From an uncultured Candidatus Rokubacteria bacterium (GTDB lineage: Bacteria > Methylomirabilota > Methylomirabilia > Rokubacteriales > CSP1-6), in assembly GCA_963747235.1 (NCBI GenBank), contig CAVVEU010000014.1, forward strand, positions 228,989-292,988: DNA of 64,000 bases, given 5' to 3'. Below are positions 1 to 64,000 of the stretch, piece by piece. Under the pieces are notes generated by a model, which saw only the letters and a list, made by a program, of their open reading frames with translations, had not been told where the DNA came from and did no database searches. A program made the translations under genes and the position numbers. How positions within the stretch are numbered: position 1 is the first letter of the stretch; each line of letters starts with the position of its first letter.

Positions 1-2356
1 CGCGAGGCTGGCCGCCGAGCACTTCTGGCCGTTGTGGCCGAAGGCCGAGCGCACGAGATCGCGCACGGCCTGGTCGCGGTCCGCCAGCGCGGTGACGATG
101 ATCGCGTTCTTGCCGCTCGTCTCCGCGAACAGCGCGCAGATCGGGCCGCCACTCGAGGAAGCGCCGGGCCGTCTCCACCGAGCCGGTGAGGATCACCGCG
201 TCCACGCGCGGATCGGTGATGAGGCCGCGGCCGATCTCGTCGTCCGGACAGGGCACGAACTGGACCACGTCACGCGGGATCCCGGCCTCCCAGAGCGCGC
301 CGGCCAGATGCCAGCCGACCAGCACCGCCTCGAGCGCGGGCTTGAGGAGGACCGCGTTGCCGGCGGCCAGCGCGGCCAGCACGCCGCCGGCCGGGATCGA
401 GAGCGGGAAGTTCCACGGCGGCGCAACGACCACGACGCCGAGCGCCTCGAGCCGATAGCCGTCCACCGTGTCGCCCGCGCCCAGGGCGCGCGCGTAGTAG
501 CGCGCGAAGTCGATCGCCTCGGAGACCTCCGGATCGGCCTCCGTCGCGGTCTTGGCGCCGTCCACGATCATGGCGCCGACCAGATCGCCGCGCCGTCGGG
601 CGAGCGCACCGGCCGCGGCCTCGAGCAGGCGCCGGCGCTCCGCCGCGGGCCGGCCGCCCCAGGCCGCCTGCGCGGCGCGGGCGGCGTCGAGCGCGCGGCT
701 CACCTGGGCGCGGTCCGCCAGCCCGTGGCGATAGGCGATGCGCGCCGGCTCCGAGCGGTCCCGTCCCTCGACCTGCACGGCGCCGGCCACCAGCTCGCCC
801 GCGATCTGGAGCGGCACCGTCTCCGCCGGGCGCTCGCGCCACTCGGCCCGGACGCGGTCGATCCACTCCCGGCTGGCGGCGACCGCCCAGTCCGTGTCGG
901 GCTCGTTCGCGAAGGACGCCGACGGATCACCCGGGGCCGGCTTCGACACCGCCTCGGCCCCGCGGTCCTGGGTCCGGCGCGGCGCATCCGACAGCTCCTC
1001 CAGCAGGTCGAAGGCGCCCAGGAACCGATCGCGCTCCAGGTCCCAGTCGGGCGAGCCGGGCTCGAGGCCGAACACGTGGCGCAAGAAGTTGTCCGGCGCG
1101 GTGTTCTCGTCGAGGCGGCGGACGAGGTAGGCGATGGCGCTGTGGAAATCCTCGGCGCGCACCACCGGCGCGTAGAGCAGCAGCCCACCGGCCCGCGCCT
1201 GCACCACGCGCGCCTGGTGGTTGGCCATGCCCTCGAGCATCTCGAACTCCACCCACGCGGCTACTCCGCGCTCCTCGCGCAGCACGAGCCCGTGCGCCAC
1301 GTCGAAGAGATTGTGGCTGGCGATGCCGAGGTGCACCGCGCGGGCGTGCTCGGGACGGCAGCCGTACTCGATCATGCGCTTGAAGTTCGCGTCGACTTCA
1401 AGCTTGTTCGTGAAGGGCGCTTGCGGCCAGCCGTGCAGGTCGGCCTCGATGCGCTCCATCGCCAGGTTGGCGCCCTTGACCACACGCAGCTTGATCGGCG
1501 CGCCGCCGCGCGCGCAGCGTGCGATCGCCCAGGCCACGAGCCCGCGCTGCACGCGATGCGACTCCGGCAGATAGGCCTGCAGCACGATGCCCGCCGGGAG
1601 CGCCATGAACTCGGCCTCGTCCAGGACTTCCCGAAAGGCGATGACGGTGAGGTCGAGGTCGCGATACTCCTCCATGTCGAGGTTGACGAACTTGGGCGTG
1701 ACGCGGCCGTCCGGATGCCGGTAGTGGTGCCGCAGCGCCTGGCGGTAGAGCGCGCGGAGCCGGTCCTTCACGACCTCCACGGTGTGACGGAACGCGCTCA
1801 GGTCGAGCTGGCTCGACACCGAGGAGACCTTCACCGAGATGTACTCGACGTCCTCGCGGGCCAGCAGCGCCAGGTAGGCCTCGAGCCGGCGCGCGGCTTC
1901 CTCCTCGCCCAGGATCGCCTCGCCGAGCTGGTTCAGGTTCAGGCGGATGCCGTCGGCGCGGCGCGCGGCCAGGTAGCGGCGCAGGTCCGCGTCCTCGCCG
2001 GGCAGGATCAGCGACTCGGTCTCGTGGCGCAGGCGGGCCACGATCGGCGGCACGACCAGGCTCGGCAGGTAGTGCCCCATGACCGCGCCGAGCGTGAGGC
2101 CGATCCGCTCCCACCACTCCATGAAGCGCGGCGCCCCGTAGCGCTCCAGCAGGTAGTGGAGCTGATCGGCGATGCGCTCGGGCCGCCGGCTGCGGAAGCA
2201 CTGGTCGGTGAGCGCGATCGTCAGCTCCTTCCCGCGCGGATCCTCCATGAGCCGCGCGAGCCGCTCCGCCCGCGCCCGCTCCTCCGCGGTCTGGCCGGCC
2301 CGCGCCTCGCGCAGCAGCGCCTCCGCCAGCTCCACCGCCCGCTTCGCCCGCTCCAT
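1..2356 (-). CDS. putA: Bifunctional proline dehydrogenase / P5C dehydrogenase; 3' end runs off the window
   Basis: Absent from the ORF track (no stop in window). Manual minus-strand translation from ATG 2356 gives MERAKRAVELAEALL..., FVNLDMEEYRDL, RVVKGANL, ASHN, FEMLEGM, YLVRRLDEN, PPWNFP and the ALDH catalytic GQKCSA. Confidence 0.93.
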   Translation of the reverse strand, partial: MERAKRAVELAEALLREARAGQTAEERARAERLARLMEDPRGKELTIALTDQCFRSRRPERIADQLHYLLERYGAPRFMEWWERIGLTLGAVMGHYLPSLVVPPIVARLRHETESLILPGEDADLRRYLAARRADGIRLNLNQLGEAILGEEEAARRLEAYLALLAREDVEYISVKVSSVSSQLDLSAFRHTVEVVKDRLRALYRQALRHHYRHPDGRVTPKFVNLDMEEYRDLDLTVIAFREVLDEAEFMALPAGIVLQAYLPESHRVQRGLVAWAIARCARGGAPIKLRVVKGANLAMERIEADLHGWPQAPFTNKLEVDANFKRMIEYGCRPEHARAVHLGIASHNLFDVAHGLVLREERGVAAWVEFEMLEGMANHQARVVQARAGGLLLYAPVVRAEDFHSAIAYLVRRLDENTAPDNFLRHVFGLEPGSPDWDLERDRFLGAFDLLEELSDAPRRTQDRGAEAVSKPAPGDPSASFANEPDTDWAVAASREWIDRVRAEWRERPAETVPLQIAGELVAGAVQVEGRDRSEPARIAYRHGLADRAQVSRALDAARAAQAAWGGRPAAERRRLLEAAAGALARRRGDLVGAMIVDGAKTATEADPEVSEAIDFARYYARALGAGDTVDGYRLEALGVVVVAPPWNFPLSIPAGGVLAALAAGNAVLLKPALEAVLVGWHLAGALWEAGIPRDVVQFVPCPDDEIGRGLITDPRVDAVILTGSVETARRFLEWRPDLRAVRGDERQERDHRHRAGGPRPGRARSRALGLRPQRPEVLGGQPR

Positions 2357-2374
2357 CCCCCGAGCCTACTCTCT

Positions 2375-2440
2375 CCCTCTCCCCTCTGGGGAGAGGGCAG
2401 GGTGAGGGGCCCGAGGGTGAGGGGCCCGAGGGTGAGGGGG
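2375..2440 (+). repeat. BoxC/triplex-like repeat copy 1, tail expanded in 15-bp tandem units
   Basis: CCCTCTCCCC-tct-GGGGAGAGGG-CA, then (GGGTGAGGGGCCCGA)x2 plus a partial third unit. Confidence 0.9.
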
Positions 2441-2493
2441 AGGCCTTGACCCCGCACCGCCCCCGTTCCATCCTGCCCGGCGGAGGAACCCCC

Positions 2494-3513
2494 ATGCGCG
2501 CCCTGGTCCTCGAAAAGTTCAACGGCCCGTTCGTCGCGAAAGACGTCCCCACCCCCACGCTCGCCCCGCACGAGGCCCTGGTCCGGGTGCGTAACGTGGG
2601 CGTCTGCGGCACCGACGTGAAGATCCGCGCCGACCGCATGGGCCTGGGCGTGATCCCGCTGATCATGGGCCACGAGATCGCGGGCGAGGTGGCCGAGGTC
2701 GGCAGCGAGGTGCGCGGCTTCGCCGCCGGGGATCGCGTCATCGTGAACTTCTACATCACCTGCGGCCGCTGCCAGGCGTGCCGCGTGGGAAGAGACACGC
2801 TGTGCTCGGACGTCCGCCAGCACGGCTTCAGCATCGACGGCGGCTTCGCGGAGTTCGTGAAGACCCCCGGCGTCAACCTCTGCAAGGTCCCCGATCACGT
2901 GTCGCTCGAGGCCGCGTGCATCCTGGGCGACGCGGTCGCGACGTCCTACCACGCGATCACCAAGCGCGCGCGGGTGCGCCCCGGCACCACGCTGGCGCTG
3001 ATCGGCGTCGGCGGCGTCGGCCTGCACGCGCTGCAGATGGCGCGGCTGGCCGGCGGCTGGGTGATCGCGGTGGACGTCAACGACGCGCGGCTCGAGCTGG
3101 CCCGGAGCCTGGGCGCCGACGCGGTGGTGGACGCCCGCAGCGGGCCCTTCCACGAAGCGATCCGCACGCTGACCGGCGGCCAGGGCGTGGACGTGGTGCT
3201 GGAGTTCGTCGCCAACGCCCAGACCCTGCCGTCCAGCGTGGCCAGCCTGAGACGAGCGGGACGCCTGGTCTTCGTCGGCTACACGCCCGAGGTCCCGCTG
3301 TCGGTCCTGCCGCGCGAGATGGTGCGAAGCGAGCTCGAGATCGTCGGCTCCCGAGCCAACACCAAGCAGGAGCTCGCGGAGACGATGGAGCTGGTGGCCC
3401 AGGGACGGATCAAGCCGATCGTGGACCGCGTGATCCCGCTGGCCGACATCGAGGAGGCCTTCACCGCGCTCCGCGAAGGCCGCCCGCTCGGGCGCAACGT
3501 GCTGGCGATCTAA
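2494..3513 (+). CDS. Zinc-dependent alcohol dehydrogenase (MDR family)
   Basis: GVCGTD, GHE, structural-Zn CGRCQACRVGRDTLC, GVGGVG; GGAGG RBS before ATG 2494. Confidence 0.93.
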   Translation: MRALVLEKFNGPFVAKDVPTPTLAPHEALVRVRNVGVCGTDVKIRADRMGLGVIPLIMGHEIAGEVAEVGSEVRGFAAGDRVIVNFYITCGRCQACRVGRDTLCSDVRQHGFSIDGGFAEFVKTPGVNLCKVPDHVSLEAACILGDAVATSYHAITKRARVRPGTTLALIGVGGVGLHALQMARLAGGWVIAVDVNDARLELARSLGADAVVDARSGPFHEAIRTLTGGQGVDVVLEFVANAQTLPSSVASLRRAGRLVFVGYTPEVPLSVLPREMVRSELEIVGSRANTKQELAETMELVAQGRIKPIVDRVIPLADIEEAFTALREGRPLGRNVLAI

Positions 3514-3522
3514 CCCCTCGGC

Positions 3523-3619
3523 CCCCTCACCCTGCCCTCTCCCCAGAGGGGAGAGGGTGGCGCGCGCGGATCCCCTCGTGAGTACCCTCTCCCCCCTGGG
3601 GAGAGGACAGGGTGAGGGG
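3523..3619. repeat. Inverted pair of BoxC-like repeats (3523-3557 reverse, 3585-3619 forward) between convergent genes
   Basis: CCCCTCACCCTGCCCTCTCCCCAGAGGGGAGAGGG ... CCCTCTCCCCCCTGGGGAGAGGACAGGGTGAGGGG. Confidence 0.9.
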
Positions 3620-3620
3620 C

Positions 3621-4031
3621 CTATGTCCTGAGGCCGGTGGCCGTGCCCACCGCGGTCTTCTCGCCGTGCTGGTTCTGGCACCACACCTCGACGACCACGC
3701 GCGTCCCCGCGCTCTCGGCCCGCGTCTCCTTCACCACGCCATGGACGGTCAGCCGATCGCCCGCGTACACGGGCGTGATGAACGCCATCGAGAGCGTCCC
3801 GCCCTTGACGAAGCCGGCGCCGAGGAGGCGCGCCATCATCTCCGAGACGTACGCGGTCGACATCATCCCCTGCGCCAGCGTGGTGCGGAACCCCTTCCGG
3901 TGCGCCCACGCCTCGTCGGTATGGATGGAGCGCGGCTTCACCCCCGAGAAGACGTCGATCCGCCGCTGCGTCGGCTCCTTCGTGAGCGCCGGCAGCTCCT
4001 GCCCGACCGCGACCGCCTCAGCGACCGACAT
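3621..4031 (-). CDS. MaoC-family (hotdog) dehydratase
   Basis: SIHTDEAWA, TLAQGMM, FITPVYAGD. Confidence 0.85.
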   Translation of the reverse strand: MSVAEAVAVGQELPALTKEPTQRRIDVFSGVKPRSIHTDEAWAHRKGFRTTLAQGMMSTAYVSEMMARLLGAGFVKGGTLSMAFITPVYAGDRLTVHGVVKETRAESAGTRVVVEVWCQNQHGEKTAVGTATGLRT

Positions 4032-4461
4032 GGCGCGTGCCCTCCGGGATCAGCATCTGCGTGAATTGCCCCCGCACGAGCGTCGTTCCCTGCTCATCCC
4101 GGGTGGCGTACTCGGTGACCATGTACTGCCGGCCGCGCCGCTCGTACTTGTCGATGACCCGCCCGCTCGTCTGCACGCGCATGCCCGGCCGCACCGGCTC
4201 GAGGAAGTTGAACTCCATCTTGGCGTGCAGCCCCGCGTGCACGATGTACTTGCTGTGCCGGAGCGAGAGGGCCTGGTTGGCCATCAGGGTGGGATGCGCC
4301 ACCGGCCCGCCCAGGGACGACGACTCCGAGTACCACGCCTGGTGGTCGTCCACCGCGAAGGCATAGGCCTCGATGTCCTCCGGCGTCACCAGGTGCGTGT
4401 CCGACACGAACTCCTCGCCGACCGTCAGCGCCTCGTACGTGAGCTTCGGGAACTCGGCCAT
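4018..4461 (-). CDS. MaoC-family dehydratase, N-terminal-type partner subunit
   Basis: YAFAVDD, PVAHPT, EFNFLEPVRPG; overlaps the start of the downstream MaoC gene. Confidence 0.8.
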   Translation of the reverse strand: MAEFPKLTYEALTVGEEFVSDTHLVTPEDIEAYAFAVDDHQAWYSESSSLGGPVAHPTLMANQALSLRHSKYIVHAGLHAKMEFNFLEPVRPGMRVQTSGRVIDKYERRGRQYMVTEYATRDEQGTTLVRGQFTQMLIPEGTRHVGR

Positions 4462-4478
4462 CGCATCTCCTCCGAGAA

Positions 4479-4557
4479 CCCTCTCCCCCCTGGGGAGAGG
4501 GCAGGGTGAGGGGTAGGGGTGAGGGGCTAGGTGGTGAGGGGCTAGGTGGTGAGGGGG
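4479..4557 (+). repeat. BoxC-like repeat with four tandem GGTGAGGGG tail units
   Basis: Hairpin 4479-4501, then GGTGAGGGG units at 13-, 15- and 15-bp periods (unit GGTGAGGGGCTAGGT). Confidence 0.9.
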
Positions 4558-4558
4558 C

Positions 4559-5509
4559 CTACCGCACCGCCGGCAACACCTCCGCGGTGAACCGGTCGAG
4601 CTGCGCCACCTGATCGTTGCCGATGAAGCGGATGCAGAGATCGGTCACGCCCACCGCGGCGTACCGCCCGATCGTCTCGATCACCACCGACGCGGGCCCC
4701 AGGCCCATCGCGCCGCGCTCGTGCACGCCGCCCCCGTAGTACGTCGCGAGGAATTCGGTGGTGACGCGCTGGGCGGTGGCCACGTCGTCGTCGAGCCGCA
4801 CCGTGGTGTACACGCAGAGGGGAAACTCCGCGCGGGGCCGGCCGTGCCGCGCCAGCGCCTCGAGCGCCCGCTCCCGGATGACCGGGATCTCCTCGAAGTG
4901 CACGTAGGTCGTGATGATGCCGTCGCCCAGACGCCCGAAGCGCTCGAACTGCGCGGGCAGCAGCTCCCCGCGATTCCCCGCGGTGATGAGCACGGGCGGG
5001 CCCTCGGTGCGCCACGGCAGCGGCCCGATGGTGTGGTCCACCAGGTCCAGATCCTCACCGTGATGGGTCACCGGCTCCCCGGTCCAGAGCTTCCGCCAGA
5101 TCGCGATGTGCTCCTCGAGCCGGCGCACGCGGGCCTTGTGGTTGGCGCCGCACGCGGCCCACTCGCGCTCGGCGCTGGGCAGGCTCCAGCCCACGCCCAG
5201 GCCCAGCACCAGCCGGCCCTGGGAGATCTGGTCGATGTTGGCGAGCTGCTGGGCCAGCACCACCGGGTGCCGCAGCGCCGGCAGCAGGACCGCGGTCCCG
5301 AGGCGCACCCGCGTGGTGATCCCGGCCAGGTAGGCCAGGGTGGTCAGGGCGTCGAGCCGCGGCTTGGCCACGATGCTGTCGCCCACCCAGACCGCGTCGT
5401 AGCCGGCCTGGTCGGCCCGCCGGGCCATGGTCCAGCAGGTCTCGACGGGAGGCCGCCGCGCCGACTCCATCACCGCGCCGCGCGTGGGAATGAGCACGCC
5501 GATTCGCAT
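4559..5509 (-). CDS. LLM-class flavin-dependent oxidoreductase
   Basis: GYDAVWVGD, TTRVRLGTAVL, RHPVVLAQ, SQGRLVLGLGVGW. Confidence 0.92.
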   Translation of the reverse strand: MRIGVLIPTRGAVMESARRPPVETCWTMARRADQAGYDAVWVGDSIVAKPRLDALTTLAYLAGITTRVRLGTAVLLPALRHPVVLAQQLANIDQISQGRLVLGLGVGWSLPSAEREWAACGANHKARVRRLEEHIAIWRKLWTGEPVTHHGEDLDLVDHTIGPLPWRTEGPPVLITAGNRGELLPAQFERFGRLGDGIITTYVHFEEIPVIRERALEALARHGRPRAEFPLCVYTTVRLDDDVATAQRVTTEFLATYYGGGVHERGAMGLGPASVVIETIGRYAAVGVTDLCIRFIGNDQVAQLDRFTAEVLPAVR

Positions 5510-5546
5510 GGGCGGGAGTCTACCTCATCCGGGGCCCGGCCGATCC

Positions 5547-5651
5547 GTGTCAGTCCGCTGACACCGGACGTCGCTCCACCGGCCCGCGTGGATCCCACAA
5601 GTACCGGAACCCGCGCCAGATCAAGCGACGCGTGATGGCCCGCGACGTGCA
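5547..5651 (+). promoter_or_regulatory. Putative sigma54 promoter (5636-5651) with upstream palindromic enhancer (5547-5564)
   Basis: TGGCCCGCGACGTGCA has GG-N10-GC spacing just before the MFS start; GTGTCAG-tccg-CTGACAC lies about 70-90 bp upstream. Confidence 0.55.
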
Positions 5652-5666
5652 ATTGCGATTCATGCC

Positions 5667-7166
5667 TTGAAGACGCTGCGCCCGTCCGCCGTGCTCGCCT
5701 CCCTCGCCCGCATCGCCTCCGCCTTCACGATCCCGCAGTCCGGCGAATCGCTCCCGGCCTCGAGCCCCGCGCTGACCGGCGCGCCCGGACCGGACCGCGC
5801 CACGGGCCAGCCTCCGACGCCCGGACGCCCGCTGCGCCGCTCGCTGAACGCCGCGGTGGCGGAGGGCGCCTTCGCGGAAATCTTTGCCGCCTGCGCCACC
5901 GGCGCCGTCATCACCGGCTGGGCGCTCTATCTGGGCGCGAGCGCCGCGGTGATCGGGCTCCTGGGCGCGTTGCCGTTCGGCGCCCAGGTGGCAAGCCTGC
6001 CCGCCGCCTGGTTCACGAGCGCGCGCAGCCGCAAGACGGTGGCCCTCTGGGCCGTCGGCATCTCGCGCCTGACGTTCCTCCCGCTCCTCGCCCTGCCGAC
6101 GCTGGACGTGGAGCCCGCGGCCAAGCTCCACCTCTTCCTCGCGATCGTCGCGATCAGCACGGTGGCGAGCGTGATCGGCAACAGCGCCTGGGTGGCCTGG
6201 ATGGGCGACCTCGTGCCGGATCGCCTGCGCGGGCGCTTCTTCGGGCGCCGGACCATCTTCCTCAGCATCGCGGGCACGCTGACCTCGCTCGGCGCCGCGA
6301 TCCTGCTGGACCGCCTCGCGCCGATCGGCTGGACCGGCGTCGCGCTCTCGGCCCTGACCGCCGTCGCCTTCCTGGCCGGCGTGGTCAGCGTGCTGCTGAT
6401 GCGCCGCCAGAGCGAGCCGCCCATGGCCGCCGAGCCCGCCGCGTCGGCGTGGCAGGCGCTCGGGCACGCGCTGCGCGATCGGCGCGCGCGGCCCTTCCTG
6501 GGCTACCTGTTTGCCTGGAACGCGGCGGTGGGCATCTCGGCCAGCTTCTTCGCGTATCACATGCTGACGAACCTCCACACCGGCTTCCTGGTGGTGGCCG
6601 CCCACGGCGTCGGCGTGGCGGCGGTGCGCATCGCCTCGGCCCGGTTCTGGGGCCGCGCGGTGGACCGCATCGGCGCGGGCCCCGTCGTGATCTTCTGCTC
6701 CTTCGGCATCGCGGCGGTGCCGCTCACCTGGTTCTTCGTGACGCCGGACCGCCTCTGGCCGATTGCGCTGGACGCCGTCTTCGCCGCCTTCCTCTGGTCG
6801 GGGCACAACATCGCCGCCTTCGACCTGACCATCGGCCTGGCTCCGCGCGCGTCGCGCCCGTTCTACCTGGCCGCCTTCGCCACCGCGGGCGGCCTGGGCT
6901 TCGGCCTGGCCTCGGTGCTGGCCGGCCAGCTCGCCGCGCTCGTGCCCGTCCACTTCGTGTTGGCCGGCGAGGCGTGGACCAACCTGCACGTGCTCTTCCT
7001 GCTCTCCGCGGTGGGCCGCCTGGCTTCCGCCACGCTGTCGCTCCGCCTGCACGACCCGGGCGCCCGCGGCGACGTCCGCGAGCTGGTCCGCGCCCTCGCG
7101 GATCGCACCGGCCTCGGCGTCGTCCGCCCGTACCTGCCCGCGTTCGCCCGGCTCGCCCGCCGCTGA
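5667..7166 (+). CDS. MFS transporter
   Basis: Multiple hydrophobic segments; WMGDLVPDRLRGRFFG and WGRAVDRIG MFS loop motifs. Confidence 0.88.
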   Translation: MKTLRPSAVLASLARIASAFTIPQSGESLPASSPALTGAPGPDRATGQPPTPGRPLRRSLNAAVAEGAFAEIFAACATGAVITGWALYLGASAAVIGLLGALPFGAQVASLPAAWFTSARSRKTVALWAVGISRLTFLPLLALPTLDVEPAAKLHLFLAIVAISTVASVIGNSAWVAWMGDLVPDRLRGRFFGRRTIFLSIAGTLTSLGAAILLDRLAPIGWTGVALSALTAVAFLAGVVSVLLMRRQSEPPMAAEPAASAWQALGHALRDRRARPFLGYLFAWNAAVGISASFFAYHMLTNLHTGFLVVAAHGVGVAAVRIASARFWGRAVDRIGAGPVVIFCSFGIAAVPLTWFFVTPDRLWPIALDAVFAAFLWSGHNIAAFDLTIGLAPRASRPFYLAAFATAGGLGFGLASVLAGQLAALVPVHFVLAGEAWTNLHVLFLLSAVGRLASATLSLRLHDPGARGDVRELVRALADRTGLGVVRPYLPAFARLARR

Positions 7167-7184
7167 GCCCACCCCTCGAGCGAA

Positions 7185-7219
7185 CCCTCTCCCCTCGGGG
7201 GAGAGGGCAGGGTGAGGGG
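7185..7219 (+). repeat. BoxC-like repeat
   Basis: CCCTCTCCCC-tcg-GGGGAGAGGG-CA-GGGTGAGGGG. Confidence 0.9.
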
Positions 7220-7231
7220 CTCCCGCGGTAG

Positions 7232-7417
7232 CGTCACCGAATAGCGAAGCCACAGCGGCCGGAGATCGACGAGACCGAACAGGTGATTCGGAACCTTGAA
7301 GCCGCCGGGGTTCTCCAGGCCGCGACCCGGCGCGGCCCGATGCGCCCGTGGCGTCCCCGCCGGCTACGGGGCGCACCGCTCGCCCAGACTGTCGAAGAGG
7401 GGCGCGAACCCCGGTAG
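7232..7417 (+). pseudogene. Start-less remnant resembling the C-terminal half of a Phd/YefM-type (VapB) antitoxin
   Basis: Manual translation RHRIAKPQRPEIDETEQVIRNLEAAGVLQAATRRGPMRPWRPRRLRGAPLAQTVEEGREPR*; pattern recognition only. Confidence 0.4.
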
Positions 7418-7429
7418 TCCTGTCACCAC

Positions 7430-7490
7430 TCGGCCCCTCACGATTCGGCCCCTCACCCGAACCCTCTCCCCAGAGGGGAGAGGGTTCGGG
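7430..7490 (-). repeat. BoxC-like repeat, reverse orientation, with 15-bp tail duplication and extended stem
   Basis: TCGGCCCCTCACGAT-TCGGCCCCTCA-CCCGAACCCTCTCCCC-aga-GGGGAGAGGGTTCGGG. Confidence 0.88.
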
Positions 7491-7538
7491 GCGCGTTGCT
7501 CGGCTCGTCCCCGCGTGGCATAGTGGCGGCCCGCGCCC

Positions 7539-9896
7539 ATGAGCGACCCGATCTCCGTCCAGAAATTCGCGATGGGCCAGTCCGTCTCGCGCCTCGAGGA
7601 CCCGCGCCTGGTCCAGGGGCTCGGCCGCTACTCCGACGACGTGAACCTCCCGCGCCAGGCCTACGCAGTGGTGGTGCGCTCGCTCCACGGGCACGCGCGG
7701 ATCCGCGGCATCGATCCGGCCGCCGCGCTCCGGGCGCCCGGCGTGGTCGCGGTGCTCACCGGCGCCGATCTGGCCGCCGACGGCCTCGGCAACCTGCCGA
7801 CCGACGGCTCGCGCAAGCGCCGCGACGGCGCGCCCGCCTTCCCCACCCCGCGGCCCGCGCTGATCCGGGAGCGCGTCCGCCACGTGGGCGACCCGATCGC
7901 GCTCGTGGTGGCTACGACCCCGGAAGGCGCGGCCGACGCCGCGGAGCTGGTCGCCGTCGACTACGAGCCCCTGCCCCCCGTCTCGGGCGCCACGCGCGCC
8001 ACGACCGGCGGCGCGCCCGCGGTCTGGGACGAGGCGCCCGACAACGTGGCCTTCGTCTGGGAGGCCGGCTCGCGCGACGCGGTGACGCGCGCCTTCGCGG
8101 GCGCCGCGCACGTCACGCGCCTCGATTTCGTCGTGACGCGCGTGGCCGCCGCGCCGATGGAGCCGCGCGCCGCGGTCGGCGAGTTCGATCGCCGTACCGG
8201 CCGCTACACGCTCCACACCGGCATCCAGGGCCCGCACGGGCTCCGCTCGATCCTCGCCGAGCAGATCTTCCGCGTGCCGCACGGGCAGGTCCGCGTGATC
8301 ACCAGCGAGGTCGGCGGCAGCTTCGGCATGCGCAGCGGCATCTACCCGGAGCTGGTGCTGGTCCTCTGGGCCGCGAAGCGCCTCGGGCGGCCGGTGAAGT
8401 GGACGTCGAGCCGCCGCGAGGCGTTTCTCAGCGACGAGCACGGCCGCGACAACGTGACCACGGCCGAGCTGGCGCTCGACGCAGGCGGTCGCTTTCTCGG
8501 CCTGCGCGTGGCGCTCAAGGTGGACATCGGCGCCTATCTCACGCCGCGCAGCGCGGGCCCCGCGACCAACAACGTGGGCGGCCTCGCCGGCGTCTACACC
8601 ACGCCCGCGATCCACATCGAGAGCACCGGCGTGTTCACCAACACCACGCCCACCGGCCCGTACCGTGGCGCCGGGCGCCCCGAGGCGACCTACGCGATCG
8701 AGCGCGTCATCGACGTCGCCGCGCGCGAGCTCGGCATCGATCCCGTCGAGCTGCGCCGCCGCAACCTGATCCCGTCCTCCGCGATGCCGTTCAAGACCGG
8801 CCTCGTCTTCACCTACGACTGCGGCGACTTCGAGCGGAGCATGACGATGGCGCTGACCCAGTCCGATCGCGCGGGCTTCGAGCGGCGCCGGGCCGAGGCG
8901 CGCGCGCACGGCAAGCTCCTGGGCCTCGGCATCGCGAACCCGATCGAGGTGGCGGGCGGCCCCTACACCGCGGTCAATCCCGACACCGCGGAGGTGCGCG
9001 TCAACCCGGACGGCTCCGTCTCGCTCTTCGCGGGCTCGACGTCCATGGGCCAGGGCAACGAGACGGCCTTCACCCAGATCGTGAGCGATCGGCTCGGGCT
9101 GCCGCCGGACCGCATCCAGGTCTTCTCGGGCGACAGCGACGCGCTGGACGCGGGCCGGGGCAACGGCGGCTCGGGCGCCATCTCGGTCGGCGGCTCCGCG
9201 GTGCTGCGCGCCACCGAGAAGACGATCGAGCGCGGCCGCCGCATCGCCGCGCACCTGCTGGAAGCGGCGCCCGAGGACGTCACGCTGCGCGCCGGGCGCT
9301 TCGTCGTCGCCGGCACCGACCGCGACGTCGCGTGGAGCCGCGTGGCCCGCACCGCGTATCAGCCGCGCGCGCTGCCGGCCGGGCTCGAGCCCGGCTGGAG
9401 CGACACCGCCGCGTTCACGCCGCCCGCGGTCACCTTCCCCAACGGCTGCCACGTCTGCGAGGTCGAGGTGGACCCGGAGACCGGCATGGTGCGCGTGCTC
9501 CGCTACACCGTGGTGGACGACGTGGGCCGCATGATCAACCCGCTGCTGGTGAAGGGGCAGATCCACGGCGGCGCGGTCCAGGGCCTGGGCCAGGGCCTGG
9601 CCGAGGTGCTGACCTACGACGAGGCCGGCCAGGTACTCTCCGGCTCCTTCATGGACTACGTGATGCCGCGGGCCGACGAGGTGCCGCTGTTCGACGTGGA
9701 CGCCCACGAGGTCCCGACCCGGGTGAACCCCCTGGGCGCCAAGGGCGTGGGCGAGGCCGGCACGGTGGGGGCCCTGCCCGCGCTGATGAACGCGGTCAAC
9801 GACGCCCTGGCCCACCTCGGGGTCCGGCACCTCGACATGCCCGTGAGCCCCGAGCGTGTCTGGCAGGCCATCCGCGCCGCCGGTGACGCCAGGTAG
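7539..9896 (+). CDS. Xanthine dehydrogenase family molybdopterin-binding subunit (CoxL form II-like)
   Basis: RLEDPRLVQG, VGGSFG, PYRGAGRPEA, MGQGNET, GQIHGG, GAKGVGEAG. Confidence 0.92.
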   Translation: MSDPISVQKFAMGQSVSRLEDPRLVQGLGRYSDDVNLPRQAYAVVVRSLHGHARIRGIDPAAALRAPGVVAVLTGADLAADGLGNLPTDGSRKRRDGAPAFPTPRPALIRERVRHVGDPIALVVATTPEGAADAAELVAVDYEPLPPVSGATRATTGGAPAVWDEAPDNVAFVWEAGSRDAVTRAFAGAAHVTRLDFVVTRVAAAPMEPRAAVGEFDRRTGRYTLHTGIQGPHGLRSILAEQIFRVPHGQVRVITSEVGGSFGMRSGIYPELVLVLWAAKRLGRPVKWTSSRREAFLSDEHGRDNVTTAELALDAGGRFLGLRVALKVDIGAYLTPRSAGPATNNVGGLAGVYTTPAIHIESTGVFTNTTPTGPYRGAGRPEATYAIERVIDVAARELGIDPVELRRRNLIPSSAMPFKTGLVFTYDCGDFERSMTMALTQSDRAGFERRRAEARAHGKLLGLGIANPIEVAGGPYTAVNPDTAEVRVNPDGSVSLFAGSTSMGQGNETAFTQIVSDRLGLPPDRIQVFSGDSDALDAGRGNGGSGAISVGGSAVLRATEKTIERGRRIAAHLLEAAPEDVTLRAGRFVVAGTDRDVAWSRVARTAYQPRALPAGLEPGWSDTAAFTPPAVTFPNGCHVCEVEVDPETGMVRVLRYTVVDDVGRMINPLLVKGQIHGGAVQGLGQGLAEVLTYDEAGQVLSGSFMDYVMPRADEVPLFDVDAHEVPTRVNPLGAKGVGEAGTVGALPALMNAVNDALAHLGVRHLDMPVSPERVWQAIRAAGDAR

Positions 9897-9979
9897 TTCC
9901 TACAGACCAGAAGCGTCAGGCGCAAAACAACCCCCACCGCGGCGAAGCGCAAGTCTGCATGGCTACATCATTTTCTGCG

Positions 9980-9995
9980 TGGCACCGGCGATGCA
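9980..9995 (+). promoter_or_regulatory. Putative sigma54 promoter
   Basis: TGGCACCGGCGATGCA just upstream of the response regulator. Confidence 0.6.
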
Positions 9996-10008
9996 CTATA
10001 GCGGGTGC

Positions 10009-10404
10009 GTGGGACTCCTGGTCACCGCGCAGATCACCACCGGACGCATCCTCGTCGTCGATGACGACCAGAGGGCACGAGACTTCATGGTCTCGAGCCT
10101 GCGCGCCGACGGCCACGAGGTGGACGCCAGCGGCAACGGCTTCGAGGCCCTCCGCCTGCTCGGCCGGAAGTGCTACGACCTGATCGTGTCCGACCTGATG
10201 ATGCCCGAGGTCGACGGCCCGAGCCTCTACTCGGCGGTCACGAGCCGCTGGCCGAGCAACCCGCCGCACTTCGTGTTCGTCTCCGGGCTCGCCAACAACG
10301 CCGCCTTCGAAGGCTTCCTGAAGGTGATCCACGCGCCCTTGCTGCCCAAGCCGTTCAAGGTCGCCGCCCTCCGCCGCGCCATCAAACGCATCCTCCAGCC
10401 CTAA
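10009..10404 (+). CDS. Single-domain response regulator (receiver)
   Basis: ILVVDDD, DLIVSDLMMPEVDG, VSG, KPF; exact start uncertain. Confidence 0.88.
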   Translation: MGLLVTAQITTGRILVVDDDQRARDFMVSSLRADGHEVDASGNGFEALRLLGRKCYDLIVSDLMMPEVDGPSLYSAVTSRWPSNPPHFVFVSGLANNAAFEGFLKVIHAPLLPKPFKVAALRRAIKRILQP

Positions 10405-10439
10405 CCCTCTCCCCATTGGGGAGAGGGCAGGGTGAGGGG
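10405..10439 (+). repeat. BoxC-like repeat directly after a stop codon
   Basis: CCCTCTCCCC-att-GGGGAGAGGG-CA-GGGTGAGGGG. Confidence 0.9.
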
Positions 10440-10519
10440 CCGCTCGGTAACCCGCACCCAGCACTCTCGCATCCCGGGGCCGGCCACCAAATAGCCCGCG
10501 AGACGCGGGCGTCGCGCAG

Positions 10520-10996
10520 CTAGGCGGCCAGCCGCCACTGCGCGAGCGACGCCCGCGCCTCTCCCCCGCTCTTGTCCGGCACGATCGCCAGCTCCAGCAC
10601 CGTCACGCCCGCCAGCTCCACGCGGTAGTCCTCCGCCTCGCGAATCGTGTCCGGCGGCCCGAAGTTCCACTGCTGGCGGAGGATCTCGCGGAACGACCGC
10701 CCGCCGTCCGGCGACCAGCGCAGCACGAACTCCTGCGTGCGCGTCGTGTCCGGCTCGATGAAGAGCAGCCACATGCGGCTCAGGCGCTGCGGCCGGTCGA
10801 AGATGAGCCGGATCGTCTGCTCGCCGGGCCGCGCGGCGCGCCACCCGGACTCCTCGCCGGGCACCAGCGCGGATTCGACTGGATATGCGATGTCCTCGGA
10901 CGTCACCTCGACCTGGGCGATCTGCTCCAGGTCGAGCCACTCGGGTTCGGGGACCTCGGTGCTCTGCGGGACCGGGCTCGTTACACGCTTGCGCAT
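10520..10996 (-). CDS. Conserved hypothetical protein, galactose-binding/discoidin-like
   Basis: WLDLEQIAQVEVTSED, GWRAARPGEQTIRLIFD, QQWNF; GGAGG RBS. Confidence 0.65.
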   Translation of the reverse strand: MRKRVTSPVPQSTEVPEPEWLDLEQIAQVEVTSEDIAYPVESALVPGEESGWRAARPGEQTIRLIFDRPQRLSRMWLLFIEPDTTRTQEFVLRWSPDGGRSFREILRQQWNFGPPDTIREAEDYRVELAGVTVLELAIVPDKSGGEARASLAQWRLAA

Positions 10997-11143
10997 GATT
11001 CGCCTCCTCTCTCGATCAGTCGCTGCTCACCCAGTGTCCCGCCGCTTTCGGCCTCGCGCTACTTGTAGAAATTACACGACGTTCTTACCGGCCGAGCGCA
11101 CGCCGCGCTCCATATCGTCGCGTCAATGCGCACTTGTTGGCCC

Positions 11144-11159
11144 CGGCACGGGCGTTGCC
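11144..11159 (+). promoter_or_regulatory. Putative sigma54 promoter
   Basis: CGGCACGGGCGTTGCC, 25 bp before an RBS-bearing ATG at 11185. Confidence 0.65.
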
Positions 11160-11184
11160 TCCACAACTTGAGAGGAGGCACACC

Positions 11185-11376
11185 ATGGAGGGCTTCATCG
11201 AAGGACCGTGCCCCCGCTGTGGCCGGCCGCTCAAGGCGATTCATACCGTCAGCCAGCACGGGCGCCCAAGCGTCGCGCTGCTCGAGTGCGCGCGCTGTCG
11301 TTACACGTGCCAGGCGGTGGTCCCCGGTCTGTGGCCGGACGAGGCCTTTCCACGAACCCGATCTCCAACGAGGTGA
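11185..11376 (+). CDS. Small zinc-ribbon protein
   Basis: GAGGAGG RBS; CPRC...CARC. Confidence 0.6.
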   Translation: MEGFIEGPCPRCGRPLKAIHTVSQHGRPSVALLECARCRYTCQAVVPGLWPDEAFPRTRSPTR

Positions 11377-11379
11377 CCC

Positions 11380-11649
11380 ATGGTCGAGAGAAAGCAGTTT
11401 CCGGCGGGAGACTACAACATCGCGGTGGCCGCCGAGCGCATGAAGGACGGGAAGTGGTCGGCCGTCTCGACCATTCAGCAATCCACGGCCACCGGTGAGC
11501 GCAACATCGATCTCCCCATCAGCGACGCGCGGTTCGCCACCGAGGAAGAGGCCGAGAAGTTCGAGGTGAGCCGCGCGCACGAGTGGATCGAGAAGAACGC
11601 GCCGCGGCTCATCGCGCTGCTCGTGTTCCTCTACGCCTGGCCGGCATGA
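11380..11649 (+). CDS. Small hypothetical protein
   Basis: GAGGT RBS, protein-like composition, coupled to the upstream gene. Confidence 0.65.
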   Translation: MVERKQFPAGDYNIAVAAERMKDGKWSAVSTIQQSTATGERNIDLPISDARFATEEEAEKFEVSRAHEWIEKNAPRLIALLVFLYAWPA

Positions 11650-11765
11650 CGCGGTAGGAAAGACCTTCCGACTTCGGGACGGAATTTTCTACCGGCTCGC
11701 CGATCGCCCCGCCGACGGCTGCCGGGATTCCGCGCCCTTGTAGAGCGTTTGTAGGCTCGGGCGAG

Positions 11766-11781
11766 TGGCACAGGCATTGCC
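11766..11781 (+). promoter_or_regulatory. Sigma54 promoter, near-consensus
   Basis: TGGCACAGGCATTGCC = TGGCAC-N5-TTGC. Confidence 0.72.
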
Positions 11782-11817
11782 CCTTCAGGCACCCACGACG
11801 TAACAAGGAGAGCCAGC

Positions 11818-12078
11818 GTGCCTGAAATCCATCAAACTTCCGACCCGGCTGCCAAGCGACGCAGCACCCATGCCGCCACCCGGACGGCCGAGCTGCTGGC
11901 GGAGCTCGGCCCGAACAGTGATCTCATGTGGCTGATCGAGCGTGTGGCGCGAACGAATCTCCCCTGGGTCGTCATTCCCGGCGGCGCAATCACCGCGTGG
12001 GGCGAGCGAGATCCAGCCGGGTGGGAGAAGGTGTCGGACTGGCTGGCCAGTCGGGGTGTCGCCATCGTGCGGATCTGA
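11818..12078 (+). CDS. Small hypothetical protein
   Basis: AAGGAG RBS before GTG; downstream of the sigma54 promoter. Confidence 0.6.
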   Translation: MPEIHQTSDPAAKRRSTHAATRTAELLAELGPNSDLMWLIERVARTNLPWVVIPGGAITAWGERDPAGWEKVSDWLASRGVAIVRI

Positions 12079-12110
12079 GGGGCCCCGTCTCGGTCGCTGA
12101 AGGGATAGCG

Positions 12111-14030
12111 ATGGGTGTCCCGTTTCAGTCGTTTGCTGCGCTCGGTCTCACCCTGGCCACCGCGGGGCTCGCTCATGCGCAGGACGCCACGGTGCTCGAT
12201 CTCGTCCGGGCGGACCTGGCGGCGGGGGTGTATGCCCAGGCGCAGTCGCGTGCGGATATCGTCCTGCGCCGTCGTATCCCTTCGGACCTGCGGCCGACGG
12301 CTCTCGTCCTCTCGGGCGACGCCGCGTACGGGCTGGGCGCCTATCGCCTGGCCGCCGAGCGGTACGCCGAGGCCCTGCAGAGTGACGAGCTGCCACCGGA
12401 CGCGCCGCACGCCACTCTCGCGCTGGGCTGGGCCGAGCTGCGCCTGGGGCGTCGCGAGGACGCGCGCCGGACGTGGATGCGCGTCGCCCGGCAGTTCCCG
12501 GCGGCCCCGGAGGCGCCCATCGCGCTGATCCTGGCCGCGGAGCTCTCCGCCAGGACCGGCGAGACGGTGGTGGCGCGCAAGCTCCTCGATCGGGTGCTGG
12601 AGGGCCATCCGGCCACCCCGGCCGCGGAGATCGCGCGCCTGAGCCGCTCGATCATGGCCCTGCGTGACGGGCGCATGGCGGAAGGCGCGCGGGGCCTGCG
12701 CATCCTCGCCCGATCCGGCGGCCCATCGGTGCCGGCGGAGCGCCGGAAGCTCCTCGACGGGCTCATGGACCCGGGGACCCGGGCCGGGCCTGAGCGCCAG
12801 ATGCTCCTGACGGATCGCTATGCGGCAAGGCCCACCGGGCCGACCGCGACCAGCGCGGTCGCGACGCCACAGACGGTCGGGAAGCTCGAGCGATTCGCCG
12901 CCCCGTTCCTCGACGGCGCCGGCGACCCGGACACCGCGGCGCGTGTGCTCCACACCCTGCTCCTCCTGGCGGTCGAGGACAAGGCGTGGGCGGAGGTGGA
13001 AACGCTGGCCGCTCGCCTCATCGACCGATTCCCCAGCTACGCCCCGGCGCCCGAGCTGCTGATCCAGGTAGCGGGCCAGGCCGCCGCCGAGCAGCAGTGG
13101 CCCATCGTCCGGACAGGCTACGAGTACGCGATCGCGCGATCCGGACACGCGGCGCTGGACGCCCGGGCCCAGGTCGACTTCGCCGAGGCGCTGTTCCGGA
13201 CGGGCGACACGGCCCAGGCCCGCACGCAGCTCACACGCTTCATCGACACCACGCCCCGAGCGCCGGAATCACCCCGGGCGCTCTACCTCCTGGCCAAGGT
13301 GAGCGAGGCGGTCGATCACCCGAGCGAGGCTCTGGCCGCATACGAGCACCTGCGGCGCGACTTCCCGCGCACCGAGTGGGCCACGCAGAGCCTGCTGCCC
13401 CATGCTCGCCTGCTTCAGCAGGCCGACGGACGGCACAAGCAGGCCCGGGCCCTGCTCGAGGACATCGTGCAGCGCACTCAAGGCGAGGAGCTCACCGAGG
13501 CGTCCTTCCGGCTCGCCCAGGTCCTGGCCGCCGAAGGCGCGCATCCGCGCGCGGTGGACTGGTACATGGCCGCCGCGTACGGCACCGCCGACCGCTCACG
13601 CTGGTATCGGCCCGCCTTGCTGGGCGCCGGCCGCTCGCTGCTCGCGCTGAAGCGCACGCCGGCCGCGCTCGCGGTGTATCGCAATATCCTGCCGTCACCG
13701 CCGATCGGCCCCCTGCCCCGAGACGGCCGCCCCACCCCGGAGCTCCTCGCGCAGGTCGAGGAGCCGGAGCTGGTGGCCGAGGCCGCGTATCAGATCGCCG
13801 AGATCGCGCGGGCCGCCGGCCGCCACGAGGAGGCCGTCGACATGTACCTGACCGCCGCCTACCTGGCGCCCGAATCCCAGGGCCGCGCGCTCATGGGGGC
13901 GGTGCGATCGCTCGTCGCGGTCGGCGACCAGGCCGCGGCAGAGGCGGTCTTCCGACGGCTCGCGGAATCGAGCGGCGAGGAGCCCGAGATCCTCACCCAG
14001 CCGAGCAAGGTATTCGGGCCCGGGCGCTAG
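12111..14030 (+). CDS. Secreted TPR-repeat protein
   Basis: Signal peptide ...TAGLAHA/Q from ATG 12111; repeated helical TPR-like units (ALYLLAKV, ASFRLAQV, AAYQIAEI). Confidence 0.75.
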   Translation: MGVPFQSFAALGLTLATAGLAHAQDATVLDLVRADLAAGVYAQAQSRADIVLRRRIPSDLRPTALVLSGDAAYGLGAYRLAAERYAEALQSDELPPDAPHATLALGWAELRLGRREDARRTWMRVARQFPAAPEAPIALILAAELSARTGETVVARKLLDRVLEGHPATPAAEIARLSRSIMALRDGRMAEGARGLRILARSGGPSVPAERRKLLDGLMDPGTRAGPERQMLLTDRYAARPTGPTATSAVATPQTVGKLERFAAPFLDGAGDPDTAARVLHTLLLLAVEDKAWAEVETLAARLIDRFPSYAPAPELLIQVAGQAAAEQQWPIVRTGYEYAIARSGHAALDARAQVDFAEALFRTGDTAQARTQLTRFIDTTPRAPESPRALYLLAKVSEAVDHPSEALAAYEHLRRDFPRTEWATQSLLPHARLLQQADGRHKQARALLEDIVQRTQGEELTEASFRLAQVLAAEGAHPRAVDWYMAAAYGTADRSRWYRPALLGAGRSLLALKRTPAALAVYRNILPSPPIGPLPRDGRPTPELLAQVEEPELVAEAAYQIAEIARAAGRHEEAVDMYLTAAYLAPESQGRALMGAVRSLVAVGDQAAAEAVFRRLAESSGEEPEILTQPSKVFGPGR

Positions 14031-16390
14031 GCGCTGAAGCGTAGCTCCCGTATCCGGTCCGCCGTGTACCCCAGGAGCCCTCCGAGCACGGCCTCGTTGT
14101 CGGATCCCGGCTCCCGTGACCAGCCGGCCACCCGGCCCGGGGTGCGCGAGAGCGACGGCACGATCCCCTGCGTGACGATCTCGCCCATCTCCGGATGGGT
14201 GAGCCGCAGCAGATCGCCGCGGCTCCAGCAATGCGGCTCGCGGACGAGGTCGGCCACCGAGTTGACCGCGCTCGCGGCGAGCCCGGCTCCCCGCAGCGTG
14301 GACACCGCGTCGACCGCCGGCAGCGTGCCGACCAGCTTGGCCACGTCCTCCCGGATCCCGTCGCGATCCGGGGGCGGCCGCCGACCCAGGTGCGTAAGCG
14401 CGGCGCCGACATCCGACCAGGACGGGGCCGACGCCGCCACGAACCGGCCGTCGGCGGCCTCGACGGTGACGCTCGCCGGAAAGAGCGGCGAGTCGCCGCC
14501 GGCGCGCTCGCGACGGATGCCGAGCGCGCTGCGCACCGCCAGCAGGTCACCGGTCAGCCGCAGGGCGGCCTGGAACATGGCCGTGTCCACCAGCTGCCCC
14601 TGGCCGTCGAGATCGCGCCGGAGCAGCGCGGCCACCATGCCCAGCACGTTGAAGAGCGCGGTGGAGTAGTCGCCGGCCATCACCCCGTCGCGGAGCGGCG
14701 GCCGGTCCGGCCAGCCGTTGAGATAGGTGATGCCGCCGAAGGCCAGGCCGACCGGGTTGAAGGCGGCGCGCGCGGTGTACGGACCGGTCTGCCCGAAACC
14801 GGACGAGCGCAGGAGCACGAGCCGCGGGTTGACCGCCAGGAGCGTGGCCGGCGCCAGGTCCCAGCGCTCGAGCGTCCCGGGCCGGAAATTCTCCACGATC
14901 ACGTCGCTCACGCGCGCCAGAGCGAGGAACGCCTCGCGGCCGCCGGGCGAGCGCACGTCGAGCGTGATGCTGCGCTTGTTGCGGTTGGTGACCACGAAGC
15001 CCGGGCTCTTGCGGCCCTGGGCGTCCGCGGCCACGCTCGGCAGCTCGACCATGATCACGTCGGCGCCGAAGTCGCCGAGCAGGGCGGCCGCCGCCGGGCC
15101 CGCAAGCCACTGGGAGAGATCGAGCACCCGGATTCCGGCCAGCGGGCCCCACGCGGAGCCCGCCTCGGATGCCGCCGGTTCCGGCGCCTCGACGCGCGCC
15201 CGGGCTTCGATCCGCTCGAGGCCTGCCCGCACCGCCTCGGTGTGCTCGCCGAGCCTCGGGGCGCGCCGCGGGCTCGGGACCGGCGTCCGCGTGAGCACCG
15301 GCACCGGCGCGGGGGCGACGAAATCCCGGCCCGTCTCCGACGTGAGGTGCAGGAGGGCCTCGCGCGCCTTCACGTGCGCGTCCGCGATGATGTCGTCGGC
15401 GGAGCGCACCGCGGTGCCGGCCACGCCGACCTTCGCGAAGCGGGCCTCGACGTCGGCGTGGTCGTGCCGGGCGATCCAGGAGCCGACCAGCTCGTCGGAG
15501 GCCGGCCGGTTCAGGAGACGCGCGGCGGGCGTGGCAAAGCGCGGGTCCTTCGGCGCGTCGGGGGCCTCGATCGCCTCACAGAGGCGGGCGAAAGGCTGAT
15601 CGCCCGCGCCAGAGACCGCGATCCATCCGCCGTCCCGCGTCCGGTACACGTTCGCCGGAACGACGATGGGCGACTCGGTGCCGAGGCGCTCGGCCACCGC
15701 CCCGGTCCGATCGTGGCGGACGACGACCTCTTCCTGCATCCGCAGCGCGGTCTGGTAGAGGCCGATGTCCACGACCTGGCCGCGGCCGCTGCGCCGGGCG
15801 TGGAAGATCGCCATCAGCAGCCCGCTCGCGCCGTGGATGGCGGTCCAGCTCTCGGCCAGCGGCACCGTGACCGGCAGCGGCGCGCGGTCCGGGAACCCGG
15901 TCACGAACTGCACCCCGGAGAAGGCCTGGGCGATGCGATCGTCGCCGCGCTCGCCCGCCAGCGGCCCGGTCTGCCCGAAGGGCGAGATGCGGAGCGTGAC
16001 GAGGCGCGGGTTCCGGCGCTCGAGCTCCTCCGGCGACAGCCCGGCCGCCTCGAGACACCCCGGTCCGAGGTCCTCGATCAGCGCGTCGGCGGTGGCGAGC
16101 AGCCGCGCCAGCCACGGCTCGGTCGCAAGCTCCGCGAGCTCGGCCTGCACCGAGTGCTTGCCGCGGTTCTCCGACTGGAACGCGAGCGAATCCTCCCCGT
16201 CGAGGCCGGGCCCCCGCTGCCGCATCGGCGAGCCGCCGCGCGGCTCGATCTTGACGACGGTGGCCCCGAGATCGGCGAGGAGCCCGCCCGCGAGCTCGCC
16301 GGCCGGGGTCCCGGCCAGCTCCACGATCACGACGCCGGCGAGCGCGCCGCCGCGGCCGGGATCCGCAAGACCGAGCGCTTCGGTCATCAC
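14027..16390 (-). CDS. CaiB/BaiF class III CoA-transferase with two tandem domains
   Basis: Two halves: LADLGATVVKIEP...ENRGKHS...PFGQTGP and LGDFGADVIMVE...NRNKRSITLD...ENFRPG...GFGQTGP. Confidence 0.9.
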   Translation of the reverse strand: MMTEALGLADPGRGGALAGVVIVELAGTPAGELAGGLLADLGATVVKIEPRGGSPMRQRGPGLDGEDSLAFQSENRGKHSVQAELAELATEPWLARLLATADALIEDLGPGCLEAAGLSPEELERRNPRLVTLRISPFGQTGPLAGERGDDRIAQAFSGVQFVTGFPDRAPLPVTVPLAESWTAIHGASGLLMAIFHARRSGRGQVVDIGLYQTALRMQEEVVVRHDRTGAVAERLGTESPIVVPANVYRTRDGGWIAVSGAGDQPFARLCEAIEAPDAPKDPRFATPAARLLNRPASDELVGSWIARHDHADVEARFAKVGVAGTAVRSADDIIADAHVKAREALLHLTSETGRDFVAPAPVPVLTRTPVPSPRRAPRLGEHTEAVRAGLERIEARARVEAPEPAASEAGSAWGPLAGIRVLDLSQWLAGPAAAALLGDFGADVIMVELPSVAADAQGRKSPGFVVTNRNKRSITLDVRSPGGREAFLALARVSDVIVENFRPGTLERWDLAPATLLAVNPRLVLLRSSGFGQTGPYTARAAFNPVGLAFGGITYLNGWPDRPPLRDGVMAGDYSTALFNVLGMVAALLRRDLDGQGQLVDTAMFQAALRLTGDLLAVRSALGIRRERAGGDSPLFPASVTVEAADGRFVAASAPSWSDVGAALTHLGRRPPPDRDGIREDVAKLVGTLPAVDAVSTLRGAGLAASAVNSVADLVREPHCWSRGDLLRLTHPEMGEIVTQGIVPSLSRTPGRVAGWSREPGSDNEAVLGGLLGYTADRIRELRFSA

Positions 16391-16394
16391 CGCC

Positions 16395-17282
16395 TCAGCT
16401 CAGCCCGAAGACGCGGGCCGCGTTGCCGTAGAGCCACTTCTCCTTCACCGCGTCCTTCAGGGGGAGCCCGAGATACTCCTGGATCAGCGTCTCGTAGGGT
16501 TGCCCGACGAGCCCCGCCGACAGCCCGACCATCACCTTGTCCTGGATCAGGGTGTTGCCGAACTGGATCAGCATCTCCCACCCGGACCCGGGCTGGCCGA
16601 GGTACCGCGCGCGATGCGCGGAGGTGTCGACGTGCAGATTGGGATGCCGGCGTACCAGCGCGACCATCTCGTTCACCCAGGGCCAGCCGCCGAGCCCGCC
16701 GATGAGCTTGAGCTCGGGGAAGTCCATCGCCACCTGGTCGAGGTGGCGCGGGTGGCCGAGGTCGTAGGGGCGATCGTTCGCGTAGTTCATCGAGGAGTAG
16801 ATGCGCACCGGGATGCGCAGCTCGGCCGCCTTGGTGTAGAGCGGGTAGTAGCGGCGATCGCTGGCGGGAATGCAGTCCACCAGCGCGGAGACGCCGAGGG
16901 CGCTGAAGCCCTCGTCGCGCACGAGGCGCTCCAGCTCGCGCACCCCGCTCATGCCCTTGTGCTCGTTGATGCTGATGCGGGCCAGCCCGAGGAAGCGGCC
17001 GGGGAACCGCCGCAGGAGCTCCGCCGTCTCCGCGTTGGGCAGCCCGAACGGCACCGAGCGCACGATGCCGAGCGTGGCAACGTGCTTCATATAGGCGTCC
17101 AGATCGCCCTCAGGGCGATGATCGGCGCCCTCGCGACGGGAGCGGAAGATCCGCCCGTAGTTGGCCATGCCGTAGCCGGGCTGCTCCGCGGCGGAGGCCG
17201 CCGCCGGCTCCGGCTCGGCCGCCTTCACCGCCGTGTTCGCTCCGTACGGCACGCTGCACTCCATGTCGATGATCCGTGGCAT
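16395..17282 (-). CDS. Amidohydrolase_2 family protein
   Basis: YYPLYTKAAELRIPV, LDQVAMDFPELK, GGWPW, PNLHVDTSA, GNAARVF; true start MPRIID at 17282. Confidence 0.85.
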   Translation of the reverse strand: MPRIIDMECSVPYGANTAVKAAEPEPAAASAAEQPGYGMANYGRIFRSRREGADHRPEGDLDAYMKHVATLGIVRSVPFGLPNAETAELLRRFPGRFLGLARISINEHKGMSGVRELERLVRDEGFSALGVSALVDCIPASDRRYYPLYTKAAELRIPVRIYSSMNYANDRPYDLGHPRHLDQVAMDFPELKLIGGLGGWPWVNEMVALVRRHPNLHVDTSAHRARYLGQPGSGWEMLIQFGNTLIQDKVMVGLSAGLVGQPYETLIQEYLGLPLKDAVKEKWLYGNAARVFGLS

Positions 17283-17293
17283 TCGGTCGCTCC

Positions 17294-18205
17294 TCAGGGC
17301 CATTCGGCTGGTGGCCGGTCCAGTGCGGCGCGATCCCATCGCGCCAGCGTGGCCGCCCCGTCGTACGCGCTCTGGTAGAACTCCAGCACGGCCACGTCCG
17401 GGGACGAGGCTCCGCGCACGGCTTCGTACGGGAGAATGAAGTTGGTTAGCTGCCGCTCGTAGTAGGCGCCGGCGGGCCTGATGGCGTGATCGGCCAGGCC
17501 CGGAGGCTCGGGCCGCGCGTACGCGTAAAACGCCGCCTCCGGCACCGCGCCGCTCCCGAACCAGAACCCGAGACTGATCTCCTCGTGGGAGTTCGCCTCC
17601 CGGAGGACCGCCCACTCGCTCGCATCCTTCTCGGGCGCCCGCCGGCCGGAGAACCGCGTGAGCGCGAGATCGGGGGCGCCCCAGAAGAAATGCACGGGGC
17701 TCGACTTGCCCAGAAAGCGGCCGGCAAAGCGCTTCAGGATCCGATCGGCGTGCGCCAGCATCCGGAAGAACCGCTGGGCCTGGTCGGGCTCGTACGAGGC
17801 GTGCGTCCGATCCTCGGCGAACGGGATCGGATGATCCACCTCGACGGGCACGGGCCAGACCTTCACGGGGACGCCGAGCTCGCCCAGCAGGCCCTCGTAC
17901 CCCCGGTAGAACTCCGCGACCGCCTGGGGCCGCAGCGGCGCCGCCCGGCTCGCCCCGTCGCTCGTTTCGAGCACGAGCCGGTGGTCGACGAAATCGAACT
18001 CGACCTGCAGGGTTCGCAGGCCGTACGGCATCGGGGTCGTCGTCAGCCCCCGGGACGTCAGGTACAGCGGGACGTGCCACCAGTGGTTCTGCCGGGGCGC
18101 GAGCGCCAGCCGCGTCTTCCCCACGATCTGCATCCACATGTGCAGGGTGTCGAGGGTCGCCTGCCATTCCGCGAGCGGCAGGCTGGGCCAGGCGGTTTCG
18201 GTCAT
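17294..18205 (-). CDS. DUF5996-like conserved protein
   Basis: TLHMWMQIVGK, NHWWHVPLY, GKSSPVHFFWG, SHEEISLGFW, AFYAYARPEP. Confidence 0.8.
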   Translation of the reverse strand: MTETAWPSLPLAEWQATLDTLHMWMQIVGKTRLALAPRQNHWWHVPLYLTSRGLTTTPMPYGLRTLQVEFDFVDHRLVLETSDGASRAAPLRPQAVAEFYRGYEGLLGELGVPVKVWPVPVEVDHPIPFAEDRTHASYEPDQAQRFFRMLAHADRILKRFAGRFLGKSSPVHFFWGAPDLALTRFSGRRAPEKDASEWAVLREANSHEEISLGFWFGSGAVPEAAFYAYARPEPPGLADHAIRPAGAYYERQLTNFILPYEAVRGASSPDVAVLEFYQSAYDGAATLARWDRAALDRPPAEWP

Positions 18206-18227
18206 GTACTCCCGGCCCCGGGCGGTT

Positions 18228-18449
18228 CTACTTCTTTTCCTGGGCGACGGCCGCTTCGGCGGCCGCGAAGCCGATCTTGCTATGGGTGCCGTCGCAGTAG
18301 GGCTTGGTGACCGACGCGCCGCACCGGCACAGCGCGATCCGCGGCCCCCGCGCGCTCGTGTCGACCTTGTTGCCGTCCACGTCTACCAGCTCGATCTCGC
18401 CTTCCACCAGATACGGGCCATTGGGCCGGATGGTCACCTTGACGGGCAT
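18228..18449 (-). CDS. CDGSH iron-sulfur domain protein
   Basis: NGPYLV and ALCRCGASVTKPYCDGTH; AGGAGG RBS. Confidence 0.9.
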   Translation of the reverse strand: MPVKVTIRPNGPYLVEGEIELVDVDGNKVDTSARGPRIALCRCGASVTKPYCDGTHSKIGFAAAEAAVAQEKK

Positions 18450-18562
18450 CGACGCACCTCCTGTAAGGGGTGGGAGAAGTCCTCGCCGCATACAGTACCG
18501 CGATCACGCCCGCCTTGACAGTGCCCCGTGCGCATCGCAGTATCCGGTCGGAGGAGACCCCC

Positions 18563-20062
18563 GTGCGAGCCATCCTGACCGTCCTGACCGCCATCCTGCT
18601 GCTCCTGCCGTGCGCCGCCGGCGCCCAGAGCGTGCTCCGCATCGGGCTCAACGACGACCCGGACGCGCTCGACCCCACCATCAGCCGCGCCTACACCGGC
18701 CGCCTGGTCTTCGCCGCGCTCTGCGACAAGCTCTTCGACGTCACGCCCGATCTCAAGATCGTGCCCCAGCTGGCCACCGGCTACGAGTGGGCCGCGGACC
18801 GCAAGTCGATCGTGATCAAGCTCCGGCCCGGCGTCCGCTTCCAGGACGGCGAGCCCTTCAACGCGGAGGCGGTGAAGTTCAACATCGAGCGGCACCAGAA
18901 CACGCCCGGCTCGTTCCGCAAGACGGAGATCGGCGAGATCGTCAGCGTGGACGTGGTGAACGACCTCACGGTGCGATTCAACCTCTCGCAGCCGCTCGTG
19001 CCGCTGCTGGCCGCCCTGACCGACCGCGCCGGCATGATGGTGTCGCCCAAGGCGGCGCGCGCGCTCGGCGACAAGCTGGGCACCCAGCCGGTGTGCGCCG
19101 GCCCCTACAAGTTCGTCCAGCGGGTGGCCCAGGGCAAGATCGTGGTCGAGCGCGTCGCCGACTACTGGGACAAGGCGAGCTTCACCATCGACCGCATCGA
19201 GTTCGTGCCCATCACCGACTCGACCTCGCGCCTGGCCAGCCTGCGCTCCGGCGACCTGCACATGATCGAGCGCGTCTCGCCCACCGACCTGGCCGAGATC
19301 CGGGGCGACGCCAAGCTCAAGGTGACGGGCATCCCCGAGCTGGGCTACCAGGTGATCCCGCTGAACGTCGCCAACGGCCCGAAGAGCAAGGCGCTCGCCG
19401 ACGTGCGGGTACGCCAGGCCCTCGACCTCGCGATCGATCGCGATACCCTGGTCAAGACCGTGTTCGGGGGCGAGTACATCGCGGGCAACCAGTTCATCAG
19501 CCCGGCGAACCCCTACTACGACCAGAAGGTCCCGGTGGGCAAGCGCGACGTGGCGAAGGCCAAGCAGCTCCTGAAGGATGCCGGCCAGCCGAACCTCACC
19601 TTCACCCTGGTGGTGCCCCCGGAGCGCGACCGGCAGGAGGCGGCGCTGATCCTGCAAGCCATGTGGGCGGAGGCCGGCATCACGGCCAACCTCCAGACCC
19701 AGGAGAACGTCACGATGCTGCAGTCCGGGCGGAAGGGCGACTTCGAGGCCTACTTCACGTTCTGGAGCGGCCGGCCCGACCCCGACGGCAACGTCTACAC
19801 CTTCATGACGTGCAAGGGCGCGCAGAACGACCACCACTACTGCAACGCCGACGTGGACGCGCTGCTCACGAAGGCCCGTCAGGTCGCGGATCCGGTCGAG
19901 CGCAAGAAGCTCTACGACCAGGCCACCGAGCTGATCGCCAAGGACATGCCGCGGCTCATCCTGTGGCACCGCCGCGTGTTCACGGGCCTGAGCGCCAAGG
20001 TCCAGGGCTTCACCCCCTACCCGGACGGCATCATCCGCTTCAGGGGCCTCCGGCTGAACTGA
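18563..20062 (+). CDS. ABC transporter substrate-binding protein (family 5, Dpp/Opp-like)
   Basis: Signal peptide, DPDALDP, PQLATGY, KLRPGVRFQDG, AGPYKF, VRQALDLAIDR. Confidence 0.93.
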   Translation: MRAILTVLTAILLLLPCAAGAQSVLRIGLNDDPDALDPTISRAYTGRLVFAALCDKLFDVTPDLKIVPQLATGYEWAADRKSIVIKLRPGVRFQDGEPFNAEAVKFNIERHQNTPGSFRKTEIGEIVSVDVVNDLTVRFNLSQPLVPLLAALTDRAGMMVSPKAARALGDKLGTQPVCAGPYKFVQRVAQGKIVVERVADYWDKASFTIDRIEFVPITDSTSRLASLRSGDLHMIERVSPTDLAEIRGDAKLKVTGIPELGYQVIPLNVANGPKSKALADVRVRQALDLAIDRDTLVKTVFGGEYIAGNQFISPANPYYDQKVPVGKRDVAKAKQLLKDAGQPNLTFTLVVPPERDRQEAALILQAMWAEAGITANLQTQENVTMLQSGRKGDFEAYFTFWSGRPDPDGNVYTFMTCKGAQNDHHYCNADVDALLTKARQVADPVERKKLYDQATELIAKDMPRLILWHRRVFTGLSAKVQGFTPYPDGIIRFRGLRLN

Positions 20063-20074
20063 GCCGGCACCCGC

Positions 20075-21028
20075 ATGCCGCTCTGGCTCTACGTCGCGCG
20101 CCGGCTCGCGGTGCTCGTGCCGACGCTCTTCTTCGTCTCGGTGCTGATCTTCTCCCTCCAGCAGCTCCTGCCGGGCGACGCGGCGGTGGCCCTCGCCGGC
20201 GAGGAGGGCGACCCGGCGGTGCTCGCGGCCATCCGGGCGAAGTACCACCTCGACCAGCCCCTCGTCGTGCAGTACGGCCTCTGGATCGGCCGCGTGCTGC
20301 GCGGCGACTTCGGCGAGTCGCTGCGCAACCGCATCCCGGTCCGCGAGCTCCTCGCCTCGAAGCTCCCGGTCACGGTGGAGCTCGCGGTCTGCTCGATGGC
20401 CATCGCGCTCGTGATCGGCGTGCCCGCCGGCATCCTCTCGGCCACGCGCAAGGGCACCTCGGTGGACGTGGTCGCCAATCTCCTCGCGCTCTCGGGGCTC
20501 TCGGTGCCGCACTTCTGGCTCGGCATCATGCTGATCCTGCTCTTCGCGGTCCGGCTGGGCTGGCTGCCCGCCTCGGGCTACGTGCCCCCGTGGGAGGATC
20601 TCCGCCAGAACCTGACCACGATCCTGCTGCCGTCGTTCGTCCTCGGCACGGGCGTGGCCGGCGTCATGATGCGCCACACGCGCAGCGCCATGCTCCAGAC
20701 CCTGGGCGCGGACTACGTGCGCACCGCGCGGGCCAAGAGCGTGCCCGAGCAGCTGGTCGTGCTGAAGCACGCGCTCCGCAACGCGCTGATCCCGATCATC
20801 ACCCTCGGGGCGATCGAGTTCGGGCGGCTGCTCTCGGGCGCGGTGCTCACCGAGCAGATCTTCGCCATCCCCGGCTTCGGCAAGCTGCTGGTGGACGCCG
20901 TGTTCAACCGCGACTACGCGGTGGTGCAGGCGGTCGTCCTGGTCTCGGCGAGCCTCTACGTGCTCCTGAACCTGGGCGCCGACGTCCTCTACTTCCTGGC
21001 CAACCCGCGCCTCCGGGGCTCGACGTGA
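20075..21028 (+). CDS. ABC permease, DppB-like
   Basis: LPGDAA, GDFGESL, DYVRTARAK, HALRNALIP. Confidence 0.93.
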   Translation: MPLWLYVARRLAVLVPTLFFVSVLIFSLQQLLPGDAAVALAGEEGDPAVLAAIRAKYHLDQPLVVQYGLWIGRVLRGDFGESLRNRIPVRELLASKLPVTVELAVCSMAIALVIGVPAGILSATRKGTSVDVVANLLALSGLSVPHFWLGIMLILLFAVRLGWLPASGYVPPWEDLRQNLTTILLPSFVLGTGVAGVMMRHTRSAMLQTLGADYVRTARAKSVPEQLVVLKHALRNALIPIITLGAIEFGRLLSGAVLTEQIFAIPGFGKLLVDAVFNRDYAVVQAVVLVSASLYVLLNLGADVLYFLANPRLRGST

Positions 21029-21907
21029 GCGGCGCCTCGGTCCTGCTCGTCGCGCCCGCGGTGGCCCCCCGCCGGCGCTACAAGGCCGCGCGGCAATTGG
21101 CGCGCCGGCCGGCGGCAATCGCCGCGCTCGCTGTCGTCCTCGGCTTCATCCTGGTGGCGGTCGCGGCGCCGCAGCTCGCGCCGTTCGACCCGACCGCGAT
21201 CGATTACCGCGCGGTGCGGAAGGCGCCGTCCGCGGTCCACCGGCTCGGCACCGACGAGGTCGGCCGCGACGTGCTGTCGCGGCTGCTCTGGGGCGCGCGC
21301 GCCTCGCTGCTGGCCGGCGTCATCCCGGTGACCATCGCGGTGGCGCTCAGCGTGCCGCTCGGCCTGCTCTCGGGCTACGTCGGGGGGTGGCTCGACGGGC
21401 TTATAATGCGGATCAACGACGCCATGCTCTCGATCCCGTTTCTCATCGTGGCCATCGCGCTGGCCGCCTTTCTCGGCCCGGGCCTCGGCAACGCCATGAT
21501 CGCGATCGGGATCGCGGCCCTGCCCACCTTCGTCCGGCTCGTGCGCGGCACCGTGCTCACGATCAAGACCGAGGAGTACGTCGAGGCGGCGCAGGCCCTG
21601 GGCTGCTCGCGGCCGTCGCGTCGCGATCCGCCACATCCTGCCGAACACGCTGCCGCCGCTCTTCATCCAGGTGAGCATCACGGTGGCGGCGGCCATCATC
21701 GCCGAGGCGAGCCTCTCGTTCCTGGGCCTGGGCCAGCAGCCGCCCGCGCCGTCGTGGGGCAGCATGCTCAACGCGGCCCAGCGCTATCTCTCGCAGGCGC
21801 CCTGGATGGCGCTCTACCCGGGCCTGATGATCTTCGGGATCGTCATGGCCCTGAACGTGCTGGGCGACGGCCTGCGCGACGCGCTCGATCCGCGGCACCA
21901 GGCGTAG
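21025..21907 (+). CDS. ABC permease, DppC-like; frameshift near 21610-21625
   Basis: HRLGTDEVGRDVLSRL, EYVEAAQALG, then a frame change to HILPN...AEASLSFLGLG...PSWG...GDGLRDALDP. Confidence 0.88.
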
Positions 21908-21932
21908 CCATCGCAAGAAGGAGACGAGATTC

Positions 21933-22961
21933 ATGAGCGACATCCGCATGACCCCGATCACCAACCCCAAGGCCTGGCGGGGCGAGACGCTCGCGCGCGA
22001 GGCCTCCTGGATCGTCACGCTCACCGAGGCCGAGATCGCGGACATCGACCGCGCGCTGGCCACCGCGAAGGCCTCGGGCGCTTCCGCTCGAGGACGATCC
22101 AGCGCGAGCACTTCCCGCTCACGGTGATGCGCGCGCCGGCTCGAGCAGGCGGTGGCCGAGATGTACGACGGCCGCGGGTTCGTGGTGCTGCGCGGCCTGC
22201 CCGTCCGCCGGTACAGCGACGACGACGTCGGGCTCATCTTCTGGGGCTTCGGCCGCTACATGGGGGGACCGCTCTACCAGAACCCCCAGGGCGAGCTGCT
22301 CGGCCACGTCTACGACCACGGGCGGACCTACGGCAACATCGACGTGCGCGGCTACGAGACCAACGCCTACCTGCCCTATCACACCGACGCGGGCGACATG
22401 GTGGGGCTGCTCTGCCTGCGCCGGGGCCTCGAGGGCGGGCTCAGCAGCATCGTGAGCTCGACGACCGTGCACAACGAGATCCTGGCCCAGCATCCCGAGT
22501 ACCTCGGCCTCCTCTACAACGGCTACTACTACATCCGCCGCGAGGCGGCCCTGACCGAGCGCGGCGTCTCCGAGCGCCCGATCCCGGTGTTCGGCCACCA
22601 GGACGGGGTCGTGAGCTGCCGCTACATCCGCAACCAGATCAACGCGGGGGCGGTGAAGCGCGAGGTGCCGCTGACCACCTTCGAGCGCGCGGCGCTCGAC
22701 TTCCTCGACGAGCAGACCCGGCGGCCCGACCTGCGCCTGGACATGGACCTGCAGGCCGGCGACATCCAGTTCATCAACAACTACACGATCCTCCACTCGC
22801 GCACCGGGTTCGTCGACGGCCCCGCGCCCGACCAGAAGCGCCACATGCTGCGGCTCTGGCTCAAGTTCCCGCAGCCGTGGCCGCTGAGCGACGAGTTCCC
22901 GACCCACCTGGGCTACAAGCCGTCCCAGGACCCGCGCGAGCTGGTCGAAGCCGAAACCTAG
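21933..22961 (+). CDS. TauD/TfdA-family Fe(II)/2-oxoglutarate dioxygenase; frameshifts in the N-terminus
   Basis: GRGFVVLRGLP, YHTD (HxD), NNYTILHSR, RHMLRLW. Confidence 0.88.
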
Positions 22962-22972
22962 TCTCAAACTGA

Positions 22973-23013
22973 CCCTCTCCCCTCAGGGGAGAGGGCAGGG
23001 TGAGGGGTGAGGG
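22973..23013 (+). repeat. BoxC-like repeat with 7-bp tail duplication, abutting the SDR start
   Basis: CCCTCTCCCC-tca-GGGGAGAGGG-CA-GGGTGAGGGGTGAGGG, then CAACC-ATG. Confidence 0.9.
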
Positions 23014-23018
23014 CAACC

Positions 23019-23796
23019 ATGGACCTGCAAGGACAGATCGCGATCGTCACCGGCGCCGGCCGCGGCATCGGCCGCGCCACCGCGCTCGAACTGGCCCGGC
23101 TCGGCGCCGACGTCGTCGTCGCCGAGCTCGACAAGCCGGGCGCCGAGCGCACCGCCGGCCGAGGTGACCGCGCTCGGGCGCCGCGCGCTCGCCCTGCCGA
23201 CCGACGTCACCCGACGGGCCGACCTCACCGCCATGGTCGAGCGGACCCGGGCGGCATTCGGCCGCGTCGACATCCTCGTGAACAATGCCGGGATCTACCG
23301 CGCCGCCTCGACGCTCCAGATCACGGAGGATCACTGGGACGCGGTGCTGACCATCAACGCCCGGGCGGTCTTCTTCGCCAGCCAGGCCGCGCTGCCGACC
23401 ATGATCGCGCAGAAGAGCGGGGTGATCGTCAACCTGGCCTCGATGGCGGGCAAGATCGGCAGCGCCAACAACCTGCCCTACAACGCGAGCAAGGCGGCCG
23501 TGATCAGCATCACCAAGAGCCTCGCCCTGGCCCACGCCGCCGACGGCATCCGGGTGAACTGCGTCTGCCCGGGCTTCGTCGAGACCGACATGTGGACGAC
23601 CGTCTCCGCGGAGCTGGGCGCGCTATCCGGCGTGCCGGCCGAGGAGTTCACCCGCCGGCGCCTGGCCAGCGTGCCCCTGGGCCGGATGGAGCGGGCGGAG
23701 GACGTGGCGAACGTGATCGGCTTCCTCGCCGCGAGCAAGGCCGCTTACATGACGGGCCAGGCCATCAGCGTCGATGGCGGCCTCGTCATGCACTAG
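23019..23796 (+). CDS. SDR family oxidoreductase; frameshift near 23160
   Basis: TGAGRGIG, NNAG, YNASK, VNCVCPG, VDGG. Confidence 0.92.
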
Positions 23797-25546
23797 CGTC
23801 TGCGGCGAAGCTCCTCGGTGGCGCGCCCGTCGAGGACGGGCGGATCGGCGGCGGTCAGCGACCACGCCGTAGTCGCGCTCGGCGTCGGCGGCCGTGAAGT
23901 ACCCGCGCGCCACGTCGCGCGCGACCAGCGCGGGATCGCGCTGCCAGCGGATCGCCGTAGCCGCCGCCGCCCGGCGTGCGCACCGAGATGGCGTCGCCGG
24001 CCACCACGCGGATGTCCTCGTCCTTCGACAGATGCGGCGAGACGTAGTCGCCGCCCTGGCGGGTCACGACCACCTCGTTGGGCGCGCCGTCGCGGCCGCC
24101 GAAGAGGCCGGGCGGCCCGAAGCGGCCGTGGTCCATGAGGAACGAGAGCAGGGCCTCGCCGCGGCGGATCCGGATCTTGTAGTCCACCCCGAAGCCGCCG
24201 CGCGTCTTCCCCGCCCCGCCCGAGCCCTCGCGGAGCGCGTAGCGCTCGAACAGGATCGGGTAGTGCTGCTCGAGCACCTCGGTGGGCTGCGTCTTGGAGA
24301 TGCCGATGGTCGAGCAGCCGTTGGTGAGCCCGTCGCCGTCGGCGCTGCCCCCGTACCCGCCGCCGCTGAAGACGTACATGATGTAGTGCCGCTCCTTCAG
24401 CGGGTCGTAGCCGCCCGAGCGTGAGGTTGCCGCTGGTGCCGGCGGGGGCGGCGAAGAGGTCGTCGGGGATGGCCTGGGCCAGCGTCGTGAACACCGACTC
24501 CGCGATGCGCGAGCTCACCTCGGCGGCGCAGCCCGAGACCGGCCGCGGGTAGCGGGCGTAGAGGAAGGTCCCGTGCGGATCGGCGATGTGCAGCGGCTCG
24601 AAGCAGCCCGCGTTGATCGGCACGTCCGGGAAGACGTGCTTGATGGCCAGGTACACCGCGGCCTTGGTGGTGGCGATCACGCTGTTGAGCGGGCCGCGGC
24701 ACGGCCCGCTCGACTCCGAGAAGTCGAAGTGGAGATCCGTGCCCTCCTTCCGCAGCCGGAGCCGGATGGCCAGCGGGTCGGGGTCCACGCCGTCCGAGTC
24801 CACGAAGGCCTCGCCCGAGTAGGCGCCGTCCGGGATCTTGGCGATGTGCGCCCGCATCATCAGGTCCGAGCGCCGGCGCAGCTCGGCGATGCACGCGGTC
24901 ACCGTCGCCGCGCCGTAGCGGTCGAGCAGCGCGGTGAGCCGCCTCTCGCCCACGGTGAGCGCGGCCACCTGGGCCTTGATGTCGCCGATGCGCTCCTCGG
25001 GCACCCGGATGTTGGCGAGGATGATGCTGAGGATGTCGGGCTGCATCACGCCTTCGCGGAAGAGCTTCACCGGGGGCAGCCGCAGGCCCTCCTGCTGGAC
25101 CTCGGTGGCCCGCGTGGAGAAGCCGCCGGGCACCGAGCCGCCGGTGTCGGGCCAGTGGCCGGTGTTCGACAGGTAGGCCCAGAGCTCGCCCGCGGTAGAA
25201 GTAGGGCTTCACCATCTTCACGTCCATCAGATGGGTGCCGCCGCAGTAGGGATCGTTGACGATGAAGATGTCGCCGGGCCTGAGCGGCTCCGCGGCGGCC
25301 TTCACGTGGTCGATCACCGCGCGCGTCGTGAACTGCATGACGCCCACGAAGATGGGCAGCCCCAGCTCGCCCTGGGCGATGACCTCGCCGTTCTCGCGCG
25401 ACGTAGATGCCGTCGGAGCGGTCGAAGCCCTCGGAGATGACCGGCGAGAAGGCGGCCCGCTCGAAGGTGAGGTCCATCTCGCTCGCCACCTGCTGCAGGC
25501 CGTTCTGCACGACGACCAGCGTGACCGGATCGATCGCGTCCATCAT
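23793..25546 (-). CDS. Hydantoinase B / 5-oxoprolinase subunit; several frameshifts
   Basis: DPVTLVVVQNGL, AFSPVISE, NDPYCGGTHLMD, QEGLRLPPVKL, GSGGAGKTRGG, TPGGGGYG. Confidence 0.9.
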
Positions 25547-25556
25547 CGGCCTCTCT

Positions 25557-25579
25557 CCCTCTCCCCCCCGGGGAGAGGG
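25557..25579 (+). repeat. Truncated BoxC-like repeat (hairpin only)
   Basis: CCCTCTCCCC-ccc-GGGGAGAGGG without the full tail. Confidence 0.75.
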
Positions 25580-25887
25580 CGGGCACCGGGATGCTGCAGC
25601 CCGATCGCCCAGCCCCGCAGCGAGTCGCCCGACTCCATGAGGCCCGTGTTCTGGATCAGGATGATCGGCGTCTGGCCTGCAGTCGAGAGCCCGGAGGCGA
25701 TCGAGAACGCCGAGCCCCTCCCGGCTGACCGGCACGAGCCGGAGCGACGGATCGGCCTGCATGAGCTGGTAGAGGAAGTTGGTCTCGCTGTCGGGGAGCC
25801 ACACCACGTGGGTCACCCCGTTCTTCTTCATCTCGTCGAGCACGAGCTGCGGGCTGAGCTGCGCTCATCGCTGGGGGTCTGGGCCAT
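25580..25887 (-). pseudogene. Truncated TPP-enzyme N-terminal subunit (sulfopyruvate decarboxylase alpha/ComD-like)
   Basis: VTHVVWLPDS, VPVSREG, IILIQNTGLMESGDSL; homology stops at the repeat after about 100 codons. Confidence 0.7.
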
Positions 25888-25889
25888 GG

Positions 25890-27967
25890 TCAGCGGGTCT
25901 CCGGTGGCGCCGCGGCGTCGAGGCCGCGGACGGTGATCTCGAGGTTGCCGAGCGCATCCACGCGCACCCGGTCGCCCGGCTCGATCACGGTGGTGGAATC
26001 GAGCTGCTCGACGATGGCCGGGCCCGACGAGCTCCGCGCCGACGCCGAGCTGCTCGCGCCGGTACACCGGCGTGTCGCGCCACTCGCCGTCGAACCAGGC
26101 GCGCCGGCGGCCGGCCGGGACCGCGCCGCCCGCGGGCGCCCGCTCGAGCGCGATGAGGCCCTCGAGCGACACCGGGCGGCGCCGGCCGATCACCGCGGTG
26201 CGCAGGCTCACGACCTGGGCGCGCATCTCGCGCAGCTCCACCTCGAAGCGCTCCCAGTACGCGCGTCTCGAAGGCGCGCATCAGGTCCTCGCGCGCGAAG
26301 TCGGCCCGCGCGACGGGCACGGTCAGCACGTGGGTCTGCCCGACGAACTGCATGTCCGCCTCGTGCTGGACGCTGACCGTCTCGACCTCCACGCCCTTCG
26401 GAGGCGAGCATGCGGCGCCCCTCGTCCACCTGGGCGGCCAGGATGCGATGCGCCTCGGCCAGGTCCAGGCGCAGCACGCCCTGGTTGACCGTCTTCACGA
26501 AGTCGTGGCGCACGTCGGCCACCAGGCAGCCGAGCGCCGAGGTGATCCCGGGCCGGGCCGGCACCAGCACCCGCGGGATCGCCAGCTCGCGGGCCAGGGC
26601 GACGGCGTGCAGCGGGCCGGCGCCGCCGAAGGCGAAGAGGACGAAGTCGCGCGGGTCGTGGCCGCGCTGGAGCGACACCAGGCGGATGGCGCCCGCCATC
26701 TTGTCGTTGGCCACCCGCACGATCGCGCTGGCCACCTCGTCCGGGCCCAGGCCCAGATGCGCGCCGATCTTCTTGTCGAAGATCTCGCGGATGCGATCGA
26801 GCTGCGCGGCCCGATCGACGCCCAGCAGCCCGGCCGGGTTGAGACGGCCGAGCAGCAGGTTGGCGTCGGTGATGGTGGGCTCCTCGCCGCCGCGCCCGTA
26901 GCAGATCGGACCCGGGATCGGCGCCGGCGCTCTCGGGCCCGACCTGCAGGATGCCGGCCGAGTTCACGCGGGCGATGGAGCCGCCGCCGGCGCCGATGGT
27001 GTGGATGTCGATCATCGGCACGCGGACGGGCAGGCCGTAGCCCATCTCCTTGTCCGCGGTGAGCGCGGGCCGCCCGTCGCGGATGACGCCGACGTCGAAG
27101 CTGGTCCCGCCCATGTCGCAGGTGATGATGTTGCGGTGCCCGGCGGCCAGCGCGGTGTAGGCGGCGGCCTTCACGCCGGCCGCGGGGCCCGACATGAGCG
27201 TGCTCACCGCGTGGCGCGCGGCCAGGTCCACCGACATGGTGCCGCCGTTGCCCTGCATGATGAGCAGCTCGCGCCGGTAGCCCTGGCGCGCCAGGTCGCC
27301 GGCCAGCGTGCGCAGGTAGCGGTCGATGACCGGCTGCACGAACCCGTTGATGGCCGCGGTCGTGCCGCGCTCGAACTCGCGATACTCGGGCAGGAGCTCG
27401 GAGCCCACCGTGATGTAGGCGTTGGGCCACAGCGTGGCCGCGATCTCGCGCGCCTGGCGCTCGTGCGCGTCGTTCAGGTACGAGTGCATGAAGTGGATCA
27501 CCAGGGCCTCGACGCCCTGCCCGCGGAGGCGCAGGACCGCCTCGCGCACCTGGTCCGCGGCCAGCGGCGTGACCACCAGGCCCTCGGCGTCCATCCGCTC
27601 GTCCACCTCGAGGCGGAGATCGCGCGGGATGAGCGCCTCGAAGTTGCCCTTGAGCCCGTAGGGCGTGGGCCGCGTGCGCCGGCCCAGCTCGAGCACGTCG
27701 CGGAAGCCGCGCGTGGTGATGAGCCCGGTGCGGGCGCCCTTGCGCTCGAGCAGCGCGTTGGTCGCGGTGGTCGTGCCGTGGACGATCACCGCCACCTCGG
27801 CCGCGCTCGCCGCGGCGCCGGCCAGGGCCCCCTGCACGCCGGCGGCCTGGTTGGCCACCGTGGTCGGGACCTTGGCCACGCGCACCTCGCCGGTGGCCTC
27901 GTCGACGCAGCACCAGGTCGGTGAAGGTGCCGCCGACGTCGACGCCGACGAGCTTGGTCTGGGGCAT
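25890..27967 (-). CDS. Hydantoinase A / 5-oxoprolinase subunit; several frameshifts
   Basis: GVDVGGTFTD, HGTTTATNA, SGPAAG, DMGGTSFD, IGAGGGS, GPESAGA, FGGAGPLH. Confidence 0.92.
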
Positions 27968-28061
27968 CTAGTGGAAGGGAGCGCGCGCGGGTCGTCAGGA
28001 GACATGTCTGGGGGTCTCGGCGTCGGGATGAGCGAGAGCCTAGTCGGGCGGTCGGGCACTG

Positions 28062-28325
28062 TCAAGGGCGCGGGCTTCGAGGCTGATCATCCTGGTCATC
28101 CTCGTCGGGATCGCCCGCGTCGGGAGCCCGTCCGTGACCGACCACCGCGAGCAGGAAGCCCAGGGTCATGACGGCCGCGGCGACCAGGAAGACGACCAGA
28201 CCGAGCTGGCACCCGGGATCGCTCCAGGTCTTGCTCGCGAGCCAGCCGAGGACCACACCGATGCCGAGAAACCAGGCGTCCCTCACCCGGGAACCTCGCG
28301 AAGCGGCCCGGGTCGGATCGGACAT
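28062..28325 (-). CDS. Small two-TM membrane protein
   Basis: Two hydrophobic segments; TAGGCT -10 box 6 nt before the ATG. Confidence 0.5.
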   Translation of the reverse strand: MSDPTRAASRGSRVRDAWFLGIGVVLGWLASKTWSDPGCQLGLVVFLVAAAVMTLGFLLAVVGHGRAPDAGDPDEDDQDDQPRSPRP

Positions 28326-28409
28326 GCGCTGAGCCTATGCCCGCCGCCTCGCCCGCGCCACCGGTTTGACACGCTCCGGGCGATCTGGCAGGATCGGCAG
28401 CCTTCGGCG

Positions 28410-29210
28410 ATGAGCGAGCCCGAATTCTCCCTCGAGGACGTCGCCCGCTACTGGGACGACAACGCGGCCGCGTGGGCCCGAGAAGTCCGCCAGGGGCACG
28501 ACGTCGCCCGCGAGTTCCTGAACAACCCGGCCTTCCTGGCCCTCATCGGCGATCTGCGCGGCCGCCAGGTCCTCGACGCGGGATGCGGGGACGGCTACAA
28601 CGCCCGGATCCTCGCGCGGGCCGGCGCCCACATGACCGGCGTGGACCTCTCCGCTCGCATGATCGAGCTGGCGGAAGAAGAGGAGCGCCGCGCCCCGCTG
28701 GGGATTCGCTACGCGTGCACCTCTTATACGGACCTCGGCCTGTTCGCCGGCGCCAGCTTCGACGCGGTGGTGTCCTTCATGGCCCTGATGGACGGCCCGC
28801 GCTTCGACCTGGCCATGGCCGAGTGCTTCCGCGTCCTCCGCCCGGGCGGCCGGCTCGCCTTCAGCATCACGCACCCCTGCTTCATCACCCGGGGCTCCCG
28901 GTGGATTCGCAACGAGCAGGGCGTCAAGGTCAACTGGGTGGTCGGCCACTACTTCGAGCCGGCGCCCTGGGTGGAGCGCTTCCGCTTCACGGACGCGCCG
29001 GCCGAGGCGCCCGAGTACGCGGTGCCCCGCTTCGACCGCACGCTCTCCGAGTACGTCAACACGCTCACCGGGGCCGGATTCGTGCTGAAGCGGCTCGAGG
29101 AGCCGCGCCCGTCGGAGGAGTACTGCCAGGCGCACCCCAGCCAGCGCGGGTGGCGTGACCACGCCGCGATCTTCCTGCATGTCCTGGCCGAGAAGCCGGC
29201 CCGCTCCTAG
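28410..29210 (+). CDS. Class I SAM-dependent methyltransferase
   Basis: VLDAGCGDG, GVDLSARMI, FDAVVS, RVLRPGG, HPCF. Confidence 0.92.
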   Translation: MSEPEFSLEDVARYWDDNAAAWAREVRQGHDVAREFLNNPAFLALIGDLRGRQVLDAGCGDGYNARILARAGAHMTGVDLSARMIELAEEEERRAPLGIRYACTSYTDLGLFAGASFDAVVSFMALMDGPRFDLAMAECFRVLRPGGRLAFSITHPCFITRGSRWIRNEQGVKVNWVVGHYFEPAPWVERFRFTDAPAEAPEYAVPRFDRTLSEYVNTLTGAGFVLKRLEEPRPSEEYCQAHPSQRGWRDHAAIFLHVLAEKPARS

Positions 29211-30659
29211 GCGCCGGCGAACAGGCTCTTCTTGATGATGGCGTGGACGCCCCAGTTGCCGTCCACCACCTGGGTCACGCCGAAGTCCACCGCGACGGAC
29301 ATCAGCGAGATCGCCTCGTCCTCGCTCAGGCCCTTGGTCGTCATCAGGAAGTGCCGCATCTTCCGGAACGCGTCCTTCATCGCCAGGTCGATCGAGGACT
29401 TCTCGTAGATCTTGCTCTGCGCGTCGGCGCCGAGCTCCGCGAGATAGTTGGCGTAGCTGAACCCGTGCAGGACCCACTCGTCCTGGGTCTCCAGCAGCGG
29501 GTAGTTGAGCCCCGCCAGCGCGGTCCCCGCCAGGCTGGCGCGCTTGTGCACGATGAGCTGGAAGGTGCCGGTGAGCGAGCACTCGATGGCGGTGCCGCAG
29601 AGCTCGGAGTCGCCCTGCGAGGCGTGGGAGTCGCCCGCCGAGAGCAGCGCCGCCCTTGACCGCCACCGGGTAGTACATCGTGGCGCCCTTGCCGATGCGC
29701 CAGTCGTCGATGTTGCCGCCGGTGTAGCTGGGCGGGATGGAGTCCACCATGTCGGCCTCGGCGGGCGCCAGGCCGAGCACGCCGAAGTGGGGCCGGATGG
29801 GCACCCGGATGTTCTTGAGCACCCCGTGGTTCTCCTGCACGGTCCGATGGTCGACCGGCACGCCGGGGTAGTCGATCGTCTTGTGCACGACCCCGGAGGG
29901 ATCGGTCTGCGGCGTCCAGCGGAAGTTGTAGACGCCTTTCGCCCAGTTCCGCTCGCCGCTCGCGTCGACCTCGTAGATGGTGATCACCTCGCGCGGCTTG
30001 GGATCGGTCAGCAGCTCCTTGTAGTGGAAGCCCCACCAGGCCGCCGCGTTGCTCCCGAAGCTCTTGCCCTTGTACTGCGGGTTGGCGCACGGCCGCGGCC
30101 GGACGTCGATGATCCGGACCTCGAGGATGTCTCCCGGCTCGGCCTCGCGAACCGCGACCGGGCCCGTGCAGATGTGGACGCCGAGGCCTTCGCCGGCGCC
30201 CCGCCCGAAGAGCGTCGGGTTCATCGGGCCGGCGCCGCGCCGGTCCACGCCCTTGCGCTGCTTGTCCCAGTAGAAGACGCTCTCCGCGCCCGCATCGCCC
30301 TTCACCATGCGGTCGGCGTCGTCGTTGGCGTGGTGCGTGAGCACCTCGATCGTGACGAAGTCACCGGAGCTCACCTCGACCTGGGGCTTGAGCAGCTTGC
30401 TGAAATACCCCCAGTGCACCGTCTTGTCGGTCGCGGGCACGTAGTAGTGGTTCTTGGCGCCCGGCACCATCCCGGGCTGCGCGTGGGCCGTCGTCACCGA
30501 CGAGATGCCGGCCGCCGCGAACGACGCCGCCGCGCCGCCGGCGACCATGGCGCCCTTGAGGAATTCCCGCCGCCCTTCGTTCGCCTGCTTGCCCGCGTCG
30601 TCGCGCTCGCGTTCGCCCGTGACGCCTTCACCAGCCCCGTTGTCAGTAGTCCTCGCCAT
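29207..30659 (-). CDS. Acetamidase/formamidase family protein with Tat signal; frameshift near 29650
   Basis: GRREFLK plus AHA cleavage site; TVHWGYF, HICTGPV, GGNIDD, GDSHASQGDSELCGTAIE, TQVVDG. Confidence 0.9.
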
Positions 30660-30795
30660 GTGTTTTCCCTTCTCTGGACCGGCCTGTGACTGGGAATTCC
30701 ACAGCGTCGTCGCTAGCGCCGGCCCCACGATGGGCAGGTCGGAACGGGAGAATACCAGGGTAGCCCAGACTCCTCAAGGAGCCGGCGCCGACAAA

Positions 30796-30830
30796 CCCTC
30801 TCCCCTCAGGGGAGAGGGCAGGGTGAGGGG
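30796..30830 (+). repeat. BoxC-like repeat
   Basis: CCCTCTCCCC-tca-GGGGAGAGGG-CA-GGGTGAGGGG. Confidence 0.9.
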
Positions 30831-30843
30831 GGCCGGCGGACCC

Positions 30844-31404
30844 TCAGGGCGCAGGGCGCGGGTACGGGCTCCCCTCGGACACGCGCTCGAGCTCGCGCAC
30901 CACGCTCTCCAGCACCGGCCCGGCGCCGGCAGCTCCCCCGACCACGCCGGGACCGTAGGCGTAGTGGTGCAGGAAGCCACCCTCGCTGAGCCGCGCCATC
31001 AGCTGCTCGCCACCCTCGCGGATCACCAGGAGCCCGCGCCGGCTCGCGCAGGCCTGCTTCGCGCAGCCGGTGACCGTGATGTAACCGGCGTCGCCCATGC
31101 GAACCATCCGCACCGGGCCGCCGATCTCGAAGTATTCGGGCGCCGCCGCGGCCGGCTTGCCCACACCGCCCGGGGTCGGCGGCGCCCAGTCCGCCCCGAA
31201 GAGCGCGCGCACCTTGTCACGGATCTGCGCGTTGTCCAGGATCTCGGCGGCCGAGCGGCCGTAGGCCAGTGCGCGGGCATCGGCCTGCACCACCTGCGTC
31301 TCGGGCGGGCGGGACGAGCCCGACTCCGGCGGCAGCACGCACCCGGCGGCGATCGGGGTGAGCAGCAGGCACAGCAACGCTCCCCTCAGCAGTGCTTGGC
31401 GCAT
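30844..31404 (-). CDS. Hypothetical lipoprotein
   Basis: Hydrophobic leader ending in IAAGC; AGGAGG RBS. Confidence 0.65.
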   Translation of the reverse strand: MRQALLRGALLCLLLTPIAAGCVLPPESGSSRPPETQVVQADARALAYGRSAAEILDNAQIRDKVRALFGADWAPPTPGGVGKPAAAAPEYFEIGGPVRMVRMGDAGYITVTGCAKQACASRRGLLVIREGGEQLMARLSEGGFLHHYAYGPGVVGGAAGAGPVLESVVRELERVSEGSPYPRPAP

Positions 31405-31471
31405 GGACGCCCTCCTTTGCCGCAGATTAGCGCAATCCGAAGTAGCTGAGAAACTGGGGTGGCCGGGCCGC

Positions 31472-32737
31472 CTACTTCAACACCTCATCATCCAGGGTGT
31501 ACAGGATCGCGGCGTGCCCCATCTCGTCCACGGTCCGCTCCCCCCAGTACACGTTCCGCGGCGGCTTGTTCGGGTTGCGCGGGTTGCGCTCGGAGTTGTC
31601 CCACGCCGCGGTGAGCGAGATCCACGACGCGACGGGCAGCGCCACCGGCGTGCGGAACCAGTAGAAGCCCTGCCAGTTGAAGTCCCAGTCGTCGATGTGG
31701 ATGAGCGGGGTGACGGACTTGTCCTTCATCTGGGCCCAGACCTTCATCTCCCGCCCGAGCATGTGCATGTGCGGGTGGATCGCGATCAGCCGCATCGGCT
31801 GGTGCACGAAGGAGCCCGCCTCGATCTCGTAGCGCGGATTGCCGGCCGGGATCGACAGGTTGAACCGCCCGACCCGCATGAAGTGCAGCTTCTTCTGCAC
31901 CGGCCCCTTCGCCGCCGTCAGCCGCAGCTCGGTGAGGTCCGTCTGCGCCGCGAGCTGCGCGTTGTGGTAGTGCAGCTGGAACACGACGCGCGCGCCCTTC
32001 GGCAGCAGCATGCCGACGCCCTCCGGCAGGTCCCACGGCCGCGCCCCCGGCGCCCAGCCGCCGAGATAGCCCTCGATCCGGAAGCCCGGCCCGCCGAAGC
32101 ACGGATAGCCGTACGCGCCATCGCGCCCGACTCCGCCCGCCGTCAGGTGCGCCGACGCGCCGGTGGCATCCACCATCGCCAGCATGTGGTGGACGATCTT
32201 CGGATTGCCCGGCACCACCACCGCCGTCGTGAAGTAGCGGTCCTCGGCGAACGAGGTCGGGATGCTGAAGCACCGGTACACGTCCCCGCCGCGCCCGGCC
32301 GCCGTGAAGGCCTGGTCCGGCCGCAGCACGAGATCGGCCGCGTCCAGCGCGCTCGGCCCCGCGAACTCGCGCGCCGGCGGCAGCTGGCGTCGATCACCCT
32401 CGGGAGCGCCGGCGGCGACCCAGCGCGCGATCGTGGCGACCTCGGCCTCCGACATCCGGCGCTCGCCCACGAGATCCCCGTAGCCGGCGACGGCCTTCCA
32501 CGGCGGCATCCGCCGCTTCTCGACCGACTCGAGAATCTTGTCCCGCCGCTGGTAGACGTGCGTGTACTCGCCCAGCGTGAACGGCGCCCCGCCGCCCGCC
32601 CGGTGGCACTCCTGGCAATGCTGCTGCAGCAGCGGCGCGACATGCTGGCTGAACGTCACCGGCGCGGTGTCGGCGGTGGCCGCCGCGCCGCCACCCACCA
32701 CCGCAAGCCCAAGCACGAGCAAGAGCCGCCAGAGCAT
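31472..32737 (-). CDS. Secreted cytochrome c-like + copper type II (PHM/DBH-like) monooxygenase
   Basis: Signal peptide, CQECH, MPPW, VHHM, LHYH, HPHMH, DWDFNWQ, DEM. Confidence 0.8.
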   Translation of the reverse strand: MLWRLLLVLGLAVVGGGAAATADTAPVTFSQHVAPLLQQHCQECHRAGGGAPFTLGEYTHVYQRRDKILESVEKRRMPPWKAVAGYGDLVGERRMSEAEVATIARWVAAGAPEGDRRQLPPAREFAGPSALDAADLVLRPDQAFTAAGRGGDVYRCFSIPTSFAEDRYFTTAVVVPGNPKIVHHMLAMVDATGASAHLTAGGVGRDGAYGYPCFGGPGFRIEGYLGGWAPGARPWDLPEGVGMLLPKGARVVFQLHYHNAQLAAQTDLTELRLTAAKGPVQKKLHFMRVGRFNLSIPAGNPRYEIEAGSFVHQPMRLIAIHPHMHMLGREMKVWAQMKDKSVTPLIHIDDWDFNWQGFYWFRTPVALPVASWISLTAAWDNSERNPRNPNKPPRNVYWGERTVDEMGHAAILYTLDDEVLK

Positions 32738-32813
32738 GGCGCATCCTACCCCACCCTCCCCCACTCCGCGAGACGCCCCGAAGCCCCCTCTCCCCCTGGA
32801 GGCTCCTGCGCGG

Positions 32814-34133
32814 TCACTCCTCCTGCATCAGGTGATCGCGCTGCGTGGTCCCGGCGTAGTCCTGGCGGTACCGGCCGCGCCGCTGCAGCTCCGGCACCAC
32901 GAGATCGACGAACTCCTCGATGGCCCCCGGTGAGTAGATCGGCGACAGCATGAACCCGTCGCCGCCCACCTGGTCGAAGTAGTCCTCCATCTGGTCGGCC
33001 ACCTGCGACGGGGTGCCCACCATCTGGAGCAGGCCGACGCTCTGCCCGTGGCGCTGCGCGACCTCGCGCAGCGTGAGGAGCTCCCCCGTCAAGGTCCGGT
33101 ACCGCGTCTGCATGCGCTGCAGCTGCGGCTCCGTGCGTCGGGCCATCAGCTCGTCGAGCGACAGCGCCGACAGATCGAAGTCGAGGTGGCCCGAGAGGAT
33201 CGCCAGGCCGCCCTCGAGCGGGACGAGGCGTTGTGCAGCGCCTGCTTCTCGCGCGCCTCCGTCCTCCGTCGCCCCGAGGATCGGCTGGATGCCGAACAGG
33301 ATCTTGCACGCTTCGGGCGCGCGCCCCTCGCTCACGGTGCCGCGCTTGATGTCGTCGTAGTACGCCTTGGCGCCCGCGATGTTCGGCTGGATCGCGAAGA
33401 TCGCGTCCGCGTACCGCGCCGCGAACGTCCGCCCCTTGGGCGACGTGCCCGCCTGCAGAATTGCCGGGCCGCCCTGCGGGGACCGCACCACGTTGAGCGG
33501 CCCGCGCGACCGGAAGAACCGGCCCTCGTGCTCGATGCGGTGCACCTTGGCCGGATCGGCGAACACGCCCGCCGCGCGGTCCATCACGACCGCGTCCGGC
33601 TCCCAGCTGTCCCAGAGCTTGCGGCAGACCTCGATGAACTCGTGGGCCCGGTCGTAGCGCTCGTCGGTCGGCCGGCGCTCCTCTCCGTAGTTCGCGGACT
33701 GGTTGTGGTTCAGCGACGTCACCACGTTCCAGGCCGCGCGGCCGCGCGTCAGGTGATCCAGCGTCGCCCACAGGCGCGCGGCGTAGAACGGGTGCGAGTG
33801 GCTGATCGAGAACGTCGCCCCGAGGCCGATGCGCGTGGTGACCGCGGCCATGAACGACAGCAGCGGGATCGGGTCGTGCTCGGGCGCCTGGGTCGCGTGC
33901 CGGATCGCCGGATCCATCGTCCCGCGATAGGTGTCGGAGATGTAGTTCAGGTCGGCGAAGAAGACCATGTCGAACTTGCCGCGCTCGCAGACGCGCGCGA
34001 TGTGCTGATAGAGCTCCGGCCGCGCCCAGTCGAACCCGGCCTCCGCGGTGCGGGGATGCCGCCACATGGCGAGGCTGTGATAGGTCGGGCCATGGCAGAG
34101 GAACTGCGCCAGGTGCATCTTTCGCTTGGGCAC
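32814..34133 (-). CDS. NtaA/DmoA/SnaA-family FMN-dependent monooxygenase
   Basis: GKFDMVFFAD, ATLDHLTRGRAAWNVVTS, LWDSWE, QAGTSPKG, VVPELQRRG. Confidence 0.93.
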   Translation of the reverse strand: MPKRKMHLAQFLCHGPTYHSLAMWRHPRTAEAGFDWARPELYQHIARVCERGKFDMVFFADLNYISDTYRGTMDPAIRHATQAPEHDPIPLLSFMAAVTTRIGLGATFSISHSHPFYAARLWATLDHLTRGRAAWNVVTSLNHNQSANYGEERRPTDERYDRAHEFIEVCRKLWDSWEPDAVVMDRAAGVFADPAKVHRIEHEGRFFRSRGPLNVVRSPQGGPAILQAGTSPKGRTFAARYADAIFAIQPNIAGAKAYYDDIKRGTVSEGRAPEACKILFGIQPILGATEDGGAREAGAAQRLVPLEGGLAILSGHLDFDLSALSLDELMARRTEPQLQRMQTRYRTLTGELLTLREVAQRHGQSVGLLQMVGTPSQVADQMEDYFDQVGGDGFMLSPIYSPGAIEEFVDLVVPELQRRGRYRQDYAGTTQRDHLMQEE

Positions 34134-34186
34134 GGTGCCTCTTTACTAGCACACGTTCCGGGCGCCGGCGTCTCCACTTCGTGACA

Positions 34187-34215
34187 TTGACGCGCCGGAC
34201 CGGCCCCTCTAGGCT
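34187..34215 (+). promoter_or_regulatory. Sigma70-type promoter of the recombinase
   Basis: TTGACG-N17-TAGGCT, 11 nt before ATG 34227. Confidence 0.6.
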
Positions 34216-34226
34216 CCGGCCACGCC

Positions 34227-35139
34227 ATGACGCTGGCCACCCTGCACGCGCGCTTCCTCCAGCACTGCGCGGTGGAGAAGCGACTCCGCCCGATGACGAT
34301 CAAGTCCTACCGGAGCGACTTCGGCCTCTTCCTGGCATTCCTCCGCCGCCGCCGGCGCTCTCATACCCTCTCCCCCAAGGGGAGAGGGCAGGGTGAGGGG
34401 CGGGCCAGGCCTCCGCACCTTCACCACGACGCTCATCCGCGACTACCAGGCCCACATGGCCACCCGCCGCTGGAGCGTCAACACGGTGCGCCGCCGCCTC
34501 GTCGAGCTGAACCGCTTCGCCGGCTGGCTCGTGGAGCGCCGCTATCTCCAGCGCAGCCCCATGATCGGCGTCTCGGTGCCGCGCCGCGAGCGCCGCCTGC
34601 CCCGCGTGCTCGACTGGAGCCAGGTCGAGCAGATCGTGGCCGGCGAGCGCAAGCCGCGAGACCGCGCCATCCTCGCGCTGCTCGCCTACGGCGGCCTCCG
34701 CCGCGGCGAGGTGATGGCCGCCGACGTGGGCGACTACTCGCGCGAGGCCCCCAGCCTCATGGTGCACGGCAAGGGCAACAAGGACCGCGTCGTCCCGCTG
34801 CACGCGGTGGCCCAGGCCGCGCTCGACGCCTACCTGGCCACCCGCCGCGGCCTCGCCCCCGAGCACCCCCTCTTCGTGAGCTGGCGGGGGCGCATCACCA
34901 AGCAGGTGGTGGTGCTCCTCTGCAAGCGCGTCAGCCGCCGCATCGGCCGCCGCCTGCACCCGCATCTCTTCCGCCACACCTTCGCCACCGAGCTGCTGAA
35001 CCGCCGCGCGGACCTGCGCGTGATCCAGACGCTGCTCGGGCACGAGTCGCTGGCCACCACCGAGATCTACACGCACGTGAGCCCGGAGCGAGGGCGGGAG
35101 GCGGTGGAGCTGCTGGGGGTGTTGCCGGGTGGACGTTGA
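34227..35139 (+). CDS. XerC/D-like tyrosine recombinase, interrupted by a repeat and a frameshift near 34360-34405
   Basis: N-terminal SAM-like domain (FLQHCAVEKRLRPMTIKSYRSD) and complete catalytic set GLRRGE, GKGNKDR, HLFRH, LLGH, TEIYTH. Confidence 0.9.
34366..34400 (+). repeat. BoxC-like repeat inside the recombinase coding sequence
   Basis: CCCTCTCCCC-caa-GGGGAGAGGG-CA-GGGTGAGGGG. Confidence 0.92.
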
Positions 35140-35171
35140 CGACGTTCGGCGCGCGTACCAAGTCCGCTGAG

Positions 35172-35190
35172 TGGTATCATTTCGATACCA
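35172..35190. promoter_or_regulatory. Inverted-repeat operator for TA autoregulation
   Basis: TGGTATC-atttc-GATACCA overlapping a TATCAT -10-like box; resembles RHH antitoxin operators. Confidence 0.6.
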
Positions 35191-35212
35191 ACAGAGTGAG
35201 GAGGTGGTCGCC

Positions 35213-35447
35213 ATGCCGGCTATTCACATTCGCGACCTTTCTCGAGCCACCCTCGAGAGGCTCAAGGCTCGAGCCCGGCGCAACGACCGCAGCCTTCAGG
35301 CCGAGCTCAAGAGCATCCTCGAGGGGGCGGCCGATACGGACTGGTCGGGCACTCGCGCCCTGGCGGCGAAAGCTCCGGAAAAGCCTGGCCAGGCGTGGCC
35401 ACTCGGATAGCGCCGAGCTGATCGCCGCCGATCGTCGCGCGCGATGA
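35213..35447 (+). CDS. FitA-like ribbon-helix-helix antitoxin; frameshift near 35370
   Basis: IHIRDL...RLKARARRNDRSLQAELKSIL ... DSAELIAADR; ATGA overlap with the PIN gene. Confidence 0.85.
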
Positions 35448-35866
35448 GCCAGTACGTCCTGGACGCCAACGTGCCGATCAAGTGGTTCGTCCCGGAGGAC
35501 CTCACTCCCCAGGCGGTGCGGCTCCTGGAAGGCGACCATCAGTTCATCGTCCCCGATCTCGTCTATCCGGAAACGGGCAATGCCCTGTGGCAGAAGGTCC
35601 GGCGGCGCCAGATCACGGCAAGCGAGGCTCGAGTTGCCCTGGAAGGCATCGTGACCGCGCCATTCACGACCTACCCGGCCCGTGAGCTCGTCTCCTCGGC
35701 ACTGGAGCTGGCGCTACGGCTCGAATGCACGGTCTACGACGGGTGCTACCTTGGCCTCGCCATTCTCGCCGATTGCCAGCTCGTCACGGGGGATCGTCGC
35801 CTCGAGACTCTGGCATCGGGCACCCTTCGACGGCATGTCCTGCCCCTGGCCTCCCTGCCGAGCTGA
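35444..35866 (+). CDS. vapC: VapC/PIN-domain toxin
   Basis: VLDANV, PETGNAL, TVYDGCYLGLA, LVTGDRRL. Confidence 0.9.
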   Translation: MSQYVLDANVPIKWFVPEDLTPQAVRLLEGDHQFIVPDLVYPETGNALWQKVRRRQITASEARVALEGIVTAPFTTYPARELVSSALELALRLECTVYDGCYLGLAILADCQLVTGDRRLETLASGTLRRHVLPLASLPS

Positions 35867-35930
35867 CACCGGACGTGTATCCGGTAGCGGTCATTGACCC
35901 GTCACCCCAGTCCACGCTAGCGTTCGGGAT

Positions 35931-36507
35931 GTGAATGCCTCGCCCATCCGTACACGACGCTGGACTCGAGCCGAGTACTATCGCCTTGACGAGCTCGGCA
36001 TCTTCCACCCCACCGAGCGCCTCGAGCTGGTGGGCGGTGAGATCGTGGTCAAGGACGCCAGAGTCCAGCGCATGCGACCGCGATCAGACTGGCAAGAGAA
36101 GTCTTCGAAGCCGCCTTCGGGCCGGGTTGGGACGTGCGCACCCGGAGCCCGATCACCCTCGACGAGGAGTCCGAGCCGGAGTCGGACATCGCGGTAGTGC
36201 CAGGCCGCCCCGCGACTACATCGCCGCGCACCCGTCCTGTCCGCCGCTGGTACTGGAGGTGGCCGAGGCCACCCTCTCCCTGGATCGCGACCACAAGAGC
36301 AGCCTGTATACCCGGGCGCAGATCCCAGACTACTGGCTGGTCAACGTGGTGGACCAGATACTGGAGATCCACCGAAATCCAGCCCTCGACTCTGACGCAC
36401 CTTACGGATGGCACTACGCCACGGTTTCGATCCTGCGGGGCGGCGACTTCGTGACACCCCTGGCAGCCAACTCTGCACGTATCCCCGTCGCGGACTTGCT
36501 GCCGTAA
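35931..36507 (+). CDS. Uma2-family (PD-(D/E)XK) endonuclease; two frameshifts
   Basis: RRWTRAEYYRL, RLELVGGEI, EPESDIAVV, LVLEVAE, KSSLY, IPDYWLVN. Confidence 0.85.
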
Positions 36508-36519
36508 AATAGCTCCAAC

Positions 36520-37268
<749 letters not shown>

Positions 37269-37392
37269 ACGTCTGCTTGGGCCGCCGCGCTGCTGGCGCG
37301 CCGTTCAGCGCGAGCGCAATAGACGGCACGTTGCCGGAAGCGACCTGCCCTCCCGCCCCTGGGAACCCGTCTATCTGAGGGAGGCTTCAGCA

Positions 37393-37587
37393 TCAAGCGA
37401 GACGGCGATAGAGTTCCTCGTTCTTCTTAAGCACGCGCTCGGCTGCCGCGGCAAAATCGTCGCCCGGACGATCCAGCAATTCGACAATGGCGACGCGCGC
37501 TAAATCCTCGGGGGTGAGGCCGAGACGCTCTGCTTCAACACGCAGCCGTTCGGCCTGAGCAGGGGTGAGATCAACCGAAAGCTTCAT
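37393..37587 (-). CDS. Orphan antitoxin-like DNA-binding protein (type usually upstream of Fic/Doc toxins)
   Basis: ERLRVEAERLGLTPEDLAR...AAERVLKKNEELYRRLA; no toxin ORF follows. Confidence 0.7.
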   Translation of the reverse strand: MKLSVDLTPAQAERLRVEAERLGLTPEDLARVAIVELLDRPGDDFAAAAERVLKKNEELYRRLA

Positions 37588-37737
37588 GCAGCTACTCTAC
37601 TCCGCGATGTTGTCGTCTCCAACGGCCCACTTTCGGACCGGCCTACCCCCAGGGGGAAGCCCGGCGCCGGCCCTGGGCACACTGCCCGGCTTATGGGCCT
37701 TCTCGGGCGCTTTCTCCTACGACCCTAGGGCACCCAT

Positions 37738-38793
37738 CTATTCGACGGACCCGAACGGCGGCACGACATCGACTCCTGCAACGTGGCTAGCAAGACAGTA
37801 CAGAAATTGGTTCGGTTGCGTCTTCAGGAACTCACTGACCAGCCACGCGTACCGCTGCGACACGATCCGGTCGAAGTCATATGGCTTATACCTTGTGATT
37901 GATCCCAAGTAGAACATCACCGCGTAGATCGTCGCGAGTGGTGGCAAGATCTCGGACGGCGGAATCGTCGCCAAGTAGTAGCGGTAGCCCGGCCGCGTCA
38001 GGATCGGCCATACGCCAACTTTCTGAAGGCGCTCCGCGATCCGTCGCAGCGCCCTGTCTCGTGCGTTCCTTGCGCCTGCGACACCCGTCGTTTCGAACCA
38101 ACGGGCCTCATCCTCGGGAGACCTCACCTCATTCAGAGCTGCGACGAAGCGCCGCCGTGACCGCACACCCCCCAGCGTCGTTCGCACGTCGGCATCGCCT
38201 CTCGACAAGATCGCGCGTGCGAACACCATCCCCTGATCGCTGAGGAGGACGAACTCCTTCACCGGAAGGAAGACTGGCCTCTCTCCTGTCACTCTGCAAA
38301 ACGTCCGGTGAATGCCAGGGATCTGGCGAAGGAGTGATATCACGCGAATGATCCGTCGTCGGTTGGAGATGCCCCCGAGAGTCGTCACCAGCTCCGGAAG
38401 CAACTCTGAATGATCCGGGCGACGCGCTTCAAAGACAACACGCTGGCCCTGGAGTTGCAGCCGAGTCTTGATGTTCTCCTTCGGATCTCGAATCCCATGT
38501 CTTGGTGCAACCGCGATCGGAACTCGTCGAATCAGCAAAAGCACCTTTGCGAGATTCAAGAACGAGTAGTAGTACAGGAGGGGCCGTGATCCGGTCCTTG
38601 GGTTCCTCGCAGCTTCAAAAAACTCGAAGGCCTGATCCACGAAAGCCGCAGCCTGTGTCTCGTCGGCCTTCGGTAGTCGATCCCGGGCTTCATGGGTCAG
38701 ATACGCCCACACGTCGGCGGTAACCACCCGCGGCTTGGCGCTTCGAGACGTACAAGGGGAAGCCCGTTGGCGCATCGCGTACGGGCCTCCCAT
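37738..38793 (-). CDS. YaaC-like protein
   Basis: QAFEFFEAA, RPLLYYYSFLNLAK, HG, MFYLGSITRYKP; start uncertain (38775-38793). Confidence 0.72.
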   Translation of the reverse strand: MGGPYAMRQRASPCTSRSAKPRVVTADVWAYLTHEARDRLPKADETQAAAFVDQAFEFFEAARNPRTGSRPLLYYYSFLNLAKVLLLIRRVPIAVAPRHGIRDPKENIKTRLQLQGQRVVFEARRPDHSELLPELVTTLGGISNRRRIIRVISLLRQIPGIHRTFCRVTGERPVFLPVKEFVLLSDQGMVFARAILSRGDADVRTTLGGVRSRRRFVAALNEVRSPEDEARWFETTGVAGARNARDRALRRIAERLQKVGVWPILTRPGYRYYLATIPPSEILPPLATIYAVMFYLGSITRYKPYDFDRIVSQRYAWLVSEFLKTQPNQFLYCLASHVAGVDVVPPFGSVE

Positions 38794-38828
38794 TCTTTGG
38801 GTCCGGAAAAGGCACGGGTTATATCGAC

Positions 38829-41800
38829 CTACGCCCGGCCCAGAACGCCAATCCACTCCGCGACGACCTGCACGTCCCCCTCGGACTGCGGAGTCAGGTG
38901 ATCGGCTTGAAGTCGGGGTTCAGCGGTGACAGCGCGATTTCTGCGTGTCGCCAGCCGCCTTCGCCGTCCGCCACGCTTCTCGAGGAGTAGCGCTTCACGG
39001 TGAATGCGCCGCCGGTGTCGGGATCAGCCGGCCCTCGATACTGCACGAGAACGATCTTCCCTTGGCGGCTCCCTCCGGCTTCGCGCGGAAGACACAGTAG
39101 TCGCCATCGCGGATCGTCGGCTCCATCGAGCGGCCGACGGCCCCGCCACGAACATCTGCTCGTCGAGCCTGCCGACGCCGTCGGCCTCGACCCAACCCTC
39201 CGGCTCCACCGCCTCGCCGTTCCCGAAGTAGCCGGCGGCGGCCTTGAGGGAGTAGAGCGGCAGCAGCGTCTTGAACGCCTCTCGCTTGACCCGCTCGTCG
39301 TCGAGCGAGATCAGGCGGAGCTGCGGCTCAGGACGCGGCACGACGAGCGCCTCGGCCAGGTCCGCCAGCGACTGCACGCCGCGCCGCAAGCGCTGCCTCG
39401 AACTTCCGCTGCGGCACGAAGAGATACCGCCACTGGCCATACTCGGTGCCGCTCATCTTCTCGCACCAGAGCCGCGCCGCCTCGCTCTTGAGCGCCGTGT
39501 TCGGCCGGATCTCGCCCTTGGTCTCGGCGAGCCACATCACCTCGCGGCCGTCCGCGTCGCGCGCCGACGATGATGAAGTCCGGGTAGTACTGCCGCGGCC
39601 GGTTGCTCTCGTAGTAGGTCACCGAGAAGCCGAAGCCGCTCGTTCTTGAAGTAGCGGACGACATCCTTCGCGCCGTCGAGGAAGTCGGCGAAGCGCTTCT
39701 CGAGGTCGGTGTGGCAGGGCACCTTGTTCGTGTGGCAGCGCTTGCCCTCGGCGACGATGCCGGTCCACTGGAAGCGGCGCAGGTTCGCCGAGTCGAGCCA
39801 CTCCGGGAGCCGAGGATCGGCACGGCCTCGACGCCCGGCGACGCCGGCGCCGCGAATCGCAGTGTCGAGCACGTCCAGCGCCTGCCGCCGCCAGAAGTAG
39901 ATGCCGACGTCGCGCAGGTCGCTCTGCACGCCGCCCACCTCCAGCGGCACGACCCGCGAATCGAGGTAGCGCCGCGACACGTCGAGCAGCTCGTCGAAGG
40001 TCGGGCCGATGCCGAGGTCCGCAGCGGAGCCCGGGTTGGTCTCCTGGTACAGCTCCTCGGCCATCAGGAAGGCCGTCCGCAGCATCGGCCACTCCTTGCG
40101 GACCTCCTCGAGCGTCATGACCGCCTCGGGCGCGCCACCCACGACCGGGCGCACATGCACATCCGGCGGCGTCTCCTTCGGGTTGAGCCGAATCTGCGGC
40201 AGGTCCTCCACCCGGATCAGATCCGCCAGCGACTCGGTCACGCCCACCGCCCACGACCGCACGTTCGGCACCTGCACGCGGTACTTCTCCTTCTTCGGGT
40301 CCGGCTCGATCCAGACCGGCTTCTGGCCCCACTCGCCGGTCTTGGGACGCTTGCGCTTCTCGACCGGGAAGCCGACGAAGGGGATGCCGAAGGCGTCCAC
40401 CGTCTCCTCGCTCCCCTCGGGTCGCTCCTCGAGCGGCTGGTTCAGCACGTCGTAGTTCGTGCGCCGCAAGCCCGCGGCCGATGATCTGCTCGGTCAGGAG
40501 CGGCGAACCGAAGGCGCGCAGGCCGAGGATGTGGGTCACGCTCTTCACGTCCCAGCCCTCGGAGAGCATGTTCACGCTGACGATGCAGCGCACGTGCTCG
40601 CCGGGCTTCCCCTTCGAGCCGACGGTGTTCACCATCTCGCGCAGCACCGCCTCGTTGCCCTTGTCGGCGTCGAAGACCTTGGAGTCGATCTGGATCGTCA
40701 CCCAGCGCGTGCGGTCGTCGTCGTCCGGGTTGCGCAGCAGCTCGTACTCGCGCGTCAGGTGCTCGAAGAGCCACGCGGCGCGCTGGGCGCTGTCGGCCAC
40801 GCAGAGGAGCACCGGGCTCGGCCCGGCCGCATCGAACTCGAACGTGCTCGCCCACTCGTCGTGGTCCTTCTTCCACGACGAGTAGATGCTCGCGATCGCG
40901 CCCTTGCAGGCGCGCAGGTACTCCTCCTTGGTCTTGGCGCCCTTCACCAGGTCCCACAGGTCGAGGTACACGCGCCCGTGCTCGTCCGGATCGGGCAGGC
41001 GCACGACCTTGACCAGCCCGGACTCGAACGCGTCGTAGACCGAGAAGTCCGACACCAGCCACTCGAAGAGCGTCCCCTCCGGCTTGGGCGAGCCGGAGCC
41101 GTACCAGGGCGTCGCCGACAGGTCGATCACCAGGCTCACGCGCGCGGCCTTGCCGATGCGCTCGAGGATCTTGCTCCACTTGATGTAGCTCGGGGTCCTC
41201 GCCCTTCTTGCCGCGCTTCTCGCCGTAGACGTGGTGCGCCTCGTCGTTGATCACCACGAGGTCGCGCCAGCCGCCGAGCAGCCGCCGGATCGGCGCGTTC
41301 GGGTCCTGCCGCGCGCGGCGCTGCATCGCGCGCAGCACCGCCTGCGGGATGAACCGCCCCTCCTCGAGCGGCACCTCGCCCTCGCCGATCCAGTCCTCGC
41401 GCTTCGCTCTCGAGCGGGATGCCCTGCCAGTTGCGCACCAGCACGTTCGGGTGGAACTCCTCCCGGTACTCGGGCGGCACCATCTCGAAGGCGTCGTAGA
41501 GGTTGTGCTCGCCGGCCGGGTCGAGCCCGTCGCCGCGCGGCTGCCCGCTCACCCGGTCGCGCACCGTGAGGTTCGGCACGAGCACCAGGAAGTTCGCCGA
41601 GAGCGACGAGCCGCTCACCTTGCGCTTGTGCAGCGTCGCCCAGGTGACGAAGAGCGCCATCACCACGGTCTTGCCGGTGCCGGTGGCGAGCTTGAGCGCG
41701 TAGCGCAGCAGGTCGCCGGTCTCCGGCATCTTCCGCCGGCCCTGCACCTCGTAGAGGTAGATGACCGTCTCGACCGCCTCCTGCTGGCAGAAGAAGAAGC

Positions 41801-42159
41801 GCTTGCGCGACCGCCCGGCGCTCCTCGTCGCGCTCGAACCACCACTCGAGCAGCCGCCGCGTGACCACCGCCGTGCCCGGGTAGCCGGCCTCGCGCCACG
41901 CGCGCACCTCGTCGCGGAGCTGGTTGACGAAGTCGTTCACTGCTCGGCGGCTGAGGCCGAGCAGGTCCTCGAAGAGCCGCGCCTCCTTGCCGACGACGCC
42001 GGCGATGCCGCCCTTCACGTCCTTCGCCGAGGCGAGGAAGCGCATCGACGGCCGGCGCGTCTCGACGCGCTTCGAGCGGCCGCCGGGCAGGAGCTGGTAG
42101 TGCCGGTCCGGCTCGCGGAAGGCGTCGCAGATGACGACGCGATCGACAACGTAGGCCAT
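38829..42159 (-). CDS. res: Type III restriction Res-like SF2 helicase-nuclease with C-terminal S24 (LexA-like) peptidase domain; many frameshifts
   Basis: LATGTGKT, DEAHH, SATP, MLSEGWD, QIIGRG, YYPDFII...ETKG, then LPLYSLKAAAG, GRSMEP, GDYCVFR, TVKRY, PLNPDF, VVAEW. Confidence 0.82.
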
Positions 42160-42172
42160 CGCGCGCGCCTCC

Positions 42173-44726
42173 TTACGCCAGGTCCCGCACGACGGTGGAC
42201 TCGTTGCCGTACACGTCCACGACCTTCACCGCGATGCGCTTGTAGCCGCGCACCGGGAACGGCTCCGAGTCGAGCTTGAGCGTGAACTCCTCCGGGTCCA
42301 CCTCGGCCTTGAGCGCGGCCTTGATGTTCGGCGCCTTCTTGAAGTCGAAGAACATCTGGCAGTCCACGAAGCAGTCGCCGTCGTAGTCCTCGTCGAGGTA
42401 CCACGCCGAGACGTAGCCCGAGTCCGCCGCCTTGTACTCGGTGGTGCGGCGCTTGCGGTCGAAGAGCGCCACACCCTTGAGCGTGACGCGGAGCTGCTTC
42501 TCCTTGCCGTTCTTCTCGACCGCGACCTCGATGTCCGGCAGCGCGAGCGGCGAGAAGAGCATCTCCGGCTGCGTCGCCTTGAGCCCCTCGGCGAGCGTGT
42601 CCGGGCGGATCATGATCAGCTCGACCTTCACCTTGCCGCGCTTCTCGAGCTGCGACTTCACCTCGCCGACGTTCGCCTCGAAGGCCCAGCCGAGCACGTG
42701 CACCTCGAGGATGCCCGAGGCGAGCGCGTCCTGGACGGCGTCGTTGATCTGCTTGCCGGTCACGCGGCCCGAGAGCGGCCCGACGGAGATCGCGATCTTC
42801 TCCTTCTCGGTCTCCGCCACCGCGTGCACGAGCCCGGTCGCGCCCTGGATCGCCGCGTCCTTGCGGTAGAGGCGGCAGATCACCTCGATGTAGTTCTCGA
42901 GCTTCGCCGCCTCGCCGATGCCCGGCTCGCGGACGACGTAGCCCTTCCAGTCCTCGACGGAGTAGCGGCCGAGGGACATGACCTCGAAGGGACCGCAGAC
43001 GCGGATGGCGTCCTTGTCCACCTCGGGCTGATCGACGAGTTCGACCTTCTCGGGCTCAAGGTCGTAGGCGAGGCTCTTGAGCGTGATCGCGGTTGACGCG
43101 TCTTGTAGACGAAGTTCGCCGGACACCTTGCCGTTGCGGGTCTTGTAGTGCTCGAAGCACTGCCGACAGCAAGCGCTGGCGCGCGACATTGACCGCGACA
43201 CGCGACGTGTCGCACGTGATCCACCGTCGGCCCAAGCGTCTCGGCGCAGAACGCAGTCGTGCCAGAGCCGCAGGTTGGGTCGAAGACAAGATCGCCCGGG
43301 TCTGTCGTCATCAGCGATGCAGCGCTCGACGACCTTCGGCGATGTCTGGACGACATAGAGCTTGTGCTCCGCGAAGCCGCCGATGCCGGTGTCGTCCCAG
43401 ATGTTGGTGAACGGCGACGACAGGGAAGTCGTCCGCGTAGCGCTTGTAACGCGAGGCTGCTTCCCGACGCGAATGAGCCGTCGCCTTCTCGCGAGTCGCT
43501 CGCAGCCCTTCGAGGTCCGTCTTCCAGTGGCTGTTCGGCGGCAGGTGAGTACGTCTCGCCCTCGAACTCGAACGGCTCGAGCCGTCCTCGCGACTCGCCC
43601 TTGCGACGAGAGATCGTCAGGCATGAAACGCCGTGCACCATCGGGAAGCGGTCGATGCCTCGCGCTTCTCCTCAGTCGTCAGTCGTCGCACGCGTGCCGT
43701 CCGGCAGCTCCACATAGCGTGTACTGCTCGACAGCGTCGATCCGCCGGCCTTTCGGCATGTAGAGCTGTCGGTACTTGCAGCGCTGCGCTTGTCCTTCGC
43801 GTACCAGAGCAGGTAGTCGCACACTGATCGCAAGACCGGCGTCGCTCTTGCCCGGTCGTCTTGTAGAACGCGATCAGTGCGCAACGAAGTTGGCTGCGCC
43901 AAACACCTCGTCCAGCAGCGTCCGCACGAGGTGCACATTCTCGTCGCTGATCTGGACGAAGATCGAGCCCGATCTCGGTCAGCAGCTCGCGGCAGAGGTA
44001 GAGGCGCTCCTGCAGGTAGGAGAGATACGAGTGAATCCCAAGCGCCCACGTGTCGCGAAACGCCTTGATCGTCAGCACGTCGTCGGCCGCGTCCTTCTCG
44101 TCGTTCTTCGTCGAATCCACCCGCTGCTGGAAGTTCGAGTCGTACTTGATGCCGTACGGCGGGTCGATGTAGATCATCTGCACCTTGCCGCGCAGGTTCT
44201 CGTAGTGGAGCAGCGACTCCATCACGTGCAGCGAGTCGCCGCAGATGAGCTTGTTCTTCCAGCCCTCCTCGTGGGTGTAGAACTCGACGCGCTTGCTCCG
44301 GTCGCTCTCGCGCAGCGTCTTCTCGAGGTCGGCGAAGAGGTGCCCCTGCCGCGCCGCGCCCGACTTCTCCTCGGCCGCCCGGCGCGCCCGCTCGATGATC
44401 TGCGCGATGCGCGACTCGGAGACGATCTCGTTGCGCTGGAGCGGCAGCACCGGCACCTCGCGCCGGTTGCGCTTGCCCGCCCAGAAGAGCACCGGGTCCG
44501 CCGCCGGGTCCATGTCCACGACCACCGGCCGCTCGTCGCCCTCCGGCAGCTTCCCGACCTCGATCGCCTTGCTCCAGCCGTTGTCCATCGGCAGCGTCAC
44601 CACCTGCTCCTCGGCCGGCAGCAGCGACGTGTGCCCGGTCTCGGGCGTGCGCGGCTCCTTGATGTCGTCGTAGGTGTAGCGGGTGACCTTCTTCTCGGTC
44701 TTCGGCTTCTTGGGGTTCGCGGCCAT
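42173..44726 (-). CDS. mod: Type III Mod-like N6-adenine DNA methyltransferase; many frameshifts
   Basis: [58 protein letters not shown]. Confidence 0.88.
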
Positions 44727-44743
44727 GTCGCTCTTGCTCCTCG

Positions 44744-47518
44744 TCACTTGGTTCCGGCAGCGGCCCGGCCGGCCGTGCACATGCCGCGATAGTCGCAGGC
44801 TGCCGCACTTCTTCGGCGTCGGGCGCGGTCGGCAGCGTCGCCGGTGCGCAGCGCCTCGGCCGCGTCGCGCACCTTCGTCTTCACATCGGCGATGAAGTCG
44901 TCGTCCACCGAGCGCGGCTTGCGCTTGCGCTCGTCCAGCTCGTAGATCTCCACGTAGTCCGGCCGGCGGCCGGTGAGGTCCTGGTAGCCGAGCGCGTAGA
45001 CGTGGAGCTGCGTCTCGGTGACGTCCTCCGCCTGGGCGCGATCGCTCGACTTGAGGTCGACGATCGTCGTCTCGCCGGTGTCGATCCGGCGCACGAGGTC
45101 GATGCGCCCGACGATGCTCACGCCGTCGCCGAGGCTGATCTCGATCTGCTTCTCGGAGAACTCGATCTTGTCGAAGAGCGCTGCGTTGTCGGCCAGGTAG
45201 TCGCGCAGCACGCGCTCGGCCGACTGCCTCGAGCTGCTGCCGCAGCGCCGGGTACGCGTAGGGCGCGTGCAGGTGCGTCTCGACGAGCCGCGGCACCTCG
45301 CTCGCGTCGGCGACGTCGCCGCGGATCGCGCGGGCGTGCACCTCGGCCAGCGCGTCGTGCAGCGACTTGCCGTAGCCGAGCGCCTCGTGGATCGGCGCGT
45401 TGAAGCCGTAGAGGATGCGCAGCTTGAACTGGTAGGGACACTCGAAGAAGTACTTGAGGTCGGAGAACGAGAAGACGACGTTCGCGACGCCGGCGCGCGG
45501 CGTCGGCGGCAGGCGCTTGCGCGTCGAGTAGTCGGGCGCGCGGCGCTTCACGTACTTCGAGGCGAGGATGTCGTTCCAGAACTCGCGAGCGCCGCTGCGT
45601 AACGGTTGTTCTTGCCGGCGATCGGCGCCCAGGTCAGGTGCAGGAACTTCTGGCTGCGCGTCATCGCGACGTAGAAGAGCCGCCGCTCGTCCTCGATCGT
45701 GCCCTCGAAGCGCGCCTGCCCTCGGACGCCGGCGCGGGGCAGCAGGTGCCAGACGCTGCGGCCACCGCTTCTTGCCGCCGGGAAGCGGTTCCGGAGCAGC
45801 GCCGGCACGAACACGACCGGCCACTGCATTCCCTTGGCCTGGTGGATGGTCATGATCCGCACGGCGTCGGGGTTGGCGTACTGGTTGTCCTGCCAGCCCT
45901 CGGGGTAGGCGTCCTCGGCGCGGTACTGGAGGAAGTCGGCGAACGAGCCGTACTTCTCGACCGGCTTCGAGTGGAAGTGGATCGTCTCGAAGTCGGAGAT
46001 GACCTGGCTGAACTTGCCGAGGTTGTAGAAGACGACCTCGCCTCGCCCGTCCGGAACCAGCTCCTCGCGGACGCCAGCCTCCTCGAGGAAGTTCAGGAAG
46101 ACGCGCTGGATCGAGTACTGCCCCCAGCGCTTCTGGTCGGGATCGGTCAGCGCGGCCTTGGCGGCGGCGGCGCCCGCGATCGCCTGATCGAGCGCCGCCG
46201 GGTCGAGGCCGAGACTGGCGGCCTCCCAGGCGCCTTCAGCGGCAGCTTCGTCCACCCCTGGCCGGTCGGCGATGAAGTAGAAGAGCTGCCGGGCCGCTTC
46301 CGCCTCGGCGTGCCGAACAGGTTCGTCATGCCGGTGACGACGAACGGGATGCCGGCCGCCTGAAGCGCTCGCGTGATCGGCTCGGCGTTCGCCTTCACGC
46401 TGCGCAGCAAGCACCGCCATGTCGGACCAGGACAGCCCACGCTCGACCTCGTCCTCCTTGAACGCGACGCCACGCAGCGCCTGGATCGTCTCGGCGATGT
46501 GACTGCGCCTCCTCATCCGGGTCGGCGAACGAGAGCGCCACGATGTCGCCGGCCTCGTAGGGCTGCGCGCCGGTCGGCTTCATCGCCTTCGGGAGCCGCG
46601 CGCCGTTCTGCTCGATGAAGGCGCGCGCCGTCTCGACGATGCCCTCGCTCGAGCGGAAGTTCTCTTCGAGGGGAATCTGCTCGACGCCGGGGTAGCGCTT
46701 GTCGAACGTGAGGATGTTCTCGACGTCGCTGCCGCGCCACTGGTAGATCGTCTGGTCGTCGTCGCCGACCACGCAGATGCGCGCGCCCAGCTCGTGCAGC
46801 GACCAGACGATCGCCTCCTGCACCGGGTTCACGTCCTGGTACTCGTCGACGATGACGTACTTCACGCGCTCGGCGAGGCGCTCTCGGAGGCCGTCGTCGT
46901 TCGTCAGGAGCGTCGACCGCCTCTTCGAGGATCGACGAGTAGTCGAGGTAGCTCTTGTCGTCGAGCAGGCCTTGGTAGGCCGTCGAGGCCGTCGAGCAGC
47001 GAGCAGCCGTCGAGCTGCGCGTCATCGCGTTCCGCTTCGCGCAGGATCGACAGCGCGGTGACGTAGTGCCCGGTGTCCCGGTAACGCTTCAGCGCCGCGC
47101 CGGTGAGGTCGGTGGACGTGGTGAGCCCGCTCTTGCTTGCTGTTGCGATCGACGAACAGCCCCTGCTGGACCTCGTTCAGGACCTCGAACTTGAGGTACT
47201 TCGGCGACTCGGACTTCAGAAGCTCGAGGCAGAAGGCGTGGATCGTGCCGACGAACATCTCGGCCATGCCCGGGATGCTCGCCGAGCGCCTCGCGGGTGC
47301 GCGTGACGATCCGCTCCTTCAGCTCGGCGGCGGCCTTGTCGGTGAAGGTGAAGGCGATGATGTTGCGCGGCGCGAGAGCGCTCCGCCCTGCCCGGCGTGA
47401 GCAGATGGACGACGCGCCGCGCGACGACCTCGGTCTTGCCGGACCCGGCGCAGGCGATGAGCTGGAGGTTGCCGCCGCCGTGCTCGATGGCCTTCTGCTG
47501 GGAATCAGTGAGCTTCAC
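44744..47518 (-). CDS. UvrD/PcrA-like SF1 helicase fused to a RecB/AddB-type PD-(D/E)XK nuclease; frameshifts
   Basis: ACAGSGKT, FTFT, GTIHAFC, VDEYQD, GDDDQTIY, ENFRS, TIHQAKG, ERRLFYVAMTR; then CPYQF, GRID, VDLKS, QLHVY and a terminal Cys cluster. Confidence 0.88.
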
Positions 47519-47762
47519 GTGAGCCGGTTCTCCACTGAAACTCGACGGCGTTCATCGCGCACTCCACCCATCACCGGAAGTTCGCTCCCGGGTCGCATCA
47601 AGAAGGGCGGCCTACTGTCGGTGGTTGACGGCTCGGACTGCTTCTGCCGCTCTCCTCTCCTTGCCTTTCCCGAGTCGCGCCTCGTGGCGCCCTTGCGGCC
47701 AATAGCGGACAGCTCAAGGTGCCGCTCCTGCCCTCGCAGTCGATTTCCCCCGCGAGTGGTTG

Positions 47763-48080
47763 CTAGCGCGCTCGTCCCGTGTATTCCGCCTTCTTCTTCT
47801 TCGTCGTCGATCCCGGCCACGCCCGATAGACCTGGATGCGCTGATGGTCGGGCGTGAGGCCGATGGTCAGCATGAGCCCCATCGATTTGCCTCGGCCCAA
47901 GCGCCGGTAGGAGTTGACGTCGTGCGCGCCTGCGTCGAGGCTCAGGCGCAGCCGGTTGACCTCGTCGAGCGGGAGGAAAATGTTCACCATCTTCGAGCCG
48001 GTCACGAGCGCGTCCGGGCTCATGCTCTCGTAGCCAGCGGTGCCATAGTTGCCTTCCTTGCGCGACACTGCCCGTTTCAT
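47763..48080 (-). CDS. Hypothetical protein
   Basis: GGAGG RBS; first ORF downstream of the tRNA; no recognisable motif. Confidence 0.5.
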   Translation of the reverse strand: MKRAVSRKEGNYGTAGYESMSPDALVTGSKMVNIFLPLDEVNRLRLSLDAGAHDVNSYRRLGRGKSMGLMLTIGLTPDHQRIQVYRAWPGSTTKKKKAEYTGRAR

Positions 48081-48163
48081 CGTCGCGGCCTCCGTCGCGT
48101 GGTTGCTGGGGGTTGTAGCCGACTCGTCCCCTCCCGCCAGGAGCCAATAAGTCCTTGTAATCG

Positions 48164-48238
48164 TGGAGCCGGGGGCGGGAGTTGAACCCGCGACCTACTG
48201 ATTACGAATCAGTTGCTCTGCCACTGAGCTACCCCGGC
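48164..48238 (-). tRNA. tRNA-Thr(CGT)
   Basis: Reverse complement GCCGGGGTAGCTCAGTGGCAGAGCAACTGATT-CGT-AATCAGTAGGTCGCGGGTTCAACTCCCGCCCCCGGCTCCA; cloverleaf with CCA end. Confidence 0.97.
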
Positions 48239-48475
48239 TTTTCGCGGACTTGCGAGCGGCGCGGGGTCGAGTTTACCACCATGGCCCCTCGTATGGACCA
48301 GATCGTTCCGGGGTGTTCCAGGGAGGCGGACTCGAGGATCTTCGCACGCTTGCTTGTTCGAACGCCGTGCGCACGTCGCGCCAGGCCGCGCCGGCGAAAG
48401 GCCGTTTCGGGTGACCGTGACTTCTGATTTGCGACCTCCTCTTCGGTAACCGAAGCTTTGCGGTGATTCGGGATA

Positions 48476-48504
48476 TTGACAAACGTCAGGCGCGCTTCTA
48501 ACCT
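48476..48504 (+). promoter_or_regulatory. Sigma70-type promoter
   Basis: TTGACA-N17-TAACCT. Confidence 0.6.
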
Positions 48505-48586
48505 AACCGGGGTCATGCGGGCACCTCTTTCGTGGGTGCGGCGGAGGTCGGACTGCGCCTGCGTGTTCTACCTTGGAGGAGTCCTC

Positions 48587-49180
48587 ATGCGCGTAGCTTT
48601 TCGCGGTGCCCGTCAGTGGTGTCGAACAGGGGCACACCTCTTTCGGGCCGGCGGGCCCACATGGCTCGGGATCGTGTTGATCCTGGGTGCGTGCAGCAGC
48701 GCGCAACCTACCGCGTTCAACCCTCCGTTCTTTGATCGCGCACTCCGACAGAGTTATGCGATCACGCCGGACGAGCTCAAGACGCTCCAGTTCTACATCT
48801 CAGGAGAGGTGCTCGCCCATAGGATCGAGGACCGGTCGCCGACCGCCACACCCGACGTCGTGATCGTCCCCGCCGGCACGCCGGGACTCGTGCGGGAGGT
48901 CGGCTCCGATTGGCTGCGCGTGGCGTTCACGGAGGGCGGAGAGGGTGTTCTGTTCCGGCTCCGGGCCGACCGCAATGATTCGGTGTACGCGCTGGCCACG
49001 ACCACCGAGAGCGGCGAGATCGTGCTCGTGAGCCGGCTCCCCGAACCTGTCGTCACCACGGGTGGCCGGCGATTCAAGATCATCAGCGGCGCCACTGCCT
49101 ACCTGCTCGTCAACAATGACGACTTGAACCGATTGCTCGCGGGTCGCCAGCGTCCAGGGGGCCTCCAGCTCCCGCGCTAA
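48587..49180 (+). CDS. Hypothetical lipoprotein
   Basis: GGAGGAG RBS; hydrophobic stretch ending in LGAC. Confidence 0.6.
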   Translation: MRVAFRGARQWCRTGAHLFRAGGPTWLGIVLILGACSSAQPTAFNPPFFDRALRQSYAITPDELKTLQFYISGEVLAHRIEDRSPTATPDVVIVPAGTPGLVREVGSDWLRVAFTEGGEGVLFRLRADRNDSVYALATTTESGEIVLVSRLPEPVVTTGGRRFKIISGATAYLLVNNDDLNRLLAGRQRPGGLQLPR

Positions 49181-49259
49181 CCACCGGGATCTACCGCACG
49201 TTGCCGGGCCGCGTGCGCGCCTTGACCAACCCGCATCGTCGGGCTAGCTTCGGGGAAAC

Positions 49260-49994
49260 GTGCCAGTCCCTGTGTCGGTGCTGATCCTGGCGGGGTTGGT
49301 GGTGTGGGCTACCTGGTGTTCGGCGTGACGGGCTTCGGGGCGTCGCCGATCACCATTCCCGTCCTCGTCCACCTCCTCCCCCTCACGTTCGGTGCTCGCG
49401 CTGGCCGCGATCCTTGACCTCAGCGCGGCACTTGTCCTCGGGTTCCATACACGCCGGCAGGCGGACGCGCGCGAGATCGCGGCGCTCGTGCCGTTCACCC
49501 TCGTCGGTCTCACCCTGGGCGTGACGCTGCTCGTCCGCCTGCCCCGGGACACGACGCTGTTGGCGCTGGGGCTGTTCGTGTGCGTCTTCGCGCTCTACGT
49601 GATGGTCCGCCGTGACGCCGTGCGACAACTCAGCCGGGGCTGGGCGGCTCCCGCGGGCATCGCCGGAGGCGTCATCGGCGCCCTGTTCGGCATGGGGGGC
49701 CCGCCGTACGTCATGTACATCACGGGCCGCATCGCCGAGCCGGCAGCGCAACGCGCGACGATTGCTCACATGGTGATCCTGAACGTCGGCTTGCGCGTGG
49801 GGGCGTTCGCCCTCGCCGGCCTGCTCGGCTCCCGCACGCTCTGGGTCGCGGTGGCGATCCTCCTCCCGGTAGCGTGGGCAGGGGTGTGGGCCGGCAATCG
49901 CGTGCACGTCCGCCTGGCGCCAGCGGTGGTCGCACGCATCATCGGCGCCGTGCTGTTCATCGCAGGCGTCACTCTGATCATCCGCACGGTCTGA
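49260..49994 (+). CDS. TauE/SafE-family membrane transporter; N-terminal frameshifts
   Basis: FGVTGFG, GGVIGALFGMGGPPYV, multi-TM. Confidence 0.82.
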
Positions 49995-50076
49995 AGACGT
50001 CGGGCCTCCACTCGCTCCTCGGCGATCGATCGTCGATCGCCTTGACCGGTCTCGGGCCGCCACCTAGAATCCACGC

Positions 50077-51500
50077 ATGTCCACGACGCTGCGCGCGCCC
50101 GACGTCTTCGCCCAGGGGCGGCGGTGGTCAGGGGATGAAGTGGACGCGATCGCCCGGGGCTGGCGAGCCGCGGCGCGTGAACACCTCGCCGGTGATGAGC
50201 AACCGATCGCCGTCGCGCTGCCCAGCACACCCGAGGGCGTCGCGCTGCTCGCGGCGGTGACCTCGCTCCCGCCGGCGGTGATCCTGCTGCATCCGGACGT
50301 GCGGGCCTGGCGCTCGGAGCCGGCGATCCCCGCCGGCACGCCGCTCATCCTGCCGCCGGCGCTGGCCCACCTGGCGGCCGGCGGCGACAAGCTCGGCCTC
50401 GTCCCCCACGTGCTGCCCGAGGCCTCGACCCGCGCGCCGGGGCCCCCGGTCGACATGTTCAGCGGCGGCGGCATCGTGCAGTTCACCTCGGGGTCCACCG
50501 GTCCCCCGAAGCCCGTGTTCTTCCCCATGCCCACGTTCCTCGCCGGGCCCCGAAACCGCGTTCGCTCGATGGGTCTCGAGCCCGGCGCCGGCATCGCCAT
50601 GTCGGCGTCGCCCGCGTACGGGCAGGGCCTGCTGTACCTCGCCACGGCCGTGCTCCTGGGCGGCCCGCTCGCCCTGCTCGATCCCCACGACCATCGGCAG
50701 GCGCTCGTCACGCTCGCCGAGCCGGCTCTCGGTTGCTGGCGCGCCACGCGTCACTTCCTCGAAGCGCTCACCACCTGCACCCTCACCGGTCCCGCCGTGA
50801 TGCCGCGGTTGTGCGTGGTGGGCACCCCCTTGCCAGCCGACATTGCACGACGCCTTCGGCGACGCGGTTCGGGGTGCCGCTGCGCCAGGGTTATTCCTCG
50901 ACGGAGACGGGACCGATCTGCCTCGACGTCGCGCCGCCGGAGCGGGTCCAGCGCGACACCGTGGGAACTCCGCTCGACGGCGTCGAGGTTCGCGTCGGCG
51001 ACGATCCGACCCGGCCGTTCGGGCCGGAGCGCGTGGGGCGGATCTGGGTTCGCAGCCCGAGCCGGATGGCGGGCTACGGCTTCCCGGCGTGCCTCGAGCG
51101 CCCGGGTGACGTGGACGGCTGGTGGCCGACCCAGGACCTGGGAGCGCTTCGCGCCGATGGATATCTGGTCCTCGCCGGCAGGATGGACGATGCGATCCGG
51201 ACCCGGGACAATCGCACCATCAACCTCGCTCACGTGGCCGCGAGCCTCCGGCAGCTGGCGGGCGCGCGGGACGCGGTCGTGGTGCCGCTCGACGGTACCC
51301 ACGGCCGGTCGTTCGGCGCGGTCGTCGAGTGCGACGAGGGGATGACCGCGGCGATCCTTCGGGCGAGGCTCGCCTCGGTGCTGCCGCCGTGGGCATGGCC
51401 CAGTGGGATCGAGCCGGTGCCGGTGCTGCCGCGGCTGCCGAACGGCAAGCCGGATCGCCAGGCCTGCGCGCGGCTGCTGGCCGCGCGGATGGCCGCCGTG
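50077..51500 (+). CDS. AMP-dependent acyl-CoA/acyl-ACP ligase; frameshift near 50850
   Basis: FTSGSTGPPK, GYSSTETG, TQDLG, GRMDD, LPRLPNGKPDR. Confidence 0.85.
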
Positions 51501-51800
51501 ATGGACGAGAGGACGCTCGTCGATCAGTTGCGCGCGATCGTCACCGGCGTGGTGGGCGCCGGGCGCGTGCCCGCGGAGATCGACGGCGACACGCCGCTGG
51601 CGGAGGGGGGCTTCTGGCTCGACTCGGTCGAGCTGCTCGAGGTGATCCTCGCCTGCGAGAGCAAGTTCGGGATCACGTTCAAGCCGGCCGAAGATCTGAT
51701 CGGGGACGGGCTCAGGTCGCTCGGGACGCTCGGCGACGCGATCCGGCGAAGGTCCCCGTGTCCCTCGAGCACCGGATCGGCGTCCCGGGCCCAGTCGTAG
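51501..51800 (+). CDS. Acyl carrier protein (in frame with the ligase as assembled)
   Basis: DTPL...LDSVELLEVILACESKFGI phosphopantetheine motif. Confidence 0.85.
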   Translation: MDERTLVDQLRAIVTGVVGAGRVPAEIDGDTPLAEGGFWLDSVELLEVILACESKFGITFKPAEDLIGDGLRSLGTLGDAIRRRSPCPSSTGSASRAQS

Positions 51801-52818
51801 GCCGCCTTGCCCCGCTCTCTCGCTCCCTGGCGGCTCCGGCGCCTCGTGGCCCGCTGGCGGGCCCGCCCGGCGTCCCACACGCGGCGGGTCTGGGCTCTCT
51901 TGATCCTGCTCGACATCCTGCCCTGGCCCCGGGGCGAGGACATTCTCGCCGGCATGTTCATGGTGGTCGGTCTGGCGCGGCCGGGCCGCCGACGGCGAGC
52001 GCTGATCCTGGCCAGGGCAATGGGGCACACCCGCCCGCTGGCGCGTCGCCGCCGCGCTGTGCGCGTTTCTCGGACGCTGGGTCGCCCGCATGTACCTGCT
52101 CGGCGTCCGCCGCCCCGAGGACCTGCGGCGGATCCTCGTGATGGAGGGGGCGCACCACCTCGACGCGGTGCCCGGGCCGGCCATCCTCCTCGGGTTCCAC
52201 CTGGGACCGCCGAGCGGCGACATGATCTTCCGCGTGCTCGGAGTTCCGGTCACGTACCTGGGGTGGCACGACCGTGACGCCAGCCTCGCGTGGTGGAGCG
52301 AGGAGTGGCGGCCCTTCGCGCAATCGGCGCCGCTCTCGCGTGCCCGCGGCGACCGCGACAACTGGCCGGCCGTGCTCTACCAGGCCCGGCAAATCCTCGT
52401 CGACGGAGGAAAGGTCCACATCCGGGCCGACGGCGCGGGCCGCGAGGTCTTCCGCTTGCCGCTGTCCGTCGGCGAGTTTCCCATCGCCGCGGGTTGGCTC
52501 ACGCTTCATCGACTCACCGGCGCGCCCGTCGTTCCCGTGCTGGGCCACCTCGACGGGCGCCGGCACGTCGTCGCGATCCACCCGGCGCTGCCGGCCGTGG
52601 ACCTGGACCGGCCGGAGGGCCTCGACGTCTGGCGGGAGCGCTTGACGGACCTCGTCGAGGACTATATCGGACGGTTCCCCGAGCAGTGCCCCCACCTCGC
52701 CCTGGTGATCGACCCGGCGACACGTCCCGCCACAGTCCTCAAGGACGCGGGTAGCCCACGATGTTCTCGAGCCGCGGCGTGCCCGTCAGCGCGTGGGCGG
52801 CCAGGCGGCCGGACATGA
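51758..52818 (+). CDS. Lysophospholipid/lipid A acyltransferase-like protein; frameshifts
   Basis: EGAHHLD, ILLGFHLG, RADG, TGAPVVPV, YIGRFPEQ. Confidence 0.62.
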
Positions 52819-54889
52819 CGGCGGCCTCGACGCAGCCGGCATTGAGGCCACAATCGGTCCAGTCTCCGGCGATCACGAGGTTGTCGAAGCCGGTCTCGCC
52901 GGGCTTGATGCGGTGGCGGCCGGTGCCGGGAAGCGAGAGCACGTAGCGATCCGAGGGGTCGACGTTGGCGCGCCAGAACTGCGAGTCGAATCGGGCCGCG
53001 CCCGGGCGGCCCCGCCGCCGGCCAGGAGATCCCAGCGAAACTCGCCGGTGGCCGGATCCACGCACGCGGGCCAGAGGTGGCTCCCCCAGCGACGGAGGAA
53101 CGCGATCGCATTGGCCTTCACGGTCGCCTCGGCGGCGGCGGGAAAGGCCGGATCGGGCGCGGCGGCCGGCTCGCGTGTTGCCGGCAGCGCATTGCAGAAG
53201 TAGGCGACGCTCCCCGCCCCCTCGCCCGCGGGCCACGCCTCGCGATCCAGCAGATGGGACATGTCGGCGTAGGTGTCGAACGGCTCGACGAAGCTCGACA
53301 TGTTGGACAGGGGCCAGGCCCAGCCGAGCTCGCGCGTCGTGGCGGTGAGCCAGATCTGAAACGCCTGGGTCGGCACCGTCGCGACGTGCTCCACCATGGC
53401 GCGCCAGCGATCGCTGGCGTCGATCAGCTCCCCGCAGAGATGGGGCACGGCCCCGAGCGAGATCCCGAAGATCACGCGGTCGAAGTCCCGTCCCGCGATG
53501 AGCGTCAGCGCCGCCGCATCCGGGGACGGAGCCCAGAACGATTCGAGGCTCGCCGCACTTCGCCGGTCGGCGCCCGCCACCTGCGCCCAGCGGGGCTCGG
53601 CCGGCCAGCACGGCAGGCCGCGCACGTCCTCGAGCGGATCGTACTCGGCGCCGGGGTCGGCCAGCTCGAGCTGGCGGTCCATGTCGATGGCGCCGACGGA
53701 CCGCCGGTCGGCGGCGAGGCGCAGCCCCGTCACGCGGTGGAAGAAGCGGAACCGCACGCCGCGGCGGCGCAGCACCTGGTAGAGCGGCGCGAAGACCACG
53801 TCCCCCATGCCCGCCTGCATCTTCCAGAACATCGCGCCCTTGTACGTGAAGAAGAGCCGCGCGGCGTTCTCGAGCGCGACGCCCGCGGCCATGCTCGGCC
53901 GGGACGGGTCCCCGCCCCGGAACGCGAAGGCGAGGTCATAGCCGCCGACCAGGACGGGCGACGTGAGGGCGTCGTCCGATGCACCGTGGCTTCTCAGCCA
54001 GTCGAGGAACTCGATATCGTCGATCGCCGAGAAGCCCCTGGTGAGGACACCGTCGCTCACGATGCCGCGGATCGCCGCCACGACGATCTCGACGAGCTGC
54101 CCGATGCGGCGCACGCGGTCGTCCACGTCCACCCCGCGAGCCAGCAGGTCGCGCACCCATTCCACGAAGGACTGCGAGCAGGCGCAGGAGGCGATCGTGC
54201 ACGCCCGGCAGGTGATCCACCGAGACGGACTCGACGGTGCCCGCCAGCGCGATGGCGGCGACGAGGCCGGCCAGGCCCGCGCGGCGGCCGGCCGCGTGCG
54301 CCAGGTCCATCAGCTCCTCGAATGGCCGCGCGAGCCAGTCGCGCAGCGAGCGCTCGCCGGGGGCGAGGTGCGCGGCGCCCCGCTCGGCGTCGGACAGCGG
54401 GAGCGAGCCGGCCAGGCTCCACAAGAGCTCGAGCCCGCGCACGACGTAGGACCAGACGGCGGTGGACGGGTCGTCCGGACCAGGAGACGCCGGGCACGCG
54501 GTCGTCCTCCGGATAGAGGATGGGCCAGTGCGCCCACGCGCCGCCGTGCCCGTCCTCGAGCACGACGCGGCTCGACTTCTTGAACGCGTCGTCCCACCGC
54601 GCGAGCGGGGCGCCCGGCGGGCGGCCCAGCTCCGCGTAGCACTCCTGCATCACGCGGAAGGCGTTTTCGTAGAAGCCGAGCCAGAGGTGCAGGCCGTGCT
54701 CCTCGATGCGCCCGTGCGCGGCCGCGGCCGCTCGCGCCCTTGCCGCCGAGCCGCCAGCCCACCTGGTACACGGTGATGCTCTCGAAGCGATCGCTGCCAG
54801 CCCGGGCGCGACAGCTCGAACGCCGCGGTGATGGCGGCGGCGCCGCCGCCCAGGATCACGAGCTTCTCGCGCCCGCCGGCCCCGGCCAT
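52739..54889 (-). CDS. FAD-dependent oxidoreductase (amine oxidase/phytoene desaturase-like); frameshifts
   Basis: ILGGGAAAITAAFELS, GWRLGGKGASGR, EEHGLHLWLGFYENAF, KMQAGMGD, AGDWT...GCVEAAVMSG. Confidence 0.85.
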
Positions 54890-55919
54890 GCGGAAGGCTG
54901 AGCGGGCGGCGCGTTCCAGAGCTCGACGCCGGCGTCGAGCCGGAAGTCGTAGCGGAGCCAGGCGGAGAGCAGCGGCCTGATCGGCCCCGACGGCAGCCCC
55001 AGGTCGTCGCTGGATGGGCTCGCTCGCGAGGGCGCCGAGGCTCACGGTGTAGCTCGCCGAGGAGACCGCCCCCGTGAAAGTCCGTCACCTTCATCGGCGC
55101 GTCGGTGATGGCCTGGTAGCAGGCGCGATCGGACTGGGCGATGTCGCGAAACTGCTTGAGCCCGATGATCGGGAACGTGCCCGTGACGAAGTCCTCGAGC
55201 GTGGCGAAGAGCACGCGACCCTCGTCGGCGATCTGCTCGACGACGCCCACCAGCGTGTCGAGGATCCCGCGCAGGCCGCCGCCGGGCGCGGCCGGCTGCG
55301 GCGCCACCCGCCAGGCCTGGCCGAGCGCGCCCGCGAGCCCGGTGGCCGCCTCGCCGAAGGTCTTCCAGATCGCCCGCGGACCCGGCACCGCGCCCACCGG
55401 CGCGATGTCGATGACCCGATGCGGGGTGAAGGGCACGGCGGGATCGAAGCGCTCGATCGACAGCGCGTCCACGGTGATGCGCGCGGGCGCCTCGGCGCCC
55501 TCGATCGAGATGAACCCGTGCTGCTTGGGCAGGCCGAACAGCTCGCGCCCCGCCGCCACCGCCATCCCGGAATCCACGAACAGGTAGGGAACGCACACCA
55601 CCGGGCGGCGCCGGCGCACGTCGATGCCCACCGTGAGGAAGGCGACCTCGAGCTCGCCGATGCCGCCGCCGAGCTCGCTGTCCGGCGGCGCCGCCGACTT
55701 GATCGCGGGAATGCGCGAGACCGCGAGGATCACGAGCCCCAGCGCGGGCCGCACCTCCACGGCGCCGCCCGACGGCGTGCCGAAGTCGCGCTCGAACGTC
55801 GCGGCGAGCCGCACCGCGTCGGCCCGGAGGAGGAAGATGAACTGCGTGGCGTTCCGCGCGGCGTACGGCACCCGGTAGACGAGCTCGCCGCCGCGCTGGA
55901 CGTACGCGGGAAGCGTCAC
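54890..55919 (-). CDS. Acetoacetate decarboxylase-like family protein; 3' end uncertain
   Basis: PYLFVDS, GRELFGLPK, LKQFRD, ACYQAI. Confidence 0.72.
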
Positions 55920-58900
55920 GGCAGGATCCTGTTGCTCGCCGCCGATTCGGCGAGCGGCGAGGCGGCGGGCCGGCCCAGGGCGGACAGGAGCCGGTGCAGG
56001 CTCACCGCCGCCCGGTGCTCGAAGAGGCGCGCGCCCTGGGCGCGCGCGACGTCGAGGGCGCGCTCGAGGTCGGGGAGCGCCGCCTCGGCGTCGGCGCCGC
56101 CGCGCTCCGCGATCAGCTCGCCGCGCTGCCGGTACAGCTCGGATTCGTGCACCCGCTCGCCGTGTCGCTCCATCTGCGCGATCGCCTCGTCGAGCATCGC
56201 GCGCGCGTCGTCGAAGCCGGCCCGCCGCCCTCCGGCCCGCGGCGATCGCGGCGAGCCAGTACGGGGCGTCGAGGTCGAGGCCGCGCCCGCGCCAGGCGGC
56301 GAGCGCCTGGGCGAGCTCGTCGGCGGCGCTCTCGCCGAGCGCGATGCCGCGCCGCGCAATCGGCGAGCGCGCCCGCGCCGACGTGGAGCGCGAAGCCGTG
56401 CTCGCGGCCGATCCGCATGGCCTCCTGCGCGCAGCGCCGGGCCTCGAGCGGCTCGCCCATCATCAGGCGCAACCGGCTCGCGCAGGTCAGCGCATAGGCG
56501 GTGCTGAAGGCCCGCTCACCCGGGGGACAGCGCTCGGCGCGGGCCAGCGCGCCGTCGATGGCCACGGCGGCGGCCTCGCGCTGGCCGAGCAGGCAGAGGG
56601 TCAGCGCGAGCATCGACTCCGAGGCGACACCGATATTGTTCGGCGTGAGCGCCGTCCCCTCGGGCCGCGGATAGGTGTCGGTCAGCTCGATGGACCGCTC
56701 GAAGTGGGCGCGCGCCTCCGCGGGAGCGCCGACCTGGAAGGCGGTGAAGCCGAGGGCCGAGTAGCTCGCGCAGAGCCGGTTCCGCGCCCCGATGATCTCG
56801 GTCACCTGCAGGTGCTGCTCGGCCATCTCCCGCGCGGACCGGAAATCGCTCCGGTAGTAGTAGTAGAGGAAGAGGCCGCCGAGCGCGCCCAGCAGCAGCG
56901 GGCCGCCCTCGACCGTCCGGCACAGCTCGCGCGCGCGGGCGTGGATCTCGCCGACCTCGGGCGCGGCGAAGCCGAGCGTCGCCTGCAGGCTGATGCCCAG
57001 CGAGACCTTGATCTCGAGCTCGATGCGGTCGCGATCGGGGCCGGGCGGCAGCGCCGCGGGCAGGAGATCGAGCCCGCGCCGGAGCTGCTCGATGGCGGCC
57101 GCGTAGGCCGCCCGCTGCCGCGCCCGCGTGCCCCCGCGCACCCACCAGGCGATCGCGGCGCGCTCCTGCCCGGCCTCGGTGAGGTGCAGCGCCACCAGCT
57201 CCGGATGGGCCGCGGCCTGCTCGGGAAACGTCACCTCGAGGGCGCGGGCCACGCGCGCGTGCGCCTGGTGGCGGAGCGCCGGACCCTGGCTCTGGTAGAC
57301 GGCGTCGCGGATCAGGGCGTGGCGGAATCGGTAGTCCACGCCCGCCATGCCCTCCGGGCACGATGACCTCGGCCTCGGCGAGGCGATCGAGCGCCTCCGC
57401 GAGCGCCGCGGGATCGGTCTCCGCCACCGCCTCGAGCATGGGGAGCGAGAACGCGTGGCCGATGGTGGCGGCGATCTGCGCGATGGCCTTCGCGGAGCCG
57501 AGGCGCTCGAGCCGGCTCGTGAGGAGCCCCTGCAGCGTGGCGGGAAGCGCCGATGCCGCTCGCCCCCGCGGGCAGGGCCGCGCGGTCTCCGTCGGCGGCG
57601 CGCTCCGCGACGGCGAGGGTCAGCTCCTCCGCGAACAGCGGATTGCCTCCCGCGCGGGCGGCGACGAGGCGGACGGCCTCCTCGTCCGCCCCGGCGCCGA
57701 AGACGGAGCGCGCGATGCCCGCCGTCTCGTCCGCGGTGAGCGGGGGCAGCGCGATCTGCGTCGCGAGGCCCGCGCTCATCAGGCTCGGCCGCTCGGCCGA
57801 TCGATAGGTCAGGAGCAGCAGGATGCGCGAGCCGGCGAGCCGCTCCGCGAGCGACACCAGATACTGCCTCGGACGCGCGGTCGATCCAGTGCACGTCCTC
57901 GACGACCATCACGAGCGGCTGACGCACGCTCGCCGACACGCTCATGCGCACGAGGGCCTCGAGCGTCCGCGCGCTCACCGCCTCCGGGCTCAGGCCCGCG
58001 AGCCGGTCGCTCGCGGGGCCGCCGAGCAGGTGAAGGAGGAAGGGCGTCCACTCGTCGGCGTCGAGGTCGAGGGCGCCGAGCGTCCGCCTCAGCTTGTCGG
58101 CGACGAGGTCGAGCGCATCCATCTCGCGCGATGCCGCACGCCGCGCGCACGAGGTCGAGGATGGGCAAGAAGGGCGCTCCGACGCCGTAGGACGCGCACT
58201 GGCCCGCGAGATACGTCACCTCGCCCGGCGGCAAGCTCTGGCGAAACTCGTAGAGCAGCCGCGACTTGCCGATGCCGGGCTCGCCGACGATCCCCACGAG
58301 ACGGCCCTGCCCGCACATGGCGAGGTCCAGGTGCTGGGTCGAGCGCTGCGAGCTCGGCGGCGCGCCCGACGAAGCCGGACATGCGCCCGCCGGATCGAAA
58401 CCGCGTGCTCTCGAAGCCCGGCGACGCGATACGCGCGGGCGCCCGGCCAGGGTCGTCGTGGCCATCGGAATCAGCGAGAAGCGCCGGCGCAGGAGCGCGG
58501 CCGCCTCCTCGCTGACGGCGATGGCGCCCGGCGGCGGCGCGAGCCGCTCGAGCGCGTAGAGCGCGGTCTGCTTGCCCGCGACGTCGACGAAGGTCATCTC
58601 GCCCACCTGCCGCGTGGGGACGGCCGTCACGTGGACGGCGCAGCGCACCGCGGGCGCGCGGTCATCGGTGCGGCCCTGCTCGGTCATCCGCTGCGCGGCG
58701 AGGCCCGCCAGGGCGGCGCGGATGGCGCCATCCTCGACGGGCTGCTCGACGCCGAATGCCGCGATGACCGCCGTCTGCCCCAGCTCCTCGATGCGACCGC
58801 CGAAGCTCCGGATCTTGTCGAGCAGCTCGTCGACCATCCGCGCGCTCTCGGAGAGGCCGTCCGAGCCCGGGGCCGCCGCCAGGTCGACGCGGAGGAAGCC

Positions 58901-60044
58901 GACCTCGCGAGACTCCGAGCGCACGCTCATCCGCATGGGGGTCGCAGGCGGGCGTCCGGGCGTCGGCGGCGGGCGCCGCGCCGGCGATCGGTGAGGCCAG
59001 CGGGCCTCGGCGATGCCTCCGCGCCGGGCCGGCGGCATTGCGCGGGACGCCGACGCGGCCCCGCGCGCCCGACGCGGCGCGCGGCCGAGCCCGAAGCGCG
59101 CCATGCGCGCACGCACCGTGTTGCGCGAGATGCCCAGCGCCACCGCGGTATGCGAGATGTTCCAGTTGGTCCGGACGAGCGCGGCGTGGAGGTGCTCGCC
59201 CATCTGCTTGTGCCAGGACAGCGGATCGGGCGACTCCGGGGCCGGCGAGCGGGCCACCCCGCTCGTCGACGAGGGCAGGCCGAGCGCGGCGGCGGTCACG
59301 ATCGGCGCGTCGCTCAGCAGGACCACCCGCTCGAGGATATTGCCCAGCTCCCGGACATTGCCCGGCCAGGAGTAGCCGGCCAGCGCGTCGCGCGCGTCGG
59401 GCGAGAACGTCCGCTCGGCAAGCCCGTAGTCCGCGCAGGCCCTTGCCAGGAGGTGCTCGGCGATGATCAGCACGTCGAGGCCGCGCTCGCGGAGCGGGGG
59501 CACGTGCAGCGTGATGACGGCGAGCCGGTGGTAGAGATCCTGGCGAAAGCTCTGGGTCGCGACCGCGGCGCGGAGGTCCTCGTTGGTGGCGGCCACGATC
59601 CACACGTCGGCGGGCTCGGCGCGGGTGCCGCCGAGCCGCCGCACCGCGCGCTGCTCGAGCGCGGTGAGGAGCTTGGCCTGAAGCGGCGCGGCGAGCAGGC
59701 CGATCTCGTCCAGAAAGAGCAGGCCGCGATGGGCGAGCTGAAAGAGGCCGGGCTTGGCCTGGCGCGCGTCGGTGAAGGCGCCCTTCTCGTAGCCGAAGAG
59801 CTCGGCCTCGAGCAGGCGCTCCGGGATGGCGGCGCAGTTGACGTCGATGAACGGCTGGGCCGCGCGCGGCCCGGCCCGGTGCAGCGACCGCGCGAGCAGG
59901 CCCTTGCCGGAGCCGGTCTCGCCGAGGATGAGCAGTGACGGAGGCCGCACCGCCACCGCGGCGGACCGAACGAGCTGCTGAACCTGTCGCCGCAGGGCGA
60001 CCATGGCGGGGCTGTCCCCGATCAGAGTCCGCGAGAGCGTCCAC
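55916..60044 (-). CDS. Sigma54 activator (AAA+ and Fis HTH) fused to a degenerate class III cyclase-like domain, STAND ATPase and TPRs; frameshifts
   Basis: GETGSGK, LEAELFGYEKGAFTDA, LFLDEIG, WPGNVREL, LGISRNTVR; FGGRIEE...AAFG; GEPGIGKSRL, EDVHWID, GGNPLFAEE, FRHALIRD; TPR-like C-terminus. Confidence 0.85.
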
Positions 60045-60099
60045 GACCCGCCCATCCTACCTCATCGCGCGGACCGGCGACGCGACGGAGTCGAGGCGC

Positions 60100-61232
60100 T
60101 CAGAGATCGCCGCCCGGCGGCACCCGTCCTTCCTGCATCTCCGCCCACTGGGCCATCGGTGAACGGCGGGCTGAGCAGCTCGCCGTCCTGCTGGCGCGAG
60201 CGGAACAGATTCAGGATGTAGTTCATGCGCTGCGGGAGCTTCGCCCAGTCGTTCGCGCCACTGCCGATGCCCGTCCCGCCGGTCTGGTCGTACTCCGCCA
60301 GGAGGGCGACGAGCTCGGGCGCCCGGATCGCCTCGAGGTCTTCGGGAAAGAGCGGCCGGCCCGGCGGCGCGGGCACGTCCGTCGCCGAGGTCCAGATCCC
60401 CGCTCGGCGTCACGAGCTTCATCAGGAGCTCGGTGGCGATGCGCCGCCACGCGGCCTCGATCTCGATGACGACGAGGCGCAGCACCGGCCGCACGCCGGC
60501 CCGGACCGCGTCGGGGAGCTTGAGGACGGTCCGATCGAGCCACTCGCCGAGGCTCGTCTCGATGGGCGCGTCGAGCGCGTCCTGGATATTCGGCTGAAGC
60601 CGGATCTGCTCGGTGAGCCCGGCGAGCCCGTTCGCGAGGAGGATTCGATCGGCTCGGAACGTGCGCTCGGCATCGAGCATGGCGTCGCAGTACTGCCCGA
60701 AGACGGTTCGCAGCCGGGCCGTCGCCACCGCGTCGTCGTCGAGCGCCTGGACCCAGGCCACGAGCGCGGCGCGGCGCGCCGGATCGCCCGGCCCCGGACC
60801 ATCGAAGGTGGCGACCATGCGCGCGAAGAGCGGGCCGAGCTCCTGGAACACCGTGAGGTTCCCGGCCGCGATCTGGCGGCTCACCGCGGCAACCGCCTCG
60901 GCGACGGCGTCGAAGATATCCACGTCGATGTCGACCTGGGTGCCCGACAGGCGGAGCCGGACGAGTCCCATCGCCCGCCGGTACGCCCAGGACCGGTTGA
61001 GCACCTCCTGGATGCGCCCCGGCAGCACCTCGCCCCGGATGGACGCGCCCGCGGTCTTCGACGCCCACGTCGCGAAGGCGGGCCAGGAGACATTGGCGGG
61101 TCCGACGAGGCGCGCCATGCCCACGGCGAAGTCGTGGTACGCCGTCGTGATCCAGAGGTTGCGGAGCACGGGGTCGGCGATCGCCGCGATCTTCGCGATC
61201 TCGGGCTCGCCGATCGGGCGAGGAAAGAGCAT
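60100..61232 (-). CDS. Conserved hypothetical protein; frameshifts near the 3' end
   Basis: RNLWITTAYH, WPAFATWASK, GNLTVFQE, EQIRLQP, DWAKLPQRMNYI. Confidence 0.7.
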
Positions 61233-61247
61233 GGCCGGCGCGGGCGG

Positions 61248-61499
61248 TCAGAGCCCCTTGTCGACGAGCGAGTCGACGCGGGTGCGGCGGCCCGCCTTGA
61301 CGTGGACGACAGTGGCGACCACGGCGATGACGAGCGTCAAGACGATCACGAGGCTGAACTCGATCCCGGTGAAGACGTAGAAGAACGTGAAGGCGAAGAC
61401 ACCGAAGGCCAGCGCGGCATAGAAGACGAAGAGCCCCAGTACATGCATGCCGCTGAAGCGCGCCCGGCCTGACGATCGCGGATCGTGGTGCACGGTCAT
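61248..61499 (-). CDS. Small two-TM membrane protein
   Basis: Two hydrophobic helices; GAGG RBS. Confidence 0.55.
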   Translation of the reverse strand: MTVHHDPRSSGRARFSGMHVLGLFVFYAALAFGVFAFTFFYVFTGIEFSLVIVLTLVIAVVATVVHVKAGRRTRVDSLVDKGL

Positions 61500-61522
61500 C
61501 CCCTCGGTTCTCCCGTGAGATC

Positions 61523-64000
<2,478 letters not shown>

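Follow-up and report, generated by a model that had tools for sequence, protein, structure and literature searches.

A type III-like restriction subunit with a C-terminal LexA-type S24 module in a conserved three-gene cassette

Type III restriction-modification systems, of which EcoP15I and EcoP1I are the type examples, have a mod gene upstream of res. The product of res joins an SF2 helicase to a PD-(D/E)XK nuclease at its C-terminus, and the enzymes depend on ATP to cut DNA at unmethylated sites of inverse orientation. The S24 peptidases (PF00717) LexA, UmuD and lambda cI share a Ser-Lys dyad and an Ala/Cys-Gly bond placed on a loop N-terminal of the catalytic core, and they cleave themselves when stimulated by RecA* or by alkaline pH. 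For type I enzymes, the alleviation of restriction by proteolysis is understood; to our knowledge, how other restriction and defence nucleases spare a damaged or newly unmethylated cell is largely an open question.

The window, i.e. the whole stretch of 64,000 nucleotides analysed here, contains a gene (38829..42159, minus strand) with likenesses to both groups. It has the gene order and, as far as profile and motif matches tell, the domain order of type III systems, and it adds a LexA-type S24 module with the dyad and the bond of the peptidases. This copy is broken by indels and was delimited with the help of intact homologues. It differs from type III systems by the extra S24 tail of Res, by a third gene lying upstream, and by partial matches to the REase_III models. 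The best named match of the Res body is the BPTD_3080 family restriction endonuclease (NF046055), at 571 bits and under the equivalog cut-off of 800; by this measure Res is a relative of that family and not an equivalog. Plasmid-borne members of the family cover the first 935 residues or so with an identity of 28-30%, and neither they nor the 970-position model has an S24 tail.

Domains and reading frame of Res

In P0001, an intact homologue of 1106 aa, ResIII (residues 123-349), Helicase_C (520-563), RE_endonuc (809-895) and Peptidase_S24 (968-1090) follow one another. The corresponding regions of the window all lie on the minus strand. The N-terminal lobe of the SF2 helicase, with Walker A GTGKT and DEAH (residues 159 and 304 of P0001), maps to 41107..41789; PF04851 (ResIII) gives 43.6 bits in P0001, for a cut-off of 22.5, and 25.9 bits in the window piece 41136-41747. 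The Helicase_C motif region (40466..40596) is weak, with 16.8 and 18.7 bits under a cut-off of 23.5, and the PADLOC REase_III model PDLC03648 covers this stretch too. The PD-(D/E)XK endonuclease domain (39463..39725) was tentatively assigned from a Pfam match near its cut-off, from PADLOC and from motifs: with 20.9 bits, RE_endonuc (PF19778) narrowly misses its threshold of 23.4 in P0001, the REase_III model PDLC03647 matches residues 798-897, and the PD...ETK motif is visible, with the Asp of PD encoded at 39578-39580 and the Glu and Lys of ETKG at 39523-39525 and 39517-39519.

An earlier note on this DNA, made by stitching peptides across frames, had proposed that the nuclease runs directly into an S24 autopeptidase. 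All the peptides it quoted are found on the minus strand, spread over different frames: YYPDFII within the ORF 39311-39823, ETKG within 39328-39540, EAFKTLLPLYSLKAAAGYF within 39024-39440, GRSMEPTIRDGDYCVFR within 38995-39195, and FTVKRY together with PLNPDF within 38894-39046. Residues 1-1105 of P0001 tile positions 42159-38835 with 12 frame changes in an ungapped tblastn, and the gene stops at a TAG (38829-38831). Aligning the DNA with seven intact relatives revealed eight single-base insertions, five single-base deletions and one 4-base insertion; the last and one of the deletions, 19 nt apart, offset each other. When the frame of a relative is followed across these indels, the reading has 1107 codons, with no stop and two undetermined codons.

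Such a pattern might also arise if an adjacent Res gene and S24 repressor-like gene, with a hidden stop and start between them, had been stitched together, and the S24 part of the window does lie in frames other than those of the nuclease part. The chance of this is negligible, and intact one-ORF homologues refute it. Continuous ORFs of 1098-1109 codons occur in 23 intact genomic loci, protein records are 1102-1120 aa long, and 67 of 120 among the homologues listed have at least 1000 aa. The S24 tail is within one ORF in 30 of the 39 genomic loci with a readable C-terminus, spanning at least 12 phyla; in these 30 intact loci and in the window copy alike, the nuclease continues into S24 without a stop in between. 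Searching the homologues for the Res+S24 architecture recovered the Ala-Gly site, the Ser/Lys dyad and Res on one polypeptide. A query of 75 aa, covering the linker and cleavage site alone, finds 471 proteins at E<=1e-3 (best 7.8e-34), which excludes chance, and the linker is highly conserved. In addition, an HTH domain was not found, and the lexA model matches by its C-terminal half only. Res and S24 form one polypeptide in the intact homologues and there is no separate HTH-S24 repressor gene, so the outcome that the earlier note had named as contradicting it did not occur. The fusion of Res with an S24 module is real, which we regard as practically certain.

The indels of the window copy are most likely consensus errors of the metagenome-assembled genome, which has 42 contigs, and the copy is probably intact in the organism, because it can be read through without stops and without excess substitutions. 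Only 2 of 413 otherwise invariant positions are substituted, compared with 0-41 in intact relatives, and the terminal branch has a length of 0.023 for a median of 0.087. Elsewhere in this genome, long genes stay in one frame. A genuine pseudogene would concern this copy and the whole cassette around it, and not the family. It would explain the 14 indel events in Res and the frame changes in the helicase-nuclease gene (about 10) and in Mod (about 11), and it would fit the frame-split appearance of the integrase and Uma2 genes of the same island and the lack of these indels in relatives from four other metagenomes. Yet, neutral decay with about 35 indels should bring many substitutions and some stops, and the 1107 stop-free codons, the two altered invariant residues and the branch under the median argue against it. 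Near relatives of the cassette are also abundant in each of these metagenomes (357-758 contigs per run), and consensus or polishing errors would be expected in such a setting. We thus find a pseudogene quite improbable. Contigs from four sequencing runs contain cassette relatives at 85-99% identity, which cannot separate real from assembly indels, and none of the runs screened for reads of the source sample exceeded 0.25 of the sampled words. Gene calls in this part of the assembly should be trusted only after the cassette region has been polished.

The S24 module and its relation to LexA

In the optional C-terminal module (38832..39353, minus strand), some 45 aa of linker lead to a cleavage loop, which is followed by the S24 catalytic core. 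The predicted scissile Ala-Gly codons are at 39231..39236 on the minus strand (LPLYSLKAAAGYF, the bond being that between the last Ala and Gly), the predicted nucleophile Ser is at 39127..39129 (GRSMEP, minus strand) and the predicted general-base Lys at 38993..38995 (FTVKRY, minus strand). The last two would be equivalent to LexA S119 and K156, and they stand opposite these residues when the module profile is aligned with E. coli LexA. The Ala-Gly site and the dyad pointed out in the earlier note are thus present, and they are near-invariant in homologues. All of 29 Res-S24 loci have AAA, the GRSMEP Ser and the TVKRY Lys, and Gly occurs in 28 of them. Among 131 complete modules, taken as cluster representatives, Ser is found in 130 and Lys in all; the scissile bond has Ala (90) or Cys (38) at P1 and Gly at P1' in 122.

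Several searches relate the module to LexA. PF00717 (Peptidase S24) scores 33.8 bits in P0001, over a cut-off of 23.3, and 16.1 bits on the window fragment alone because of its frameshifts. An AF2 model of the module reached moderate confidence (pLDDT 73), four of the five models being poor. Foldseek ranks LexA, UmuD' and lambda cI highest for it, with probability 1.00 and TM-scores up to 0.80 when normalised by target length. Searches of solved structures with a single sequence or a narrow profile gave marginal matches to LexA, and a broader profile (A2) gave a LexA alignment; identity with solved LexA chains is about 19-30%. The loop and the C-terminal motifs are also LexA-like (LPL...AAG and L-P-x-N-x-(E/D)-(F/Y)-x-P-I-V). 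The module nevertheless differs from LexA in lacking the N-terminal HTH, in being the C-terminal tail of a 970-aa enzyme, and in having its own insertions near the Lys strand. These are D-P-(E/D)-T-G-G before the strand and W-x-H after it, both conserved and absent from LexA (D in 130, W in 112 and H in 116 of the 131 modules). We rejected the possibility that the protein is LexA itself: TIGR00498 (lexA) gives 28.6 bits on P0001 residues 973-1103, far under its cut-off of 110.95, and covers profile positions 92-200 only, leaving the N-terminal winged-helix part unmatched.

Six LexA residues are reported to line the pocket for RecA F203, and four of them align in the profile with conserved hydrophobic residues of the module: F111 with F (127/131), L113 with A or V, V146 with L (131/131) and V153 with Y/F (129/131). 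This conservation is weak evidence for RecA* as trigger, because the same residues also belong to the core. When the S24 module (A2, residues 20-173) was modelled as a homodimer, without controls, the scores of 0.02 and 0.01, for a mark of 0.42, spoke neither for nor against dimerisation.

Near-invariance of Ser, Lys and the A/C-G bond across 131 diverged modules suggests that cleavage itself, and not merely the fold, is under selection, and the module is probably cleavage-competent as predicted. One may still ask if the tail is a signal switch at all. The C-terminal domains of LexA, CI and UmuD dimerise, and the tail might similarly serve constitutive oligomerisation or scaffolding, or constitutively process itself or other proteins. 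Its insertions, which LexA lacks and which could indicate another trigger, might also make it sensitive to some signal besides RecA*. RecA-independent LexA-like proteins exist, an example being IrvR (PMC7101444). Against these possibilities, the residues required for cleavage are near-invariant in the diverged modules, and the Res backbone can do without the tail. We consider them improbable as a group.

A conserved cassette and a portable tail

Res-S24 is the third gene of a conserved cassette with the order helicase-nuclease, Mod, Res. The first gene (44744..47518, minus strand) encodes a UvrD-type helicase fused to a Cas4/PD-(D/E)XK nuclease and shows about 10 frame changes. The second (42173..44807, minus strand, about 11 frame changes) is Mod, a type III N6/N4 DNA methyltransferase, whose L044 orthologue matches N6_N4_Mtase at 1.1e-32 and the PADLOC model MTase_III at 8.9e-129. 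Wherever a locus has 2.7 kb or more of flanking DNA (32 loci), Mod lies upstream of Res, and the UvrD-type helicase with its Cas4-like nuclease is upstream in 30 of 31 loci. Cassettes occur across at least 12 phyla at 70-94% protein identity. The locus most probably encodes the Res subunit of a type III-like restriction-modification cassette that has three genes and moves horizontally. RecA is intact in the host genome, which also encodes a canonical S24 protein.

A YaaC-like gene lying downstream (37738-38856) was considered as a fourth member and rejected, since none of the 45 loci has a homologue; it has no PADLOC or NCBIfam match. A tblastx screen of the neighbourhoods was left unused, being too noisy in this GC-rich DNA.

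Beyond the content of the earlier note are the place of Res as third gene, the optional character of its tail and the recurrence of this tail on many restriction and defence enzymes. The S24 tail is absent from 9 of the 39 loci, where Res stops straight after the nuclease domain and no S24 remnant follows downstream. These loci are scattered over the Res tree, a quick IQ-TREE reconstruction in which the six included as rows require at least five changes, and S24-less variants 92% identical to the Res of the window are among them. They show the tail to be dispensable for the Res backbone. The plasmid collection contains distant S24-less relatives of Res only.

The module is C-terminal in 124 of 131 cases. 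When 61 module representatives were scanned, 40 had a second domain, which belonged to restriction-modification or defence enzymes in 39. The same tail is carried by type I, ISP, IIG and II enzymes and by Schlafen-like defence enzymes. Some of these tail-bearing proteins showed no methyltransferase domain in the scans, including Schlafen-group-3 helicases with or without GIY-YIG (11 of 61), RE_AlwI and RE_LlaJI. An unannotated Halomonas replicon gave one match to the S24 module, in another frame, behind a helicase-like ORF of 686 aa.

In the literature covered, which left subscription journals and supplements outside the search, we found no description of an S24 tail on restriction or defence enzymes. 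A preprint by Millman et al. was discarded as a prior description because "S24" is there a table number, and the YprA-helicase preprint contained none of the four terms looked for. The Res-S24 fusion is widespread and apparently undescribed.

A possible damage-responsive switch and its precedents

The best overall explanation, to which we give somewhat better than even chances, is that Res carries a portable LexA-CTD module whose signal-triggered self-cleavage disables restriction. The earlier note had suggested a switch responding to SOS or ssDNA, and this fits the near-invariant catalytic and cleavage-site residues and the LexA-like predicted fold. A cellular signal would stabilise the cleavable conformation and the module would cut its own Ala-Gly bond, leaving, in P0001 numbering, a Res body of 971 aa with ...LKAAA at its end and an S24 fragment of 135 aa. 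The signal would most likely be the RecA-ssDNA filament, which could work in any host, although we put the case for RecA* as trigger at evens. In E. coli LexA, the N-terminal domain is reported to aid RecA* binding, and bulk on that side to hinder complex formation. Docking may therefore be poor with a 970-aa enzyme in its place, unless the linker of 45 aa leaves enough space.

Conserved residues back cleavage, not the direction of the switch. Also, the S24-less variants 92% identical to the Res of the window fit an off-switch and an on-switch equally. We lean slightly, at even chances or a little above, towards cleavage turning restriction off. The likeliest outcome would be an inactivation amounting to restriction alleviation at the protein level or to an autoimmunity fuse, acting upon damage to the DNA of the cell itself or upon entry of the cassette into an unmethylated host. 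The new C-terminus of the LexA N-terminal fragment is a protease degron, and inactivation might similarly run through the new Ala-Ala C-terminus of Res. This idea is weakened by the fact that the S24 active site needs small residues there in its own right.

The opposite direction has a precedent in UmuD, which is activated through S24 self-cleavage. The uncleaved tail would hold Res latent until RecA*, formed on phage ssDNA or replication intermediates, led to cleavage and to an active nuclease. Restriction would then be licensed during infection only. The tail also caps enzymes for which the scans showed no methyltransferase domain, and there activation by a signal is the usual logic of defence. 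Yet, Res is accompanied by its own Mod in every one of the 32 loci whose upstream DNA is long enough, so that discrimination of self from non-self already exists. A Res without S24 would be active all the time, as such enzymes normally are. To activate a nuclease amid real damage to host DNA would be dangerous, and specific inhibitory docking is hard to picture on so many unrelated enzyme bodies. The known precedent of EcoKI, whose restriction alleviation depends on ClpXP, runs the opposite way (PMC11109961). An on-switch seems to us unlikely.

The off-switch may be more general. A tentative possibility, less probable than the reading for Res itself, is that the S24 tail is a host-independent fuse on all these enzymes: RecA* would cause the tail to be cut off, exposing an Ala-Ala C-terminus by which the enzyme is degraded. 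RecA* could form when the nuclease damages the chromosome of its own cell, in the course of any SOS event, or when the cassette enters an unmethylated host as ssDNA. If true, type I, II, IIG/ISP, III, Schlafen/Nhi-like and DISARM-like enzymes would have a single portable restriction alleviation, and this could explain the spread of the cassette over at least 12 phyla. A built-in sensor of LexA type would directly link the universal DNA-damage signal to immunity, independently of transcription. As the same module caps many unrelated enzymes, an experiment on one protein would be informative for all of them. Engineers, too, would gain from the module a protein switch that is compact, portable and inducible by damage.

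A known functional parallel is the ClpXP-dependent alleviation of the type I enzyme EcoKI, a proteolytic shut-off of a restriction subunit that protects unmethylated host DNA after damage or recombination (PMC11109961). We propose that the logic is shared. In EcoKI, an external protease degrades HsdR on DNA, whereas in Res-S24 the sensor-protease would be built into the restriction enzyme.

A fused Res-S24 enzyme and its copy in the window

The window gene for a type III restriction subunit (Res) with an S24 tail (42159-38829, minus strand) lacks any single spanning ORF; parts of one protein are encoded by ten or more overlapping ORF pieces, spread over three frames. Pfam finds ResIII in the piece at 41136-41747 (25.9 bits), a weak Helicase_C match in that at 39619-41139 and a weak Peptidase_S24 match in that at 38995-39195. 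All the peptides quoted in the earlier note, which read the gene as a nuclease fused to a LexA-like autopeptidase, are present in these minus-strand pieces. Intact relatives show that the fusion is real. The 75 residues that link nuclease and S24 core (window 39150-39374, minus strand), used as a bridge query, matched 471 proteins (E<=1e-3); among the 120 matches listed, 67 reach 1000 aa or more, almost all of them carrying both PF04851 and PF00717 annotations. The usual database labels are "DEAD/DEAH box helicase family protein", "type III restriction enzyme" and "S24 family peptidase". P0001, an intact 1106-aa homologue, carries four domains on one chain: ResIII (residues 123-349), a weak Helicase_C (520-563), RE_endonuc (809-895, just below the Pfam cut-off) and Peptidase_S24 (968-1090, 33.8 bits, above it). 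A one-genome-per-species scan located 45 related loci (best-segment identity 65-94%), whose record titles cover at least 12 phylum-level groups. The C-terminus is readable at 39 loci, the remaining six being cut off by a contig end; the S24 tail is in frame in 30, and nine end directly past the nuclease domain. The alternative raised in the earlier note, in which a stop would precede a distinct HTH-S24 repressor gene, therefore does not hold. Only the C-terminal half of the lexA model matches (28.6 bits vs a cut-off of 110.95).

Residues 1-1105 of P0001 tile onto 42159-38835 with 12 frame changes (ungapped tblastn). DNA alignment with seven intact relatives gives 14 indel events in Res, namely eight single-base insertions, five single-base deletions and one 4-base insertion that compensates one of the deletions 19 nt away. 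Projected on a relative's frame, the window Res has 1107 codons, no stops and two ambiguous codons; its stop codon, read from the sequence, is the TAG at 38829-38831 (minus strand). The frame breaks hit the whole cassette, with about 10 in the helicase-nuclease gene and about 11 frame changes in Mod. Neutral decay reaching some 35 indels should also leave many substitutions and some stops, but the read-through Res is without sign of decay: it differs at 2 of 413 positions invariant in 23 intact relatives (range per relative 0-41), and its terminal branch is 0.023 vs a median of 0.087. Other long window genes stay in a single frame beyond 2 kb, the rpoB match of the same genome runs 2.8 kb in one frame, and RecA and a canonical S24 protein are both intact in the genome. 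The source is a MAG (42 contigs, 88% complete), and each metagenome examined holds hundreds of contigs of related cassettes. We consider it very likely that the indels are errors of consensus building or polishing that accumulated in a heterogeneous or low-coverage region.

A tyrosine integrase gene and a Uma2-family gene (34227-35447 and 35931-36507, plus strand) each appear split over two overlapping frames, and the indel problem may extend over the whole island (~34.2-47.5 kb), though a YaaC-like ORF there is intact. Elsewhere in the genome, the rpoB match (G000:C24:133232-136003) lies within an open frame of 3798 aa, and an rpoC model had no match in the genome sequence as searched; this frame may be a fused or read-through rpoBC, or reflect missing bases.

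A LexA-type module on Res and on other enzymes

Conservation was counted over the tailed loci except L018, 29 of 30. The Ser in GRSMEP, the Lys in TVKRY and the three Ala ahead of the scissile-site Gly never vary; the Gly itself is kept in 28, with Ser in its place at L039. The AlphaFold2 model of the last 228 residues has moderate confidence (pLDDT 73; the other four models were poor). Its best Foldseek matches are the LexA proteins of E. coli, Thermotoga, Pseudomonas and Mycobacterium, then UmuD' and lambda cI, all with probability 1.00. A profile of 30 diverged modules aligned to E. coli LexA places the Ser opposite S119 and the Lys opposite K156, with L-x-P-x-N-x-(E/D)-F-x-P-I-V as a C-terminal motif common to both. 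All parts of an autopeptidase are present and conserved in the module.

The enzyme body does not need this module. The nine S24-less Res genes all end at the same point (...SLAELA), give or take a few codons, and the DNA 3' of them is unrelated and holds no S24 remnant. A quick IQ-TREE of the Res body (30 rows) took six of these nine loci, leaving out L009 (partial) and L042 and L043 (frame-broken). These six rows imply at least five gains or losses, and the nearest relative of the window Res, at locus L015 (92% identity), is tail-less; the module has been gained by and lost from near-identical backbones. The tree also runs across taxonomy, which implies frequent horizontal transfer. Over at least 12 phyla, Res (1100 aa) and its cassette keep 65-94% identity, with 94% between a Dehalococcoidia copy and a Rhodanobacteraceae copy; together with the tree, this points to a very recent and very broad horizontal spread.

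The same module is common to many nucleases able to harm their own cell. Scored alone against 1.84 billion cluster representatives, it gave 1789 matches at E<=1e-3, 1084 at 1e-10 and 169 at 1e-30. The whole module is covered in 131 of the best 150 matches; in these 131 the Ser is retained in 130 and the Lys in all, P1 is Ala (90) or Cys (38), P1' is Gly (122), and the module ends within 20 residues of the C-terminus in 124. Among the best 150, Pfam was run on the 61 proteins of at least 300 aa: 21 showed only S24, many of them probably fragments, and 40 had a second domain. The latter include Schlafen-group-3 helicases with or without GIY-YIG (11/61), Type_ISP_C (6), other ResIII helicases (5), type I S subunits (Methylase_S, 3), the MrfA/DUF1998 zinc domain (3, one in an 1878-aa DEAD-box protein with an MTES_1575 nuclease), the type I R C-terminal domain, Schlafen AlbA_2 and AlwI (2 each), and LlaJI, an MmeI-like enzyme, DUF3427, RE_endonuc, N6_Mtase and a topoisomerase zinc ribbon (1 each).

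The module is internal in 7 of the 131 proteins (for example P0146, P0147, P0200 and P0261), in one case followed by a topoisomerase-type zinc ribbon and in another lying within an MmeI-like enzyme; there, cleavage would split the enzyme in two, not trim a tail. In the cultured strain Halomonas sp. PA16-9 (NZ_CP040452.1, L050:4989-7459), a module of this clade, left unannotated in the record, directly follows a 686-aa helicase-like ORF in a different frame, and could be a frameshifted fusion or one of two overlapping genes. Two conserved, family-specific insertions, absent from LexA, flank the Lys strand: D-P-(E/D)-T-G-G precedes it (positions 108-113 of L044:10800-11318, in an intact orthologous cassette) and W-x-H follows it (positions 132-134). 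Of the 131 modules, 130 keep the D, 112 the W and 116 the H, and the insertions could form an extra site for binding or sensing.

The cassette and its island

In intact loci, Res-S24 is the third and last gene of the cassette. The first encodes a fusion of a UvrD-type helicase with a PD-(D/E)XK/Cas4-like nuclease (919-979 aa), and the second Mod (870-963 aa; N6_N4_Mtase, PADLOC MTase_III 8.9e-129). Mod was found in all 32 loci whose upstream sequence reaches 2.7 kb, and both upstream genes in 30 of the 31 where it reaches 5.4 kb, L008 being the exception. The helicase-nuclease gene (window 44744-47518, minus strand; L044:2680-5439) overlaps the mod start by about 64 nt, and its product might process cut DNA or make ssDNA for RecA loading.

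The window cassette (38829-47518, minus strand) lies in a lower-GC stretch (0.63-0.70 vs 0.70-0.76 in its surroundings). It neighbours a tyrosine integrase, FitA/PIN, Uma2, nucleotidyltransferase, BrnT and YaaC-like genes. Toxin-antitoxin-type small genes (35171-37268, plus strand; FitA-like RHH with PIN, nucleotidyltransferase, BrnT) lie between integrase and cassette, as is typical of a defence or addiction island. The YaaC-like gene (37738-38856, minus strand; PF14175, 2.6e-32) is an intact 372-aa ORF adjoining the Res 3' end and, as called from GTG, runs 28 nt over the Res stop. It has no PADLOC or NCBIfam match, and we rejected it as a cassette member because none of the 45 related loci has it.

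A putative switch and its precedents

By analogy with LexA, a signal would stabilise the cleavable conformation and the tail would be cut off. Cleavage after Ala971 (P0001 numbering) would yield a Res body of 971 aa, with ...LKAAA at its end, and a fragment of 135 aa. The Ala-Ala end of the LexA N-terminal fragment makes it a ClpXP substrate, and the new ...AAA C-terminus would resemble that end; small residues there are also a need of the S24 active site itself. RecA-ssDNA filaments would be the obvious candidate signal, because RecA is universal and would suit a cassette moving between phyla. In E. coli, RecA F203 is reported to enter a LexA pocket of V79, V82, F111, L113, V146 and V153 (10.1101/2023.10.30.564768). 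Four of the six align by profile with conserved hydrophobic residues of the 131 modules (F in 127, A or V, L in 131, Y or F in 129). These equivalents hint only faintly at RecA, since the positions also belong to the core. Against it count the module's own insertions and the LexA N-terminal domain, described in the same source as aiding RecA binding, with bulk there a hindrance (10.1101/2023.10.30.564768).

The earlier note left the direction of the switch undecided, and we prefer an off-switch to an on-switch: self-protection is already provided by the cassette's Mod, enzymes without the tail are the usual active form, and EcoKI offers a precedent that protects the host. EcoKI alleviation is the only precedent known for controlling restriction by proteolysis. 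It is ClpXP-dependent and protects unmethylated host DNA, as reported in PMC11109961. Full-text literature searches, largely of papers outside subscription journals, turned up no account of restriction or defence enzymes with an S24 tail. Compared with known families, the Res body is a relative of the NCBIfam BPTD_3080 restriction endonucleases, with a score under the cut-off (571 vs 800 bits), and the module is LexA-like in its Ser/Lys positions, C-terminal motif and predicted fold.
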